Assembly (NCBI GenBank): GCA_965200295.1 | Contig: OZ241347.1 | Coordinates: 3,390,093 to 3,454,092, forward strand | Source of the DNA: Gammaproteobacteria bacterium | GTDB lineage: Bacteria; Pseudomonadota; Gammaproteobacteria; Eutrophobiales; Eutrophobiaceae | Direction of reading: 5' to 3' | Length of the DNA: 64,000 nucleotides | Shown here: in pieces, positions 1-64,000 of the stretch | How the letters are laid out: each line of letters begins with the position of its first letter | Numbering within the stretch: position 1 is the stretch's first letter | Program-made: the position numbers and the translations under genes | Notes under the pieces: model-generated | The model's input: the letters and a program-made list of their open reading frames with translations, nothing else | Database searches by the model: none | What the model was told of the DNA's origin: nothing

Positions 1-41
1 AACAGGTCATCAGTTTGCAAGAGTAGCAGGAGTCAAACAAC

Positions 42-674
42 ATGAACCGCCTCACCGCACTGGCCGGCTGCGCGCAAGCCGTCCTCGATTCTATCAGGCA
101 ACGCCTGAATTTCATCGGGCCGTTGTTACTCAGGTTGTATCTGGCGCCCGTGTTCTGGGTAGCGGGCAATAACAAGTGGAACCCGTTTGACGAAAACAGT
201 TCACTGGAGTCTGTGATCGAATGGTTTGGCAATCCTGACTGGGGGCTGGGGCTGCCCTTCCCCGCCCTGAACGCCTACCTGGCCTGGGGCGCGGAATATT
301 TCGGCGCCATCCTGTTGGCCTTGGGTCTGGCCACCCGTTGGATCTGCATCCCCTTGATGTTCACCATGCTCGTCGCCATGGTCACAGTGCATATCAGCCA
401 CGGCTGGCAAGCCGTGCATGACCTGAACAGCCCGTTCCCGGCAGCCGAGGCGGGCGCCGCCATCGAACGCCTGGACAAGGCCAAAAGCCTGCTGCGCGAG
501 CACGGCAACTACAACTGGCTGACGGAACACGGGAACCTGATCGTTGCCAACAACGGCATCGAATGGGCCGCCACCTATCTGGTCATGCTGTGCGCCCTGT
601 TCTTCCTGGGTGGCGGCAGGTATCTGAGCGTGGATTACTGGCTCAGGCGGCGCTACAAGCCCGGCGCGCCGTAG
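42..674 (+). CDS. DoxX-family inner-membrane protein
   Basis: 210 aa, multiple hydrophobic helices; N-terminus ([15 protein letters not shown]) resembles DoxX. ATG at 42. Confidence 0.55.
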
Positions 675-717
675 CGGGAGCAGGCCGGCATTTCCCCGGC
701 GCCATGAAGGACAAACT

Positions 718-1044
718 GTGTCTGAACAACAACCACACGAACGTTATAACGAAGATCTGGCCCTGCTTGAGGACCGGCCCAGGCTCAAGCGCCCGCCGTT
801 GTACAAGGTGCTGCTGCTCAATGACGACTATACACCCATGGAATTTGTGGTGCATATCTTAGAAACGTTCTTTACCATGGACCGGCAGACCGCGACGCGC
901 ATCATGCTGGAAGTGCACACCCGCGGCATGGGGGTATGCGGCGTATTTACCCGCGATGTGGCCCAGACCAAGGTGGTGCAGGTCAACCATTATTCAAAGG
1001 AACACGAACATCCGTTAAAATGCACCATGGAGAAAGACAGCTGA
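718..1044 (+). CDS. clpS: ATP-dependent Clp protease adaptor ClpS
   Basis: 108 aa with ClpS core ([20 protein letters not shown]...[15 protein letters not shown]). GTG start preceded by AAGGA. Stop overlaps clpA start (TGATG). Confidence 0.85.
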
Positions 1045-3323
1045 TGCTTGATAAAGACCTGGAACAAACACTGAATGACGCGTTTCGCGCAGCCCGCGAG
1101 CAGCGCTATGAATTCGTGACGGTAGAACATCTGCTGCTGGCCTTGCTGCAAAACCCGGCGGCGCTCAAGGTGTTGCGTGCCTGTGGCGCCAACGTGGAAA
1201 CATTACAGGACGAATTGACGAATTTCATTGAGGATAACTCCCCACGCCTTGAAACCAATGACGAGCGTGAAACCCAGCCTACTCTGGGCTTTCAACGGGT
1301 ATTTCAACGCGCCGTGCAACACGTACAGTCCTCCGGCAAAAAGGAAGTCAGCGGCGCCAATATCCTGGTCGCCATTTTTGCCGAACGCGAATCCCACGCC
1401 GCGTTTTTCCTGCACCAGCAGGATGTGGCGCGCCTCGATGTGGTGAACTTCATCGCGCACGGTATTGCCAAACATCCCCAGGACGAAGCCGGACAGCCCG
1501 GCGCGGCAACTGAATTTGATGATTCCCGTCAGGATGAGGGTGCAAAAAAACCCCTGGAAGCATATACGACCGACCTCAACGAACAGGCCGGGCTCGGTCG
1601 CATAGACCCGCTCATCGGGCGCACGCATGAGGTGCAGCGCACCATCCAGATCCTGTGCCGACGGCGCAAGAATAACCCGTTGTTTGTGGGGGAAGCCGGC
1701 GTCGGTAAAACCGCCATCGCCGAAGGCATTGCCAAGCAGATCGTCGATAAGGAAGTGCCGGAAGTGCTGCACGACTGCACCATTTTTTCACTGGACATGG
1801 GCGCGCTGCTGGCCGGGACCCGCTATCGCGGCGATTTCGAGAAGCGCCTGAAAGGCGTGATTGCCGAGTTGATGAAAAAAGACGGCGCAATTTTGTTCAT
1901 CGACGAGATCCATACCATCATCGGCGCCGGCGCCGCCTCCGGGGCGGTCATGGATGCGTCCAATATCATCAAGCCGGCGCTGGCCTCCGGCGCCATCAAG
2001 TGCATCGGTTCCACCACCTACCAGGAGTTTCGCGGTATCTTCGAGAAAGACCGCGCGCTGGCGCGGCGCTTCCAGAAGATCGATGTGGTCGAACCTTCCA
2101 TCGACGAGACCATCAAGATCCTGCAAGGCTTGAAATCGCGCTTTGAGGAGCACCACCGCATACGTTACACACAGCAGGCGTTGCGCTCTGCGACGGAACT
2201 GGCGGAGCGTTACATCACCGACCGCCACCTGCCGGACAAGGCTATCGACGTCATCGACGAGGCCGGGGCCTCGCAGCAACTGCTGCCCCCTTCCCGGCGC
2301 AAAAAGACCATCGGGGTGCAGGACATCGAGGCTATCGTGGCAAAGGTCGCGCGTATCCCGCCGAAGACGGTCACCAGCTCGCACCGGGATACCATGAAGA
2401 ACCTGGAACGCAACCTGAAGATGGTGGTGTTCGGCCAGGATCAGGCTGTCGAAAGCCTGGCCACGGCCATCAAGATGGCGCGCTCGGGGCTGGGCAATCC
2501 CGAACAGCCCATCGGCGCGTTCCTGCTGGCCGGGCCTACCGGGGTGGGGAAAACCGAGCTCAGCAAACAACTGGCTAATGCGCTGGGCATCGAACTGCTG
2601 CGCTACGACATGTCCGAATACATGGAGCGCCACACGGTGTCGCGTCTGATCGGCGCGCCGCCGGGTTATGTGGGCTTTGATCAGGGCGGCCTGCTCACCG
2701 ATGAGATCAACAAACATCCCCACAGTGTGCTGCTATTAGACGAGATGGAAAAGGCCCACCCCGACGTGTTCAACCTGATGCTGCAGGTGATGGACCACGG
2801 CACCCTTACCGACACCAACGGGCGCCATATCGACTTCCGCAACGTGATCCTCATTATGACCACCAACGCCGGCGCCGAACGCATCAGCCGCGCCTCGGTC
2901 GGCTTCACCCGGCAGGACCACAGCTCGGACGCCCTGGAGATCATCAACAAGACCTTCAGCCCGGAGTTCCGCAACCGCCTCAGCGCCATCATCGAATTCA
3001 ACCCCCTGGACCGCAACACTATCCTCGACGTAGTGGATAAATTCCTGGTCGAACTGCAAGCGCAGTTGGATGAGAAAAAAGTCGTCATCGACGTAGCCGA
3101 ACCGGCCCGCCTGTGGCTGGCGCAACACGGCTACGACAAAATCATGGGCGCCCGCCCCATGGCCCGCCTCATCCAGGACAAGATCAAAAAACCACTGGCC
3201 GAAGAACTGCTGTTCGGCAAACTCCTGCACGGCGGCCACGTCATCGTCTCCGCGACCGCAGACGAGATTACCATTGAGATAGAGGAAGAGGAATTGGCCG
3301 AAGCGGCGTTGGCTACGGATTAA
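1044..3323 (+). CDS. clpA: ATP-dependent Clp protease ATP-binding subunit ClpA
   Basis: Two AAA+ modules (GEAGVGKTAIAEG and GPTGVGKTELSKQLA Walker A), ClpA N-domain and C-terminal D2-small domain. Start chosen at the ATG overlapping the clpS stop. Confidence 0.9.
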   Translation: MLDKDLEQTLNDAFRAAREQRYEFVTVEHLLLALLQNPAALKVLRACGANVETLQDELTNFIEDNSPRLETNDERETQPTLGFQRVFQRAVQHVQSSGKKEVSGANILVAIFAERESHAAFFLHQQDVARLDVVNFIAHGIAKHPQDEAGQPGAATEFDDSRQDEGAKKPLEAYTTDLNEQAGLGRIDPLIGRTHEVQRTIQILCRRRKNNPLFVGEAGVGKTAIAEGIAKQIVDKEVPEVLHDCTIFSLDMGALLAGTRYRGDFEKRLKGVIAELMKKDGAILFIDEIHTIIGAGAASGAVMDASNIIKPALASGAIKCIGSTTYQEFRGIFEKDRALARRFQKIDVVEPSIDETIKILQGLKSRFEEHHRIRYTQQALRSATELAERYITDRHLPDKAIDVIDEAGASQQLLPPSRRKKTIGVQDIEAIVAKVARIPPKTVTSSHRDTMKNLERNLKMVVFGQDQAVESLATAIKMARSGLGNPEQPIGAFLLAGPTGVGKTELSKQLANALGIELLRYDMSEYMERHTVSRLIGAPPGYVGFDQGGLLTDEINKHPHSVLLLDEMEKAHPDVFNLMLQVMDHGTLTDTNGRHIDFRNVILIMTTNAGAERISRASVGFTRQDHSSDALEIINKTFSPEFRNRLSAIIEFNPLDRNTILDVVDKFLVELQAQLDEKKVVIDVAEPARLWLAQHGYDKIMGARPMARLIQDKIKKPLAEELLFGKLLHGGHVIVSATADEITIEIEEEELAEAALATD

Positions 3324-3403
3324 CGCCGTTCACTTGTAGCGCCGGATGTTGTTTGCGTTCCAGGTTATCGTTGCAGCTGGCGCCGGCGATGGTAGCGACC
3401 AGT

Positions 3404-4234
3404 TCAATTTTCAAGCTCATACTCTGCTGCGTCCTCACGTATCTCCAGCGCGTTGCTCTCATCCTCAAGTAAACCGCGGACTGCCTCATAAACCTCAAGA
3501 TGATTCAACGATTTTCCGGAACGCAGGCGCATGAACCTGATAACGTGTGCAGGCGTAACATCAGGGAGGTTAAGAGATGCCTCAATCGCTACTGGCTTTC
3601 TTGCCGCCTGAAGGTCAAGAAAGCTGACTGTCACCAGGCTCCTTCGGTGTTTGCGAGGACGCGCATTCAATTGCCAGAACTCAACCACACCCTTGTCCCG
3701 GTAACTCAGACGCTTTTCCTTTGCTTCGTGCGTAAGTCCTACTTCAACCACCAGGTCCGCGGGCACCCGGAACGTGTACGCATCGCCCTCTTCCTCACTC
3801 CGGGCATGTGCCTGAACATAATCCAGCGCTTTGCGTCCAAAGTAGAAACTGCAATCTGCCTCGTTGCCGGTGTTCTTCGGTTCATATTCACGACGCCAGC
3901 GAGTATTACGCAACTGTTCTATCCTGACCCCTTGCAAGGTGGCAACACAACTGACAAAACGGTCGATATCGCCGGTAACCCACTCATGTCTTCCGCTTGG
4001 CGCCATCAACATCACCAGACCTCGCACCGGGTCCAGCACTACCCGCCGGAAGGCATTTACCAGACCGGATTCAGCCATTGCGGCTACCTCATCCCGGCTT
4101 GCGCGAAAAGTCACGTACTCCGAGCCAAACGATGTTCGCTTGACCTGCTTTAAGTGTTCGCGTAATTTGTCCTCTATATTCGGAGAGTCAAGGTTGGCAG
4201 GCAGTGTGGTTGCGCTATACATAATATCCTTCAT
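3404..4234 (-). CDS. Uma2-family (DUF820) PD-(D/E)xK putative endonuclease
   Basis: 276 aa; motif PADLVVEVGLTHEAKEK...VVEFWQL matches the Uma2 PD..EVK core, with a longer N-terminal extension than typical. Confidence 0.5.
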   Translation of the reverse strand: MKDIMYSATTLPANLDSPNIEDKLREHLKQVKRTSFGSEYVTFRASRDEVAAMAESGLVNAFRRVVLDPVRGLVMLMAPSGRHEWVTGDIDRFVSCVATLQGVRIEQLRNTRWRREYEPKNTGNEADCSFYFGRKALDYVQAHARSEEEGDAYTFRVPADLVVEVGLTHEAKEKRLSYRDKGVVEFWQLNARPRKHRRSLVTVSFLDLQAARKPVAIEASLNLPDVTPAHVIRFMRLRSGKSLNHLEVYEAVRGLLEDESNALEIREDAAEYELEN

Positions 4235-4412
4235 GAATCTTCGGCCAACAGGTGAGCAAGCGCCAGCGATGTATCAAGGTAGGACACCGCTCACTGCGGT
4301 CATCGTCCAGTTCACCCAGAATCTCACTCAAAGCGGCGACTGGTATTGTTGGCGGTGGTTCCGCTGTTTCGCCCAGCTTGCTGCTCAGTGTCTTAATGCT
4401 AACTGATTTCAT
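4215..4412 (-). CDS. small hypothetical protein (possible partner of the Uma2 gene)
   Basis: 65-aa ORF overlapping the Uma2 start by 20 nt. No recognisable motif. Confidence 0.2.
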   Translation of the reverse strand: MKSVSIKTLSSKLGETAEPPPTIPVAALSEILGELDDDRSERCPTLIHRWRLLTCWPKIHEGYYV

Positions 4413-4474
4413 GAGTAACAGAGTAGCAATCAGTAGCTACTTTTTCAAATGTTGTCTGCCAGGGGGAAGGACCC

Positions 4475-4807
4475 GTGGCCAAGAATTTCGCTCCTTGGCT
4501 ACACCTGAAAAACCGCGACAACTGGGACAAACCGTCGGATGCCAGAGATGATAACGCCCATCTGATGGTGCAATGCATGGAAACCTGGTTTCTTGCAGAC
4601 AAAGACTCGTTGGCAGCTTTTTTCGGAAACGGTTTTAACAGTAATGCCCTGCCGAAGCAAACGGATATCGAAAACATACCCAAAGACGACATCACCAGCG
4701 GGATGAGAAGGGCGACAACCCGATGCAAGCCGAAAGGCGTATATCATAAGGTAACCTCTAAAAATGCCCTCCGTGGCATTTTTAGACACGGAAATGAAAA
4801 AGTGTGA
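4475..4807 (+). pseudogene. C-terminal fragment resembling a DUF4276-type protein
   Basis: 110-aa ORF (LMVQCMETWFLADKDSLAAFFGNGF) with no plausible N-terminal domain and no RBS. It runs into a MITE-like repeat, so likely a remnant. Confidence 0.25.
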
Positions 4808-4903
4808 TTTTTCATTTCCTTCATTTTCAAGCACTTACGTGCTTAAAAATGGCAGCACATCCCTGTGCTGCACGGTCACCTCTAATTAATAGAGGTGACC
4901 ATA
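4751..4903. repeat. MITE/REP-like multi-hairpin element, full copy (hairpins A-B-C-D-E)
   Basis: Five consecutive near-perfect stem-loops (cctctaaaaatgcc..ggcatttttaga; ggaaatgaaaaa..tttttcatttcc; aagcac ttac gtgctt; gcagcaca..tgtgctgc; ggtcacctcta..tagaggtgacc). The same modules recur at 24866-25015 in inverted order. Confidence 0.75.
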
Positions 4904-5138
4904 AGGGGAATCATTCATTCGCCATTCTCGCCCAACTGAACCCCGATAAGGTCATGGAGCTTTCACCTCATGCAAACCGGCTTGTTGAAACTTTGTCGGA
5001 TAAGGCCATAGCAAGATGAGGAAAAGAAGCTTCCCTAACGACATGACAAAAAAATGACAATCGCATCAAACTCTTAACATCTTTTTCATATAAATCTCCA
5101 CAAGTTGTCACATTTTTTCGGGAAAATCTGTTTCCCAA

Positions 5139-5945
5139 ATGGCAACAGCTATCTCGAATATAGAGCGGGTTCGTCCGCTTCATTACCGGAGTATTTTTAT
5201 TTCGGATGTGCACCTGGGGTTTTCCGGGTGCAGCGCTGATTATCTGCTGGACTTTTTGCGCTCCACCACCTGCGATTATCTTTACCTGGTCGGGGACATC
5301 ATCGACATCTGGCAGATGAAGAAGAAGATTCACTGGCCGCAGGTGCATAATGACGTCATCAGGACGCTGCTGGGCAAGGCCAAATATGGCACCAAAATCA
5401 TTTATGTGCCCGGCAACCATGACGAATTGCTGCGAGATTTTGATGCCACCGTGCTTGGCAACCTGGAAATCCACAACGAATACGTGCATGTGACCCGCAA
5501 CGGGCAACGCTTCTTAGTCTTGCACGGCGACCAGTTTGACGGTTTTATCAGGCATTCCAAAATACTCTCGCTGCTCGGCAGTTCCCTCTATGAAATGCTG
5601 CTGGGCCTGAACCGGGTGGTCAATTTCTTTCGGCGCAAGCTGGGCTTTTCTTACTGGTCGCTCGCCAATGTGCTCAAGCAAAAGGTGAAACACGCGGTGC
5701 AATACATCAGCAATTTCGAGGCCGCGCTGGCATATACCGCCAAACAGCATAATGTTGACGGGCTGGTTGCAGGGCACATACACCGCGCTGAAATTTCCGA
5801 GATAGACGACATCATTTACTGCAACTGCGGGGACTGGGTGGAGAGCTGCACCGCCCTGGTCGAAAAAAACGACGGCAACCTGGAGTTGCTGTTCTGGACG
5901 GAGACCACTGCCACCCTGAAGACCCACGAAGCCCGGGTTGCCTAG
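5139..5945 (+). CDS. calcineurin-like metallophosphoesterase (LpxH/UDP-2,3-diacylglucosamine diphosphatase-like)
   Basis: 268 aa with ordered metallophosphatase motifs (SDVHLG, GDIIDIW, GNHDE, VLHGDQFD, GHIHR) as in the LpxH family. Confidence 0.55.
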   Translation: MATAISNIERVRPLHYRSIFISDVHLGFSGCSADYLLDFLRSTTCDYLYLVGDIIDIWQMKKKIHWPQVHNDVIRTLLGKAKYGTKIIYVPGNHDELLRDFDATVLGNLEIHNEYVHVTRNGQRFLVLHGDQFDGFIRHSKILSLLGSSLYEMLLGLNRVVNFFRRKLGFSYWSLANVLKQKVKHAVQYISNFEAALAYTAKQHNVDGLVAGHIHRAEISEIDDIIYCNCGDWVESCTALVEKNDGNLELLFWTETTATLKTHEARVA

Positions 5946-6048
5946 CGCTGTTGCCATTTAATTCCGGCATGTTCATCGGCATGGGAGCAGTTGCGAGGCA
6001 GACGCGCCGGGCAGGGACCGGCGTGACCTGGCCGGGACGCGACAAGCC

Positions 6049-7095
6049 ATGAGAATCGCCATTGTTACCGATGCCTGGAAACCCCAGGTCAACGGTGTCG
6101 CCGTCACTTATGAAAACCTGGGGCGGCAACTGGAGTTGCTGGGGCATGAGCTGCGTTACATCGCCCCCGAGGAATTCAGGACCATGCCCTGCCCCAGCTA
6201 TCCCAGCATCAGGCTGGCTATCTTCCCGCGCCTGCGGATTGCCAAAAAACTGCGGGAGTTTGCCCCGCAGGCCATCCATGTTGCCACCGAAGGCCCGCTG
6301 GGACATGCGGCGCGCAGTTATTGCCTCAGCCACGGGCTGCCGTTCACCACATCCTTTCATACGCAATTTCCCGAATATATCCGTCTGCGCGCGCCGGTGC
6401 CCGTGCGCTGGTCATACACTTACCTGAGACGCTTTCATGGGCCGGCGCGACACACCTTTGTGCCCACGGAATCGCAACGGAACAAGTTGCTGGGGAAAGG
6501 TTTTGACAACATTGTCGTCGTCTCTCGCGGCGTCGATACCAGGCTGTTCAAACCGGCTGCAAAGTCCTTCCTGGACGGCCCGCGCCCGATCTTTTTATAC
6601 ATGGGGCGCGTGGCGTTGGAAAAAAACATCGAAGCCTTCCTGCAACTGGACCTGCCGGGCAGCAAGGCGGTTGTCGGTGACGGCCCGGATCTGGAGCGAC
6701 TGCGACAACAATACCCGGCAGTGTTGTTTACCGGCTTCAAATTCGGCGCCGAGTTAAGCCGGCATCTTGCCGCCGCCGATGTGTTCGTCTTTCCCAGCCT
6801 GACCGATACGTTCGGCATTGTGCTGTTAGAGGCAATGGCTTGCGGCCTGCCCGTCGCCGCCTACCCGGTCACCGGCCCCATAGATGTGGTCAGGAACGGC
6901 GTCACCGGTGTGCTCGATGACGACCTTGGCAAAGCCGCGCGGGCCGCGCTGGCGCTGGACCCGGCGGCCTGCACGGCACACGCCCGACAATACTCGTGGA
7001 AAGCCTGTGCACAAGTGTTCCTCGAATACCTGGCGCGCATCTCACCGGGGCGGGAGCCTTCCTGTCTGTTGGCTTCCTGGTCAAGCCTGCCCTGA
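6049..7095 (+). CDS. glycosyltransferase, GT4/GT1 family
   Basis: 348 aa; N-terminal MRIAIVTDAWKPQVNGVA and C-terminal E..E retaining-GT motif region (FVFPSLTDTFGIVLLEAMACGLPV). Confidence 0.7.
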   Translation: MRIAIVTDAWKPQVNGVAVTYENLGRQLELLGHELRYIAPEEFRTMPCPSYPSIRLAIFPRLRIAKKLREFAPQAIHVATEGPLGHAARSYCLSHGLPFTTSFHTQFPEYIRLRAPVPVRWSYTYLRRFHGPARHTFVPTESQRNKLLGKGFDNIVVVSRGVDTRLFKPAAKSFLDGPRPIFLYMGRVALEKNIEAFLQLDLPGSKAVVGDGPDLERLRQQYPAVLFTGFKFGAELSRHLAAADVFVFPSLTDTFGIVLLEAMACGLPVAAYPVTGPIDVVRNGVTGVLDDDLGKAARAALALDPAACTAHARQYSWKACAQVFLEYLARISPGREPSCLLASWSSLP

Positions 7096-7193
7096 CCCCC
7101 GAGGCAGGGCCCGGAATGACGAACGGGGGCAATTTCTGCTCGTCATTCCGGCGCCGGCCTGCCCTGGCGTATTTTTCGATATAATGCGGAGCC

Positions 7194-8456
7194 ATGCCTG
7201 CTCCCTGTTCTCTGCTCCCTGACCCGCGCTGGTGGCTGTTCGGTATCGCCAGCCTGTTCTTCTTCTTTATCACGGCGGCCACCTTCAGTTCCCTGGGTGT
7301 GGCATTGCCTTATATGATCGAGGAATATGCCTGGAGCTGGTCCGAGGCTGGCGCCGGGTTTTCCCTGTTGGCGTTGATGGTGGGGCTGACGGGCGCACTA
7401 CCGGCCTGGACCATAAGGCGCGGCGGTATCCGGGCGACCTACGTATCGGGCGCAGCGGTGATGGCCTGCGGGTTTATCCTGATTGCCGCGGGAACCGGAT
7501 TACACCTGTACTGGGCCGGCGCCGGCCTGCTGGGCGTGGGCTTTGCCCTGTGCGCCACCGTGCCCGGTATCCACTTGATCAACGACTGGTTGCCCGAACG
7601 CCGCTCGTTCGCCATCGGCTTGTACATGACCTTAGGCGGCCTGGGCGCAGTGGCGGGACCGCCGCTCGTAACCGCTATCATCGGTCATACCGACTCCTGG
7701 CGCCTGCACTGGTGGGCCATGACCGGCGCCACACTGGCGCTAATGCTGCTTGCTGCGATCTTTATCCGGCCGCGCCCGACCGGCGCCGACGCAACAGCGG
7801 CGCCACAGCAGGAGGAAACCTCGGCGCAGGTATTTCGCACCCGCGCCGACTGGCGCTACCGCGAAGCACTGCGCACGCCCCAGTATTACGTGATCGTAGC
7901 GGCGCTGACACTGACCCTGCTGTGCACCCTGACCATGAACAGTTGGGCGTTCACCCACCTGGGGATGCTGGGCATATCCACCGCGCTGGCCACGCTGGCG
8001 CTAAGCGCCGCCGGCGCAGTCAACGCCCTGTCACGCGCCCTGGGCGGCCTGCTTGCCACCCGCATAGACCCCAAATGGTTGCTGGTGGCGGCGCTTGTCA
8101 GTGAAATGATCGGTATGCTGGCCCTGTCGGTTGCGGATAACCCGTTGATACTGACCGTGTTCGCCATCGGCGAGGGCTTCGGCTTTGGTTTATGTTTCCT
8201 GGCCACCGCGCTGCTGCTGCTGAACTATTTCGGCGAGCGGGACAACCCGGAACTGCTCGGCACTATGAACTTCCTCACCACCATCGCCATGATCGGCCCG
8301 GTCCTGGCCGGCTACCTGGCCGGCAAGTCCGGCGGTTTCTCCGGCGCGTTCCAACTGAACGCAGCACTGTTATTGCTGCTCATCGTCGTCGTCGCCGCCA
8401 TGAAACCTCCCCGACAACGAGAAGCTGTCACAGACCGCGGCGCTGGCGCCGGGTGA
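7194..8456 (+). CDS. MFS transporter
   Basis: 420 aa, about 12 predicted TM segments, two six-helix halves separated by a charged loop. Confidence 0.65.
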   Translation: MPAPCSLLPDPRWWLFGIASLFFFFITAATFSSLGVALPYMIEEYAWSWSEAGAGFSLLALMVGLTGALPAWTIRRGGIRATYVSGAAVMACGFILIAAGTGLHLYWAGAGLLGVGFALCATVPGIHLINDWLPERRSFAIGLYMTLGGLGAVAGPPLVTAIIGHTDSWRLHWWAMTGATLALMLLAAIFIRPRPTGADATAAPQQEETSAQVFRTRADWRYREALRTPQYYVIVAALTLTLLCTLTMNSWAFTHLGMLGISTALATLALSAAGAVNALSRALGGLLATRIDPKWLLVAALVSEMIGMLALSVADNPLILTVFAIGEGFGFGLCFLATALLLLNYFGERDNPELLGTMNFLTTIAMIGPVLAGYLAGKSGGFSGAFQLNAALLLLLIVVVAAMKPPRQREAVTDRGAGAG

Positions 8457-8611
8457 CAGCTATTCCCGCTAAATACCGGGGTTAGCGGGAACTACCGGGC
8501 AGGCAGCAGCGTGAATGAGCTGGAATGACATGGTAACCTCTAAAAATGCCCTCCGTGGCATTTTTAGGGGCGCCTATATGCTACACTGGGCGAAAAGCAG
8601 AGGAACACACA

Positions 8612-9112
8612 ATGCGGCAGCAGTCTGAGAATGCGCTCCACCTGGTCAGGTCTTTGTTGAAATATTGTGACATTGACCTCGAAGAGATAGGAGATGAAGG
8701 CAAGGTGCTTGTCTCCATTGATTACGATATCACCGTTCTTGTCGTTATCGAAGACAGTCTCATCCATTTTCTCTGCACCATCGGGCCCGTTATTGAAAGT
8801 GAGACGTTTTACCGCGACCTCCTCCACGCCAACTTCCGCAGTTGTACCCAGGCGGACTACAGCTATGCCATAGAGCCCGAAAGCGGCGAGTTACTGATGT
8901 CCCTGATGATACAGAGTGACGGCGCCGAGACGAACGCGTTCATACATACGTTTGAAGAGTTTGTGCGGTACGCCGAGACCTGGAAAACGTCATTGCAAGC
9001 GGGCGCGGCACACGTCCCGGAAAGAATGGCCGGGCCACCGTCCCGGGAACCCACCGGGGAGGTGGCGCCGGGCAGTGCGGACCGCATGCAACCTGAGTTT
9101 ATCAAGGTGTAG
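8612..9112 (+). CDS. CesT/SycE-like (YbjN-like) chaperone-fold protein
   Basis: Start moved to the MRQQ ATG after a REP hairpin. Small acidic protein; pattern LHLVRSLLKYCDIDLEE..GKVLVSID...FEEFVRYAETWKTSL resembles class I T3SS chaperone / YbjN fold. Confidence 0.4.
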   Translation: MRQQSENALHLVRSLLKYCDIDLEEIGDEGKVLVSIDYDITVLVVIEDSLIHFLCTIGPVIESETFYRDLLHANFRSCTQADYSYAIEPESGELLMSLMIQSDGAETNAFIHTFEEFVRYAETWKTSLQAGAAHVPERMAGPPSREPTGEVAPGSADRMQPEFIKV

Positions 9113-9164
9113 CAGCTGTTACGGCAGGCGGCTTACCGAAACCCGAACAAATGAGGACCTGACC

Positions 9165-9689
9165 ATGATACCACGCGCCCACCACCATTATCATTCACCC
9201 AAAAATGTAACCAATGTCAGACAACAGCCGCCAACGATAAGCCGGCAGCAACGGCTTGGCTCGCTGCTGCAAGAGGCGCGGGTTGCCGGCAAGTCCATCG
9301 ACCAGCAAGGCAAACTTGTCGGCCGCTCGGCAAGCAGTGGCATTATGGGCACTGTTGTCAGCCTGATGGTGAAGATGGGCATCGCCAAAGAGGGCAAACT
9401 GATGGGCCGCGTCGCCACGGCGCTGGTGGGGAAAGAAAATTTTGACTTGATCAGGAATCAGAAAGAACTGCAAAAAACCAGCATCAACAACGTGTTAAAA
9501 CTGCTGGAGGAGATTGAAAGCAAGGGGTTGGAACCCCGTGCGCAGGCGGCAGTGAGCAGAGTCATCAACTCGGAGTTCAACGAGAATACCCCGATCAGCA
9601 GCATGACCGGAAAGGACTTTGACAACCTGCACAAAGTAATCCAGGACCAGGTTATACCCCAGGCAACAGGGCAAAGCCGGCACGACTGA
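9165..9689 (+). CDS. hypothetical protein (possible cargo of the chaperone-like gene)
   Basis: 174 aa from the ATG at 9165 with GAGGA 9 nt upstream. No recognisable domain. Followed by a REP hairpin. Confidence 0.4.
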   Translation: MIPRAHHHYHSPKNVTNVRQQPPTISRQQRLGSLLQEARVAGKSIDQQGKLVGRSASSGIMGTVVSLMVKMGIAKEGKLMGRVATALVGKENFDLIRNQKELQKTSINNVLKLLEEIESKGLEPRAQAAVSRVINSEFNENTPISSMTGKDFDNLHKVIQDQVIPQATGQSRHD

Positions 9690-9813
9690 GCCGGAATGCC
9701 GTCAAACTTACGGGAACCTCTAAAACGCCCTCCATGGTATTTTTAGAGGCGCCTGTTACAGACACCCCCGAAATGTCAAGGAGGCATTTTTAAGGTTCAG
9801 GGAGGGAGAGTTC

Positions 9814-10056
9814 CTATGTTTCGTGGTCTTCGTCATCTTCCACCGGCATCTTGATGCTGCGGGCGGGGACGATGGTGGAGATTGCGTGTTTATAGACCAA
9901 CTGACTCACCGAGTTTTTCAGTAATATCACGAACTGGTCAAAGGATTCGACCTGCCCCTGTAACTTGATACCGTTAGCAAGGTAAATGGACACGGGCACC
10001 CGTTCCTTGCGTAAAGTATTCAGGAATGGGTCCTGGAGGGTTTGCCCCTTACTCAT
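9814..10056 (-). CDS. hfq: RNA chaperone Hfq
   Basis: 80 aa; Sm motif [57 protein letters not shown]. Confidence 0.95.
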
Positions 10057-10071
10057 AATGACACCTCGTCG

Positions 10072-11049
10072 TCATTCGTTGTGGTTGTTATGCGCCCGAT
10101 TGTACCACGTTTGTGCAGAAAATGCACTGTTTTCGCACAAATATTTCACCACCGCCCGGGTAATATTCATTGCGGACGGGTCGAACCAGACCGCATTCTG
10201 CTCTGATCGTAACCAGGTCAGCTGGCGTTTGGCAAGTTGCCGGGTGGCAATGACCGCGCGTTCCTGCATTTCAGCAAAATCGCACTGCCCCGCCAGGTAT
10301 GACCACACCTGCCGGTAACCGACCAGGCGCATGGATGGCAGGTCTTCGTGCATATCCTCGCGTTGGTAAAAGCCACGCACCTCGTCCACCAAGCCTTGCT
10401 CCAGCATGTGCCGGAAACGCTGCCGCACCTGCGCGCGCAGTAACTGCCTGTCGGCCGGGACCAGCGCCAGCTTGATAACCGTTTGTGACAGTCTGCCCAA
10501 GCGCCCCTTGGCAACCAGCGCGGAAAGTGGCCTGCCGGTCATTTCATACACCTCCAGCGCCCGTTGCACCCGTTGCGCATCATGCGGGTGCAGGCGCGCG
10601 GCGCTGCCGGGGTCCACGCGCCGCAATTCTGTATGCAGCGCCGCAGAACCGTGTTCTCGCAACCGTGCGCGCCAGCGCCGGCGTAACGCCGGGTCGGTGG
10701 CGGGCAGGTCGGAAAAACCCTGTTCCAGGGTGCGGAAATACAAGCCAGTGCCGCCCACCAGTAACGGTATCCGGCGCTGTTTGCAGATGGCCTCGATAGC
10801 CGCCAAGGCGTCGCGTCGAAACCTGCCGGCCGAATACGCTTCAGTAGGCTCACAAATGTCGATCAGCCGGTGCGGAACCGTCTCCAGCACATCCTTGCCG
10901 GGCTTGGCCGTGCCGATGTCCAGCCCTTTATAGACCATGGCAGAATCAACACTGATAACCTCCAGTGGCAACTGTTTGACCAACTCCAACGCCAGCGCCG
11001 TCTTGCCGCTGGCCGTCGGCCCCATGAGGAAAATGACCGTGTCATTCAT
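10072..11049 (-). CDS. miaA: tRNA dimethylallyltransferase MiaA
   Basis: 325 aa, P-loop GPTASGKTALALEL and IPP-transferase core. Conserved position upstream of hfq. Confidence 0.9.
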   Translation of the reverse strand: MNDTVIFLMGPTASGKTALALELVKQLPLEVISVDSAMVYKGLDIGTAKPGKDVLETVPHRLIDICEPTEAYSAGRFRRDALAAIEAICKQRRIPLLVGGTGLYFRTLEQGFSDLPATDPALRRRWRARLREHGSAALHTELRRVDPGSAARLHPHDAQRVQRALEVYEMTGRPLSALVAKGRLGRLSQTVIKLALVPADRQLLRAQVRQRFRHMLEQGLVDEVRGFYQREDMHEDLPSMRLVGYRQVWSYLAGQCDFAEMQERAVIATRQLAKRQLTWLRSEQNAVWFDPSAMNITRAVVKYLCENSAFSAQTWYNRAHNNHNE

Positions 11050-12781
11050 TGATCAAGGTGATGAGCTTATCCGGGGAGACCGTTCTCCACAGGCCTTGGT
11101 GATGTTTTTGCGTGGTATCAATGTCGGTCTTGTCCAGGTCGGCAAGCAAGCCTTCGAGCATGGCGTTGGTGGGTCGTTCCACACTATCTTCCAGGCTCCC
11201 TGCCATAATTGCCAATAACTGCTCGGCGGGGTCGCCACTTGCAGGTTGCGCCGGCAGGGCATCCAGCACTGCGCTGACCATGCTCTTGACGTCAACCGCT
11301 TCGAGCAATACCGGGATTTCCCTGACCGAAACCAGATGCTCGGCAACCACGCGCAAGGACAGGCCAACAGTATCCAGCAGCTCGGCATATTGCTCTGCCA
11401 TATCGACCCGACGCCGGCCAACGTCAATATGCACGGGCACCAGCAACGGGCGGCGCGGTACGGATTCATGCAGATAATCCTGCCTGAGCCGGTAACGCAA
11501 CACATAAGCGCTGAGCGCGTGGCAGTTCAGCAGCACCAGGTCCTCATTACGCTGTGCGACTGCGAGGCCCGGCGTTAGCGCCAATCGGGGAATGCCAAGC
11601 CCGGCAGCTTTAGCGAGCAGGTCTTCCTGGGGTCCCCCAGGGGTGAGGTTCTGATAGAACAAGCTGGCTTCCCGGACCTGTAGCGGCGGCTGGTAAACCT
11701 GGCGCTGCGCATAGCTGTGCAGCCTGTTTTCAGTCCCGGCTTCGCCCTCCTCGTGCAAACCCAGCGCCGCCACTGCCTTAAGCGCATCGCGCAGGCTTAT
11801 ATGGATAAAATCATGCACTACGCGGCTGTCCCGAAAACGGATTTCACTCTTGGTCGGATGTACGTTAATGTCGGTCACCGCAGGATCGAGGTCCAGATGC
11901 AACAAACAGGTGGGGTAACGCCCGGCAGGCAGGGTATCGGCATACGCTGAACGCACTGCATGGAGGATTTTCCGGTCCCGCACCGCCCTGCCGTTGACAA
12001 AACAGAACTGCCGGTCCGACTGGCTGCGGCTGAGCTCGCCGGCGCCCAGCCAGCCCCACAACTTCATGCCCCGGGAGGTATAGCTCACAGGAATGGACTG
12101 CGTCGCAAAACGGCGCCCGAATACCTCTTCCACCCGCTCTTCCATGTTGTCTGCGCAGGCGCGATAGCGCAACACGGCCTTGCCGTTGTGGAGCAACCTG
12201 AAACCGATGTTGAAGCGGCTGCAGGCCACGCGCTTGACCACTTCGCTGATGTGGAGAAATTCTGTGCTCTGGCTGCGCATGAATTTACGGCGCGCCGGCG
12301 TGGCCTGAAAAATATCCGCGGCTTCCACGGTAGTGCCGCGCGCGCGCGCCGCCGGCTTGAGCGCCGCATGGCCACTGACCGGGTCGAAGGACAATGACCA
12401 GGCAGTCGCCGTCGCCGCGCTGCTTGAGACCAGCAAAAACGAGGATACGGCCGCGATGCTGGCCAGCGCTTCGCCGCGAAATCCCAGGCTGGTGATGCAA
12501 TCCAGGTCAGACTGGGTATTGAGCTTGCTGGTGCTGTGGCGTCGCAGCGCCAGTTCCATATCGTCGGGGTGGATGCCATGACCGTTATCGCTAACGGCAA
12601 TCAGCTTGTGACCACCCTCCATGACAGTTACCGTCACCTCATCGGCGCCGGCGTCAATACTGTTATCCAGCAGCTCCTTGAGCACCGCCGCGGGCCGCTC
12701 AATAACCTCCCCGGCCGCGATCTGGCTGGCCAGAGTTGGCGGCAGTTCGGTGATACGGGGGATTGTTGACTTGTCATCCAT
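11042..12781 (-). CDS. mutL: DNA mismatch repair protein MutL
   Basis: 579 aa; GHKL ATPase motifs (IAAGEVIERPAAVLKELLDNSIDAGA, DNGHGI) and C-terminal dimerisation domain. 3' end overlaps the miaA start by 8 nt. Confidence 0.9.
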   Translation of the reverse strand: MDDKSTIPRITELPPTLASQIAAGEVIERPAAVLKELLDNSIDAGADEVTVTVMEGGHKLIAVSDNGHGIHPDDMELALRRHSTSKLNTQSDLDCITSLGFRGEALASIAAVSSFLLVSSSAATATAWSLSFDPVSGHAALKPAARARGTTVEAADIFQATPARRKFMRSQSTEFLHISEVVKRVACSRFNIGFRLLHNGKAVLRYRACADNMEERVEEVFGRRFATQSIPVSYTSRGMKLWGWLGAGELSRSQSDRQFCFVNGRAVRDRKILHAVRSAYADTLPAGRYPTCLLHLDLDPAVTDINVHPTKSEIRFRDSRVVHDFIHISLRDALKAVAALGLHEEGEAGTENRLHSYAQRQVYQPPLQVREASLFYQNLTPGGPQEDLLAKAAGLGIPRLALTPGLAVAQRNEDLVLLNCHALSAYVLRYRLRQDYLHESVPRRPLLVPVHIDVGRRRVDMAEQYAELLDTVGLSLRVVAEHLVSVREIPVLLEAVDVKSMVSAVLDALPAQPASGDPAEQLLAIMAGSLEDSVERPTNAMLEGLLADLDKTDIDTTQKHHQGLWRTVSPDKLITLINE

Positions 12782-12826
12782 ATCACAACAGGGGTGGTGT
12801 TGTTTGTCCCTTAATGATAGCAGAAG

Positions 12827-13987
12827 TCAGTTCGTCGTTCCCCGCGCCGCCAGCAACGTATTCTCCGGCGGGTTCAGCTGGAAATAACGCTTGATGCCGG
12901 TCGCGATGGCCTGGGCAAGTTTGCGCTGATAGGCGGAGCTGCGCAGCTTCTTTTCCTCCTGGGGGTTGGAAATAAACGCGGTCTCGATCAGCATGGACGG
13001 GATGTCGGGTGATTTCAATACAGCAAAGGCGGCATACTCCACCGCCGGCTTGTGCACTTTGCCCACTTCTTTCAACCCTGCCAGGACTTTTTCAGCCGCC
13101 TCAATGCTGGCTTCCTCACTGGCTGTCTGGGACATGTCCAGCAATACCGATGCCAACTGATTGTCCTTGTCATCGAGGCTCACTCCACCCATCAGGTCGG
13201 AGGCATTTTCGCGCGCAGCCAGCCAGCGCGCGTGTTCGCTGCTGGCGCCCCGGCTGGAGAGGATATACACGGACGAACCCCGGACTTGCCTGTTGGTAAA
13301 CGCATCGGCATGAATGGATATGAACAGATCTGCATGCTGGCGGCGCGCCAGTTCCATGCGCTTGCGCAAGGGCACGTAATAATCACCGGTTCTGGTCAGC
13401 GCCGCCTTCATCCCGCGCTCTTTGTTTATCCTTTTCACCAGTTCCCTGGCTATCTGCAGCACAACCGTCTTCTCGTAGGTGCCGTGTGGTCCGATTGCCC
13501 CCGGGTCTTCACCACCGTGGCCGGCATCGACCGCGACCACGATATCGCGATATCCCGTCGCCGGTGCGCGCTTTTTTATCACCGGTTGTTGTTGTTGTTC
13601 GTCGGTGACATCCACCACCAACCTGTGGCCGTAGTGCTTGTTGGGTTTCAGCAGGAAGCTCTTGGCCTTGACGCGTTGCTCCAGGTCCAGCACGATTCTC
13701 AGAAAATCGTCGTGCTGCCCGTGCCGCATCTCTTGCACATGGCCGTCGCGCAGCGCCGGGTAGGAAAAGCGCGCTAACGGCGCGGTATTTTCAAGGTCGA
13801 TAACGACACGGTAGGGGCCGGACAGCAGTTTCAACTCGTGCCTGATCGGGCCGCTCAGATCGAAGACAACGCGGGTATTATCGGGCGCCGCCCAGACCCG
13901 GATATTTTTCAGGCGCGCCGTCTCCTGTGCTCCCAAAGGCAGGGAAAAAATCAGGAGTAAACAATAAGTTGTGATTAATCGCAGCAT
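12827..13987 (-). CDS. amiB: N-acetylmuramoyl-L-alanine amidase (AmiB/AmiC type, AMIN + Amidase_3)
   Basis: Signal peptide, AMIN domain (NIRVWAAPDNTRVVFDL) and Amidase_3 core (VVAVDAGHGGEDPGAIG...SIHADA). Confidence 0.85.
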   Translation of the reverse strand: MLRLITTYCLLLIFSLPLGAQETARLKNIRVWAAPDNTRVVFDLSGPIRHELKLLSGPYRVVIDLENTAPLARFSYPALRDGHVQEMRHGQHDDFLRIVLDLEQRVKAKSFLLKPNKHYGHRLVVDVTDEQQQQPVIKKRAPATGYRDIVVAVDAGHGGEDPGAIGPHGTYEKTVVLQIARELVKRINKERGMKAALTRTGDYYVPLRKRMELARRQHADLFISIHADAFTNRQVRGSSVYILSSRGASSEHARWLAARENASDLMGGVSLDDKDNQLASVLLDMSQTASEEASIEAAEKVLAGLKEVGKVHKPAVEYAAFAVLKSPDIPSMLIETAFISNPQEEKKLRSSAYQRKLAQAIATGIKRYFQLNPPENTLLAARGTTN

Positions 13988-14079
13988 CTGCCAGCCGGTT
14001 GTTGTGAGCGCTATACTGGCGATTATCTCAATCTTTTTTTAAGAAGTCAAGCTATCTAACTGTTTTTTTTGAGGTTGCA

Positions 14080-14547
14080 TCAATCAGTGCGAGATGCAGG
14101 GGTGAGTTTTTGTAAGCATTCCCGGCCTGCTTCGGTCTGCGCCCGACAATGCAGGCTGCGCGCAGCCTGCTCCATGCCGATGTCGATGGTTAAATCCGCA
14201 ACGGGCAAGCTCGCCCCGCCCCGTTCCGGCCATTCCACCAGGCAGATGGCCCGGCCGTCGAAATAGTCGCGGTAACCGATGTCATCCAGTTCTGCAGCCG
14301 TGGCCAGACGGTACAGGTCGAAATGACAGACCTCAACGCCAGCGACCGGGTAATGCTCCACCAGGGTGTATGTCGGACTCTTGACCACGCCCTGATAGCC
14401 AAGCCCGCGCAGCGCGCCGCGCACAAAGGTGGTCTTGCCCGCGCCCAGTTCCCCTTGCAGGTACAGCTTGAAACCCGGTGGCAGGTTGGCCGCGCAACAG
14501 GCCGCGAGTTCCTGCATCTGTGCGGGGGTGGCGATGGTCAGGCGCAT
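14080..14547 (-). CDS. tsaE: tRNA t6A biosynthesis ATPase TsaE (YjeE)
   Basis: 155 aa; P-loop LQGELGAGKTTFVRG and SPTYTLVEHY motif. Confidence 0.85.
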   Translation of the reverse strand: MRLTIATPAQMQELAACCAANLPPGFKLYLQGELGAGKTTFVRGALRGLGYQGVVKSPTYTLVEHYPVAGVEVCHFDLYRLATAAELDDIGYRDYFDGRAICLVEWPERGGASLPVADLTIDIGMEQAARSLHCRAQTEAGRECLQKLTPASRTD

Positions 14548-16058
14548 GGTGCAGGGTGATGCCCAAGGTAATGTGCAGGGTGATGCGCGGGATTGACCAG
14601 CGTGCGCAACATCGGCAACAGATCACCGGCCAGCAGGCCTCTTTCTCCCTGCGCCGCACACAGGTCTGCCGCATGACCGTGCAGATACACCCCGCAGCGC
14701 GCGGCCGCAGGCGGCGCCAAGCCCTGGGCCAGCAGGCCGGCTATGATCCCGGTCAACACATCGCCCATGCCACCGGCGGCCATGCCGGGATTGCCGGTGG
14801 GGTTCAGGTAGCGCGGGCCGCCGGCTGCGGCGATCAGACTGCCGGCCCCCTTGAGCACAACGACGCCGCCGAATTTATCCTGCAACAATGACACCGCGAC
14901 AAAGCGGTCGGCCTGGAGCTCTGCCGTGGTCACGCCCAGCAGACGGGCAGCCTCACCGGGATGGGGCGTCAGTACCCAGTTTGCCCGGCGTTGCGGCTCA
15001 GAGGCCAACAGGTTCAGGGCATCGGCATCCACCACCAAGGGTAGCCGGGTCTGCAACACCTTGGCAAGTAAGGCGCCGGCCCAATCCGATTGCCCCAGAC
15101 CCGGGCCGATAGCGACCACGCTGACCCGGTTCAGCAAGGTGTCCAGGTCTTGTGCAGTGTGCACGGCAGCGCTCATCAATTCAGGTTGATACAGGGGCAC
15201 GATGCGGGCGTGCTCCGGGCGCGTTGCTACCGTCACCAGGCCGGCTCCGCTCCTGGCAGCCGCACACGCGGCGAGGAGGGCGGCGCCCTGATAGCCGTAA
15301 TCACCACCCACGACCAGAACATGGCCGTGGTGGCCCTTGTGGGCGTCCCGTGTACGGCACGGGAGGTTGTGCGCCACCTCCTGGTGTTCAATCAGGCGGA
15401 CGCCAGCGTTGACTGAGGCCCGGGCAGTGGCGGGAGTGTCCAGATCACTGAACAGCACGTCGCCACAGAACTCAGGCCCTTGTGCAGTGAACAGACCACG
15501 TTTTAAGCCGACAAAGGCGATGGTGGCAGCAGCCCTGATTGTGCTACCCATGCATACCCCCGTATCCGCGTTCAGGCCGGAGGGCAGATCAAGGGCTAGC
15601 GTCGGAATGCCGGATTCGTTAACGCGTCGGATAGCGTCGGCGAAAGCGCCGTCCACGATACGGTTCAGACCACTGCCCAGCAAGGCGTCAACAATAACAT
15701 CGGCGCCGTCCGGAGCGAAGGTGCTTGCCACCCCCCCGGTTTGCAGGTAGTGGCGCGCGCAGGTCGCCGCTTCACCCGTGAGCCGCTCCGGGGCCACCAG
15801 CGCGCTGACCCTGACCACCCGCCCTTCCTGATGTGCCAGACGCGCCAGTACGTAACCGTCCCCGGCGTTATTGCCGCCGCCGCAGAGCACGAGCAGGCGT
15901 TTGGCATCGGGGTAGCGCACCCGCAGAACCTCAAAGGCGTCCGCCCCGGCCCGTTCCATCAGTGTGAGCGAGGACAAGCTCTGCTCTTTAATCGCGATCC
16001 GGTCCAGCTCCCGCACTTGGGCGGCAGTGTACAGCTCCACGGGCAAATCAGCAGTCAT
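14538..16058 (-). CDS. nnr: bifunctional NAD(P)H-hydrate epimerase/dehydratase Nnr (YjeF)
   Basis: 506 aa; YjeF-N and carbohydrate-kinase-like YjeF-C halves (GPGLG, GMGDVLTG). Overlaps tsaE by 10 nt. Confidence 0.85.
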   Translation of the reverse strand: MTADLPVELYTAAQVRELDRIAIKEQSLSSLTLMERAGADAFEVLRVRYPDAKRLLVLCGGGNNAGDGYVLARLAHQEGRVVRVSALVAPERLTGEAATCARHYLQTGGVASTFAPDGADVIVDALLGSGLNRIVDGAFADAIRRVNESGIPTLALDLPSGLNADTGVCMGSTIRAAATIAFVGLKRGLFTAQGPEFCGDVLFSDLDTPATARASVNAGVRLIEHQEVAHNLPCRTRDAHKGHHGHVLVVGGDYGYQGAALLAACAAARSGAGLVTVATRPEHARIVPLYQPELMSAAVHTAQDLDTLLNRVSVVAIGPGLGQSDWAGALLAKVLQTRLPLVVDADALNLLASEPQRRANWVLTPHPGEAARLLGVTTAELQADRFVAVSLLQDKFGGVVVLKGAGSLIAAAGGPRYLNPTGNPGMAAGGMGDVLTGIIAGLLAQGLAPPAAARCGVYLHGHAADLCAAQGERGLLAGDLLPMLRTLVNPAHHPAHYLGHHPAPCA

Positions 16059-16133
16059 TTGGACTTGTTTCAGTGTGTTGGTGGCTTATAGTAAGCCCTG
16101 AAAATGCCTTCCGTGGCATTTTCAGGGATGCCT

Positions 16134-16439
16134 TTATGTTATCCCTAACCGGTCATTCCGGGCGGCGTAGTCGTCGAGTTGTGCTTTGGACGCTTCCTGC
16201 TGGTGTTGGTCTTTCCATTCACGGTAGGGCATCCCATAGATAATTTCCCGGGCCTGTTCGTAGTCCAGTTCCTCGCCGCGTTCTTCTGCCGCAGCGCGGT
16301 ACCACTTCGACAGGCAGTTCCGGCAAAAGCCGGCCAGGTTCATCAGGTCTATGTTCTGCACCTCGGTATGTTCGCGCAGGTATTGCGCCAGGTGGCGGAA
16401 CGTAGCCGCCTCAATGGCTTGTCGGGTATCGTCATTCAT
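16134..16439 (-). CDS. DUF1244-family protein (copy 1)
   Basis: 101 aa with FCRNCLSKWY motif. About 90% identical to the 25130..25426 paralog. Confidence 0.6.
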   Translation of the reverse strand: MNDDTRQAIEAATFRHLAQYLREHTEVQNIDLMNLAGFCRNCLSKWYRAAAEERGEELDYEQAREIIYGMPYREWKDQHQQEASKAQLDDYAARNDRLGIT

Positions 16440-16532
16440 ATCTCTCTCCGGTCAGTTTCTGTGAGTAGCAGGGACGGTCACATTCCGTCCGTAACGCCTC
16501 CAGGGACTATCTGAAAATGTCTTCTACCCCAA

Positions 16533-17880
16533 TCATTCAAGGTTATATTTCTGTATCCGGTAACGCAGGGCCATGCGGGTGATGCCCAGCTCCCGCGCGG
16601 CTTTGGAAACGTTGCCATTGCATTTTTCCAGGGCATTCCTGATCAGCATCAGTTCTGCGTCACCCAGTGTCAAGTCGGTCTCCGTGCCGGGCGCGGCCGG
16701 CGCGTTCAGAGCCAGACTCTCGGGCGATAACTGGCCGCCACCGGACAGTAGCACGGCGCGTTCAATCATGTGTTTCAGTTCGCGCACATTGCCAGGCCAG
16801 TGATACGACCTGAGCGCCTGCGCCGCCGCCGCCGACAGGCTGAGCCCGGGCAGGCCGTAACGTCTGGCATTCTGCTGCATGAAATGCCGGGCCAGCAACA
16901 GTACGTCAGCGCCGCGTTCCCGTAACGGCGCCAGCGTAATGGACAACACGTTCAGGCGGTAATACAGGTCGGAACGGAATCCCCCCCGTTGTGCCAGCGC
17001 CGCCAGATCCCGGTTGGTGGCGGCGATAATCCAGGCTGCCACCGGGCGCTCCCTGGTGGTGCCCACCTTGCGTAGCGTCCTGCGTTCCAGCACCGCCAGC
17101 AGTTTGGCTTGCAAGTCCATGGGCAACTCGCCGATCTCATCCATGAACAGCACGCCGTCCTCCGCCGCTTCGATCAAACCGGTGCGCGCCGTGTGCGCGC
17201 TGGTGAAGGCGCCTTTTTCATGGCCGAACAGCTCCGCTTCGATCAAGTCTTTGGGCAGGCTGGCGCAATCCACATGCACAAACGGCCGTAGTGCGCGGGC
17301 GCTGTTGGCATGCAGCAGCCGTGCCACCACATCCTTGCCGGTGCCGGTCTCGCCGAGAATCAGGATCGTGGGCGGCATACTGGCGGCCGTCACCTGTTGC
17401 AGGCGTTCAATCTGTTGCCGCACCGCCGTAATGGCGGGGCTGGCGCCGAGCAAATCCACGCCTTCATGGGCATGTTGCTCGCGCTTGCTGGAATAGGTCA
17501 GCTTTTGTGAGAGCTCATCCTGTTCCAGCACCCGCTCCACGGTGAGCAATAACTCATCGAGGTCAATCGGCTTTTTCAGGTAGTCAGACGCGCCTGATTT
17601 CATGGCCGACACGGCATTCTCAATCTCACCATAAGCCGACATCACTAGCACCGGGAAGGCATTGGCGGCGTCATCCTGCAAGCCGGCCAGAAAATCCAGC
17701 CCGGAACCGTCGGGCAGACGCATGTCCAGCAACAGCAGGTCCGGCGTCGCCTCCTGGAGTTTTGTCGCGCCTTCGCCCACCGCCCCCGGCAAACACCGCC
17801 TCGTCCTCAACAATCAGGACGCGCCGCTGCATACGCGGCACCTCGGTTTCAGTAACGAACGGATTGCTGTGCATAGCCAT
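16533..17880 (-). pseudogene. sigma54-dependent response regulator (NtrC family), copy 1, disrupted
   Basis: AAA+ sigma54-activator core (GETGTGKDVVARLLH, GAFTSA) and Fis HTH are intact. The receiver domain is split between ORFs 17671..17880 and 16533..17813 by a ~51-nt deletion relative to copy 2. There is no adjacent kinase. Confidence 0.6.
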
Positions 17881-17952
17881 AGCGCCAATACTCTTTCAAC
17901 CTGATATTACCATGTTCAGCGGGCCGGCAACCCTGCACCTGCCGAGGCGCAC

Positions 17953-18216
17953 CTATTGAGGATTAACCGGCGTCAGGGTCGAATCTGTGTGGAGTGGTAT
18001 ATCCAGCTTGGTTTCTACTCGGGCCAGACGTTCGCGCACATCGGCCAAGCGCTCACGGACATCTGTAATATCTTTGGACAGGCCGTCAATTTTGGCGCTC
18101 AGCTTGTCATGGTCGGCTTCCAGACGCGCCAAACGTTCGGTCAGACTGGTTTTCAACCACAGTACCGTACCGATGATGGTTCCGAGTAAAGTAAAAAATT
18201 GTATGGTGTCATTCAT
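17953..18216 (-). CDS. small membrane-anchored coiled-coil protein (XhlA/DUF1640-like)
   Basis: Start at MNDTIQFF (GGAGA 6 nt upstream). N-terminal TM helix then heptad-like repeats (ERLARLEADHDKLSAKIDGLSKDITDVRERLADVRERLARVETKLD). Confidence 0.4.
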   Translation of the reverse strand: MNDTIQFFTLLGTIIGTVLWLKTSLTERLARLEADHDKLSAKIDGLSKDITDVRERLADVRERLARVETKLDIPLHTDSTLTPVNPQ

Positions 18217-18638
18217 TGAAATCTCCCAGGGTAGTCCCATTCAGTAACGCAAAGCTGTCAGGCATCTTGCCCATCGCAGACCGGCGAAAGTCTATCGATA
18301 CCGGCCTGACTTGAACAATGTGGTGAATAGTATAGTCGCATACTGGCAACTGTTCAAGCTGCTTACTTACCGGGTTGGTCTGACCAGCGAATTAACCGCC
18401 CGCGATGCAAGCACTACCAAGACCATGTTAGCCGGTAACTGGAAGACCTCTCGCATGGTTGCTCACTATTCCGCCGGCGCCACAGCGGGGCAAACTACAC
18501 GGATGTAGTTTGCAAATCATCTATCCTGACGATTTGTCATTTTCAAGCACTGACGTGCTTAAAAATGGCAGCCTATCCATAATGCTGCACGGCCACCTCT
18601 AATTTTTAGAGGTGGCCTTGTGTGTTTATTGAGTTTGG

Positions 18639-19490
18639 CTAGCCGCCTGGCCGATAGGGTGATTCCGGGCAGTAGTTTGTGCTGTCGGTAGTCCATTTCA
18701 GCGAACTTTCCCCATAAGTAGGTATATCACCATACGCCGCTGGAGGGTTGTTCAAACTATCACTTCCTGGCGTTAAAGGGGTATAACGGTCATGGGGGGT
18801 TACTTCTACAAGGCTTTTGCTCGCACACACGCAGGTGTTGTTGAGGTTGCCGCCCTGAGCTAGTTTTACTATACCGCCCCCAGTACTTTGAGGCCTCGAA
18901 CAATTGTCGTCTTCAGTTATCCCAAATCTTCGCACTGAGTTTGTATCGTAGCCAGGCGTTGATATCAACATCAATTCAAATCGACTCTCCGCAAAGGTAG
19001 AGTCGATGATGTCATTCGGCCAACAGAAACCAAACCCTCTACTCAAGGTCGTTTGTCCCACACTGACCGTATGGGTTTGTAGAGTGCGGGAAAACTCATT
19101 CAGCCTCGCTCCCGGCTCCAAAAAAGCTTCAACCCCATGATTGCGGAAATAATTGTAGCCGGATACATGCCGAAGTAGGATCCGAAATTCTGTATTGCTT
19201 GTTGCGGCTCGGCTTAACGTAATATCGTAACCCCTAAAACAACCGAGCGATTCGGGGGAAGCGGAAGCATTATCGGGTGCCCCACCGGTTATACGGGCCG
19301 TCGGCAGTAGCTGCGCCCATCCCGGCGCGGCCAGTGCCGCAAGCAGGAAGAGGGCTGTTAGTCTAGTAAAAAGTGGGGGGGGGGGGGGGGGGGGGGGGAT
19401 TTTCTGGTCAGTTGTTTCATGTGTTTCCTCTTTCAGGTTTGCCCGCCGGTGACAAAGAGACAAACCGGCGTGCGGGTGGTTAACGCACAC
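18639..19490 (-). CDS. secreted Cys-containing hypothetical protein; 5' end contains poly-C(24); likely phase-variable
   Basis: Hydrophobic signal-like segment LFTRLTALFLLAALAAPGWAQ follows a Pro8 run encoded by the homopolymer. The only RBS-linked ATG (19420..19418, AAAGAGGA upstream) is +1 out of frame at the present tract length. The annotated long frame starts at a GTG without RBS. Confidence 0.5.
   Translation of the reverse strand: MCVNHPHAGLSLCHRRANLKEETHETTDQKIPPPPPPPPLFTRLTALFLLAALAAPGWAQLLPTARITGGAPDNASASPESLGCFRGYDITLSRAATSNTEFRILLRHVSGYNYFRNHGVEAFLEPGARLNEFSRTLQTHTVSVGQTTLSRGFGFCWPNDIIDSTFAESRFELMLISTPGYDTNSVRRFGITEDDNCSRPQSTGGGIVKLAQGGNLNNTCVCASKSLVEVTPHDRYTPLTPGSDSLNNPPAAYGDIPTYGESSLKWTTDSTNYCPESPYRPGG
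19375..19398. repeat. homopolymeric G24 tract (C24 on the coding strand)
   Basis: Counted directly: 6+10+8 G. Confidence 0.95.
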
Positions 19491-19741
19491 CGTCGGATTT
19501 TCTCACAAATTGCAGCAACTGTCAATACTATAGCGGGGCTTTTATGGAGTTCCTGACGAGGCAGCCCATCGCCCCACAAGATCCATCCTATACCGTTCTG
19601 ACGCTTTGTCAAATGCGGATTTCCGGGATGTCGAATTGCCGACATGCAACAGGCGGCAGGAAGAGTAAGGCCCGCCTCTGTCTGCAAAATTACTGGCAAA
19701 ATACCGATTGACCTTTCTTTTTATCAAACAAACTGACAAAA

Positions 19742-19786
19742 CATGGTTGTAAAATATCATTTAATTTGATATTTTACAACCATGTT
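19742..19786. promoter_or_regulatory. perfect 19-bp inverted repeat with 7-nt AT spacer (candidate operator) overlapping a sigma70-like promoter
   Basis: acatggttgtaaaatatca-tttaatt-tgatattttacaaccatgt. TTGACA at about 19733 with a TATCAT about 16 nt downstream. Lies between the divergent poly-G gene and the AAA+ gene. Confidence 0.5.
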
Positions 19787-19852
19787 TTGCGCGATCTCTA
19801 TAACTTTCTGGCGCTCCGGCCGCTTGCGCCATGGTATTTCGGCACAGTAATC

Positions 19853-21271
19853 ATGCAACAACCACTGCCGCGCAGGGAACTTGACTTCCTGAAGGATTGG
19901 TCTGCACAAGCCAGGCGTAAACCGTTACTGATACGCGGCGCCAGACAGACCGGAAAGACGACACTGGTGCGCGAGTTTGTCAGGCTTGCGTCGCTGGCGC
20001 TGGTAGAGATTAATTTTGAACGTAATCCTGAATTCGTCAAGGCCTTCAACGTCAGAGATCCCGGCGAAATCCTGACCACCCTGGAGTTGATGACCGACAG
20101 AACTATTGATCCGGTTTCAGGCCTGTTGTTTCTGGATGAGATTCAGGCGGCGCCGGAGGCATTGGTTGCCTTACGCTATTTCTGCGAAGAACGACCGGAA
20201 TTACCCGTCATTGCAGCCGGTTCCCTGTTGGAATTTACCTTGGCGAATGAACATTTTTCCATGCCGGTTGGACGTCTGGAGTACCTGCATCTGGGACCGA
20301 TGCAGTTTGAGGATTTTCTGCGGGCTACGGGGCACACCAACCTCGCTTCTCATCTTTGTGACCTGACACTGGAAGAGCCTGGTATTCCCGAGCCTGTCCA
20401 TAACAGGTATCTGGCGTTACTGAACCAGTACTGGATTGTCGGCGGCCTGCCTGAAGCGGTGGCGAGGTACGCACAATCAGGCAACTTTTCTGAAGCCTCC
20501 CGGGTGCACCAAGGCATTCTGGCAACCTATCGGGAAGACTTTAACAAGTACAGTCACGGCGCCATGAAAGAACGTATCCAACTGGTTTTTGACCAATTAC
20601 CCGGCTTGGTGGGGCATAAATTAAAATACAGCCGGATAAGCCGGGAGCATCGGAGCATCGAACTTGCCGAAGCGTTACAACAACTTTGCATGGCCAGGAT
20701 AGCCAGCAAGGTTCATCATTCAGCAGCAAACGGTATTCCCCTGAGCGCCGAAATCAACAGACGTCGATTCAAAATGTTGTATCTGGACATCGGGCTGCTA
20801 TGCACGGGGCTTAACCTCAATGTGCTGGATTTGAATGACAGGGATTTGACGCTGGTGAACAAGGGTGCGGTCGCGGAACAGTTTATCGGCCAGCAGCTGC
20901 TCCATGCCGGCCAATACTATGAAGCCCCGGTCTTGCACTGCTGGATGCGGGAGGTAAAAAGCGCCGCGGCTGAGGTCGATTACCTGTTGACCTCAGGACA
21001 ACAGGTAATACCCGTGGAAGTCAAATCAGGCAGCGCCGGGACGCTTAAATCCTTACATCAATTTATCAAGGAAAAACAAACTCCTCTGGCGTTGCGTTTC
21101 AGTACGGCGCTACCGCCCGGATTGATGCAGCACCAGACCAGACTGACGGACAACACAGTCATTCATTACAACCTGCTGTCCCTGCCGTTGTATCTGGTCG
21201 GTCAGGCCGGACGCTTGCTCAAGGCTTGTCTGGCGCAGTTGTCGGGCGCTGACCGTCAGCAATCAGAATAA
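19853..21271 (+). CDS. COG1373-type AAA+ ATPase with C-terminal DUF4143 domain
   Basis: Start at MQQPLP. Walker A GARQTGKTTL, Walker B LLFLDEIQ, DUF4143-like C-terminal half. Confidence 0.75.
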   Translation: MQQPLPRRELDFLKDWSAQARRKPLLIRGARQTGKTTLVREFVRLASLALVEINFERNPEFVKAFNVRDPGEILTTLELMTDRTIDPVSGLLFLDEIQAAPEALVALRYFCEERPELPVIAAGSLLEFTLANEHFSMPVGRLEYLHLGPMQFEDFLRATGHTNLASHLCDLTLEEPGIPEPVHNRYLALLNQYWIVGGLPEAVARYAQSGNFSEASRVHQGILATYREDFNKYSHGAMKERIQLVFDQLPGLVGHKLKYSRISREHRSIELAEALQQLCMARIASKVHHSAANGIPLSAEINRRRFKMLYLDIGLLCTGLNLNVLDLNDRDLTLVNKGAVAEQFIGQQLLHAGQYYEAPVLHCWMREVKSAAAEVDYLLTSGQQVIPVEVKSGSAGTLKSLHQFIKEKQTPLALRFSTALPPGLMQHQTRLTDNTVIHYNLLSLPLYLVGQAGRLLKACLAQLSGADRQQSE

Positions 21272-22624
21272 CCCGAATACCAATACGCACCCGACCGCGA
21301 CGGGCGCGATGTAGCGGGTGAGCAGGCGCCATAGCCGGAACGCCGTATCGTTGCTGAGGCCCATTTCATTGCGTAACGCCCGCGCCGGGATGACCCAGCC
21401 GGCGAACAGGGCGATGAGCAAGGCAGTTAAGGGCAGCATCACGTTCGACACGGTAAACTCAAGGACATGGAACATGTTCTTGTCCTGATACAAGGGGATG
21501 AACGACAGGGGTTTGAACTCCTCGATCAGGTTGAAGGAGAAGACTGCGCTGAGGCCGACCAGCCAGATGACGGCGCCACTGAGCATCGACATGGTAAGAC
21601 GCTTATAGCCCTTGTCTTCCAGGTATGACACAAACGGCTCCAGCATTACCAGAGAAGAGGTAAAGGCCGCAAAAAATACCAGGACAAAAAACACCACACC
21701 GAAAAAGTGGCCGGCGGGCATACTCCCCAGCGCCACCGGCAGCGTAACAAACATAAGCCCCGGACCTCCCGCCGGGTCCAGGCCGGAAGCGAACACGATG
21801 GTAAACACAGCCAGACCACACAACACAGCCGCCAGAGTATCGCTGCACGCAATTATCCAGGTCGGGCCGGGCAAGGCGATGTCTTTGGCCAGATAAGCGC
21901 CGTAGGTCAACAGCGCGCCGGTGCCCACAGTGATGGAAAACAACGCCTGCCCCAGCGCCATGAGCAAGCTGTTCCAGGTCAGACTGGAAAAGTCCGGGTT
22001 GAACATGAATTGCCAGGCGCGCGCCGGCGCCCCTTGCAGATGCCCGTAAACCACCAGCGCGATGATCATGACGAACAGGGCCGGCAGCATGAAAGTGGTC
22101 ACCGCTTCAATGCCACGATTGACGCCCCGGCCGATAACCCCGACCGTGGCTGCCAGAAACAAGGTGTACCAGAGTATCAAGCGCTGGGGAGACGCCAGCA
22201 GATCATCAAACTGGGCCACTGCCACAGCTGGCGTGATGTTGATAAAGGCGCCGCGCAGGGCAAGAAAGACATAGTCCAGCGACCACCCGGCGACCACGGC
22301 ATAAAAACACAAGCCACAGACCGGCGCCATAATACTGAGCCAGCCGATACTCCTCCAGAACCTTGAGTGTCCACCCTCCTGGCACAGCCGCACCATGGTC
22401 AGCACCGGGCTCTTGCCCCCGCGCCGACCCATGGCTAACTCCGCCATGACCAGCGGCACACACAACAGCAGGATAATCAACAAATAGACGATAATGAACG
22501 CGCCGCCGCCGTTTTCACCGGCGACATAAGAGAAGCGCCACAAGTTGCCCAGGCCGATGGAGGCGCCCACCATGGCGCACAGGAAGGCAAATTTTGATGA
22601 CCAGATTTTGGTTGGCGCGGACAT
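21263..22624 (-). CDS. sodium-dependent transporter, NSS (SNF) family
   Basis: 453 aa; NSS signature N-terminus (WSSKFAFLCAMVGASIGLGNLWRFSY), about 11-12 TM helices. Confidence 0.8.
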   Translation of the reverse strand: MSAPTKIWSSKFAFLCAMVGASIGLGNLWRFSYVAGENGGGAFIIVYLLIILLLCVPLVMAELAMGRRGGKSPVLTMVRLCQEGGHSRFWRSIGWLSIMAPVCGLCFYAVVAGWSLDYVFLALRGAFINITPAVAVAQFDDLLASPQRLILWYTLFLAATVGVIGRGVNRGIEAVTTFMLPALFVMIIALVVYGHLQGAPARAWQFMFNPDFSSLTWNSLLMALGQALFSITVGTGALLTYGAYLAKDIALPGPTWIIACSDTLAAVLCGLAVFTIVFASGLDPAGGPGLMFVTLPVALGSMPAGHFFGVVFFVLVFFAAFTSSLVMLEPFVSYLEDKGYKRLTMSMLSGAVIWLVGLSAVFSFNLIEEFKPLSFIPLYQDKNMFHVLEFTVSNVMLPLTALLIALFAGWVIPARALRNEMGLSNDTAFRLWRLLTRYIAPVAVGCVLVFGLF

Positions 22625-22772
22625 GACTCAGTTCTCAGTCTGGCGACAGGGATACAGTAGCGGCCTGAAGCGCTGCCCCTGTCAGGTAGTATAAGGGGCT
22701 CTAAAAATGCCACGGAGGGCATTTTCAGAGGTTACCATAATACCACCGAAAAATTTGGGAAACACTCACACA

Positions 22773-24401
22773 ATGACTCTTATGACCGGCGCTGAGGCGC
22801 TTATCAATTCGCTGCGCCAGTATGGTGTCGATACCCTGTTCGGCTTGCCGGGGGCGCAGACCTATCACCTGTTCGACGCCGCTTATAACGCCGGCGACAG
22901 TGTCAGGCTCTTCAATTCCCGCCATGAACAGGGCGTGGCTTACATGGCCTACGGTTATGCGCGCGCCACCGGCAAGGTGGGGGTTTATAGCGTTGTTCCC
23001 GGCCCCGGTGTGTTGAACACCGCCGCGGCCTTGGCCACCGCGTATGCCGGGAATGAACGGGTACTGTGTCTGGCCGGGCAGATCCCATCGGCATGGATCG
23101 GCAAAGGAGTCGGTCACCTGCACGAAATCCCGGATCAGCTGGGCATCCTGCAACGTCTGACCAAGTGGTCGGCGCGCGCAGCAACGCCAGCCGCGGCCCC
23201 GCGCCTGGTCGAACAGGCGTTCCGGGAGATGCACTGCGGACGCCCGCGCCCGGTCGCCCTGGAGATGGCGCCCGACATCATGGGCAAGCAGGAGCAGGTG
23301 GCGCTGCTGCCCCCGTGCCCGCCGCCGGCGCCGACGCCGGCCGACCCGGACCTGATCGAAGCCGCCGCGCGCCTGCTCGGCAAGGCCAAGAACCCGCTCA
23401 TCGTCATCGGCCATGGTTGCGTGGCAGCCGGCGCCGAACTGCTGCAGGTGGCGGAGCTGCTGCAAGCGCCGAGCACGACCTTGTGGAATGGCAAGGGTAT
23501 CATCGACGACCGGCATTACCTGAGCCTGCCCTACAGCGCCGGCCATCAACTCTGGGGCACGGCAGACGTGGCGCTGGCGGTCGGCACCAGGCTGGACAAC
23601 CCGCAACTGCAATGGGGACTGGACGCTGACCTGAAGATCGTCCGCATCGATATCGACCCGGCACAGATCGCAAATATTGCCACACCGGAGGTCGGTATTG
23701 TCGCCGACGCCAAAGCCGCCCTGACAGACCTAGCCGCCGCCCTGCCGCGCCACAATATCGCCCGTCAATCACGCGCGCAGGAATTAACCGGGCTGAAGGC
23801 AGCCACCTTTGCTCAATACCAGCGGCAGGTCGGGCCGCAGCTGCGTATCCTCAAGGTTATCCGGGAAGAACTGCCCGAAGATGGCTTTTTAGTAGATGAG
23901 GTCACCCAGGTGGGCTATGTGTCATGGTACGCGTTTCCCGTGTACCGCCCCCGGCATTTTATCAGCAGCGGCTACCAGGGCAATCTGGGCTACGGTTACA
24001 CCACCGCCCTGGGCGTGCAGGTTGCGCACCCTGATAAAAAAGTAGTGGCGCTGGGCGGCGACGGCGGCTTTATGTATCAGGCTACGGAACTGGCGACCGC
24101 AGTAAAATACCGCCTGAACCTGGTGAACATCGTCTTTAATAACAACGCCTACGGCAACGTGCAACGCGACCAGCAGGAGAAGTTCGGCGGCAACGTCATC
24201 GGCTCTGACCTCACCAACCCGGACTTCGTGCGCTTCGCCGAAAGCTTCGGCGTGCCGGGTTTCCGGGCCGAAACCCCGGCACAACTGCGCCAGGCCCTCA
24301 CAGCCGCCTTCAAGGAACCCGGCCCGGCGCTCATCGAAATGCCCGGCGCCGACATGCCCAGCCCCTGGCCGCATATCCTGCTGCCCCGGGTGCGGGGCTG
24401 A
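22773..24401 (+). CDS. thiamine-pyrophosphate-dependent enzyme (acetolactate-synthase/benzoylformate-decarboxylase-like)
   Basis: Start at MTLMTGAEAL. N-terminal Pyr domain (GVDTLFGLPG), C-terminal PP-binding GDG...NN motif (GGDGGFMY...VFNNNAYG). Confidence 0.75.
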   Translation: MTLMTGAEALINSLRQYGVDTLFGLPGAQTYHLFDAAYNAGDSVRLFNSRHEQGVAYMAYGYARATGKVGVYSVVPGPGVLNTAAALATAYAGNERVLCLAGQIPSAWIGKGVGHLHEIPDQLGILQRLTKWSARAATPAAAPRLVEQAFREMHCGRPRPVALEMAPDIMGKQEQVALLPPCPPPAPTPADPDLIEAAARLLGKAKNPLIVIGHGCVAAGAELLQVAELLQAPSTTLWNGKGIIDDRHYLSLPYSAGHQLWGTADVALAVGTRLDNPQLQWGLDADLKIVRIDIDPAQIANIATPEVGIVADAKAALTDLAAALPRHNIARQSRAQELTGLKAATFAQYQRQVGPQLRILKVIREELPEDGFLVDEVTQVGYVSWYAFPVYRPRHFISSGYQGNLGYGYTTALGVQVAHPDKKVVALGGDGGFMYQATELATAVKYRLNLVNIVFNNNAYGNVQRDQQEKFGGNVIGSDLTNPDFVRFAESFGVPGFRAETPAQLRQALTAAFKEPGPALIEMPGADMPSPWPHILLPRVRG

Positions 24402-24466
24402 AAATGGTTGCATTATTCCATACGCCAGACTACACTCCGACAGTAACGTACCCAAGGAAAGCCCCT

Positions 24467-24670
24467 ATGCTGGAAATTGTGAAGAAATACCTTGAGAAAG
24501 ACAAATACCGGCGTGCAGACGAAATGCTGGAAAGGGCTGCAACAGCTTTTTTCAACAATCCGGAAGTTCAGGAAATCCTGAGAACAAACCCCGAGTCAGA
24601 GAAAATTCTCAACGACGCCCTTAACGACCAAACACAAACAGGGAAGAAATGGATGAGAAAAAATACCTGA
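24467..24670 (+). CDS. small hypothetical protein in AT-rich islet
   Basis: 68 aa from MLEIVKKYLEKDKYRR. Lower-GC segment flanked by a MITE copy. Confidence 0.25.
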   Translation: MLEIVKKYLEKDKYRRADEMLERAATAFFNNPEVQEILRTNPESEKILNDALNDQTQTGKKWMRKNT

Positions 24671-24865
24671 GATTCGGCAATGCGATAAAAGCCGCATTTC
24701 ACATCAACAACGAAAACAAACGTAATATTGTTATCGACTGCTTGATTAGGAATTTCCAAGAGCACGCAGAAACCAACGCCGAACTCGGAGTACGATTATT
24801 TGGTCATTGCGTTTCGATTCTGGTTGCCGCAGCATTCAGTATCTTGCTGATTTGGTTGCTTTATG

Positions 24866-25015
24866 GTCACCTCTATTAATTAGAGGTGACCGTGCAGCAC
24901 ACGGATGTGCTGCCATTTTTAAGCACGTAAGTGATTGAAAATGAAGGAAATGAAAAATCAAACTTTTTCATTTCCGTCTCTAAAAATGCCACGGATGGCA
25001 TTTTTAGAGGTTACC
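24866..25015. repeat. MITE/REP-like multi-hairpin element, full copy, inverted orientation (E-D-C-B-A)
   Basis: Same five hairpin modules as 4751-4903 in reverse order. Confidence 0.75.
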
Positions 25016-25129
25016 TTATGATTCGTACAAAGCCGAGTATTTTGATTTCTTCAAAATGCTGCTAAGCTCAAGTCTTGTTGGTATCGTAGTAGGTGGTGTT
25101 GCCACTTATTTCATCAAGAAGTAAGATAA

Positions 25130-25426
25130 TTACTCCCCCGGCTGCCGCGCGGCGTAGGTGTCGAGCTGCTCCTTAGATGCTTGCTGCTGGTGTTGGTCTT
25201 TCCACTCGCGATAGGGTATCCCGTAGATGATTTCCCGGGCCTGTTCATAGTCCAGCGCCTCGCCGCGTTCTTCTGCCGCGGCGCGGTACCATTTGGACAG
25301 GCAGTTCCGGCAAAAACCGGCCAGATTCATCAGGTCTATGTTCTGCACCTCGGTATGTTCACGCAGGTATTGCACCAGGTGGCGAAACGTGGCCGCCTCA
25401 ATGGCTTGTCGAGTGGCGTCATTCAT
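25130..25426 (-). CDS. DUF1244-family protein (copy 2)
   Basis: 98 aa; paralog of 16134..16439. Confidence 0.65.
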   Translation of the reverse strand: MNDATRQAIEAATFRHLVQYLREHTEVQNIDLMNLAGFCRNCLSKWYRAAAEERGEALDYEQAREIIYGIPYREWKDQHQQQASKEQLDTYAARQPGE

Positions 25427-25487
25427 ATCTCTCTCCGGTCAGTTGCTGTGAATAGCGGGGACTACCTGAAAATACCCCCTGCCCCAA

Positions 25488-26915
25488 TCATTCAAGGTTA
25501 TATTTCTGTATCCGGTAGCGCAGGGCCATGCGGGTGATGCCCAATTCCCGCGCCGCTTTGGAAACGTTGCCCTGGCATTTTTCCAGGGCGTTTTTGATCA
25601 GCATCAGTTCCGCATCGCCCAGTGTCAAGTCCGTATCGGCGCCGGGCGACAGATTCAGACCCGTCTCCGTGTCGGGCTGCGCCGGCGTACTCAGGGCCAG
25701 ATTCTCGGGCGCTAACTCGCCGCCACCGGATAGTAACACCGCGCGTTCGATTATATGTTTCAACTCGCGCACATTGCCGGGCCAGTGATACGACCTGAGC
25801 GCCTGCGCCGCCGCCGCCGACAGGCTGAGGGCGGGTATCCCGTAACGGCGGGCGTTCTGCTGCATGAAATGCTGCGCCAGCAATAGCACATCAGCGCCAC
25901 GTTCCCGTAATGGCGCCAGGGTGATGGACAGTACGTTCAGGCGGTAGTACAGGTCGGAACGGAACTCACCGCGCCGCGCCAGTTCCTCAATATCGCGGTT
26001 AGTGGCGGCGATAATCCAGGCCGCCACCGGCCGCTCCCTGGTGGCGCCCACCTTGCGCAGCGTCCGGCGCTCCAGCACGGCCAGCAGCTTTGCCTGCAAG
26101 TCCATGGGCAATTCGCCGATCTCATCCATGAACAGCACCCCGTCTTCCGCCGCTTCGATCAAACCGGTCCTGGCCGTATGGGCGCTGGTAAAGGCGCCTT
26201 TTTCATGGCCGAACAGTTCGGCCTCAATTAAGTCCTTGGGCAGGCTGGCACAATCCACATGCACGAACGGCCGTTCCCCGCGGGCGCTGTCGGCATGCAG
26301 CCGCCGCGCCACCACATCCTTGCCGGTGCCGGTCTCACCAAGGATCAGGATGGTAGGCGGCGCACTGGCGGCTGTCACCTGTTGCAGGCGCTCGATCTGC
26401 TGGCGCACCGCCTTGATCGCGGAGCTCTCACCGAGAAAGTCCGCGCCTTCATGAGCATGTTGTTCGCGCTTGCTGGAATAGGTCAGCTTTTGTGAAAGCT
26501 CATTCTGTTCCAGCGCCCGCGCCACGACGAGCAGCAACTCATCGAGGTCAATAGGCTTTTTCAGATAATCGGACGCGCCCGATTTCATGGCCGACACCGC
26601 GTCCTCAATTTCACCATAAGCGGACATCACCAGCACCGGAAACGCGTTGGCGTCGTTACCCTGCAGGTCGGCGAGAAAATCGAGCCCGGAGCCATCGGGC
26701 AGGCGCATGTCCAGCAACAGCAGGTCCGGCGTCGCCTCCTTGAGTTTGGCCGCGCCGGCGGCCAACGTCCCGGCAATGTCAGCCTGATACCCCGCCCGCG
26801 TCAGGCGCTTGCGCACCGCCCCGGCAAACACCGCCTCATCCTCTATGATCAGGATCTGCTGATTCAGGCGTGGCACCTCGGTTTCGGTAACGAACGGATT
26901 GCTGTGCATAGCCAT
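25488..26915 (-). CDS. sigma54-dependent two-component response regulator (NtrC family)
   Basis: Start at MAMHSN. Intact REC domain (ILIIEDE...LLLLDMRLPDGSG), AAA+ sigma54 activator (GETGTGKDVVARRLH, ESELFGHEKGAFTSA), C-terminal Fis-type HTH. Confidence 0.85.
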   Translation of the reverse strand: MAMHSNPFVTETEVPRLNQQILIIEDEAVFAGAVRKRLTRAGYQADIAGTLAAGAAKLKEATPDLLLLDMRLPDGSGLDFLADLQGNDANAFPVLVMSAYGEIEDAVSAMKSGASDYLKKPIDLDELLLVVARALEQNELSQKLTYSSKREQHAHEGADFLGESSAIKAVRQQIERLQQVTAASAPPTILILGETGTGKDVVARRLHADSARGERPFVHVDCASLPKDLIEAELFGHEKGAFTSAHTARTGLIEAAEDGVLFMDEIGELPMDLQAKLLAVLERRTLRKVGATRERPVAAWIIAATNRDIEELARRGEFRSDLYYRLNVLSITLAPLRERGADVLLLAQHFMQQNARRYGIPALSLSAAAAQALRSYHWPGNVRELKHIIERAVLLSGGGELAPENLALSTPAQPDTETGLNLSPGADTDLTLGDAELMLIKNALEKCQGNVSKAARELGITRMALRYRIQKYNLE

Positions 26916-26934
26916 AGCGCCAGTGCTCTTTTGT

Positions 26935-28401
26935 TCAAGCGGCTGCCGCGTGCTGACGCGGCGCCACAATTCTCACTAGCGTGCCCTGGCCCTGTTCCAC
27001 ATCAAAACTCAGGCTCCAGCCGTGGCTCTGGCAGATTTTGAAGGCGATGGGGATGCCAAGGCCGGTGCCGAAGCGTTTGGTGGAGGGGCCGGGCTCGAGG
27101 TTGCCCGGTTGCGGCTGGAACGGCAGGCCCGGGCCCTCATCGCGGATGCCGATGGTAACGGTCTGTGCGTCTTCGGTGACCGTCAGTAACAACTCGGCGC
27201 CCGCCGGCGAGGCATCGACTGCGTTGGCCAGCAACCCGTAAAGAGCCTGCTCCATCAGGTCGGGGTCCACGCTCAGGGCAGGCGGCGCCTCCCCGTAGTC
27301 CCGTTTCACGGCTATGCGTTTTTCTGCAATTTTTCCCTGCAACAATTCCAACGCGGCATCCAGCAAGGTGGTCACGCCGACCTCCCGGAACACCGGCTGT
27401 AACGGATGCAGGTAGGACACCAGCGCGTTCACCCAGCGCCCCAGGCGGTCGATGGTATCGACAATGGCCTGTTTGCCTTCCTTCAGTTCCGCCTCATTGT
27501 CCACATCGTCCAGCACCTGGGCAGTCGCCCTGATGCTGGCCAGGGGATTGCGAATGTTGTGGGCGACGACGGGGATCAAGCTGCCCAGCGCGGCTTGCCG
27601 TTCATGTTCAACCAGGGCGTCGCGACTGGTTTTCAACTCGCCGGCCATCTGGTTTATGGAACCGGCCAGCTCCGCCACCTCCTGCACGCCCTGTTCCGGG
27701 ATCCGGCGCTCCAGCCGCCCCTGACTGATCTGTGCAGCGCCGGCCATGATCGCGGCCATGGGACGCACGAAACTGTTGCGGATCACGCGACTGCTGAAGA
27801 TCACGATCACCACCGCCAGCAGGAACAGCACCGGGATCAGCACGGGCGCATAGCGCGTCCACAGGGCGATGGTCTGTTCCAGTTCCTGATGCTGCCTGGT
27901 GTACAAGGCTTTCAGCTCCAGGTACTTGTCCTCAAATTCGTTGAACATGTCCCCGGTATCGCGAAAATCCAGGATAAGCGGTCTTGAGCCTGCGTCTGCC
28001 TGGTCCGGCTGTTCGACAATCCGGTAAATATCTATCTGTATCTTGCGGTAAGCCAGTTGCAACGCCTGTATCACCTCATCTTCATCCCGAGTTAGAGATG
28101 TGCGCCGCAACTGGTTGAAATGACGACCAATGCGCTTTGAATATTCATAATATACTGCCAGCGCTTCGGCGTCCCCCAACCAGCGCGCCCCGGACACTTC
28201 CTGCAGTTGCCGGTACAACTCGCCGCGCAGCTGCTCGCTTAAATAAATGGAATTGTTAATACGCACCGACGCCGCAGAGGTTTTCTGCCAGATATAAGCG
28301 GACACCCCGGTCAGCAACCCGGTCACCGCCACCAGGAATAAAAAAGCCACCTCATGCACCAGCAACAGGCGGCTGAGAGAACGTTTGTGTGCGCGGGCCA
28401 T
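26935..28401 (-). CDS. sensor histidine kinase (cognate of the NtrC-like regulator)
   Basis: 488 aa; two TM segments, HAMP-like linker, H-box (VAHNIRNPLASIRATAQ) and HATPase_c (GTGLGIPIAF). Confidence 0.8.
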   Translation of the reverse strand: MARAHKRSLSRLLLVHEVAFLFLVAVTGLLTGVSAYIWQKTSAASVRINNSIYLSEQLRGELYRQLQEVSGARWLGDAEALAVYYEYSKRIGRHFNQLRRTSLTRDEDEVIQALQLAYRKIQIDIYRIVEQPDQADAGSRPLILDFRDTGDMFNEFEDKYLELKALYTRQHQELEQTIALWTRYAPVLIPVLFLLAVVIVIFSSRVIRNSFVRPMAAIMAGAAQISQGRLERRIPEQGVQEVAELAGSINQMAGELKTSRDALVEHERQAALGSLIPVVAHNIRNPLASIRATAQVLDDVDNEAELKEGKQAIVDTIDRLGRWVNALVSYLHPLQPVFREVGVTTLLDAALELLQGKIAEKRIAVKRDYGEAPPALSVDPDLMEQALYGLLANAVDASPAGAELLLTVTEDAQTVTIGIRDEGPGLPFQPQPGNLEPGPSTKRFGTGLGIPIAFKICQSHGWSLSFDVEQGQGTLVRIVAPRQHAAAA

Positions 28402-28450
28402 TTGTGCATCCTATCATAGCAACCATCTAAAAATGCCCTGCGTGGCATTT

Positions 28451-46294: not shown

Positions 46295-46675
46295 TCACAG
46301 TTCCTTCACAAACTCCAGGTAAACGTCTTCATCCATAAACTGCTCCAGTTCGCCCACATCATCGGGCACTATTCTGAAAAACCAGCCGCTGTTCATGGGG
46401 TCGAAATTGACTGCTTCGGGCTTGTCTGCCAGGGCGCCATTCACCGCCAGCACTTCGCCGTTGATGGCCGCCTTGATCTCGCCGGCGGCCTTGACCGATT
46501 CGATGACCGCGGCGTCACTGCCGGCGCTTAGAATTTCACCGGCGTTGGGTAACTCGACATAGACTACATCACCAAGCTGCTCCTGGGCATAATCGGTGAT
46601 GCCGACCGTCACTGACCCGTCATCTTCCAGCCGCAGCCACTCGTGCTCTTCGGTAAACTTGACAGTACTGCTCAT
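46295..46675 (-). CDS. gcvH: glycine cleavage system protein H
   Basis: 126 aa; lipoyl-Lys motif region ESVKAAGEIKA and typical GcvH ends. Confidence 0.9.
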   Translation of the reverse strand: MSSTVKFTEEHEWLRLEDDGSVTVGITDYAQEQLGDVVYVELPNAGEILSAGSDAAVIESVKAAGEIKAAINGEVLAVNGALADKPEAVNFDPMNSGWFFRIVPDDVGELEQFMDEDVYLEFVKEL

Positions 46676-46896
46676 TTGCGAAAAATCTCCTCGTTGAACT
46701 GTGTTACAGGCGCCTCTAATTTTTAGAGGTTACTTTATGAGAACCTCTGATTTTCAGAGGCGCTTTTTTTCGCTATTTTGACGTATAACCCTGGTAGATA
46801 CAATATTAAAACGGGCTCAGCCCAGCTGACAAGGCAGTTCAATTTGCTGTAGCATAGCGTTAAATGAAAAAATGCCACAAAGTCAGAGGTGACAAG

Positions 46897-47103
46897 ATGA
46901 TTACAGATACCATCACACTTGCAGAAAAGCTGGAATCCTCCGGATTAGATACAGCGCCGGCCAAAAGAATTGCCAAAGCGATTCATGAACATCAATCTGA
47001 GCATTTTGCCACAAAAGCGGACTTGGCAGAGTTAAAAATTTCGTTGATGATCGGGAACGCCGTGCTTGCGGGGCCGGTTGTAGCTCTGATTAAACTTATC
47101 TGA
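46897..47103 (+). CDS. small DUF1640-like protein
   Basis: Start at MITDTITL. FATKADLAELKISLMIGNAVLAGPVVALIKLI tail resembles the DUF1640 C-terminus. Confidence 0.4.
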   Translation: MITDTITLAEKLESSGLDTAPAKRIAKAIHEHQSEHFATKADLAELKISLMIGNAVLAGPVVALIKLI

Positions 47104-47122
47104 ATTTCCCCACCTTCCGGAT

Positions 47123-48496
47123 ATGCGAGTTAACTCCCTGCTCAATGCCACCGCTCCGGTGCAGGAGGTGGAAGTATCCGGCTGGGTCAGGACCAAACGG
47201 GATGCCAAGGACTTTTCCTTTATTGAACTGAACGATGGTTCCTGTCTGGCCAATATTCAGGTTATTGCCGATGCAAACCTGGAAAATAGTGAGACGCTCA
47301 GGCATATCGGCACCGGCGCTGCGGTCAAGGTGAAGGGTGACCTGGTGGAATCGCCGGGGCAGGGGCAGCGCTGGGAGCTGCGGGCCACCGCGCTGGAGGT
47401 CATCGGCGCCGCGCCGGAGGACTATCCGTTGCAAAAGAAACGGCATTCCGACGAGTTTCTGCGCAGCATCGCCCATCTGCGCCCGCGCACCAATAAGTAC
47501 GGCGCGCTGTTTCGCCTCCGCTCGCAGCTGGCGCACGCCATTCACACCTTCTTGCAGACGCGCGGCTTTAACTGGATTCACACCCCCATCATCACCGGCG
47601 CTGATTGTGAGGGCGCCGGGGAACTGTTCAAGGTGACGGCGCTGGACCTGGACAACGTGCCGCAGCAGGCCGGCAAGACAGACTTCAGCCGGGATTTCTT
47701 CGGCAAGGAGGCGAACCTGACGGTGTCGGGGCAACTGGAGGTGGAGGCCTACTGCCTCAGCTTAGGGCGCGTTTACACCTTCGGCCCGACGTTTCGCGCC
47801 GAGAACTCCAATACTTCGCGTCACGCCGCCGAGTTCTGGATGATCGAACCGGAAATGGCATTTGCCGACCTGAACGACAACATGGACTTGAGCGAGGCAA
47901 TGATCCGCTACCTGGTGAACTTTGTACGGGAAGAATGCCGCGCCGACCTGAACCTGTTCTGCCGCTTCGTGGACAAAGCCCTGCCCGCCACGCTGGACAA
48001 CATCGCCGACAACGACTTCGTGCGCCTGCCGTACACAGAGGCCGTGGAAATCCTGCAACAGGCCGGGTGCAACTTCGAGTTCCCCCCGGCCTGGGGCAAA
48101 GACCTGCAATCCGAACACGAGCGCTTCCTGACTGAGCAGCACTTCAAGCGACCGGTGATCGTGTACGATTACCCAAAAGACATCAAGGCGTTTTACATGC
48201 GCGGCAACGATGACGGGCGCACGGTGGCGGCCATGGATGTGCTGGCGCCTGCCATCGGTGAGATTATAGGGGGCAGCCAGCGCGAAGAGCGCTACGACTA
48301 CCTGGAACAACGCCTCCGGGAACTGGGCTTTGACCCCGCCGATTACTGGTGGTATCTGGACTTGCGCAAATACGGCAGCGCCCCCCACAGCGGCTTTGGC
48401 CTGGGCTTCGAGCGGCTGCTGATGCTACTCACCGGCGTCAGCAACATTCGCGACGTCATCCCGTTCCCGCGCACACCCGGTAACTTGGAGTTTTAA
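47123..48496 (+). CDS. asnS: asparagine--tRNA ligase
   Basis: 457 aa; OB-fold N-domain, class II aaRS motifs (FRAE..., GGSQRE) and end-to-end AsnS-like architecture. Confidence 0.9.
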   Translation: MRVNSLLNATAPVQEVEVSGWVRTKRDAKDFSFIELNDGSCLANIQVIADANLENSETLRHIGTGAAVKVKGDLVESPGQGQRWELRATALEVIGAAPEDYPLQKKRHSDEFLRSIAHLRPRTNKYGALFRLRSQLAHAIHTFLQTRGFNWIHTPIITGADCEGAGELFKVTALDLDNVPQQAGKTDFSRDFFGKEANLTVSGQLEVEAYCLSLGRVYTFGPTFRAENSNTSRHAAEFWMIEPEMAFADLNDNMDLSEAMIRYLVNFVREECRADLNLFCRFVDKALPATLDNIADNDFVRLPYTEAVEILQQAGCNFEFPPAWGKDLQSEHERFLTEQHFKRPVIVYDYPKDIKAFYMRGNDDGRTVAAMDVLAPAIGEIIGGSQREERYDYLEQRLRELGFDPADYWWYLDLRKYGSAPHSGFGLGFERLLMLLTGVSNIRDVIPFPRTPGNLEF

Positions 48497-48541
48497 GGAG
48501 CGGCGCAGCCGGACAGTAGCTGTAGCCGGCGCTGGTTACCT

Positions 48542-50584
48542 TCAGGCATTACCGTCAAGCCGACCTCCATGCCCCCGCAAAAACACTTCCACATCCGCTA
48601 ACTCCCTGGTATGTCCCATCTTCGGCAGGCTGTTCAGGAACGTCCTGCCGTAGGGCTTGGTGGTCAGCCTGGGGTCGCCGACCATCAGGATGCCGTAGTC
48701 GTTGCGGTCGCGGATCAGGCGGCCGATGCCTTGTTTCAGGGTCAGCACCGCTTCGGGGACCTGGTATTCCAGGAACGGGTTGCGGCCCTGCTCCTGCATG
48801 CGGGTCAGTCGGGCGCTCATGACCGGGTCGCCGGGGGACGCGAACGGCAATTTGTCGATGATCACGCAGGACAGCGCCTGGCCGCGCACGTCCACGCCTT
48901 CCCAGAAGCTGCTGGCACCCAGCAATACCGCATGAGGGGTGGTCCTGAAGGTTTCCAACAGTTCGGTGCGCGGCGCCTCGCCCTGCACCAGGATGGGGTA
49001 AGCCAATGCCACACCTATCAGTTCGGCAGCTTCCCGTAGCGCCCGGTGGCTGGTGAACAGGAAAAACGCCCGCCCCTCGGTAAGGCGCAGTAGCGGGATG
49101 GCTGTTGCCACCAGGCGTGCGGTGAAATTTTGGGATCTGGGCTCGGGCAGACCCCGGGGCAGGTATAACAGGGACTGAGCCGCGAAGTCAAACGGGCTCT
49201 GCCAGCCGCGCGCCGGCGCCTGCTCCAGCCCCAGTCGCGCGGAAAAATAGTCAAACCGTTGCGCCACGCTCAGGGTGGCCGAGGTAAACACGTTTACGCA
49301 CTTAAGTCCCTCCATGCGCGCGCGGAATATGTCGGCCACATCCAACGGGGTCTGGTGCAGGTAAAAATGCCTGCCGCGCACTTCCAGCCAGTGGATATGG
49401 TTTGCCTGTGCGCCCTCTGCGGGCAAGGCCTCAGACTCCGGCAATAACGCCCCCTGTTCCTCAGCCGCTAGCGCGTCTGGCGAAGACGTGTCCTCTGCGC
49501 TCGATGGCGCCGGGGCCGCGCGCGCTGCAAACCGCCCCAACAATGCCAGCGCGGCGCCAGCCCGCTTGCAGCAGTTATCCAGCGACTTGCCTCTACCGGC
49601 AAAGTCTGACAACACCTTGCGCACTTCGGTCAGCTTCGTCACCAGCGCCGTCAGCGTCGCCGCGACTTCTGTCCGCTCTTTCACCCCGGCCCAGGCCAAG
49701 CGGCTATCCTCTCTGGGCAAGGCCAGTCGCAGGTCGCGCGCCGCCTTGTCCAACCCGTCCAGCAGCGCCGGGAAATCCGGCAGATCTGCCGCTTCCTCAA
49801 AATACGCCGCCCGGGAGTCGGCCACCAGCTCCAGCAGTTGGCGGCTGCTCAAGGTCTCGCTGAAAAACTGTGACGCCAGTTCCGGTAACTGGTGCGCCTC
49901 ATCGAAGATCGCCACCTCGACAGACGGCAGCAACTCGCCGTAACCGGCCTCCTTGAGCACCATATCGGCTAAGAACAGGTGGTGGTTGACCACGGCCAGA
50001 TCCGCGTCCACGGCGCGGCGGCGGGCGCGGAACACGAAACAGTCGTCGTAGAAATCGCACTCCTGGTTCAGGCAGTTATCCGTAGTGGAAACACAGGCTG
50101 TGCGCACCGCTGAGTCTTCCGGGATGTGGGTCAACTCGGCCAGGTCACCGCTGTCCGTGCGCTGTGACCAGGCGCGGATATCGGCCAGATAGCTGCGCGC
50201 CTGCCGGTCGAGCCGGCGCCCATCCAGCTCTGTCAGTTGCAACCGGTGCCGGCACAGGTAATTCGCCCGCCCCTTGAGCAACGCCACCTTGAGCGCCCGC
50301 CCCACGGCCTTGCGTACCAGCGGCAGGTCGCGGCTGAACAACTGGTCCTGCAGGTGTTTGGTGCCGGTGGAGATGATCACCTTGTGACCGGACTGCAACG
50401 CCGGCACCAGATAGGCAAACGTCTTGCCGGTGCCGGTGCCAGCCTCGCAGATCAGCGTTTCTCCGGCGTCAATCGCCGCGCCGATGGCCTCGGCCATTTC
50501 CACCTGCTGTGGCCTGACGGAGTAGTCATCGATTAACTCTGCAAGAAGCCCTTGCGCGCCAAGAATGTCGGCTGGCGTTTGCAT
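48542..50584 (-). CDS. yoaA: ATP-dependent DNA helicase YoaA (DinG family)
   Basis: 680 aa; EAGTGTGKTFAYL Walker A, DEAH box (IFDEAHQLP), Fe-S Cys region (NCLNQECDFYDDCF), C-terminal helicase motifs. Collinear with E. coli YoaA. Confidence 0.85.
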   Translation of the reverse strand: MQTPADILGAQGLLAELIDDYSVRPQQVEMAEAIGAAIDAGETLICEAGTGTGKTFAYLVPALQSGHKVIISTGTKHLQDQLFSRDLPLVRKAVGRALKVALLKGRANYLCRHRLQLTELDGRRLDRQARSYLADIRAWSQRTDSGDLAELTHIPEDSAVRTACVSTTDNCLNQECDFYDDCFVFRARRRAVDADLAVVNHHLFLADMVLKEAGYGELLPSVEVAIFDEAHQLPELASQFFSETLSSRQLLELVADSRAAYFEEAADLPDFPALLDGLDKAARDLRLALPREDSRLAWAGVKERTEVAATLTALVTKLTEVRKVLSDFAGRGKSLDNCCKRAGAALALLGRFAARAAPAPSSAEDTSSPDALAAEEQGALLPESEALPAEGAQANHIHWLEVRGRHFYLHQTPLDVADIFRARMEGLKCVNVFTSATLSVAQRFDYFSARLGLEQAPARGWQSPFDFAAQSLLYLPRGLPEPRSQNFTARLVATAIPLLRLTEGRAFFLFTSHRALREAAELIGVALAYPILVQGEAPRTELLETFRTTPHAVLLGASSFWEGVDVRGQALSCVIIDKLPFASPGDPVMSARLTRMQEQGRNPFLEYQVPEAVLTLKQGIGRLIRDRNDYGILMVGDPRLTTKPYGRTFLNSLPKMGHTRELADVEVFLRGHGGRLDGNA

Positions 50585-50647
50585 GTGCTGGTTATAAAAT
50601 CCTTTCGCAGAGATGGTGACACTTTGCGTGTTTTTGACTTGCCATGC

Positions 50648-53600
50648 TCAGGCCGGCCCGGGCGCAGTGCAATCTACCGCGCATACGGAAATCTTTTTTC
50701 GTTGTTCATCACTATCGAGCAGCCGGCTTAACCGTTCTTCGAGTTCTCTCGGCGTTCCGGGTTTGGGGCCACCTGCGGGAGGTGGCGTGGTCTTTTCATG
50801 TCCGAACCAGAATACCAGATATATGCCGTAGCCGTATGCCCCGGGATCTATACTGTAGCGCTCGATCAGTTGCCTCCTGAGGCCATGCCAAAGGTCTTTG
50901 CTGTCATTGCATTTGATCTCGATGGGGACGTTATAGCTGCCAAATGAAACCCGGATATCTGCCCGTCCTTCATCGGCATAGCGCCCTTCAGGCTGCGCGT
51001 CGACTTGCATTTTTTTGAGAAGTGGTTTGATATCTGACAGAAACTGATCGCGACAGGTTTCTTCATGTCGGCGAGTGACGGGATATTCTTTCCAGTATTG
51101 TCGAAAATCATTCGTGTTTTCATATTTTATTCTTTCAGCTAATTCCTGAATGCGCTCGTGCGTTATGCAGGCCAGGTCGGCAACATTTGCCGGAGGGCCG
51201 TTATTCAGGGCAGAATGCACCTGCTCCAGGTCGGCATGTCTGAACCTGGCCTCACGTTTGGCGGCGCGTTGGGCATGCAGTGTCCGTCTTAACCAGGGAT
51301 GCCATTTTGACAGTTGGTCTGATCCAAGCAGAGATTCAATTGCGTCAGTACCTTCGTCTTCCAAGGAAGTTGCCAGTCGGGAAATCAGTTGCATGACTAC
51401 CTCTGATGCATCATCTGACGTCGAAACAGGCGCATGATAAGGGCCCAGCAGCTCCACCAGTAGCGACACCCCTGATAGGGGCAACTTGTCAACAGGCTGC
51501 CATTGCTTACCGCGGTAAGACAGGAATCCGCCCAAATAACTCATGCGCGCTTCTTTTACTGAGATAAATTCAATCAGTTGTTGAGCGAATTGTTCCGGTG
51601 CAAGAATGATACCGGCAGCCAGCCATAGTGTGCGCTGTGCAGCATCCATACTTTTCAAAGAGAGCTTTTTCCTGGTTAATTGTTTAAGGTCGTTGCGGTC
51701 TGCATGTTGCAGCGCAGCTGCTAACAGATCATAAAGTGGGACGAGCTGTTTTGAGGTACTGCGTACCCGAAAACTTTTCAGCAACGGCAGCACCACAAGG
51801 GCGGCCAGTTGACGGTGATTTTCATCAAAAGCAAGAGAGTAACTGCCGGCAAGATGCGTCTTGCCGGCCCGCAATGCCATTTTGCCATACATGGTATAAA
51901 TCCTGACCAGAAGCTCAGGGCGCTTGCGTAATATGGCTTTGTACCATCCGGTTTTTTCTGTCCCATCGGCCAAATGGAAAGCCAGCGCTTTTTCGAGTTT
52001 ATCCTGTTCCAGTTCCAGCAATGTTCGTAAAGCGCCTTTGGCTAACTCATCTATCCCAGCCCGATAAGTATGGGAATAAATGGAATGTTTACCATCCACA
52101 TGCGCTTGCAGGATTTCTTTCGAGTCCGGTATGTCTTCCCGATAGATGAAGCGTTGCAAGCCACTTAACATGCTCTGAACCAGGCCAATATCGTTATTGA
52201 AAAAGTGCATCAGCCTTGCGCGCGGATTATCACCTCTCGCCTCGATAAAATAGCCATAATAGGCTGAGGCTAGCTTGCTGAATAGCGCGGGTTTTGCCGT
52301 GCCCGCTTCAATCTCTCTTAAGTTATTCCGCACATATTGCAGGAAGGCCTGTTTGGCCTGTTCTTTCTCATTCCCGAAGCGTTTACGCGCACGGTTGGAT
52401 TGGCCGTACTCGGGACTGATTTCCGCTACGCGGTTTACGTTCCAATACTGTTTGAGGCAACTATCCCTTGCCACAGCTTCTTCTACCAGTTCCAGAGACA
52501 TGCCGGTATTTCCGTTTTCTGCAAACAGAGTTGAGATACTTTCTGAAAAAAAATATTTACGGATGTTTTGATCATCACCAGCCATAGCCTTATGCAGACA
52601 CCAACGGCCATAGTCTTCCGGAAAATCCGCATTAAACAACCGCTCGCTGATTCTGGAAACACACCAGTTGAAGTTGTCTGACTTGCTGCATTGGTGCAGC
52701 CGACATTCAACCAGCTGCTTTTGAATTTCCGGGTGTTGCTGCAACCATTTTCTAATGCGCGTGGCATCCTGGTGCGAAAGTAAAATCGAGTCATACTCAT
52801 CAAGCCCCAGCCCCAGCCAGCCCAGCAGTCTTGTCGTTTCCACACCGGCGCCGTATTTTTCAACGCCCCTCACCAGCAAATTGCCGACCATAGTCCGATA
52901 AGTATATTCATCAGAACCGTGCCGCGACTGCGCCGGTATTGTTACGAAGGCATCCAGCAGCGGAGGAATCTGACCATCACTGGACAGTTTGGTTAATTCA
53001 TAGCTCCAGAAGTAGTCATAGATACCGATGTAATCAGTTCGTTTGGGTGATCGAAGGTAATTGAATATTTCATCAGGTGAGATTTGATTCGGATATTGAG
53101 AGAGCAGCAATTGTCCCAGGAGTTCGTCTTCCGGGTCAGAGATGATACCTTGCCAGACATCCTCCAGAATTTTCTGCAGCGCTTGTTGATCATTGAAACG
53201 GACCAATACCTGCAGTGCCTGCCTTCGGTTCCACAACTGGTAATCAGGATCCTTAAGCAAGCTGAGCAGGGCGTCTGATAATCCCGGCAGCGCTTTGCCA
53301 GCGGTCATGGACGCCAGCACATACGCAAGCAGGTATTGATGCGTATCACTGTGGTCACGGGATTTAAGAATACTTAGATATTCTTGCTCCATATCAGTCT
53401 GACAAAGAGCGCCGAAAGGCTGTGTGTTCCGATAATCAATGCCGATATTCCCTGCTTTTTCGGCATGGTTGCTCAACTCGTGCAACAGTTTAAGGCGGCC
53501 TTCTTTACTGAACAGACTGACATCGCCGTACAAAACCACTCCGAGCGGGTCGCGTTGCATCAGTTTATCCCGCTCAGTATGGCAAAGTGCAGCAATCCAG

Positions 53601-54661
53601 GCATAAATACCGCGTAACCCGGAAACTATTCCACCATCGGCTCCCGTTATGAGAGCTAACACCCGTCCGACTGGCAATGCCTCTTGAACGATTTTATTCG
53701 ATAAATAATAAGCGCTCAGGTATTCCGCAAAAATACGGTGGCTGTATTCAGAGTGTCCATCATGCGTTGCGAACAATCGTGTTTTTGCCACCCGTTGCAG
53801 TAGCGCCGGGTCACCATCTGCCATATCCCCTACGAAGGGATAATCATCGTTTGCGTTTGACCGCATTGACGCGAAACCCGGTTTGTGCGCCAGGAGCATC
53901 ACCGCGCAAAGCATACCGGATGCCTGCATAAGTTGTTCAGCGGGAGGAGTTTGATTACGGTGAGCAATATTATGAGTTTGATTCCATTCTTCCAGCAACA
54001 ATCTTTCGCAGGCCAACCTGAAAACATCTGCTTTTCTTTCAGGCCACTGGCTTCCTCCGCCCACGGCTACAACCAGCATTTCCAGGATTTGCGGGTTTTT
54101 GATTAACTCAATAAGTCCCCGGTGTTGTGCCTCTTGCAGGAATGAAGACGCATCAGACTCTGTTTTATGGTGATTGTCGATAAGGACTTGTAGTAAGTCT
54201 TCCTCTGTAAGCTCAGCCAGGAACAATTCTTTAGGCTGCTCAGGTGACACCTTCGTTAATTCTTCCCTATCGCTTGCGCCGTACCAGTCCGCTGCGCGAC
54301 AGGAGAGGCGAAACCTTGGCCGTTCAAGTTGAGCCAGTTTTTTACGAATTTCGTCGAAGGGAGATAATGCATTATCTTTTCCCGCCCTGACTTCGTCCAA
54401 GCCATCGATAAAGAGGGTATTAGCGCGCCAATCAGAGTTGACATCGAAAGTAATAAAGTCCCTGGCACTGACGTATGCACAGCCATCTTGTTTTGCCTCT
54501 TCCTTGAAGGCCGTAGTCTTCCCGCTGCCTGGCTGTCCCAGTAGCACGTATGCCGGACACTTCCGGTAAGACGATAACTCCCCTGACTTTCGAATTTCCG
54601 GCCCCGCGCTGTCTTTGACGAACTCATAGCACCTCCTCGGCGCATAATAATTCAGACTCAT
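50648..54661 (-). CDS. NACHT-type STAND NTPase with long alpha-helical repeat region and C-terminal PD-(D/E)xK-like module
   Basis: Walker A VLLGQPGSGKTT, NACHT Walker B LFIDGLDEV, NPQILEML helix; about 1,000 aa helical region; C-terminal ADIRVSFGSYNVPIEIKC (D...ExK). Start ATG overlaps the upstream gene's stop (ATGA). AT-rich relative to flanks. Confidence 0.65.
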   Translation of the reverse strand: MSLNYYAPRRCYEFVKDSAGPEIRKSGELSSYRKCPAYVLLGQPGSGKTTAFKEEAKQDGCAYVSARDFITFDVNSDWRANTLFIDGLDEVRAGKDNALSPFDEIRKKLAQLERPRFRLSCRAADWYGASDREELTKVSPEQPKELFLAELTEEDLLQVLIDNHHKTESDASSFLQEAQHRGLIELIKNPQILEMLVVAVGGGSQWPERKADVFRLACERLLLEEWNQTHNIAHRNQTPPAEQLMQASGMLCAVMLLAHKPGFASMRSNANDDYPFVGDMADGDPALLQRVAKTRLFATHDGHSEYSHRIFAEYLSAYYLSNKIVQEALPVGRVLALITGADGGIVSGLRGIYAWIAALCHTERDKLMQRDPLGVVLYGDVSLFSKEGRLKLLHELSNHAEKAGNIGIDYRNTQPFGALCQTDMEQEYLSILKSRDHSDTHQYLLAYVLASMTAGKALPGLSDALLSLLKDPDYQLWNRRQALQVLVRFNDQQALQKILEDVWQGIISDPEDELLGQLLLSQYPNQISPDEIFNYLRSPKRTDYIGIYDYFWSYELTKLSSDGQIPPLLDAFVTIPAQSRHGSDEYTYRTMVGNLLVRGVEKYGAGVETTRLLGWLGLGLDEYDSILLSHQDATRIRKWLQQHPEIQKQLVECRLHQCSKSDNFNWCVSRISERLFNADFPEDYGRWCLHKAMAGDDQNIRKYFFSESISTLFAENGNTGMSLELVEEAVARDSCLKQYWNVNRVAEISPEYGQSNRARKRFGNEKEQAKQAFLQYVRNNLREIEAGTAKPALFSKLASAYYGYFIEARGDNPRARLMHFFNNDIGLVQSMLSGLQRFIYREDIPDSKEILQAHVDGKHSIYSHTYRAGIDELAKGALRTLLELEQDKLEKALAFHLADGTEKTGWYKAILRKRPELLVRIYTMYGKMALRAGKTHLAGSYSLAFDENHRQLAALVVLPLLKSFRVRSTSKQLVPLYDLLAAALQHADRNDLKQLTRKKLSLKSMDAAQRTLWLAAGIILAPEQFAQQLIEFISVKEARMSYLGGFLSYRGKQWQPVDKLPLSGVSLLVELLGPYHAPVSTSDDASEVVMQLISRLATSLEDEGTDAIESLLGSDQLSKWHPWLRRTLHAQRAAKREARFRHADLEQVHSALNNGPPANVADLACITHERIQELAERIKYENTNDFRQYWKEYPVTRRHEETCRDQFLSDIKPLLKKMQVDAQPEGRYADEGRADIRVSFGSYNVPIEIKCNDSKDLWHGLRRQLIERYSIDPGAYGYGIYLVFWFGHEKTTPPPAGGPKPGTPRELEERLSRLLDSDEQRKKISVCAVDCTAPGPA

Positions 54662-55983
54662 CTGAACCACTCTTTCGGGTCAGTCAACAAAAAAATGTCC
54701 AGCGGCACACCTTGGGCGCCCACTAAAACCTCATTGTGTGGCTTGAACTGCCGGGAAAAACTGTCCAGCCCGCGACGGGTTACTTTGCTGCTTGCGGACT
54801 TTACCTCTATGGCGACAACTCGATTCCCCTTGACCAAAATAAAATCCACTTCATCATGTCCATGCCGCCAGTAGTAGAGCCTGCAATCCGGGATGCTGTG
54901 GTTGTAAAGGTGCGCGCCTACGGCGCTTTCTACCAATCGCCCCCAGTAGCTGCGGTCTCCCTGTGCCTCCTCAAACGAATAGCCTGACGCTGCGCTCATC
55001 AATGCCGTATTGAGCACATTGAGTTTAGGGCTGGAGGAACGCCGACGCTGTGGTTGATTGGCATATTTTTCCAACCCTGCCAACAATCCTGCCTGGGTCA
55101 GCAAATCCAGGTAATGCGCAAGTGTTGTGGTATTGCCCGCGCCTTGGAGTTGTCCCAGCATCTTGTTGTAGGACAACTCCTGTCCTGAATAATGACACCC
55201 CAGATCGAACAGGTTTTTCAACAACATCTTCTTGTCAACCCGGGTCATCATGAAAATATCTTTTCTGATATTCGGCTCGATTAACGAATCCCGCACGTAG
55301 CTTGCCCAACGCTGTTGATCGTGAATGTACCGGATACTGCCGGGATAGCCGCCATAATAAATATACTGCAGCAGGTCGATGTCAAAGGCGCCATTCATTT
55401 CCTCAAATGACCAATGCGCCATACGCAGCAGCTCAAAGCGGCCGGCCAGACTTTCCGTCAGACCTTGTTGCACCAGCAGGGGCGCAGAGCCCAGTAAAAC
55501 GACATGCATGGGCCTTTCCAGGGCGCGGTCGGCATCCCACAGACCTTTCACCGTCTCCGACCAGTTCTTGATCTTCTGTATCTCGTCCAGTACCAGAACG
55601 AAATTTCGTTGAGCTTCTGCCTGATTTAGAGGACCAGGGCGCAGGGTTAATTCATCAGCGGCGATACGCGCCTTTTCCCAATTCTTTACCAACCAGGCCA
55701 CATCGTATTCCACCACTCCTGAAGCGATAGCCTCGTCGGTATCATGCAGAGACGGATAAAGCGCTGGCAGAACCGGCTTACCTATATCATGGTAGTGGTA
55801 GTATGCAGACGGATAGTGCGCCGACAAGGCTCGTCTGACCAGAGTTGTTTTACCAACCTGACGTGGGCCGGCAACGATAATTATCCGGCTGACCGGTTCT
55901 CGAAGCCTGTCTATTAACGTTTTTGCATGTATCCGTTGATACGCCATAAACGCTATTTTACACCATTGAGTAAAATTACTCAA
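54658..55983 (-). CDS. COG1373-type AAA+ ATPase with C-terminal DUF4143/PD-(D/E)xK domain
   Basis: Walker A AGPRQVGKTTL, Walker B VLVLDEIQ, C-terminal HGHDEVDFILV...AIEVK. Alternative start MAYQRIH at 55947. Confidence 0.75.
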   Translation of the reverse strand: MSNFTQWCKIAFMAYQRIHAKTLIDRLREPVSRIIIVAGPRQVGKTTLVRRALSAHYPSAYYHYHDIGKPVLPALYPSLHDTDEAIASGVVEYDVAWLVKNWEKARIAADELTLRPGPLNQAEAQRNFVLVLDEIQKIKNWSETVKGLWDADRALERPMHVVLLGSAPLLVQQGLTESLAGRFELLRMAHWSFEEMNGAFDIDLLQYIYYGGYPGSIRYIHDQQRWASYVRDSLIEPNIRKDIFMMTRVDKKMLLKNLFDLGCHYSGQELSYNKMLGQLQGAGNTTTLAHYLDLLTQAGLLAGLEKYANQPQRRRSSSPKLNVLNTALMSAASGYSFEEAQGDRSYWGRLVESAVGAHLYNHSIPDCRLYYWRHGHDEVDFILVKGNRVVAIEVKSASSKVTRRGLDSFSRQFKPHNEVLVGAQGVPLDIFLLTDPKEWFR

Positions 55984-56092
55984 TGGTGTAAATAATCTTG
56001 GCCGTTCCCGCTAAATAGTATCAGGCAACCACTAAAATACTCTCCGTGGCATTTTTAGAGGCACCCATCGGGCATCGCAATGGCATATTGCT

Positions 56093-56662
56093 TCAGCTTT
56101 TCACCCGACTCACATATTCCCCCGTGCGGGTGTCCACCTTGATCTTTTCTCCCTGCTCTACGAACAGGGGCACCTTGACGGTGGCGCCGGTTTCCAGGGT
56201 GGCGGGTTTGGCGCCGCCAGAGGCGGTGTCGCCGCGGACGCCGGGGTCGGTTTCGGTAATGGTCAGTTCAACGAAGTTGGGGGCTTGCACGGACAGCGGG
56301 GCGCCGTTCCACAGGGTTATCCCGCACAGCTCCTCGCCGGTCAACCACTGCTCGGCAGCGCCCAGCGCCGTGCGGCCCACCTCGAACTGTTCGTAGGTGT
56401 TCAGATCCATGAAGTACCAGAGTTCGCCGTCGTTATAGAGATACTGCAATTCTGCGTCAATCACGTCCGCGGCGGGCACGCTCTCCCCGGACTTGCAGGT
56501 CTTGTCCAGCACCCGACCGGTCTTCAGGTTGCGGATTTTGATACGCGTAAACGCCTGCCCCTTACCCGGCTTGACGAACTCGCTGTCAAGTATGATGCAA
56601 GGGTCACCGTCAATAAGTAATTTCAGGCCCGGCCTGAATTCGTTGGTGCTGTGGTTGACCAT
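56093..56662 (-). CDS. efp: elongation factor P
   Basis: Start at MVNHSTNEF. 189 aa collinear with EF-P, including the KPGKGQAF loop carrying the modified Lys. Confidence 0.9.
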
Positions 56663-56669
56663 AAGTTCT

Positions 56670-58919
56670 TCAATCCGGTTGGATGGCTGAGACCTGTCGA
56701 TACCCCCGCGGCAGGACATTGCCGCGCCGGCCGCGCTCGTTATGATAATGGCTCCAGTCCTTCGGTTTCAAGGTCAGGTGGCGTTTGCCGGCTTGCAGGC
56801 GCAGCTTGTCCTTGGGACCGAGTGCGGTGACACCGGTCAGGTACTCGTCCCGGTTTTTCAAGTGTGCCGGCGGGATTTGCATGATCTTCACGCCTTTGCC
56901 CCGCGCCAGTTGCGGGAACCCGGTCAGGTCTGTCACCAGCAGGCGTCCTGCGGAACTGACGGCAGCCACCAGGCCCTGCTGCGGGTCGGGCACCGGCGCC
57001 GGGGGCAGGATCAGCGCCGGGGGCGTCACGTTCAGTGCGCTCTTGCCGGCCTTGTTCTTCACATACAGGTCACCGAGCCGGACGACAAACCCGTAGCCGG
57101 CGTCGGTGGCCAGGAAGTAGCGGGCGTCCGCCTCACCGAGCATCACGCCGACCATGGCGGCGCCGTCCGGTGGCGTTATCCAACTCGATACCGGCTCACC
57201 GTGGCTGCGCGCCGAGGGCAACAGGTGGGACGGTACGGCATAACAACGGCCGGTGGAATCCAGGAACACCGCCAACTGGTTGCTGCGCCCCATGGCGGCC
57301 TGCCGGAAACCGTCGCCGGCCCGGTAATTAAGGGTCTGCGGGTCGATATCATGGCCTTTGGCAGCCCGCACCCAGCCCTTCTCCGACAATATCACCGTCA
57401 CCGGCTCGGTGGGCAGCAGGCGCGCCTCAGCCATGGCCCGGGCCTCTGCGCGCTGTGCCAGCGGCGCGCGGCGGGCATCGCCGTACTGCTCCATATCGGC
57501 CCGAATTTCCTCTTTCACCAGCTTCTTTAAGCGCGCGCTTGCAGCGAGCACCTGTTGCAGCGACGCGCGCTCGCGCTCCAATTCATCCAATTCACCGCGT
57601 ATTTTAATCTCCTCCAGCTTCGCCAAGCGCCGCAGCCGCAGGTCGAGGATGGCTTCGGCCTGGGTCTCGGACAACTCAAAGCGCTCCATCAATTCCTGCC
57701 GGGGATGATCTTCTTCACGAATGATGCGGATTACCTCGTCGATGTTCAGGTACGCCACCATCAGCCCTGCCAACACATGGATGCGCTGTTGCACCTGTTC
57801 CAACCGATGTTGCAAACGCCGCCGCACCGTTTCCGTGCGGTACTGTAACCACTCGCTAAGAATGGTCTTTAAGTCCTTGACCTGGGGTCGCCCGTTGGCG
57901 CCGATCATGTTCAGGTTGACCCGGTAACTGCGTTCCAGGTCGGTGGTGGCAAACAGGTGCGACATCAGTTCGGCAAGGTTGACCCGGTTCGAACGCGGGA
58001 CCAACACCAGCCGGGTGGGGTTTTCATGGTCGGATTCATCGCGCAGGTCTTCCAGCATGGGCAGTTTCTTCGCCTGCATCTGCGCCGCCACCTGTTCCAT
58101 GATGCGGTTGCCAGAGGTCTGGTACGGCAGCGCAGTGACGATTGCGTTGCCGCCCTCCTGCTCCCAGCGCGCCCGCAGTTTCACGGAACCGTTACCGCTG
58201 CGATACAGCGCCAGCAGTTCCGTCGCAGGGGTGATGATCTCGGCCTCGGTGGGAAAGTCCGGCCCCTTGACGTAGTCGAACAACTCCTCCAACGTGGTTG
58301 CGGGCTGCTCCAGCAAACGGATGCAGGCGCCGGCCACCTCGGTCAGGTTGTGCGGCGGAATATCCGTCGCCATGCCCACGGCAATGCCGGTGGCGCCGTT
58401 CAGCAGGATATTGGGCAGGCGCGCCGGCAGCAGCTTCGGCTCCTTCAAGGTGCCGTCGAAATTGGGTATCCAGTCCACGGTGCCCTGCCCCAGTTCCGCC
58501 AGCAAGGTCTGGCTGTAGGGTCGGAGCTTGGCCTCCGTGTAGCGCATCGCTGCAAACGACTTGGGGTCGTCGGTAGAGCCCCAGTTGCCCTGGCCGTCAA
58601 TGATGGGATAGCGGTAACTGAACGCCTGCGCCATGAGCACCATGGCCTCGTAACAGGCGCTGTCCCCATGCGGATGAAACTTGCCGATGACATCGCCCAC
58701 CGTGCGCGCCGACTTCTTGAACTTGGCGGTCGCGCTCAGCCCCAGTTCCGACATGGCATAGATGATGCGCCGCTGCACCGGCTTCAAACCATCGCCGATA
58801 TGCGGCAAGGCCCGATCCAGGATGACGTACATGGAATAGTCCAGATACGCCCGCTCGGTAAACTCGTACAGGGGCTGGGCTTCCCTGTGTTCAAACTCCA
58901 GGCTTAGATTTTCCTGCAT
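56670..58919 (-). CDS. parC: DNA topoisomerase IV subunit A
   Basis: 749 aa; collinear with E. coli ParC including the active-site region (AAMRYTE), and ParC-length rather than GyrA-length. Confidence 0.9.
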
Positions 58920-58967
58920 GTTCAGGGTTCATCCACAGCTGACGCAGATGTGTTGCCACTAAGCCAT

Positions 58968-59249
58968 CTACTTACCCAGCCTGGACAGCTTCTTGTCGAT
59001 CTCTTCTGAAATGTACTTGGATTGAGCGGCAAACTGGGCTGCCATGTTCTTATTGGTCGTCTCAATGCTTTGCTCCATTGAGCCCATCCTCTGGTTCATT
59101 GAACCCATTTCTTGCTCGATCCGATCTATTCTATACCCCAGCCCATCGATCTTTTTATACAACGGACTGACAGCTTCCACAATAACATCCCGGAAAGCAT
59201 AAGCCAGCGTTTCCACGCTACCGTTAAGTTTATCGTTAGTCATTTCCAA
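58968..59249 (-). CDS. small coiled-coil hypothetical protein
   Basis: 93-aa ORF next to the IS630 element. No recognisable motif. Confidence 0.3.
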   Translation of the reverse strand: MEMTNDKLNGSVETLAYAFRDVIVEAVSPLYKKIDGLGYRIDRIEQEMGSMNQRMGSMEQSIETTNKNMAAQFAAQSKYISEEIDKKLSRLGK

Positions 59250-59255
59250 TTTCTC

Positions 59256-60338
59256 CTAGTGTGCTGTCCCGGAAATAACTGTGCATAATCTTTCTACTTT
59301 GTTGAGGATGGATTCAGCCGTGGCAGTCCACACGAAAGGCCGGGTGTTGGCGTTGTAGTGATTCACAAACTGCTTGATTTTGCTGATGAGTTGTTTGACT
59401 GAGGAGAAAGACCCTCGCCGGATAGCTTTTTGTGTGATGAGTCCAAACCAGCGTTCCACCTGATTGAGCCATGAGGCATAGGTGGGGGTGTAATGCACAT
59501 GGTACCGGGGCCGTTGTGCCAGCCAGGCTTTGACCTTGGCATGTTTGTGGGTCGCATAATTGTCGATAATCAGGTGCACATCGAGGTCGGCGGGGACGTT
59601 GCGGTCGATATGCCGCAGGAAGGCCAGGAATTCCTGGTGTCGATGGCGTTTGCGACATTGGGTCATGACGCTGCCGGTGGCGACATCGAGGGCGGCAAAC
59701 AAGGTGGTGGTGCCATGGCGGATGTAGTCGTGGGTGACGCCCTCGACATAGCCCAGTCCCAGGGGCAACAACGGTTGCGTGCGTTCTAATGCCTGGATTT
59801 GGCTTTTCTCATCGACACACAGGACTACGGCGTGGTCGGGCGGGTTCAGGTACAGGCCAACGATATCGCGCACTTTCTCGATAAAGAACGGGTCGTTGGA
59901 CAGCTTGAAGGTGCGTTGTCGCTGGGGTTGTATGCCGAACAGGGTGAACCAGCGCTGCACGGTGCTTTTTGAGATGCCGGTCTGCTTGGCCAGGGTGCGC
60001 ACTGTCCAATGGGTGCTGCCGGCCGGTGTCGATTGCAGGGCGGTGTTGATGACCTCGGCCACCCGTTCATCGTCGTGGCGGCGCGGACGCCCGGCGCGTA
60101 GTTCGTCGTGCAAGCCTTCCAGACCGTGTTCGAGGTAGCGTTTGCGCCATTTGGCGACGGTGTTCTTGTTCAAACGCAAGCGTGCGGCGATGGCGCTGCC
60201 GGGTTCGCCTTCGGCGCAGGCCAGCACAATCTGGGCGCGTTGGACCAGGCCGTGGGGCAAGCTGCGTGATTGGGCGAGGCTAAGCAACTGCTTGTTTTCA
60301 TCCTGGTTGAGTACAATGGGGGGCGCAGTACGTGGCAT
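59256..60338 (-). CDS. IS630-family (Tc1/mariner-like) transposase
   Basis: HTH N-terminus and DDE core (VLCVDEKSQIQAL...LIIDNYATHK...WLNQVERWF). Confidence 0.85.
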   Translation of the reverse strand: MPRTAPPIVLNQDENKQLLSLAQSRSLPHGLVQRAQIVLACAEGEPGSAIAARLRLNKNTVAKWRKRYLEHGLEGLHDELRAGRPRRHDDERVAEVINTALQSTPAGSTHWTVRTLAKQTGISKSTVQRWFTLFGIQPQRQRTFKLSNDPFFIEKVRDIVGLYLNPPDHAVVLCVDEKSQIQALERTQPLLPLGLGYVEGVTHDYIRHGTTTLFAALDVATGSVMTQCRKRHRHQEFLAFLRHIDRNVPADLDVHLIIDNYATHKHAKVKAWLAQRPRYHVHYTPTYASWLNQVERWFGLITQKAIRRGSFSSVKQLISKIKQFVNHYNANTRPFVWTATAESILNKVERLCTVISGTAH

Positions 60339-60400
60339 GAGATGTTCTCCGGTGAGTGGGCTCATGCTTATAGTACCATTTATTTATGGGACAGTACACT
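59259..60400. mobile_element. IS630-family insertion sequence with imperfect terminal inverted repeats and TA target duplication
   Basis: Left end tagtgtgctgtcccggaaataa, right end reverse-complement tagtgtactgtcccataaataa. TA at 59257-58 and 60401-02. Confidence 0.7.
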
Positions 60401-60482
60401 AGTTAATATGTTCCAAACAACAGGCGCAATATAGACATGATTTGAGTGCTGGTCAAGGAGAATTTCCGACAGTGAAATAGTG

Positions 60483-60511
60483 TTGACACCCCTGGCAACG
60501 AGTGGTAGCTT
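60483..60511 (+). promoter_or_regulatory. sigma70-like promoter (TTGACA-17-TAGCTT) with a conserved ~75-nt leader, duplicated in inverse orientation at ~46205-46234
   Basis: The promoter and the leader down to the SD are nearly identical upstream of both DUF1640-like paralogs. Confidence 0.4.
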
Positions 60512-60589
60512 GACCCTCAAAGGACGGGAGTGAAAAGGCTTTCCGACCTGGAACGAAACAGATAATAACCATTAACGGAGGTATCCCGA

Positions 60590-61057
60590 ATGAGCAGTAC
60601 CGCCCTGTACAGAGCATTCATCGACGCTGGCGCGTCGGAAGAAAAGGCCACCCTGGCCGCAGAGGATGTTGTTCAAGTGTCCCAGCTACCACAACTGGCA
60701 ACGAAGTCTGACATGTTAGTCCTGGAGGCCAATATGGCAACCAAGGCTGACATTTCAGTCTTGGAGACCAACATGGCAACGAAGGCTGATATTTCAAATA
60801 TGGCCACGAAGGCCGACATTTCAGTTCTGGAGGCCAATATGGCAACCAAGGCTGATATTTCAAATATGGCCACGAAGGCTGATATTTCAGACATGGCAAC
60901 CAAATCAGATATTTCAGACTTGGAAGCCCGTATGGCAACAAAATCTGATATTTCGGTCAACTCGGCAAAACTGGAACTACGGATGATTAAATGGATAGTG
61001 GGCAGCGGTTTGATTTACACCAGTATTATTATCGCCGGTTTCAGTCTGCTCGCATAA
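60590..61057 (+). CDS. DUF1640-like coiled-coil repeat protein with C-terminal membrane anchor (paralog b)
   Basis: 155 aa; N-terminus identical to paralog a, with a different number and arrangement of 9/13-aa repeat units (KADISNMAT / KADISVLEANMAT) and a TM tail. Confidence 0.6.
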   Translation: MSSTALYRAFIDAGASEEKATLAAEDVVQVSQLPQLATKSDMLVLEANMATKADISVLETNMATKADISNMATKADISVLEANMATKADISNMATKADISDMATKSDISDLEARMATKSDISVNSAKLELRMIKWIVGSGLIYTSIIIAGFSLLA

Positions 61058-61155
61058 CCAACCCGGTCGGCACGACAAGCCATAAACCTTGTTGGACCCA
61101 GGGAAAGGGGACGGGTTTTAAGCCGTCCCCGGTTGGGTTTGGGGGTGGGTGATCT

Positions 61156-64000
61156 TTACATTAGTACGAAGTCGCCCACGACTATGGCTGAGTCGAAGAT
61201 GGTAATCGTGCCGCCACCTTCATAGCTAGTTAGATCGATGACGATAATGCCATTTTCTGCCTCCGGTATAGTGACGGAACCAATTAATGCTTCGCCCGCA
61301 TCATTTTTGAAAGCGCTTAGGTCAATCTTATCTCTAGTTGTCTCAAAGTCCATGATGTAATCATCTCCATGACCTGGTTCAAAGACGAACCTATCATCAC
61401 CAGGGCCGCCGTCGAGCCAGTCGTTGCCGGCGCCGCCGTTGAGGGTGTCGTTGTCCTCGCCGCCGTAGATTTCATCGTCGCCGGCGCCGCCGTTGATGGT
61501 GTCCTTGCCGTCTTCTCCATAGAGGGTGTTGGCGCTGCTGGTGCCGTTGATCTCGTTGTTGAAACGGTCGCCGATGCTGCCGCTGATTTTCTTGGTGTAG
61601 AAGATGAAGTTGTCGGGGGTCAGGCCGTGGAAATCGTTATCGGTGTTATTGAATCCAGTCGGGGCGTTCAACCTGAGCTCGCCGCCGTTGGGCAGGTCGA
61701 TCTCAATATCACCTCCCCGGTCGGATATATCATCTTTCAGATCATCCATGGATGCGATAGAATTAAAGGCACTCAGGTCGATCTTGTCCTGGCCGCCAGT
61801 AATCGTAAATTGGTTGATCTCATCATCGCCGTCGCCAGAGGCAAACACGAAGGTATCACTCCCGGCGGCGCCAGTAAGGGTATCATCACCCCTGCCGCCG
61901 GTAATGGCACTACCTCCGCTGGCAGCGGTCAGGGTATCAGCGAAATTGGAACCGATGATATTGACAATGTTCTCTGCCAGTGTGTCTCCTGCGGCATAAC
62001 CACCTGTTTCATTAGCAGTGCCATCCAATGTTACCATGACACCCACATTAGACCTGATATAGGAGACGGTGTCCGACCCGTCGGCACCACCGTCGATATT
62101 ATCGGCGCTCCTGCCGGCGATGAAGGTGTCATCGTAACTTGAGCCTACGTACCGCTCTATATCTTCAAACGTATCACCGGCAGCATCACCCGTGCTGGCG
62201 TTGCCGCCGCTCAGGTCGAGGGTGATGCCGGCTGTGGCATTGGCGTAGGTGGCGATGTCTGCTGTCCCGGCGCCACCTTCCAGCTTATCTCTGCCGGGGC
62301 CGCCTTCCAGGGTATCATTTCCGCCACCGCCCTTGAGGGTGTCGTTGCCGCCCATTCCACGCAGCATGTTGGCTTCACTATTACCGGTCAGTGTGTCGGC
62401 GCCGCAGGAGCCGATGATATTATTAAAACCCGTTGCAATATCGCCGGTTGCATCGCCGCGGCTGACTTTGATGATGGCCAGAGATGCCGATCCGTCTCCA
62501 TTGAACCGAGTCACTTCAGCTGGAGTCAGGACTCGATTAGTGATGTCATTCAAATCCACGGTCACTGCGGAACCGGAGCCTTCATAGGACAAAAAGTCAC
62601 CGGGAGAACCGATAAGCCGGTCGCTTTGAGAGCCGCCCTCCACCTTACTATTGCCGCCGCCGGTGATTACGTCACTCCCACTGCCACCCTTGAGAGTATT
62701 CAGCATAATACCTTCGCTACTTCCGCCCCCCATTATGATGTCGTTGCCACTGCCGCCTTCGATGACGTTGGGTTGGGTATCACCGGTGAGCATGTCGTCG
62801 TAAGAACTACCGATGAGGTTTTCGAAATTAGCGCCTATCATGTCACCTTCTGCATAGGTGCCTCTGTTAGCGGCGACGTCAGCAGGACCCCCCCCCAGTG
62901 TTACTGTGACACCTTTATTTCTAATAATATTATTACCTTCGTCTCGAGCTTGAGGCGAACCCGCGTAAGACAGGGTATCTGTGCCGGCGCCGCCGTCCAG
63001 CGTATCACCGCCAGCCTGGCCGTTGATAACATCATCACCGCTGCCGCCATGTAAGCGGTCGTTACCATTGCCGCCGTTAATCCTGTCGTTACCAGCGCCG
63101 CCCCAGATGTAGTTGACACCCGAGGTGCCAGTGATGCTGTCATTGCCATCGTTGTTGAATCTGAAATTTGCTTCGTTGAGACCCGTGATGGCTGTGCCGA
63201 CATTTATCTCCTGGCTGCTGGAAATTCGGATTACATTCTCATTGGTGACATTGCCATCACCATCGACTTGTGCAGTGATATAAAAACCTCGACCAAAAGC
63301 GCTCAGGTCCAGAATGTCCCCGGTAGCTGTGGGGTCGAAACCTGTAATCGTATCGTCCCCGTCGCCGCGGGAAAATACGAAGGTATCGCGACCGCCGTCG
63401 CCAGTCAGCGTGTCATCGCCGCGGCCGCCTATGAGGGTATCATCCCCTTCACCACCGCTAATCATATCGTTACCACCGCGCCCCTCTATCACGTTAGCGC
63501 TACCATTACCGGTCAATACGTCATGGAAGCCATCGCCCGTACCATTAACTTTCGTCGCATCTGTACTGACATTGGTGCCGATGATATTCTCGAAGCCCAG
63601 CAGGGTATCTCCCGTTTCGTAGGGCTTGTAATTAGCGAGGGGCGGTGTTATGCCTAATGAACCGTTTCCAGTCTGGGTATTGGTGTCAACATCAGTGTTA
63701 GGTATATCCACTACAACCGCAGCTCTGGTAGAGCGCTCATAAGAAATCGTGTCTGTCCCACCGCCGCCGGTGATATAGTCCGGATTAGGCCCGGCGTAAA
63801 AGAAGTCGTCGTGGTTTGAGCCGACAAAGCGCTCGATGTCGATAAAGGTATCGCCCCGGGCATCGCCCTGGCCGCTGCTGTTGCGGATGGTGATGACGCC
63901 GTTGCTTTCCGAAACCGAACTCAAGTCCACAGTGACGCCTGCGGCAGCGTTTGCGTAGGTGACAATATCGAAGCCGTCGTCGGCGGCTTCATCGTCACCG
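61156..64000 (-). CDS. giant RTX-type Ca2+-binding repeat protein, 3' part (gene continues beyond the window end)
   Basis: At least 924 aa of GGxGxDxL repeats. The last ~160 codons are ~95% identical at DNA level to the 3' end of the gene at 35626..40116 on the opposite strand. Confidence 0.8.
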   Translation of the reverse strand, partial: GDDEAADDGFDIVTYANAAAGVTVDLSSVSESNGVITIRNSSGQGDARGDTFIDIERFVGSNHDDFFYAGPNPDYITGGGGTDTISYERSTRAAVVVDIPNTDVDTNTQTGNGSLGITPPLANYKPYETGDTLLGFENIIGTNVSTDATKVNGTGDGFHDVLTGNGSANVIEGRGGNDMISGGEGDDTLIGGRGDDTLTGDGGRDTFVFSRGDGDDTITGFDPTATGDILDLSAFGRGFYITAQVDGDGNVTNENVIRISSSQEINVGTAITGLNEANFRFNNDGNDSITGTSGVNYIWGGAGNDRINGGNGNDRLHGGSGDDVINGQAGGDTLDGGAGTDTLSYAGSPQARDEGNNIIRNKGVTVTLGGGPADVAANRGTYAEGDMIGANFENLIGSSYDDMLTGDTQPNVIEGGSGNDIIMGGGSSEGIMLNTLKGGSGSDVITGGGNSKVEGGSQSDRLIGSPGDFLSYEGSGSAVTVDLNDITNRVLTPAEVTRFNGDGSASLAIIKVSRGDATGDIATGFNNIIGSCGADTLTGNSEANMLRGMGGNDTLKGGGGNDTLEGGPGRDKLEGGAGTADIATYANATAGITLDLSGGNASTGDAAGDTFEDIERYVGSSYDDTFIAGRSADNIDGGADGSDTVSYIRSNVGVMVTLDGTANETGGYAAGDTLAENIVNIIGSNFADTLTAASGGSAITGGRGDDTLTGAAGSDTFVFASGDGDDEINQFTITGGQDKIDLSAFNSIASMDDLKDDISDRGGDIEIDLPNGGELRLNAPTGFNNTDNDFHGLTPDNFIFYTKKISGSIGDRFNNEINGTSSANTLYGEDGKDTINGGAGDDEIYGGEDNDTLNGGAGNDWLDGGPGDDRFVFEPGHGDDYIMDFETTRDKIDLSAFKNDAGEALIGSVTIPEAENGIIVIDLTSYEGGGTITIFDSAIVVGDFVLM

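Follow-up and report, generated by a model that had tools for sequence, protein, structure and literature searches.

This study provides comparative evidence that a homopolymeric run of 24 cytosines in the 5' coding region of a gene for a predicted secreted protein is a contingency locus, that is, a slippage-prone translational on/off switch, a reading to which we assign a probability of about 0.8. The window, namely the whole stretch of 64,000 nucleotides of gammaproteobacterial DNA that was analysed, had been proposed in a preliminary description to undergo slipped-strand phase variation at this site. The proposal is strongly supported by the data obtained here: a tract of C9–C24 recurs at the same 5' position in orthologues and paralogues, near-identical alleles differ essentially in tract length only, and both ON and OFF alleles are found.

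A run census of the window located the tract at positions 19375..19398 as G24 on the plus strand, corresponding to C24 on the minus strand, on which the gene is encoded; the tract reads as poly-proline when in frame. The next longest G/C runs within the 64-kb window measure 9 and 8 nt, and G runs of length 4, 5, and 6 number 133, 24, and 4, respectively. Since these counts fall approximately 5-fold with each added base, a 24-mer is no chance event, and its presence inside the 5' coding region, at a length far above chance, is characteristic of an SSR contingency locus.

Read directly on the minus strand, the order of elements is a Shine-Dalgarno (SD) sequence AAAGAGGA (19433..19426), a 5-nt separation (aacac), the start ATG (19420..19418), the remainder of a seven-codon leader, MKQLTRK(S), that precedes the tract (19399..19420 including the ATG), C24, and then ACTTTTTACTAGACTAACAGCC. 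The ATG frame reads MKQLTRKS-P7-HFLLD, comprising 20 codons, and is ended by TAA at 19360..19358. The long ORF (18639..19490, minus strand) lies in a frame other than that of the ATG, and its 244-codon signal-peptide ORF encodes ...KIPPPPPPPPLFTRLTALFLLAALAAPGWAQ..., followed by a body with six Cys. The same TAA and a TAG at 19365..19363 form the motif TAGacTAA (19358..19365, minus strand), which provides the stops of the two OFF frames 3–4 codons past the tract.

When the tract was rebuilt in silico from C19 to C28, a fusion of 258–261 aa was obtained only at C19, C22, C25, and C28, and the remaining lengths gave peptides of 17–21 aa. A change of 1–2 nt in the tract is enough to bring the main ORF into, or out of, the reading frame of the SD-linked ATG, which is a further property of contingency loci. 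These data bear out the preliminary description on several points: the C24 on the minus strand (G24 on the plus strand), the short peptide of the ATG frame, the long ORF being out of register with the ATG and having an RBS-less GTG as its sole start, and the fusion of the ATG to the long ORF that C22 or C25 would bring about. Because the rebuilt series gives the full-length product at those four lengths only, both its description and its arithmetic are correct.

Concerning the transcription of the gene, a consensus scan identified a promoter-like site on the minus strand (19497..19525), consisting of TTGACA (19525..19520), a 17-nt spacer, and a TG-extended GAAAAT (19502..19497); with 10/12 matches, the site is a consensus match only. 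The window tract sits 22 nt downstream of the ATG, with the promoter-like hexamers approximately 100 nt upstream. It does not lie between the -35 and -10 elements, as in the fim, porA, or opc type, an arrangement that only the paralogues L012 and L007 have. The GTG at 19490, which is the sole start codon of the long frame, has no SD and is located approximately 7 nt downstream of the promoter-like -10 hexamer; it is therefore probably at or before the transcript start. For these reasons, the upstream GTG was rejected as the true start, and this start is also contradicted by L006, L011, and L007, in which a stop codon closes the ORF frame between the SD and the tract.

At the 3' end, a perfect palindromic hairpin, GGCCACCTCTAA(ttt)TTAGAGGTGGCC, with a 12-bp stem was found 22 nt past the stop codon (18591..18617). 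This hairpin probably serves as a transcription terminator or marks the end of the mRNA; since the gene strand carries no T-run, the terminator role is one that we infer. The gene looks like a self-contained unit. A search of the whole window with Rfam at gathering thresholds gave no match; therefore, no known RNA element accounts for the tract site.

The same arrangement recurs in the protein family to which the gene belongs. Where the 5' end of a family locus is intact, poly-C on the coding strand in most cases directly follows an SD-linked ATG and 3–8 codons, and upstream of their own tracts the homologues have SD-ATG pairs equivalent to that of the window gene. A tract at the homologous position was found in more than 15 independent assemblies, which range from short scaffolds to contigs of 2.5–3.5 Mb. 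In addition to the window gene (leader MKQLTRKS, C24, OFF), the orthologues L006 (MKQPTIF) and L011 (MKQLTKF) both carry C12 and are OFF, as are L007 (MKSL, C19), the two copies L008 and L009 in one genome (MKRLSI, C9), L016 (MNAL, C13), and L010, which has no leader listed and carries G9 inside the signal peptide. L002 and L003 (MFSKS, C13) are in frame, and L004 and L005 (MY(R/H)F, C10 and C9, respectively) have an upstream leader ORF. In-frame alleles of the family include P0069, P0031, P0034, and P0007, and in-frame poly-Pro N-termini are present among the family representatives in P0031 (MTHLPTIPPPPPHFQAVLAAVL...), P0034 (MKRFTPPPINLGFLIAAV...), and P0022. Some loci weigh against the contingency-locus reading: a tract is missing from L022, which has an intact SD-ATG start, and from L014, L015, and L017, which look truncated or degraded; the tract of L019 is only C7.

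A variant organization was observed in the alphaproteobacterial loci L004, L005, and L002: a short leader ORF located upstream contains the tract, and the main ORF starts from a separate GGAGGG-N6-ATG. The register decides whether this leader is fused to the main ORF, terminates at a TAATGA overlapping the main ATG, or crosses the main start.

Tracts of this kind also extend beyond the family and beyond coding regions. Two unrelated secreted-protein genes, L012b (C12, 228 aa) and L013b (C13, 209 aa), share the same layout of ATG, short leader, poly-C, and signal peptide; both are OFF, and no similarity links their mature parts to the family. In two paralogues, a G tract separates -35-like from -10-like hexamers: the promoter of L012 has the form TTGAAA-ac-G17-TATAGT, 38 nt upstream of the ATG, and L007 has the same promoter on the other strand in the form TTGACG-G19-TATAGT, a G20 run in all. 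Both of these intact promoters have 19-nt spacers, which are sub-optimal, and at L013 the homologous promoter-tract site has decayed to ...gcaGGGGGGtaagg.

Near-identical alleles allow the tract to be compared with the DNA around it. Five independent assemblies of one locus carry C12 (L006), C11 (L023), C10 (L025), C13 (L026), and C10 (L027), and their flanks show at most 1/100 nt mismatches upstream and at most 5/900 nt downstream. Only the C11 allele is in frame; it is called as the full-length protein P0069, with MKQPTILTPPPARLAAF... as the in-frame reading and MKQPTILTPPPARLAAFLLL... as the start of the full-length protein, and the other alleles of the set are called from internal starts (P0011, P0067, and P0070). 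Likewise, L028 (C13) and L029 (C12) have identical coding sequences (dN = dS = 0). This set and this pair indicate that the tract varies much more rapidly than the DNA around it, and such tract-length polymorphism among near-identical orthologue alleles is another property of contingency loci. As read from these alleles, both ON and OFF expression states occur in nature.

For the window gene itself, three assemblies with 97–100% amino-acid identity were compared, namely the window (C24), L001, and L024. In L001 (GCA_026710345.1), an N10 scaffold gap and A/C-rich junk stand 5' of the tract, of which at least C22 is retained, and in L024, C21 is preceded by atgaaacaaaaaa, with 10 nt missing upstream. 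The CDSs of L001 and L024 are identical. Real length variation could account for these three tract lengths (C24, C21, and at least C22), but assembly failure at the tract confounds the comparison. The preliminary description had considered the gene to be currently in the OFF register. The frame arithmetic at C24 agrees with this statement, but the count comes from one assembly and may be off by one; the assembled C24 is thus the OFF allele if the count is exact. The switch as such is robust, whereas its present OFF state is only probable and the call provisional, since 24-nt homopolymers are difficult to size and the sequence at this point is garbled in the two other, independent assemblies. 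Moreover, slippage rates climb steeply with tract length, so that variable lengths are to be expected within one population for a tract of 24 nt.

The alternative that best withstands these data is that the tract is real and its length miscalled, the dominant allele being C25, C23, or C22, in which case the gene may be ON; we consider this possible, at odds clearly below even. The failure of two independent assemblies at the tract (the N10 gap and junk in L001 and the different upstream junction in L024) is in keeping with it. Contig L018 begins inside the signal peptide, and it begins, as L022 ends, exactly at the expected or seen tract position. On every sequencing platform, homopolymers beyond about 15 nt are unreliable. 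The same sizing unreliability has been noted for tracts over 16 nt (PMC1891110). However, a miscall challenges only the present state of the gene and not the switch; additionally, OFF is a priori likelier, being the outcome of two of the three registers, and most of the shorter, reliably sized tracts of the relatives (C9–C13) are also OFF.

A second alternative is that RNA polymerase slippage or ribosomal frameshifting on CCC rescues the OFF gene, so that the tract tunes the amount of protein and is no heritable switch. Long homopolymers provoke transcriptional slippage, an effect established for A/T runs and less firmly for G/C runs, and OFF alleles are in excess among the assemblies: approximately 13/15 fused-type alleles are OFF versus a neutral expectation of two-thirds, a difference that is not significant (binomial P about 0.08) and comes from alleles that are not independent. 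This excess could hint that expression depends on more than the DNA register. Nevertheless, we regard such a rescue as unlikely, since the shift needed for ON is +1 in the window, L011, and L008/9 and -1 in L006, L007, L016, L010, L012b, and L013b. Neither a conserved frameshift direction nor a conserved out-of-frame arrangement was found among the homologues, given these opposite needs and the existence of in-frame alleles. The mixed shifts argue against a fixed programmed ribosomal frameshift and fit a random walk of tract length. Further points against the rescue are the immediate stop codons in both OFF frames, the length variation seen directly at the DNA level, and the promoter tracts of the paralogues, which cannot work via translation. 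Transcriptional slippage may nonetheless make the DNA switch leakier.

The stops that follow the tract were compared with the background of the same genes. In 8/10 genes, a stop is reached in each OFF frame within 6 codons of the tract (median 3.5 codons), and double closure within 6 codons occurs at 5.6% of positions inside the same CDSs (median 25 codons). As the genes are not all independent, this enrichment of fail-safe stops is suggestive and carries no formal P-value. A TAR-N2-TAR motif is conserved in the gammaproteobacterial group, in L006, L011, and L028, as well as in the unrelated gene L012b; its instances include ctAGacTAAc in the window, TAGatTAG in L006, TAAatTAA in L011, and TAAatTAG in L012b.

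The third alternative, a pseudogene in decay in which the homopolymer marks a frameshift lesion, is very improbable. In its favour, the window copy and most of its relatives are out of frame, and the family copies L014, L015, and L017 are clearly degraded or truncated. However, 244 intact codons follow the window tract, and the ORF after each tract is intact at 209–255 codons; together with a dN/dS of 0.20–0.38 between diverged members, which points to purifying selection on the ORF over the long term, this indicates that the genes are not pseudogenes. The uninterrupted tract is also kept at the same site in members with 34–62% amino-acid identity, the four in-frame alleles named above exist, and the tract is always the sole 'lesion'. 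In the tract-bearing ORFs, neither relaxed selection nor further disabling mutations downstream were found. The dN/dS values of very close alleles (0.75–2.3) rest on few substitutions and were left uninterpreted. Finally, two-colour Illumina chemistry yields artefactual poly-G runs and junk sequence adjoins the tract in L001, but the probability that the tract is such a sequencing or chemistry artefact, or an assembly chimera, absent from the organism is close to nil, since it lies within a 3.5-Mb contig, with a coherent SD-ATG leader on one side and the signal peptide on the other, and recurs at the homologous position in the many independent assemblies mentioned above.

A poly-proline/EF-P stalling leader was also considered as the primary function of the tract and was rejected because most alleles are out of frame; it is further ruled out by tract lengths that are not multiples of 3 and by the promoter tracts of the paralogues, which are non-coding.

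If the tract is a contingency locus, slipped-strand mispairing at replication would add or remove C's, and the SD-linked ATG would come to be in frame with the signal-peptide ORF only at n = 1 mod 3 (C22, C25 ...). The ON product would be MKQLTRKS-Pro7/8-LFTRLTALFLLAALAAPGWA, cleaved before Q..., and would yield an exported, disulfide-containing protein of approximately 224 aa with a predicted Calx-beta-like fold. In the two other registers, ribosomes would halt 3–4 codons past the tract at the dedicated TAG/TAA, and no protein would be made. The 24-nt tract would be highly unstable, so that a population would consist of a mixture of ON and OFF cells (bet-hedging), and the switch would be both heritable and reversible. 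In this scheme, we infer that slippage brings about the length changes, that these can be reversed within a lineage, that the protein is exported, and that it may have some role at the host interface.

Concerning the encoded protein, the window ORF corresponds to P0064 among the family members. Inspection and the family alignment revealed a canonical n-h-c signal peptide, the rest of which, LFTRLTALFLLAALAAPGWA, is encoded after the tract at 19314..19374 (minus strand), with a predicted cleavage between A and Q, between positions 19314 and 19313. The mature protein and stop codon occupy 18639..19313 (minus strand), giving about 224 aa with six Cys. In the family alignment, AAPVxAQ is conserved at the end of the signal peptide, corresponding to an AxA-Q cleavage site; this conserved end and the six Cys fit an exported, disulfide-bonded protein, its export being a prediction.

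The family is rare and unannotated. A word-indexed search of 5.8 billion proteins returned 15 matches, and 50 cluster representatives were found at E up to 1e-3 among 1.84 billion. For the window protein, no family was found in Pfam at E up to 1, Calx-beta PF03160 included, NCBIfam gave no match, and a PDB sequence search gave no match at E up to 10. The named sources of the members are gammaproteobacterial MAGs (Gammaproteobacteria, Pseudomonadales, Arenicellales, and Ca. Poriferihabitans) and alphaproteobacterial MAGs (Aestuariivita, Roseovarius, and Paracoccaceae), and ENA records labelled ROBB21/SHAF22 likewise contain family members. Going by the record names only, these sources suggest sponge metagenomes as the setting of the family hosts. 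An exact-pattern scan of genome contigs with the window leader and tract gave no match, and scans of metagenome contigs gave none with a peptide pattern from the family alignment or with the downstream flank.

An AlphaFold model built from a 15-sequence alignment reached a moderate pLDDT of 66.6, with a good beta-sandwich core at residues 25–185. In a Foldseek search of this moderate-confidence model against the PDB, the best matches were Calx-beta domains (E 2e-5, TM(target) 0.63–0.69), including those of NCX1 CBD1, Drosophila CALX, and integrin beta4. The predicted core thus resembles Calx-beta, in fold similarity only. By eye, the family motifs CW-DDIIDS...FE-R and I-ENDDC recall the acidic Calx-beta motifs. 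The differences from Calx-beta proteins are an extra Cys-rich C-terminal segment (residues 189–230), which lies outside the modelled part of the window protein, and the negative Pfam and PDB sequence searches described above. Calx-beta domains make up the sponge Aggregation Factor (PMC5400394). As Calx-beta is the repeat of this factor, the likeness in fold is a tempting, unproven link.

Contingency loci are textbook knowledge in mucosal pathogens, such as Neisseria, Haemophilus, Campylobacter, and Bordetella. The closest parallels to the window gene are found in these genera. In Neisseria gonorrhoeae pilC, G-tract frameshifts in the signal-peptide region switch translation ON and OFF (PMC5354566). 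The window gene likewise has a homopolymeric G/C tract just past the start codon, in the signal-peptide region of an exported protein, although export is predicted here. PilC is a pilus tip adhesin of approximately 110 kDa, whereas the window protein is unrelated, of approximately 24 kDa, and Calx-beta-like; the pilC tract measures roughly 11–13 nt, and the window tract, with 24 nt, is much longer. The organisms differ as well, a human pathogen in the one case and uncultured MAGs with sponge-metagenome record names in the other, where switching is predicted from sequence.

In Bordetella, C/G tracts of up to 19–22 nt have been reported at genes for surface or exported proteins, including the fim promoters, with length polymorphism among strains (PMC1891110). 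The G17/G20 promoter-spacer tracts of the paralogues L012 and L007 resemble those of fim2, fim3, and fimX; the window tract differs from them in being located in the coding region and not in a promoter, and neither a fim box nor a BvgA context is present. Neisseria meningitidis porA and opc have promoter-spacer tracts, and Campylobacter jejuni has poly-G genes, with multiple loci per genome and ON/OFF mixtures. The contingency logic is the same in these systems and in the present loci, with the tract between -35 and -10 or in the 5' coding region; the gene families and lifestyles differ. A search of the literature on sponge symbionts and phase variation, and on Poriferihabitans, found nothing relevant. 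The mechanism is already known; the protein family, the tract length, and the host setting appear to be new, as far as the searchable literature shows.

A wider interpretation can be put forward tentatively, and we hold it to be less probable than not by a good distance. Apparently sponge-associated Alpha- and Gammaproteobacteria might share a phasome, comprising a small, horizontally spread, Calx-beta-like secreted family and at least two unrelated secreted proteins, gated by poly-C/G in the signal-peptide region, a leader ORF, or a promoter spacer, and furnished with fail-safe stops; symbionts would in this way stochastically display or hide host-like adhesion modules, similar to the Calx-beta repeats of the sponge Aggregation Factor, and modulate host recognition or phagocytosis. 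If true, this would extend contingency loci from pathogens to symbionts of marine invertebrates.

The proposed switch gates a rare unannotated family that is common to two proteobacterial classes and has ON and OFF alleles in public assemblies. Therefore, the locus offers a testable handle on variation of the symbiont surface or secretome towards a filter-feeding host that tells symbionts from food. It also exposes a systematic annotation problem, as genes with such tracts are called with wrong or truncated N-termini or fall at contig breaks; breaks at poly-G/C in MAGs can be biology and not noise.

Counting against the proposed switch, mutL is present within the window at 11042..12781, so that mismatch repair would damp slippage, although long tracts escape mismatch repair.

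Immediately 3′ of the tract, a TAR-N2-TAR motif is conserved at window positions 19358-19365 and at the equivalent sites in four loci from other assemblies (L006, L011, L028, and L012). This motif provides stops for both OFF frames, and the ON frame, in which the SD-linked ATG is joined to the signal-peptide ORF, reads (R/K)-L through the same nucleotides. Of 10 genes, 8 had both OFF frames closed in ≤6 codons; the corresponding figure for background positions was 5.6%.

The Aestuariivita-type copies of the family carry the tract within a short upstream leader ORF, MYRFT-Pn or MFSKST-Pn (L004 394-403, L005 543-551, and L002 6017-6029), and the main ORF has a separate GGAGGG-N6-ATG of its own. 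In one register the leader stops at a TAATGA/ATGA that overlaps the main ATG, in a second it reads through this ATG, and in a third it fuses. This layout, as read from the sequence, suggests a three-state control via the upstream ORF.

Tracts were also observed in promoter-like sites upstream of family members: a G17 tract (L012 2815-2831) lies between a -35-like TTGAAA and a -10-like TATAGT, and a G20 tract (L007 2185-2204) between a -35-like TTGACG and a -10-like TATAGT, with a spacer of 19 nt in both. The homologous promoter-spacer site in L013 holds a decayed tract (G6).

The family-type layout, namely an SD-ATG, a short leader, poly-C, and a signal peptide, recurs in two further secreted-protein genes, one with C12 (L012 4495-4506, minus strand, 228 aa after the tract) and the other with C13 (L013 2008-2020, 209 aa after the tract). 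Both genes are out of frame; the mature parts of their products are unrelated to the family, and neither product had a match in NCBIfam.

Concerning mismatch repair, the syntenic locus L001 has an annotated MutL homologue (HATPase_c, DNA_mis_repair, and MutL_C), and its counterpart in the window is a 579-aa ORF on the minus strand (11042-12781). Based on this ORF, the organism keeping the 24-nt tract appears to have mismatch repair.

Assembly breakage or degradation coincides exactly with the tracts in L001 (an N10 gap and junk sequence at 240-410), in L018, whose contig begins within the signal peptide (position 1), and in L022, whose contig begins with G9 (positions 2-10). The N-termini of the predicted proteins P0011, P0012, P0013, P0067, and P0070, called at family loci, are wrong or truncated.

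One Paracoccaceae chromosome (OZ241737.1) carries two nearly identical gene copies, L008 and L009, approximately 760 kb apart and each with a C9 tract, and the family copies in the L002/L003 and L022 neighbourhoods adjoin transposase-like genes (faint IS1/DDE Pfam matches). Taken with the occurrence of the family in both Alpha- and Gammaproteobacteria, these data suggest that it has undergone duplication and horizontal spread.

A perfect 13-nt tandem repeat, CTCTCAAGGGGGC, is present in 5.5 copies at L019 2907-2977, immediately 5′ of the SD-ATG of another family member, and the short contigs L020 and L021 both start inside this repeat, which may be a second kind of variable repeat at family genes. 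Elsewhere in the window, the second-longest G/C run is a plus-strand C9 (coding-strand G9) at 62888-62896, within an RTX-like ORF of 924 aa that contains GGxGxD repeats (61156..63930, minus strand); it could be another slippage-prone site, and the ORF is at present in frame across it.

Follow-up and report, generated by a model that had tools for sequence, protein, structure and literature searches.

The REP/BIME palindromes and REPIN-RAYT systems of Escherichia coli are associated with Y1 RAYT transposases and have possible roles as transcript stabilisers or terminators; a conserved GTAG lies on the 5' side of their palindrome and, to our knowledge, REPs have neither a target-site duplication (TSD) nor TIRs. 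The Correia elements of Neisseria and the enterobacterial ERIC sequences are MITE-like units of about 100-160 bp whose highly structured transcripts can affect transcription or mRNA stability in either orientation. Both fold as one long hairpin by pairing of their TIRs, and Correia duplicates TA. RUP has been connected with an IS630-type element that duplicates TA, as the IS630 family does, while the IS5 group is characterised by short TIRs and a 4-bp duplication. BOX is modular (boxA/B/C), with neither a clear TSD nor a known partner. In general, MITEs are smaller than 500 bp, AT-rich and intergenic, with TIRs, flanking direct repeats and stable stem-loops, and are mobilised in trans by insertion sequences (ISs) (PMC10969869). 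SPRITE is described as terminator-like (PMC10969869). The pairing of IS5-family ISs with MITEs through their TIRs is already known (PMC4596501): the type II MITEs BrickBuilt, MITE293 and MITE700 of Porphyromonas gingivalis have been matched to ISPg1/3/4/9, and the ATR element of Neisseria to ISNme1 (PMC4596501).

We describe here a family of 151-bp repeats found in a 64,000-nt stretch of DNA (hereafter the window) from an uncultured gammaproteobacterium. It is a previously undescribed MITE with a probable IS5-family partner; the class itself is already known. Like type II MITEs (PMC4596501), it is small, non-coding, dispersed and mostly intergenic, its TIR is its only similarity to an IS, and the probable partner belongs to the IS5 family. 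It differs from BrickBuilt in its regular 4-bp TSD, those of BrickBuilt being irregular, and in an interior made of five separate palindromes instead of a minisatellite. Unlike in the P. gingivalis and Neisseria MITEs, compensatory changes preserve its architecture across subfamilies, and its hosts are uncultured Gammaproteobacteria of sponge microbiomes. With the BOX, RUP and SPRITE repeats of Streptococcus pneumoniae (PMC10969869) it shares a short, structured and intergenic nature but no sequence relationship; pneumococcal elements are reported to insert into one another (PMC10969869), and here a nested insert lies in hairpin A. The mosaic of short palindromes, present in solo and clustered forms between genes, recalls REP/BIME, from which the family is set apart by its TIRs, its TSD and a DDE-type IS, while its five local hairpins and 4-bp duplication distinguish it from Correia and ERIC. 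A full-text literature search of incomplete coverage, using the terminal and core sequences and sponge-symbiont MITEs as queries, found no description of the family.

The window is chromosomal, with clpA, mutL, miaA, hfq, tsaE, efp and parC-like genes, and its species is represented by the MAG GCA_026710345.1 and by contigs labelled ROBB21. No tRNA or tmRNA gene was found in it, and Rfam gave nothing at gathering score across the window and, for copy 1 at E <= 10, nothing meaningful, the best value being E = 0.49. The core motif ACCTCTAWWAAT, with at most one mismatch, occurs 16 times where 0.29 occurrences are expected. Besides two full copies, the window holds an interrupted and a truncated one, along with solo hairpins, six of type A and two of type E (Table 1). 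The first-pass annotation had described the two full copies as inverted relative to each other, each with five stem-loops, and this description holds: they are 97% identical (97% complementary over 162 nt), and five consecutive hairpins, A to E, are predicted by folding on either strand of either copy. The predicted energies, -76 to -83 kcal/mol, compare with about -34 ± 4 kcal/mol for dinucleotide shuffles (z = -10 to -12), none of 200 shuffles being equally good. The element consists wholly of these five hairpins and has no coding capacity.

An alignment of full copies with their flanks gave sharp boundaries. The left terminus reads [A/G]G[G/T]AACCTCTAAAAAT... (longer form [A/G]G[G/T]AACCTCTAAAAATGCC) and the right one ...ATTTTTAGAGGTGCCC, with the general form CCTCTAATTTTTAGAGG[T/C]GCCC-3' and, as reverse complement, GGGCACCTCTAAAAAT (GGTCACCTCTATTAAT in the window copies). 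Together they form an imperfect TIR of about 16 nt, present in at least 25 copies. Hairpin A is the left terminus followed by an inverted copy of itself, and hairpin E is built in the same way from the right terminus; because both termini are themselves palindromes, CCTCTAA and TTTTTAGAGG recur as direct repeats at both ends of the element. A covariance model built on 25 full copies (151 positions, 58 pairs) recovered the full, the partial and most of the solo copies of the window.

Table 1. Copies of the repeat family in the window, their hairpins, and the candidate partner IS (positions in the window; CM, covariance model)
Feature	Position	Strand	Details
Full MITE copy 1	4750..4900	+	CM 165 bits, E 9e-44
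Copy 1 hairpins	A 4758-4785, B 4790-4819, C 4822-4851, D 4852-4871, E 4874-4900		
Copy 1 TSD	4746-4749 and 4901-4904		ATAA
Full MITE copy 2 (flagged by the first-pass annotation)	24865..25015	-	CM 168 bits, E 2e-44
Copy 2 TSD	24861-24864 and 25016-25019		TTAT (+ strand)
Hairpin A			CCTCTAAAAATGCC-N6-GGCATTTTTAGAG
Hairpin B			GGAAATGAAAAA-N6-TTTTTCATTTCC
Hairpin C			CATTTTCAAGCAC-N4-GTGCTTAAAAATG
Hairpin D			GCAGCACA-N4-TGTGCTGC
Hairpin E			GGTCACCTCTAA-TTAAT-AGAGGTGACC
Full copy interrupted within hairpin A	34255..34541	-	TSD TACA at 34251-34254 and 34542-34545
Unrelated small element nested in hairpin A, after CTCTAAA	34375..34507	+	133-nt insertion
5'-truncated copy, hairpins C + D + E	18537..18617	+	
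Solo hairpin A	8532..8575	+	5' terminus of left-end type, 3' terminus of right-end type
Solo hairpin A, partly decayed	9712..9754	+	~60 nt past the hfq stop, convergent genes on either side
Solo hairpin A	16090..16133	+	compensatory A-T to G-C change (CTGAAAATGCC / GGCATTTTCAG)
Solo hairpin A	22695..22736	-	divergent intergenic region; TTAT on both sides in element orientation
Solo hairpin A	28418..28462	+	between comEC and a histidine kinase gene; flanked by direct repeat ATCAT
Solo hairpin A, degenerate	56023..56066	+	upstream of efp; detected by blastn only
Solo hairpin E type, short terminus-terminus palindrome	46709..46733	-	weak CM match, E 0.17
Solo hairpin E type, followed by a T7 run	46741..46763	+	terminator-like; weak CM match, E 0.25
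IS5-family insertion sequence, candidate autonomous partner	42645..43926	-	ends AGGCAACCTCTATAAATAGCC and (reverse complement) GGGCACCATCTATTAATTC
Transposase gene of that IS	42810..43850	-	346 aa, DUF772 + DDE_Tnp_1

The repeats listed by the first-pass annotation are present where it had placed them, to within a few bases. Its partial and solo copies were all found, but those given at 34256-34377 and 34503-34537 are not separate copies: they are the two ends of the single interrupted element, with its own TSD. Nearly all copies are intergenic, as had been claimed for the whole set, but two calls extend into copies by a few codons: a DUF4276 fragment at 4475-4807 and the ORF for ComEC, whose stop is at 28451. 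The DUF4276 ORF, on the + strand, covers only positions 72-166 of the 192 of the domain model. With its final ~19 codons and its stop inside copy 1, it probably represents the remnant of a gene truncated by the MITE insertion. The spurious N-terminal extensions ascribed to the repeat were confirmed from gene calls on related contigs for a TPP enzyme, called with 542 aa against a 564-aa ORF that starts inside a solo hairpin, and for CesT, called with 166 aa and not 188; MIFRFPHFQALTCLKMAA is the minus-strand reading of the interrupted copy.

On the outside, all solo A hairpins of the window end in a left-type sequence (G[G/T/C]AAC) on one side and a right-type sequence (G[C/T]GCC) on the other, and short direct repeats flank most of them (for instance TTAT/TTAT at 22695-22736 and ATCAT/ATCAT at 28418-28462). 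Such ends are expected after an internal deletion, and we read the solo hairpins as deletion derivatives: recombination between internal direct repeats, which for solo A would be TTTTTAGAGG and for solo E CCTCTAA, would leave the two termini in place together with the initial duplication, in the manner of a solo LTR. We infer that this origin is more likely for solo A than transposition of a 41-bp element, and the solo hairpins could also be minimal elements in their own right. A weak covariance-model match at 19746-19780 was rejected as a family member, being an unrelated perfect AT-rich palindrome: 21-bp arms (AAACATGGTTGTAAAATATCA-N7-TGATATTTTACAACCATGTTT) at 19738-19786 overlap the start of an AAA_14/DUF4143 ATPase ORF and bear no relation to the MITE. 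A segmental duplication of 85-90% identity (16158-17896 / 25145-26931) carries a DUF1244 gene and a sigma-54 response regulator, and the solo copy at 16090 and the full copy at 24865 each adjoin one of the duplicates. They do not represent one shared paralogous insertion, as the homology between the segments begins inside the gene; the two insertions are independent.

The duplication of the target was assessed on 29 elements, whose flanking 5-mers match at 120 of 145 positions compared to 65 ± 5 for shuffled pairings, a value reached in none of 10,000 shuffles. Since the mismatches are almost confined to the fifth base, the TSD is 4 bp long. TSDs are A/T-rich and differ between copies (TTAA, TTTA, TTAT, ATAA, TAAT, TGTA and others); read in element orientation, ATAA flanks both full copies of the window. 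TIRs, TSD, small size, lack of coding capacity and many dispersed copies identify the family as a MITE (PMC10969869), and it has every structural trait by which MITEs are recognised. The first-pass annotation had proposed looking for TSDs and for the presence or absence of copies in related strains. TSDs were found as described above, but no empty site or presence/absence polymorphism of a MITE copy was seen in 13 same-species contigs (L001-L006, L057-L062), which all carry the same copies. An apparent indel in L004 is a run of N. Between species, the insertions in L019 and L028 are independent, and the site of L023 orthologous to a MITE site of L033 is not empty but holds a different palindromic element. 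The latter (L023:513-672, in MAG RHO3_bin_19) is a ~160-nt element with long inverted repeats (CCGCAGATGACGCAGATGAACGCAGAT...) and may belong to another MITE family.

The repeat had been proposed to be a single family of non-autonomous mobile elements, with confinement to this locus or failure to align as the outcomes that would speak against it. The copies align as one family and are found in further genomes and metagenomes, dispersed, with TIRs and 4-bp TSDs, and an IS5-family IS has matching ends. A scan for the hairpin A pattern, in which each bacterial species was represented by a single genome, gave at least 40 loci; the matches listed come from at least nine species representatives, all MAGs labelled Gammaproteobacteria plus one labelled Alteromonadaceae, and across the loci of these MAGs the whole ~150-bp five-hairpin unit is 84-93% identical. 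A pattern derived from hairpins C-D yielded 28 metagenome loci, mostly from LXNI01 and MKWU01, which are metagenomes of the sponges Sarcotragus foetidus and Aplysina aerophoba (PMC5099237). In the 562 kb of fetched loci, 66 matches to the covariance model were counted. The MAG RHO3_bin_19 has six 100% identical copies at six loci with differing flanks and duplications, which points to recent amplification. The family is common in uncultured sponge-associated Gammaproteobacteria.

The IS5-family IS of the window is the candidate autonomous partner. Its transposase reaches 281 bits on NCBIfam NF033581, an IS5-family model with a cut-off of 140. Among the IS5-family transposases on sequenced plasmids, none is more than 55% identical to it. 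Aligned with one gap each, the termini of the IS and of the MITE agree at 17 of 19 and 16 of 17 positions, the MITE ends being GGTAACCTCTAAAAAT-GCC on the left and GGTCACC-TCTATTAATT on the right; the left IS end is the sole exact match to ACCTCTAWWAAT in the window outside the repeat family. The inverted repeats IRL and IRR of the window IS match at 13 of 16 positions, and its flanks are imperfect (TTTA vs TTAT), which suggests a rearrangement at the site. Direct repeats of ~0.95 kb (40817-41774 / 43941-44704, 84-95% identical) bracket this IS together with an NYN-domain gene (41888-42514). Ten homologous IS copies (L047-L056), with transposases 73-81% identical, all end AGGAACCTCTATTAATTCA... 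/ ...AATT[T/A]ATAGAGGTTCCC (also given as AGGAACCTCTATTAAT / ATTTATAGAGGTTCCC, and as AGGAACCTCTAT...), and all ten have perfect 4-bp duplications (TACA, ATAT, TTAA, ATAA, TTTA, ACAA). The covariance model found no match in these ten loci, and there was no MITE within 1.5 kb of a homologous IS; IS and MITE occur together in the genome of the window and in contig CBDBDW010000002, and one of the ten IS copies lies in a chromosome where the MITE is present as well. Both have the terminal GGAACCTCTA, the same duplication length and a preference for A/T-rich targets. Their similarity is limited to the terminal ~11-16 nt and their interiors are unrelated, the pattern of type II MITEs reported for other IS5-family elements (PMC4596501). 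We consider that the MITE is probably mobilised in trans by an IS5-family transposase. In the proposed mechanism, the DDE transposase would bind the shared ~16-bp termini of the MITE, and insertion at A/T-rich sites with a 4-bp staggered cut would produce the 4-bp duplication. The IS of the window would be the specific driver, a point of which we are somewhat less certain than of the mobility as a whole.

The agreement between these ends might instead reflect distant common ancestry only, the MITE being moved by another transposase. It is true that merely 11-16 terminal nt are common to the two elements, that the right end of the MITE is usually GGTGCCC where the IS has GGTTCCC, and that no IS was recovered for the different termini of the diverged subfamilies. 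However, the two agree in TSD length, target bias and terminal sequence and co-occur in at least two genomes, and the only other transposase of the window belongs to the TA-duplicating IS630 family, which does not fit; we judge a different enzyme unlikely. The modular mosaic of short palindromes, with solo units of 27-44 nt, a high copy number and an intergenic location, also recalls REP/BIME-type repeats spread by a RAYT (IS200/IS605-like Y1) transposase and not by a DDE enzyme, and 'REP-like' was an alternative offered by the first-pass annotation. This idea is hardly credible. The TSDs are clear and the TIRs match a DDE IS, whereas REP/RAYT elements make no TSD and have no TIR-matched DDE partner, so that the label finds no support; moreover, the conserved GTAG was not found next to the hairpins, and no Y1 (RAYT-type) transposase appeared among the ~50 window ORFs scanned against Pfam. 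Native regulatory elements of the host, whether a terminator family or a small-RNA gene, multiplied by segmental duplication would account for the very stable predicted structure, the strong covariation and the terminator-like motifs described below. They would not account for copies whose flanks are unrelated except for the 4-bp duplication, which occur in both orientations and whatever the kind of intergenic context, some cutting into ORF ends, nor for the different palindromic element at the orthologous intergenic site of another species, and we regard such an origin as very improbable.

The interior of the element is conserved to an unexpected degree. Diverged metagenome subfamilies with different termini retain all five hairpins in unchanged order. 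Among them are one with the terminus GGGAAACTCTGAAAAATCC..., whose TSDs are TTAG, TTAA or CTTG, and another, rich in G+C, from a contig labelled Hain-H51 (TSD TAAT). In a model-guided alignment of 60 distinct copies, fitted to the structure and with hairpins A and D fixed by their respective scan patterns, 95.6% of cells are paired; the invariance of hairpin A in the genome-derived set is an artefact of the pattern required by the scan. Two-sided changes were seen at 48 of the 58 pairs, against 18.8 ± 2.0 in shuffles and 13-21 when the partners were slid by 1-3 columns, and compensatory cells numbered 251 against 48 ± 6 in shuffles. A smaller MAFFT-based set gave the same direction (9 pairs vs 5.5 ± 1.3). 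One-sided G-U cells are rare (~27), indicating that full Watson-Crick complementarity is what is kept. A strand asymmetry of wobble pairs (G-T 27 vs A-C 65) was rejected as evidence because two inherited mismatches dominate the count. Nearly all copies have TCCN in the loops of both hairpin A and hairpin D, on the same strand. Neither these loops nor the complementarity of five palindromes over deep divergence is predicted by the ordinary MITE model.

A consensus scan detected terminator-like patterns on both strands, hairpin B followed by TTCATTTTCA and, on the other strand, hairpin D followed by CATTTTTAAG. Both T-runs are outer arms of hairpin C, conserved in all subfamilies; they are short, and hairpin B has only 3 G-C pairs. 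No orientation preference relative to neighbouring ORFs was found with crude ORF-based gene calls (30:27 and 26:31), and copies occur alike in tandem, convergent and divergent contexts. Because B and D precede these T-runs on opposite strands, a bidirectional transcription stop or insulator is the role that we find most likely for the hairpins, as a tentative proposal that stays short of probable; the first-pass annotation had already suggested that the element may act as a terminator or insulator. A two-way stop would make insertion tolerable in either orientation, might lessen its harm and would explain the missing orientation bias. It is also possible, though somewhat doubtful, that the MITE is purely selfish, with no role in transcription, and that its hairpins are kept by neutral templated correction of quasi-palindromes through intra-strand template switching during replication. 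Such correction would produce the near-exclusive full Watson-Crick changes reported above, two-sided cells far outnumbering one-sided G-U ones, and is consistent with the absence of orientation bias and of any Rfam match; in L019 the loop of hairpin A is flipped with its stem unchanged, as palindrome dynamics would give. Alone, however, it would not ensure that subfamilies with different termini all have five hairpins in unchanged order and spacing, nor that the loops of A and D keep their sequence on one strand, and the window copies at 9712, 34508 and 56023 have decayed to imperfect palindromes. As solo copies decay, correction is not efficient.

Returning to a function of the hairpins, a bolder and rather unlikely version is that the five-hairpin core is a selected portable module, acting as a bidirectional stop or insulator or as a folded ssDNA form needed for transposition, which would long have been kept while the termini diverged to follow different IS5-type transposases, with hairpin A serving in addition as the landing site of a second tiny element, inserted twice at an identical position and polymorphic between strains. 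This small element, without TIRs, has subterminal hairpins and ends CCYTCATGATCAGG...AAATTTACATAGC, and it lies after CCTCTAAA in two copies of hairpin A: the 133-nt insertion of the window and a 63-nt relative at the identical position in contig L059 (~4013-4075). The 63-nt version is missing from the window and from L057 and L058, of the same species, and is thus a strain-level polymorphism. One possibility is that the nested element is non-autonomous and site-specific (IS200/IS605- or IS110-like), with the MITE hairpin as its target. In three loci of OZ220714 (L020:5057-5130, L022 and L030), the same ~70-nt double-hairpin insert, CCAATCGGCAGGACTGCCGATTGG...GTGACGTTCAGGATGAACGTCAC, occupies the loop of hairpin C; it is either a nested repeat or the mark of a longer MITE subfamily.

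The family combines a clean pair of MITE and IS5-family IS, with a regular 4-bp duplication, and an internal structure stricter than MITE theory requires. What raises it above a routine case is this strictly conserved five-hairpin interior, together with the solo derivatives and the tiny strain-polymorphic element found twice at the same base of hairpin A. In practical terms, an abundant 151-bp repeat causes false N-terminal extensions and truncated gene calls in sponge-symbiont genomes, which are now assembled in large numbers, and the family model would allow annotators to mask it. Should bidirectional termination at the hairpins be borne out, the MITE would act as a mobile insulator and redraw the boundaries of operons in the genomes of symbionts. 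The repeat also appears to fragment short-read assemblies, as suggested by the MAG contig L062 (GCA_026710345.1, JAPORE010000111), which ends ~40 nt before MITE copy 2.

Other features are present in the window. The IS630-family transposase (59256-60365, - strand; NF033545, 273 bits) lies between the parC-like genes and RTX-type repeat proteins. Large proteins of this type, with GGxGxD nonapeptide repeats, are encoded on both strands (35626-40116, 61156-63930, 45432-46240 and 60590-61057), and paired 66-nt and 27/39-nt tandem coding repeats are found as inverted copies at 45.6-46.2 kb and 60.5-61.0 kb.

Follow-up and report, generated by a model that had tools for sequence, protein, structure and literature searches.

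The 64-kb stretch of gammaproteobacterial DNA analysed here (the window) carries two overlapping genes, A and B, that we take, at a probability of roughly 60%, to form an NLR-like antiphage module, coupled in translation, that works by abortive infection or DNA degradation (Table 1). This reading builds on what was established directly: the identities of the domains, the similarity of their folds, the conservation of catalytic residues, the coupling and strict co-occurrence of the two genes, and a conserved palindrome with promoter-like geometry. New here are the pairing of A with B across phyla, the overlap of their codons, and the conserved palindromic promoter. The defence phenotype we infer from homology to a protein family that NCBI labels antiphage.

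Table 1. Features of the A-B locus and its flanks (positions are those of the window)
Feature	Position	Strand	Length or residues	Basis or remark
Helicase_C_2/DEAD (DinG/YoaA-type) helicase	48542-50584			flank of the islet
Gene B	50648-54661	minus	1337 aa	
PD-(D/E)xK (restriction-endonuclease-fold) domain, gene B	50651-51076	minus	1196-1337	AF2 pLDDT 84
Putative nuclease core, gene B	50912-50989	minus	E1225, D1235, E1248-I-K1250	residues invariant
All-helical region, gene B	51077-53671	minus	331-1195	presumed ligand sensor; least conserved part
NACHT NTPase module, gene B	53672-54574	minus	~30-330	AF2 model, pLDDT 86
Walker B/NACHT signature, gene B	54392-54406	minus	D86-G-L-D-E90	motif residues invariant
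Walker A, gene B	54515-54538	minus	G42-T49	motif residues invariant
ATGA, start of gene B overlapping stop of gene A	54658-54661	minus		read directly; translational coupling
Gene A	54658-55947	minus	429 aa	
Putative nuclease core, gene A	54799-54852	minus	E366-V-D368...E381-V-K383	sequence conservation
Walker A GPRQVGKTT, gene A	55843-55869	minus	27-35	conserved in 69 orthologues
-10 element TAAAAT	55960-55955	minus		sigma-70-like promoter overlapping the palindrome
Perfect palindrome TTTACACCATTGAGTAA-TT-TTACTCAATGGTGTAAA	55957-55992	minus		candidate operator of the A-B operon
-35 element TTGAGT	55983-55978	minus		sigma-70-like promoter overlapping the palindrome
EF-P gene	56093-56719			flank of the islet

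Reading the window directly returned both open reading frames on the minus strand and the ATGA at 54661-54658 that joins them, as the sequence-only reading had reported. Its start for gene A, at 55983, did not hold: the TTG there lies inside the palindrome and the orthologues begin MAYQR, so this longer start was rejected, and the comparison with orthologues places the start almost certainly at the ATG at 55947. The islet had been described as AT-richer than the GC-rich housekeeping genes on both sides, and the GC profile agrees (0.476-0.544 over 50500-55999 versus 0.60-0.65 in the flanks, with ~49-50% for the islet). It is not a recent private insertion, since the order parC-efp-A-B-helicase (parC lies beyond efp in the window) also occurs in three related metagenome-assembled genomes (L003, L004, and L086). 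A recent integrase-mediated island was rejected as well, because the 64-kb window contains no tRNA genes and no direct repeats bracketing the islet.

The motifs quoted earlier for gene B are all present, namely GQPGSGKTT (41-49), LFIDGLDEV (83-91), NPQILEML (189-196), and EGRADIRVSFGSYNVPIEIKC. Members of the NACHT clade are recognized by a Walker B followed by D[GAS]hDE (Kibby et al., bioRxiv 10.1101/2022.07.19.500537). Gene B has this signature as F84-I-D86-G-L-D89-E90, with D86, D89, and E90 invariant in 17 sequences, and its model shows a nucleotide-binding, helical, and winged-helix fold like that of NLR NACHT proteins. Pfam NACHT (PF05729) gave no match in gene B at E<=0.1, and the weak Pfam matches were to nSTAND_NTPase5 (0.067) and generic AAA. 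The assignment to NACHT/STAND nevertheless stands, given that D86-G-L-D-E90 is invariant or nearly so and that gene B matches an NCBIfam family named "NACHT domain-containing antiphage protein EruA" (NF058535; E=3.3e-276). EruA model positions 17-1317 of 1318 are collinear with gene B residues 28-1331 in a single stretch. The score is 920.1 bits, below the curated equivalog cut-off of 1000 bits for this family. Two relatives do pass the cut-off: P0105 (1023 bits), which has gene A directly upstream (locus L016), and a Bradyrhizobium plasmid homologue (1035 bits), which stands alone.

Beyond the NACHT module, about 1,000 aa of helical repeats had been claimed. A helical region is indeed there, but it is shorter (~865 aa, residues 331-1195); its modelled parts (331-640 and 1080-1195) consist of helices only, and Pfam finds a weak HEAT_2 match in it. 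Median identity to the query gene B falls to 35-43% in this region, compared with 62% for the nucleotide-binding domain and 57% for the nuclease domain. The predicted topology of the C-terminus is alpha-beta-beta-beta-alpha-beta, with D at beta2 and (D/E)xK in beta3 as in a PD-(D/E)xK core, and E1225, D1235, E1248, and K1250 are invariant. The model thus agrees with the nuclease-like tail proposed before and identifies the C-terminus as a PD-(D/E)xK superfamily fold, a putative nuclease. A profile of this domain recovered 1270 cluster representatives at E<=1e-30, nearly all with the domain C-terminal in ~1350-aa proteins, and gene B as a whole has 1932 homologues of ~1350 aa that carry PF28130/DUF8371. 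Sequence searches against solved structures with gene B and with its C-terminus returned P-loop matches only.

EruA is the closest known relative. It shares the length and order of gene B (N-terminal NACHT, helical region, C-terminal domain), HyoA (NF058534) being more distant. It differs in the score noted above and in that NCBIfam, which has no family for gene A, names no partner, whereas the unit described here includes a COG1373 gene upstream and a palindromic promoter. The antiphage label that gene B would share comes from a database description. Full texts searched for the names EruA, HyoA, Eru, and Hyo yielded nothing but a SlyA-type regulator of E. coli, unrelated although also called EruA, a search for DUF4143 with NACHT and phage returned one irrelevant paper, and neither a 2026 STAND survey (PMC13581612) nor DefensePredictor mentions these names, COG1373, or DUF4143. 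A DNA search of E. coli genomes for a PGAP-named EruA locus, using the Pantoea plasmid homologue, gave no match. The sequence-only reading had mentioned neither the EruA-like family of gene B, nor the PDC-S01 match of gene A described below, nor the palindromic promoter.

bNACHT proteins are described as carrying the effector at the N-terminus and the sensor at the C-terminus; in one antiphage member, bNACHT25, the effector is an Mrr-like REase (Kibby et al., bioRxiv 10.1101/2022.07.19.500537). Gene B presumably follows the same logic of sensing, oligomerizing, and cutting DNA, but its NACHT begins at about residue 30, its nuclease (1196-1337) follows the helical region at the very end of the protein, and it has an ATPase partner gene, whereas bNACHTs are described as single genes. 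The effectors of Avs3 and Avs4 are likewise N-terminal, and no PADLOC Avs model matches gene B; the domain order is therefore not that of Avs, as had been noticed from the sequence.

Gene A is of the COG1373 type, with AAA_14 at residues 21-184 (E=2.8e-22) and DUF4143 at 229-384 (E=4.6e-27), both above the Pfam cut-offs, and weak NERD and AHJR matches at 351-404. The motifs quoted for it previously (GPRQVGKTTL, VLDEIQ, HDEVDFILV...AIEVK) are all present. Its Walker A is invariant even against distant paralogues, and the PD-(D/E)xK-like core at the end of DUF4143 is invariant in both orthologues and distant COG1373 paralogues. A search of solved structures with the gene A family gave P-loop matches only, and no structure has been solved for either of the two protein families. 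Gene A also matches the PADLOC PDC-S01 model PDLC04791 over its full length (model positions 1-394 of 395, E=2.7e-161), and shares with it an ATPase and a PD-(D/E)xK-like core. PDC-S01 is catalogued as an experimentally unvalidated single-gene candidate in which an ATPase is fused to a PD-(D/E)xK member (PMC12988326); the gene A subfamily differs in that its codons overlap with those of a NACHT gene, which links the two.

The sequence-only reading had made its case depend on the two genes co-occurring elsewhere, and they do. Of 77 informative loci, drawn from many phyla, 73 have gene A immediately upstream of gene B; among these 73, the stop codon of A overlaps the start codon of B in 67 (NTGA in 58, TGATG in nine), and the converse, from gene A to gene B, held in 3/3 contigs. 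No third gene is conserved, the ORF clusters of 79 loci comprising only A, B, and antisense shadow ORFs. Could PDC-S01 and an EruA-like gene be two independent single-gene systems that merely adjoin each other? Each family does occur alone, PDC-S01 as catalogued and gene B as stand-alone homologues, but the pairing frequency, the overlapping codons, and the converse result all speak against this. So do the facts that gene B has no promoter-like palindrome directly before it where A is present and that the A subfamily (>=56% identity) is accompanied by B in every case examined, and we regard independence as very improbable. Where A is 50-57% identical, B is 34-37% identical; this faster divergence of B, least conserved in its middle, is sensor-like evolution.

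Upstream of gene A, the ATG follows the -10 element by 7 nt. Across loci the palindrome measures 34-38 bp and shares its position with a sigma-70-like promoter, 6-7 nt ahead of the start codon of gene A, and it occupies the same position in ~66 of 70 loci with gene A, across phyla. Among the 70 loci, the -35 TTGAGT is found in 43, TAnnnT in 48, and a start codon 6-7 nt past the -10 in 43. Symmetry is maintained, with 83% of cells paired (34-41% in slid controls) and 116 double-change cells (45+-5 in shuffles), although such symmetric changes can stem from template-switch mutation rather than selection. The window has one copy (none expected by chance), which as a DNA hairpin has -15.5 kcal/mol (z -8.4). 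An Rfam scan of the islet found no family, its only matches being hairpins at the palindrome that scored below threshold against miRNA models. Other COG1373 paralogues have palindromes of their own at the equivalent place. Mutual information between variable positions of the operator and residues of gene A was diffuse, without a cluster in the putative recognition helix of a winged helix that the sequence pattern of gene A suggests, and weighs neither way.

These observations bear on a reading in which B alone is the complete defence protein and A is a toxin-antitoxin-style brake, an autorepressor at the palindrome that keeps the B nuclease inactive and has no part in sensing or killing. Stand-alone homologues of gene B (4 of 77 loci in the close family, and others on plasmids) have the same length and architecture, so B can presumably work without A. 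The palindrome goes with A rather than B, being absent upstream of stand-alone gene B at seven loci, and a copy of its core precedes a vapBC pair in one locus (L028). In layout, with a first gene that overlaps the second by 4 nt and a palindromic candidate operator lying over the promoter, the operon also resembles type II toxin-antitoxin operons. The resemblance is regulatory only, as A and B are large NTPase-nucleases and not a small antitoxin and toxin. However, A is a 429-aa ATPase that retains invariant Walker A/B and ExD...ExK residues, which a pure repressor or antitoxin would not need, and its family, PDC-S01, is itself a defence candidate. On balance we find the brake-only reading rather unlikely, if by some way the strongest of the alternatives.

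The surroundings vary. The nearest neighbours across loci are mostly unrelated housekeeping genes, which sets the locus apart from a classical defence island; the minority with defence functions comprises restriction enzymes of types IIG, II, and III, along with SoFic, a NERD-UvrD protein, and a Ppl-like protein. Together with patchy spread over many phyla, this could suit a selfish mobile module in which A (an AAA+ ATPase with an REase fold, loosely like TniB/TnsC with TnsA) and the palindrome drive movement or maintenance, and B is cargo. Module GC is below that of the flanks in 44 of 56 loci, A has a weak TniB match (E=0.0014), and IS66 transposases adjoin two loci. A 70-nt direct repeat, starting in a palindrome-core copy, brackets the module in L028, and L036 and L079 have additional palindrome copies. 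Yet the module contains no integrase or transposase, the palindrome is at a single end, terminal inverted repeats are absent, and flanking repeats are absent in the window. In four related genomes the module occupies one and the same chromosomal site and has diverged to roughly the degree seen in the genes around it, and the fixed distance of the palindrome from the start codon, with its -35/-10 geometry, fits a promoter. Mobility as the purpose of the module thus seems improbable. More improbable still is a role outside immunity, as a STAND-type regulator or a DNA-repair factor acting together with the nearby helicase, topoisomerase, and EF-P genes. In the window these neighbours do act on DNA, but the neighbourhood is conserved only within one gammaproteobacterial lineage, B has no DNA-binding output domain (only the nuclease), and B shares homology with a family that carries the antiphage label.

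For the preferred reading, a coupled antiphage module, we propose the following mechanism. The NACHT NTPase of B would act as a nucleotide-dependent oligomerization switch, its fast-evolving helical region recognizing an infection cue. By analogy with Avs and bNACHT proteins, oligomerization may then assemble the PD-(D/E)xK domains at the C-termini into an active DNase. A would be made in fixed proportion to B from one shared, probably leaderless mRNA, and would serve as its dedicated partner. It most likely represses the operon by binding the palindrome over the -35/-10 elements, a probable autoregulator, and probably also associates with B in a complex, as a brake or co-nuclease. A more specific version, which we hold only tentatively, is that this COG1373/PDC-S01 subfamily is an obligate helper and autoregulator of the NACHT nuclease, gating or complementing the sensor and co-inherited with a palindromic operator on a leaderless promoter, and that promoter palindromes are general to COG1373 genes.

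NLR-like STAND proteins are a theme common to bacterial, plant, and animal immunity, and those of bacteria have mostly been described as single polypeptides. The evidence suggests that the A-B pair is probably a two-component form of an already known type of phage defence: a NACHT nuclease codon-coupled to a second NTPase-nuclease in dozens of genomes across phyla, which invites a comparison to plant sensor/helper NLR pairs. PDC-S01, still unvalidated, is reported to rank fourth by frequency among the defence candidates of prokaryotes (PMC12988326), and the pairing provides a concrete, testable context for one COG1373/PDC-S01 subfamily. The conserved palindromic, probably leaderless promoter is a small and readily testable regulatory handle. 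Should A prove dispensable, what is left is one more EruA-like NACHT gene that has a regulator; if the helper reading is true, it would be a bacterial sensor-plus-helper NTPase pair.

Two long minus-strand ORFs lie within 50648–55992 of the window: gene A, encoding a COG1373-type ATPase with a putative PD-(D/E)xK core, and gene B, encoding an EruA-like NACHT protein. The sequence-only reading had described a TGA stop overlapping an ATG start within an AT-rich islet, and this description holds: the ATGA tetranucleotide is present, GC content is 48%–54% inside and 60%–65% in the flanks, and all of the motifs named for the two genes were found in their translations. The islet separates efp (the EF-P gene) from a DinG/YoaA-type helicase gene; beyond efp is a topoisomerase IV/gyrase A-type gene, and the parC and efp ORFs abut with a slight overlap. 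Other low-GC stretches occur at 44000–47000 (0.45–0.52) and 59000–61500 (0.47–0.53) of the window, the housekeeping genes being at ∼0.60–0.65, and there is a large ORF upstream (see table).

Coordinates of features in the window and in fetched loci or genomes carrying relatives of gene A or gene B (L numbers)
Feature	Sequence	Position	Strand	Remarks
Gene A	window	ATG 55947 to TGA 54658	-	429 aa
Gene B	window	ATG 54661 to 50648	-	1337 aa
ATGA common to both genes	window	54661-54658	-	read directly in sequence
Palindrome TTTACACCATTGAGTAA-TT-TTACTCAATGGTGTAAA	window	55992-55957		perfect, 17+17; ten bases before gene A start
EF-P gene	window	56093-56719		islet neighbor
DinG/YoaA-type helicase gene	window	48542-50584		islet neighbor, other side
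Large ORF	window	35626-40116	+	1496 aa
Ppl-like gene	L003	3138-5786		882 aa
Type IIG neighbor	L033	13413-17432		
Type IIG neighbor	L037	12254-16342		
Type IIG neighbor	L079	12359-16453		
Type IIG neighbor	L047	3275-6379		
Similar large ORF	L077	12632-16744		N-terminal sequence similarity only
Similar large ORF	L083	11713-13254		Pfam N6_Mtase/Eco57I matches
Paralog palindrome	L004	16420-16540		
Paralog palindrome	L013	5590-5645		
Paralog palindrome	L010	12270-12340		
Paralog palindrome	L054	14040-14115		
Extra core copies	L036	13264-13283; 17561-17580		
Extra core copy	L079	17296-17315		
Direct repeat copies	L028	6618-6687; 12379-12448		99% identical, 5761 nt apart
Canonical palindrome	L028	6697-6731		
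Stalk-nuclease ORF	L087	2068-3306		412 aa

Gene B gave no significant match to the local Pfam copy and none to PADLOC. NCBIfam model NF058535 (“NACHT domain-containing antiphage protein EruA”) matches it in one stretch (residues 28–1331 to model positions 17–1317 of 1318; E = 3.3e-276, 920 bits), making it, among bacterial NACHT antiphage proteins, an EruA-like member just under the equivalog cut-off of 1000 bits; the match to the related HyoA model is weaker and partial. The Walker B region, F-I-D86-G-L-D89-E90, is invariant and fits D[GAS]hDE, the signature that defines the NACHT clade (Kibby et al., bioRxiv 10.1101/2022.07.19.500537), and together with the family match it bears out the proposal that gene B encodes a NACHT/STAND NTPase. 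An AlphaFold2 model of residues 1–640 (pLDDT 86, from 17 sequences) had better matches than NB-ARC (10.4), NLRC4 (10.3), Avs5 (10.0), and Avs3 (8.5). Sequence and profile searches for solved structures of either family returned generic P-loop matches only. Homologs are detectable in 1932 cases, almost all of ∼1350 aa and with PF28130 (called DUF8371 by another tool).

The nuclease-like C terminus that had been proposed for gene B is also supported. A model of residues 1080–1337 (pLDDT 84) predicts a stalk of helices leading into an alpha-beta-beta-beta-alpha-beta core; residues E1225, D1235, E1248, and K1250 do not vary. Searching with a profile of the domain gave 1270 representatives of 50% clusters (E ≤ 1e-30), which with few exceptions have it at the C terminus of ∼1350-aa proteins. 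Conservation is highest in the nucleotide-binding and nuclease domains (median identity to the query of 62% and 57%) and lowest in the helical middle (35%–43%), as a sensor would be expected to show. The one case seen of the domain outside a ∼1350-aa protein is on a putative phage (MT835554.1, an unverified phage-like contig from human feces), in which an ORF includes only a stalk-plus-nuclease homolog (29% identity to gene B residues 1084–1287, E = 2e-16). The C-terminal position of the effector differs from the N-terminal one described for bNACHT and Avs proteins (Kibby et al., bioRxiv 10.1101/2022.07.19.500537), as the sequence-only reading had said of canonical Avs.

Gene A carries the Pfam domains AAA_14 (residues 21–184) and DUF4143 (229–384), with weak NERD and AHJR-like matches over residues 351–404, and has no NCBIfam family. 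It is a member of PDC-S01, based on a full-length match to PADLOC PDLC04791 (E = 2.7e-161). PDC-S01 is reported to be the fourth most common defense candidate of prokaryotes, listed as a single-gene system and experimentally unvalidated (PMC12988326). The Walker A and B motifs and the E366-x-D368...E381-x-K383 core are conserved in 69 orthologs, and are invariant even in comparison with paralogs of 22%–27% identity.

A one-genome-per-species scan with a gene B profile yielded at least 517 relatives, from which 79 loci were kept. In 73 of the 79, the gene immediately upstream and in the same orientation is gene A; contig ends truncate two of the six exceptions, which leaves 77 informative loci, 73 of them with gene A. 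The stop and start codons overlap by four bases (NTGA) in 58 loci and as TGATG in nine. Hosts include Gamma-, Beta-, and Alphaproteobacteria, Latescibacterota, Acidobacteriota, Nitrospirales, Spirochaetia, Binatia, and others. Conversely, starting from gene A, the best 120 homologs are all at least 56% identical, and each of the three contigs looked up has a DUF8371 gene (1341–1349 aa) overlapping the gene A stop codon. The two genes thus co-occur elsewhere, as the single module proposed earlier would require, and chance adjacency is a less likely explanation. Clustering all ORFs of the loci identified no third recurrent gene.

Immediately before gene A is a perfect palindrome, which is missing from the sequence-only reading; it is present once in the window, where none is expected by chance. 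It occurs at the same distance from gene A in ∼66 of 70 loci, with a nearly invariant core (TGAGTAA-N2-TTACTCA), conserved outer TTAC/GTAA, and intervening bases that vary yet remain symmetric. Pairing is found in 83% of cells, versus 34%–41% when the partner column is slid, and 116 cells are changed on both sides, versus 45 ± 5 in shuffles; however, template-switch mutation also gives symmetric drift, so symmetry alone does not prove selection for pairing. The left core provides a −35-like TTGAGT (43/70 loci) and the right end a −10-like TAnnnT at a 17-nt spacing (48/70), with the start codon 6–7 nt past the −10 in 43/70, from which a leaderless or nearly leaderless mRNA is predicted. Rfam has no family for the element, which is predicted to fold as single-stranded DNA at −15.5 kcal/mol (z −8.4). 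None of the seven stand-alone gene B loci that were inspected has it upstream, and of five unrelated COG1373 paralogs in the fetched loci, four carry their own, differing palindromes at the same place, indicating that the element belongs with gene A. It may be the operator of a dimeric protein encoded by the module, most plausibly the gene A product. A conserved gene A stretch, NTTTLAHYLDLLTQAGLL, looks from its sequence like a possible winged-helix recognition helix; a search for covariation of gene A residues with operator variants gave no signal.

The paralog palindromes (gene products 22%–27% identical to that of gene A) directly precede the start codon, for example TAATTTATGATATATAGAA-N7-TTCTATATATCATAAATTA in L013 and AATCTATGTAAT-N19-ATTACATAGATT, then TAAAAT, in L004; such palindromes in the promoter may be common to COG1373/PDC-S01 genes generally. 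Additional copies of the core ATTGAGTAA-NN-TTACTCAAT, exact or nearly so, occur elsewhere in module-bearing genomes. Two in L036, sharing the right flank ATATATACACA, adjoin an NYN-domain gene and a 187-aa gene of unknown function.

The order parC-efp-A-B-helicase recurs in three related gammaproteobacterial assemblies (L003, L004, and L086), with identities of 75%–96% for flanking proteins, 77%–87% for gene A, and 65%–80% for gene B, so the islet, although low in GC, is an old one in this lineage. Across loci, module GC is on average 3 points lower than flanking GC, and it is the lower of the two in 44 of 56. The possibility that the pair is a mobile element is less likely: in the window there are no tRNA genes and no direct repeats bracketing the islet. 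Two IS66 transposases were seen near the module in other loci. In two Nitrospirales genomes (L028 and L018), a 70-nt direct repeat brackets the module; it begins inside a palindrome-core copy, the copy downstream coincides with the 5′ region of a vapB-vapC pair, and L028 retains the canonical palindrome. The arrangement may be a scar of recombination or may hint at mobility.

The nearest neighbors are unrelated housekeeping genes in most loci, and defense genes (type IIG enzymes, a type III enzyme, type II enzymes, NERD-UvrD, SoFic, other PDC-S01, PDC-S24) are a minority. Given the antiphage family match of gene B, a non-immune role for the pair is less likely. Several unrelated genomes have a type IIG restriction-modification enzyme (DrmMI/Eco57I-like, ∼1340–1370 aa) directly beside the module; between the module and the type IIG-like ORF of L083 is a small HTH_3 gene. 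In a close relative (L003), a Ppl-like gene (partial PADLOC Ppl match, E = 8.5e-39) is inserted between parC and efp; in this lineage, defense genes seem to have landed repeatedly in the parC-efp-helicase region.

By analogy with Avs and bNACHT, we infer that gene B is both sensor and executioner in an antiphage response: the helical region would bind an infection cue, the NACHT module would oligomerize in a nucleotide-dependent manner, and the C-terminal PD-(D/E)xK domains would assemble into an active DNase. Gene A, cotranslated with gene B, would probably repress the operon at the palindrome and probably associate with gene B as a brake or second nuclease. The sequence data establish the domain identities, the conservation of catalytic residues, the coupling and co-occurrence of the two genes, and the promoter element; the phenotype, the way activation proceeds, and all functions given to gene A are inferred. 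The main rival is that gene A is merely a toxin-antitoxin-like brake and gene B is sufficient. More distant gene B homologs (24%–30% identical) do stand alone in Vibrio, Pantoea, and Bradyrhizobium plasmids, and one such Bradyrhizobium plasmid protein passes the EruA cut-off, as does a gene B homolog paired with gene A (P0105 in L016). Within the same loci, gene A is 50%–57% identical, versus 34%–37% for gene B.

Neither an obligate pairing of a PDC-S01 subfamily with a NACHT protein, nor the palindromic promoter of the operon, nor palindromes as a general COG1373 trait (a hint at this stage) is described in the searchable literature, NCBIfam, or PADLOC; the publication behind the EruA name is outside that coverage, so the pairing may already be reported. 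That genes A and B constitute a real two-gene version of a known type of defense system is well supported.
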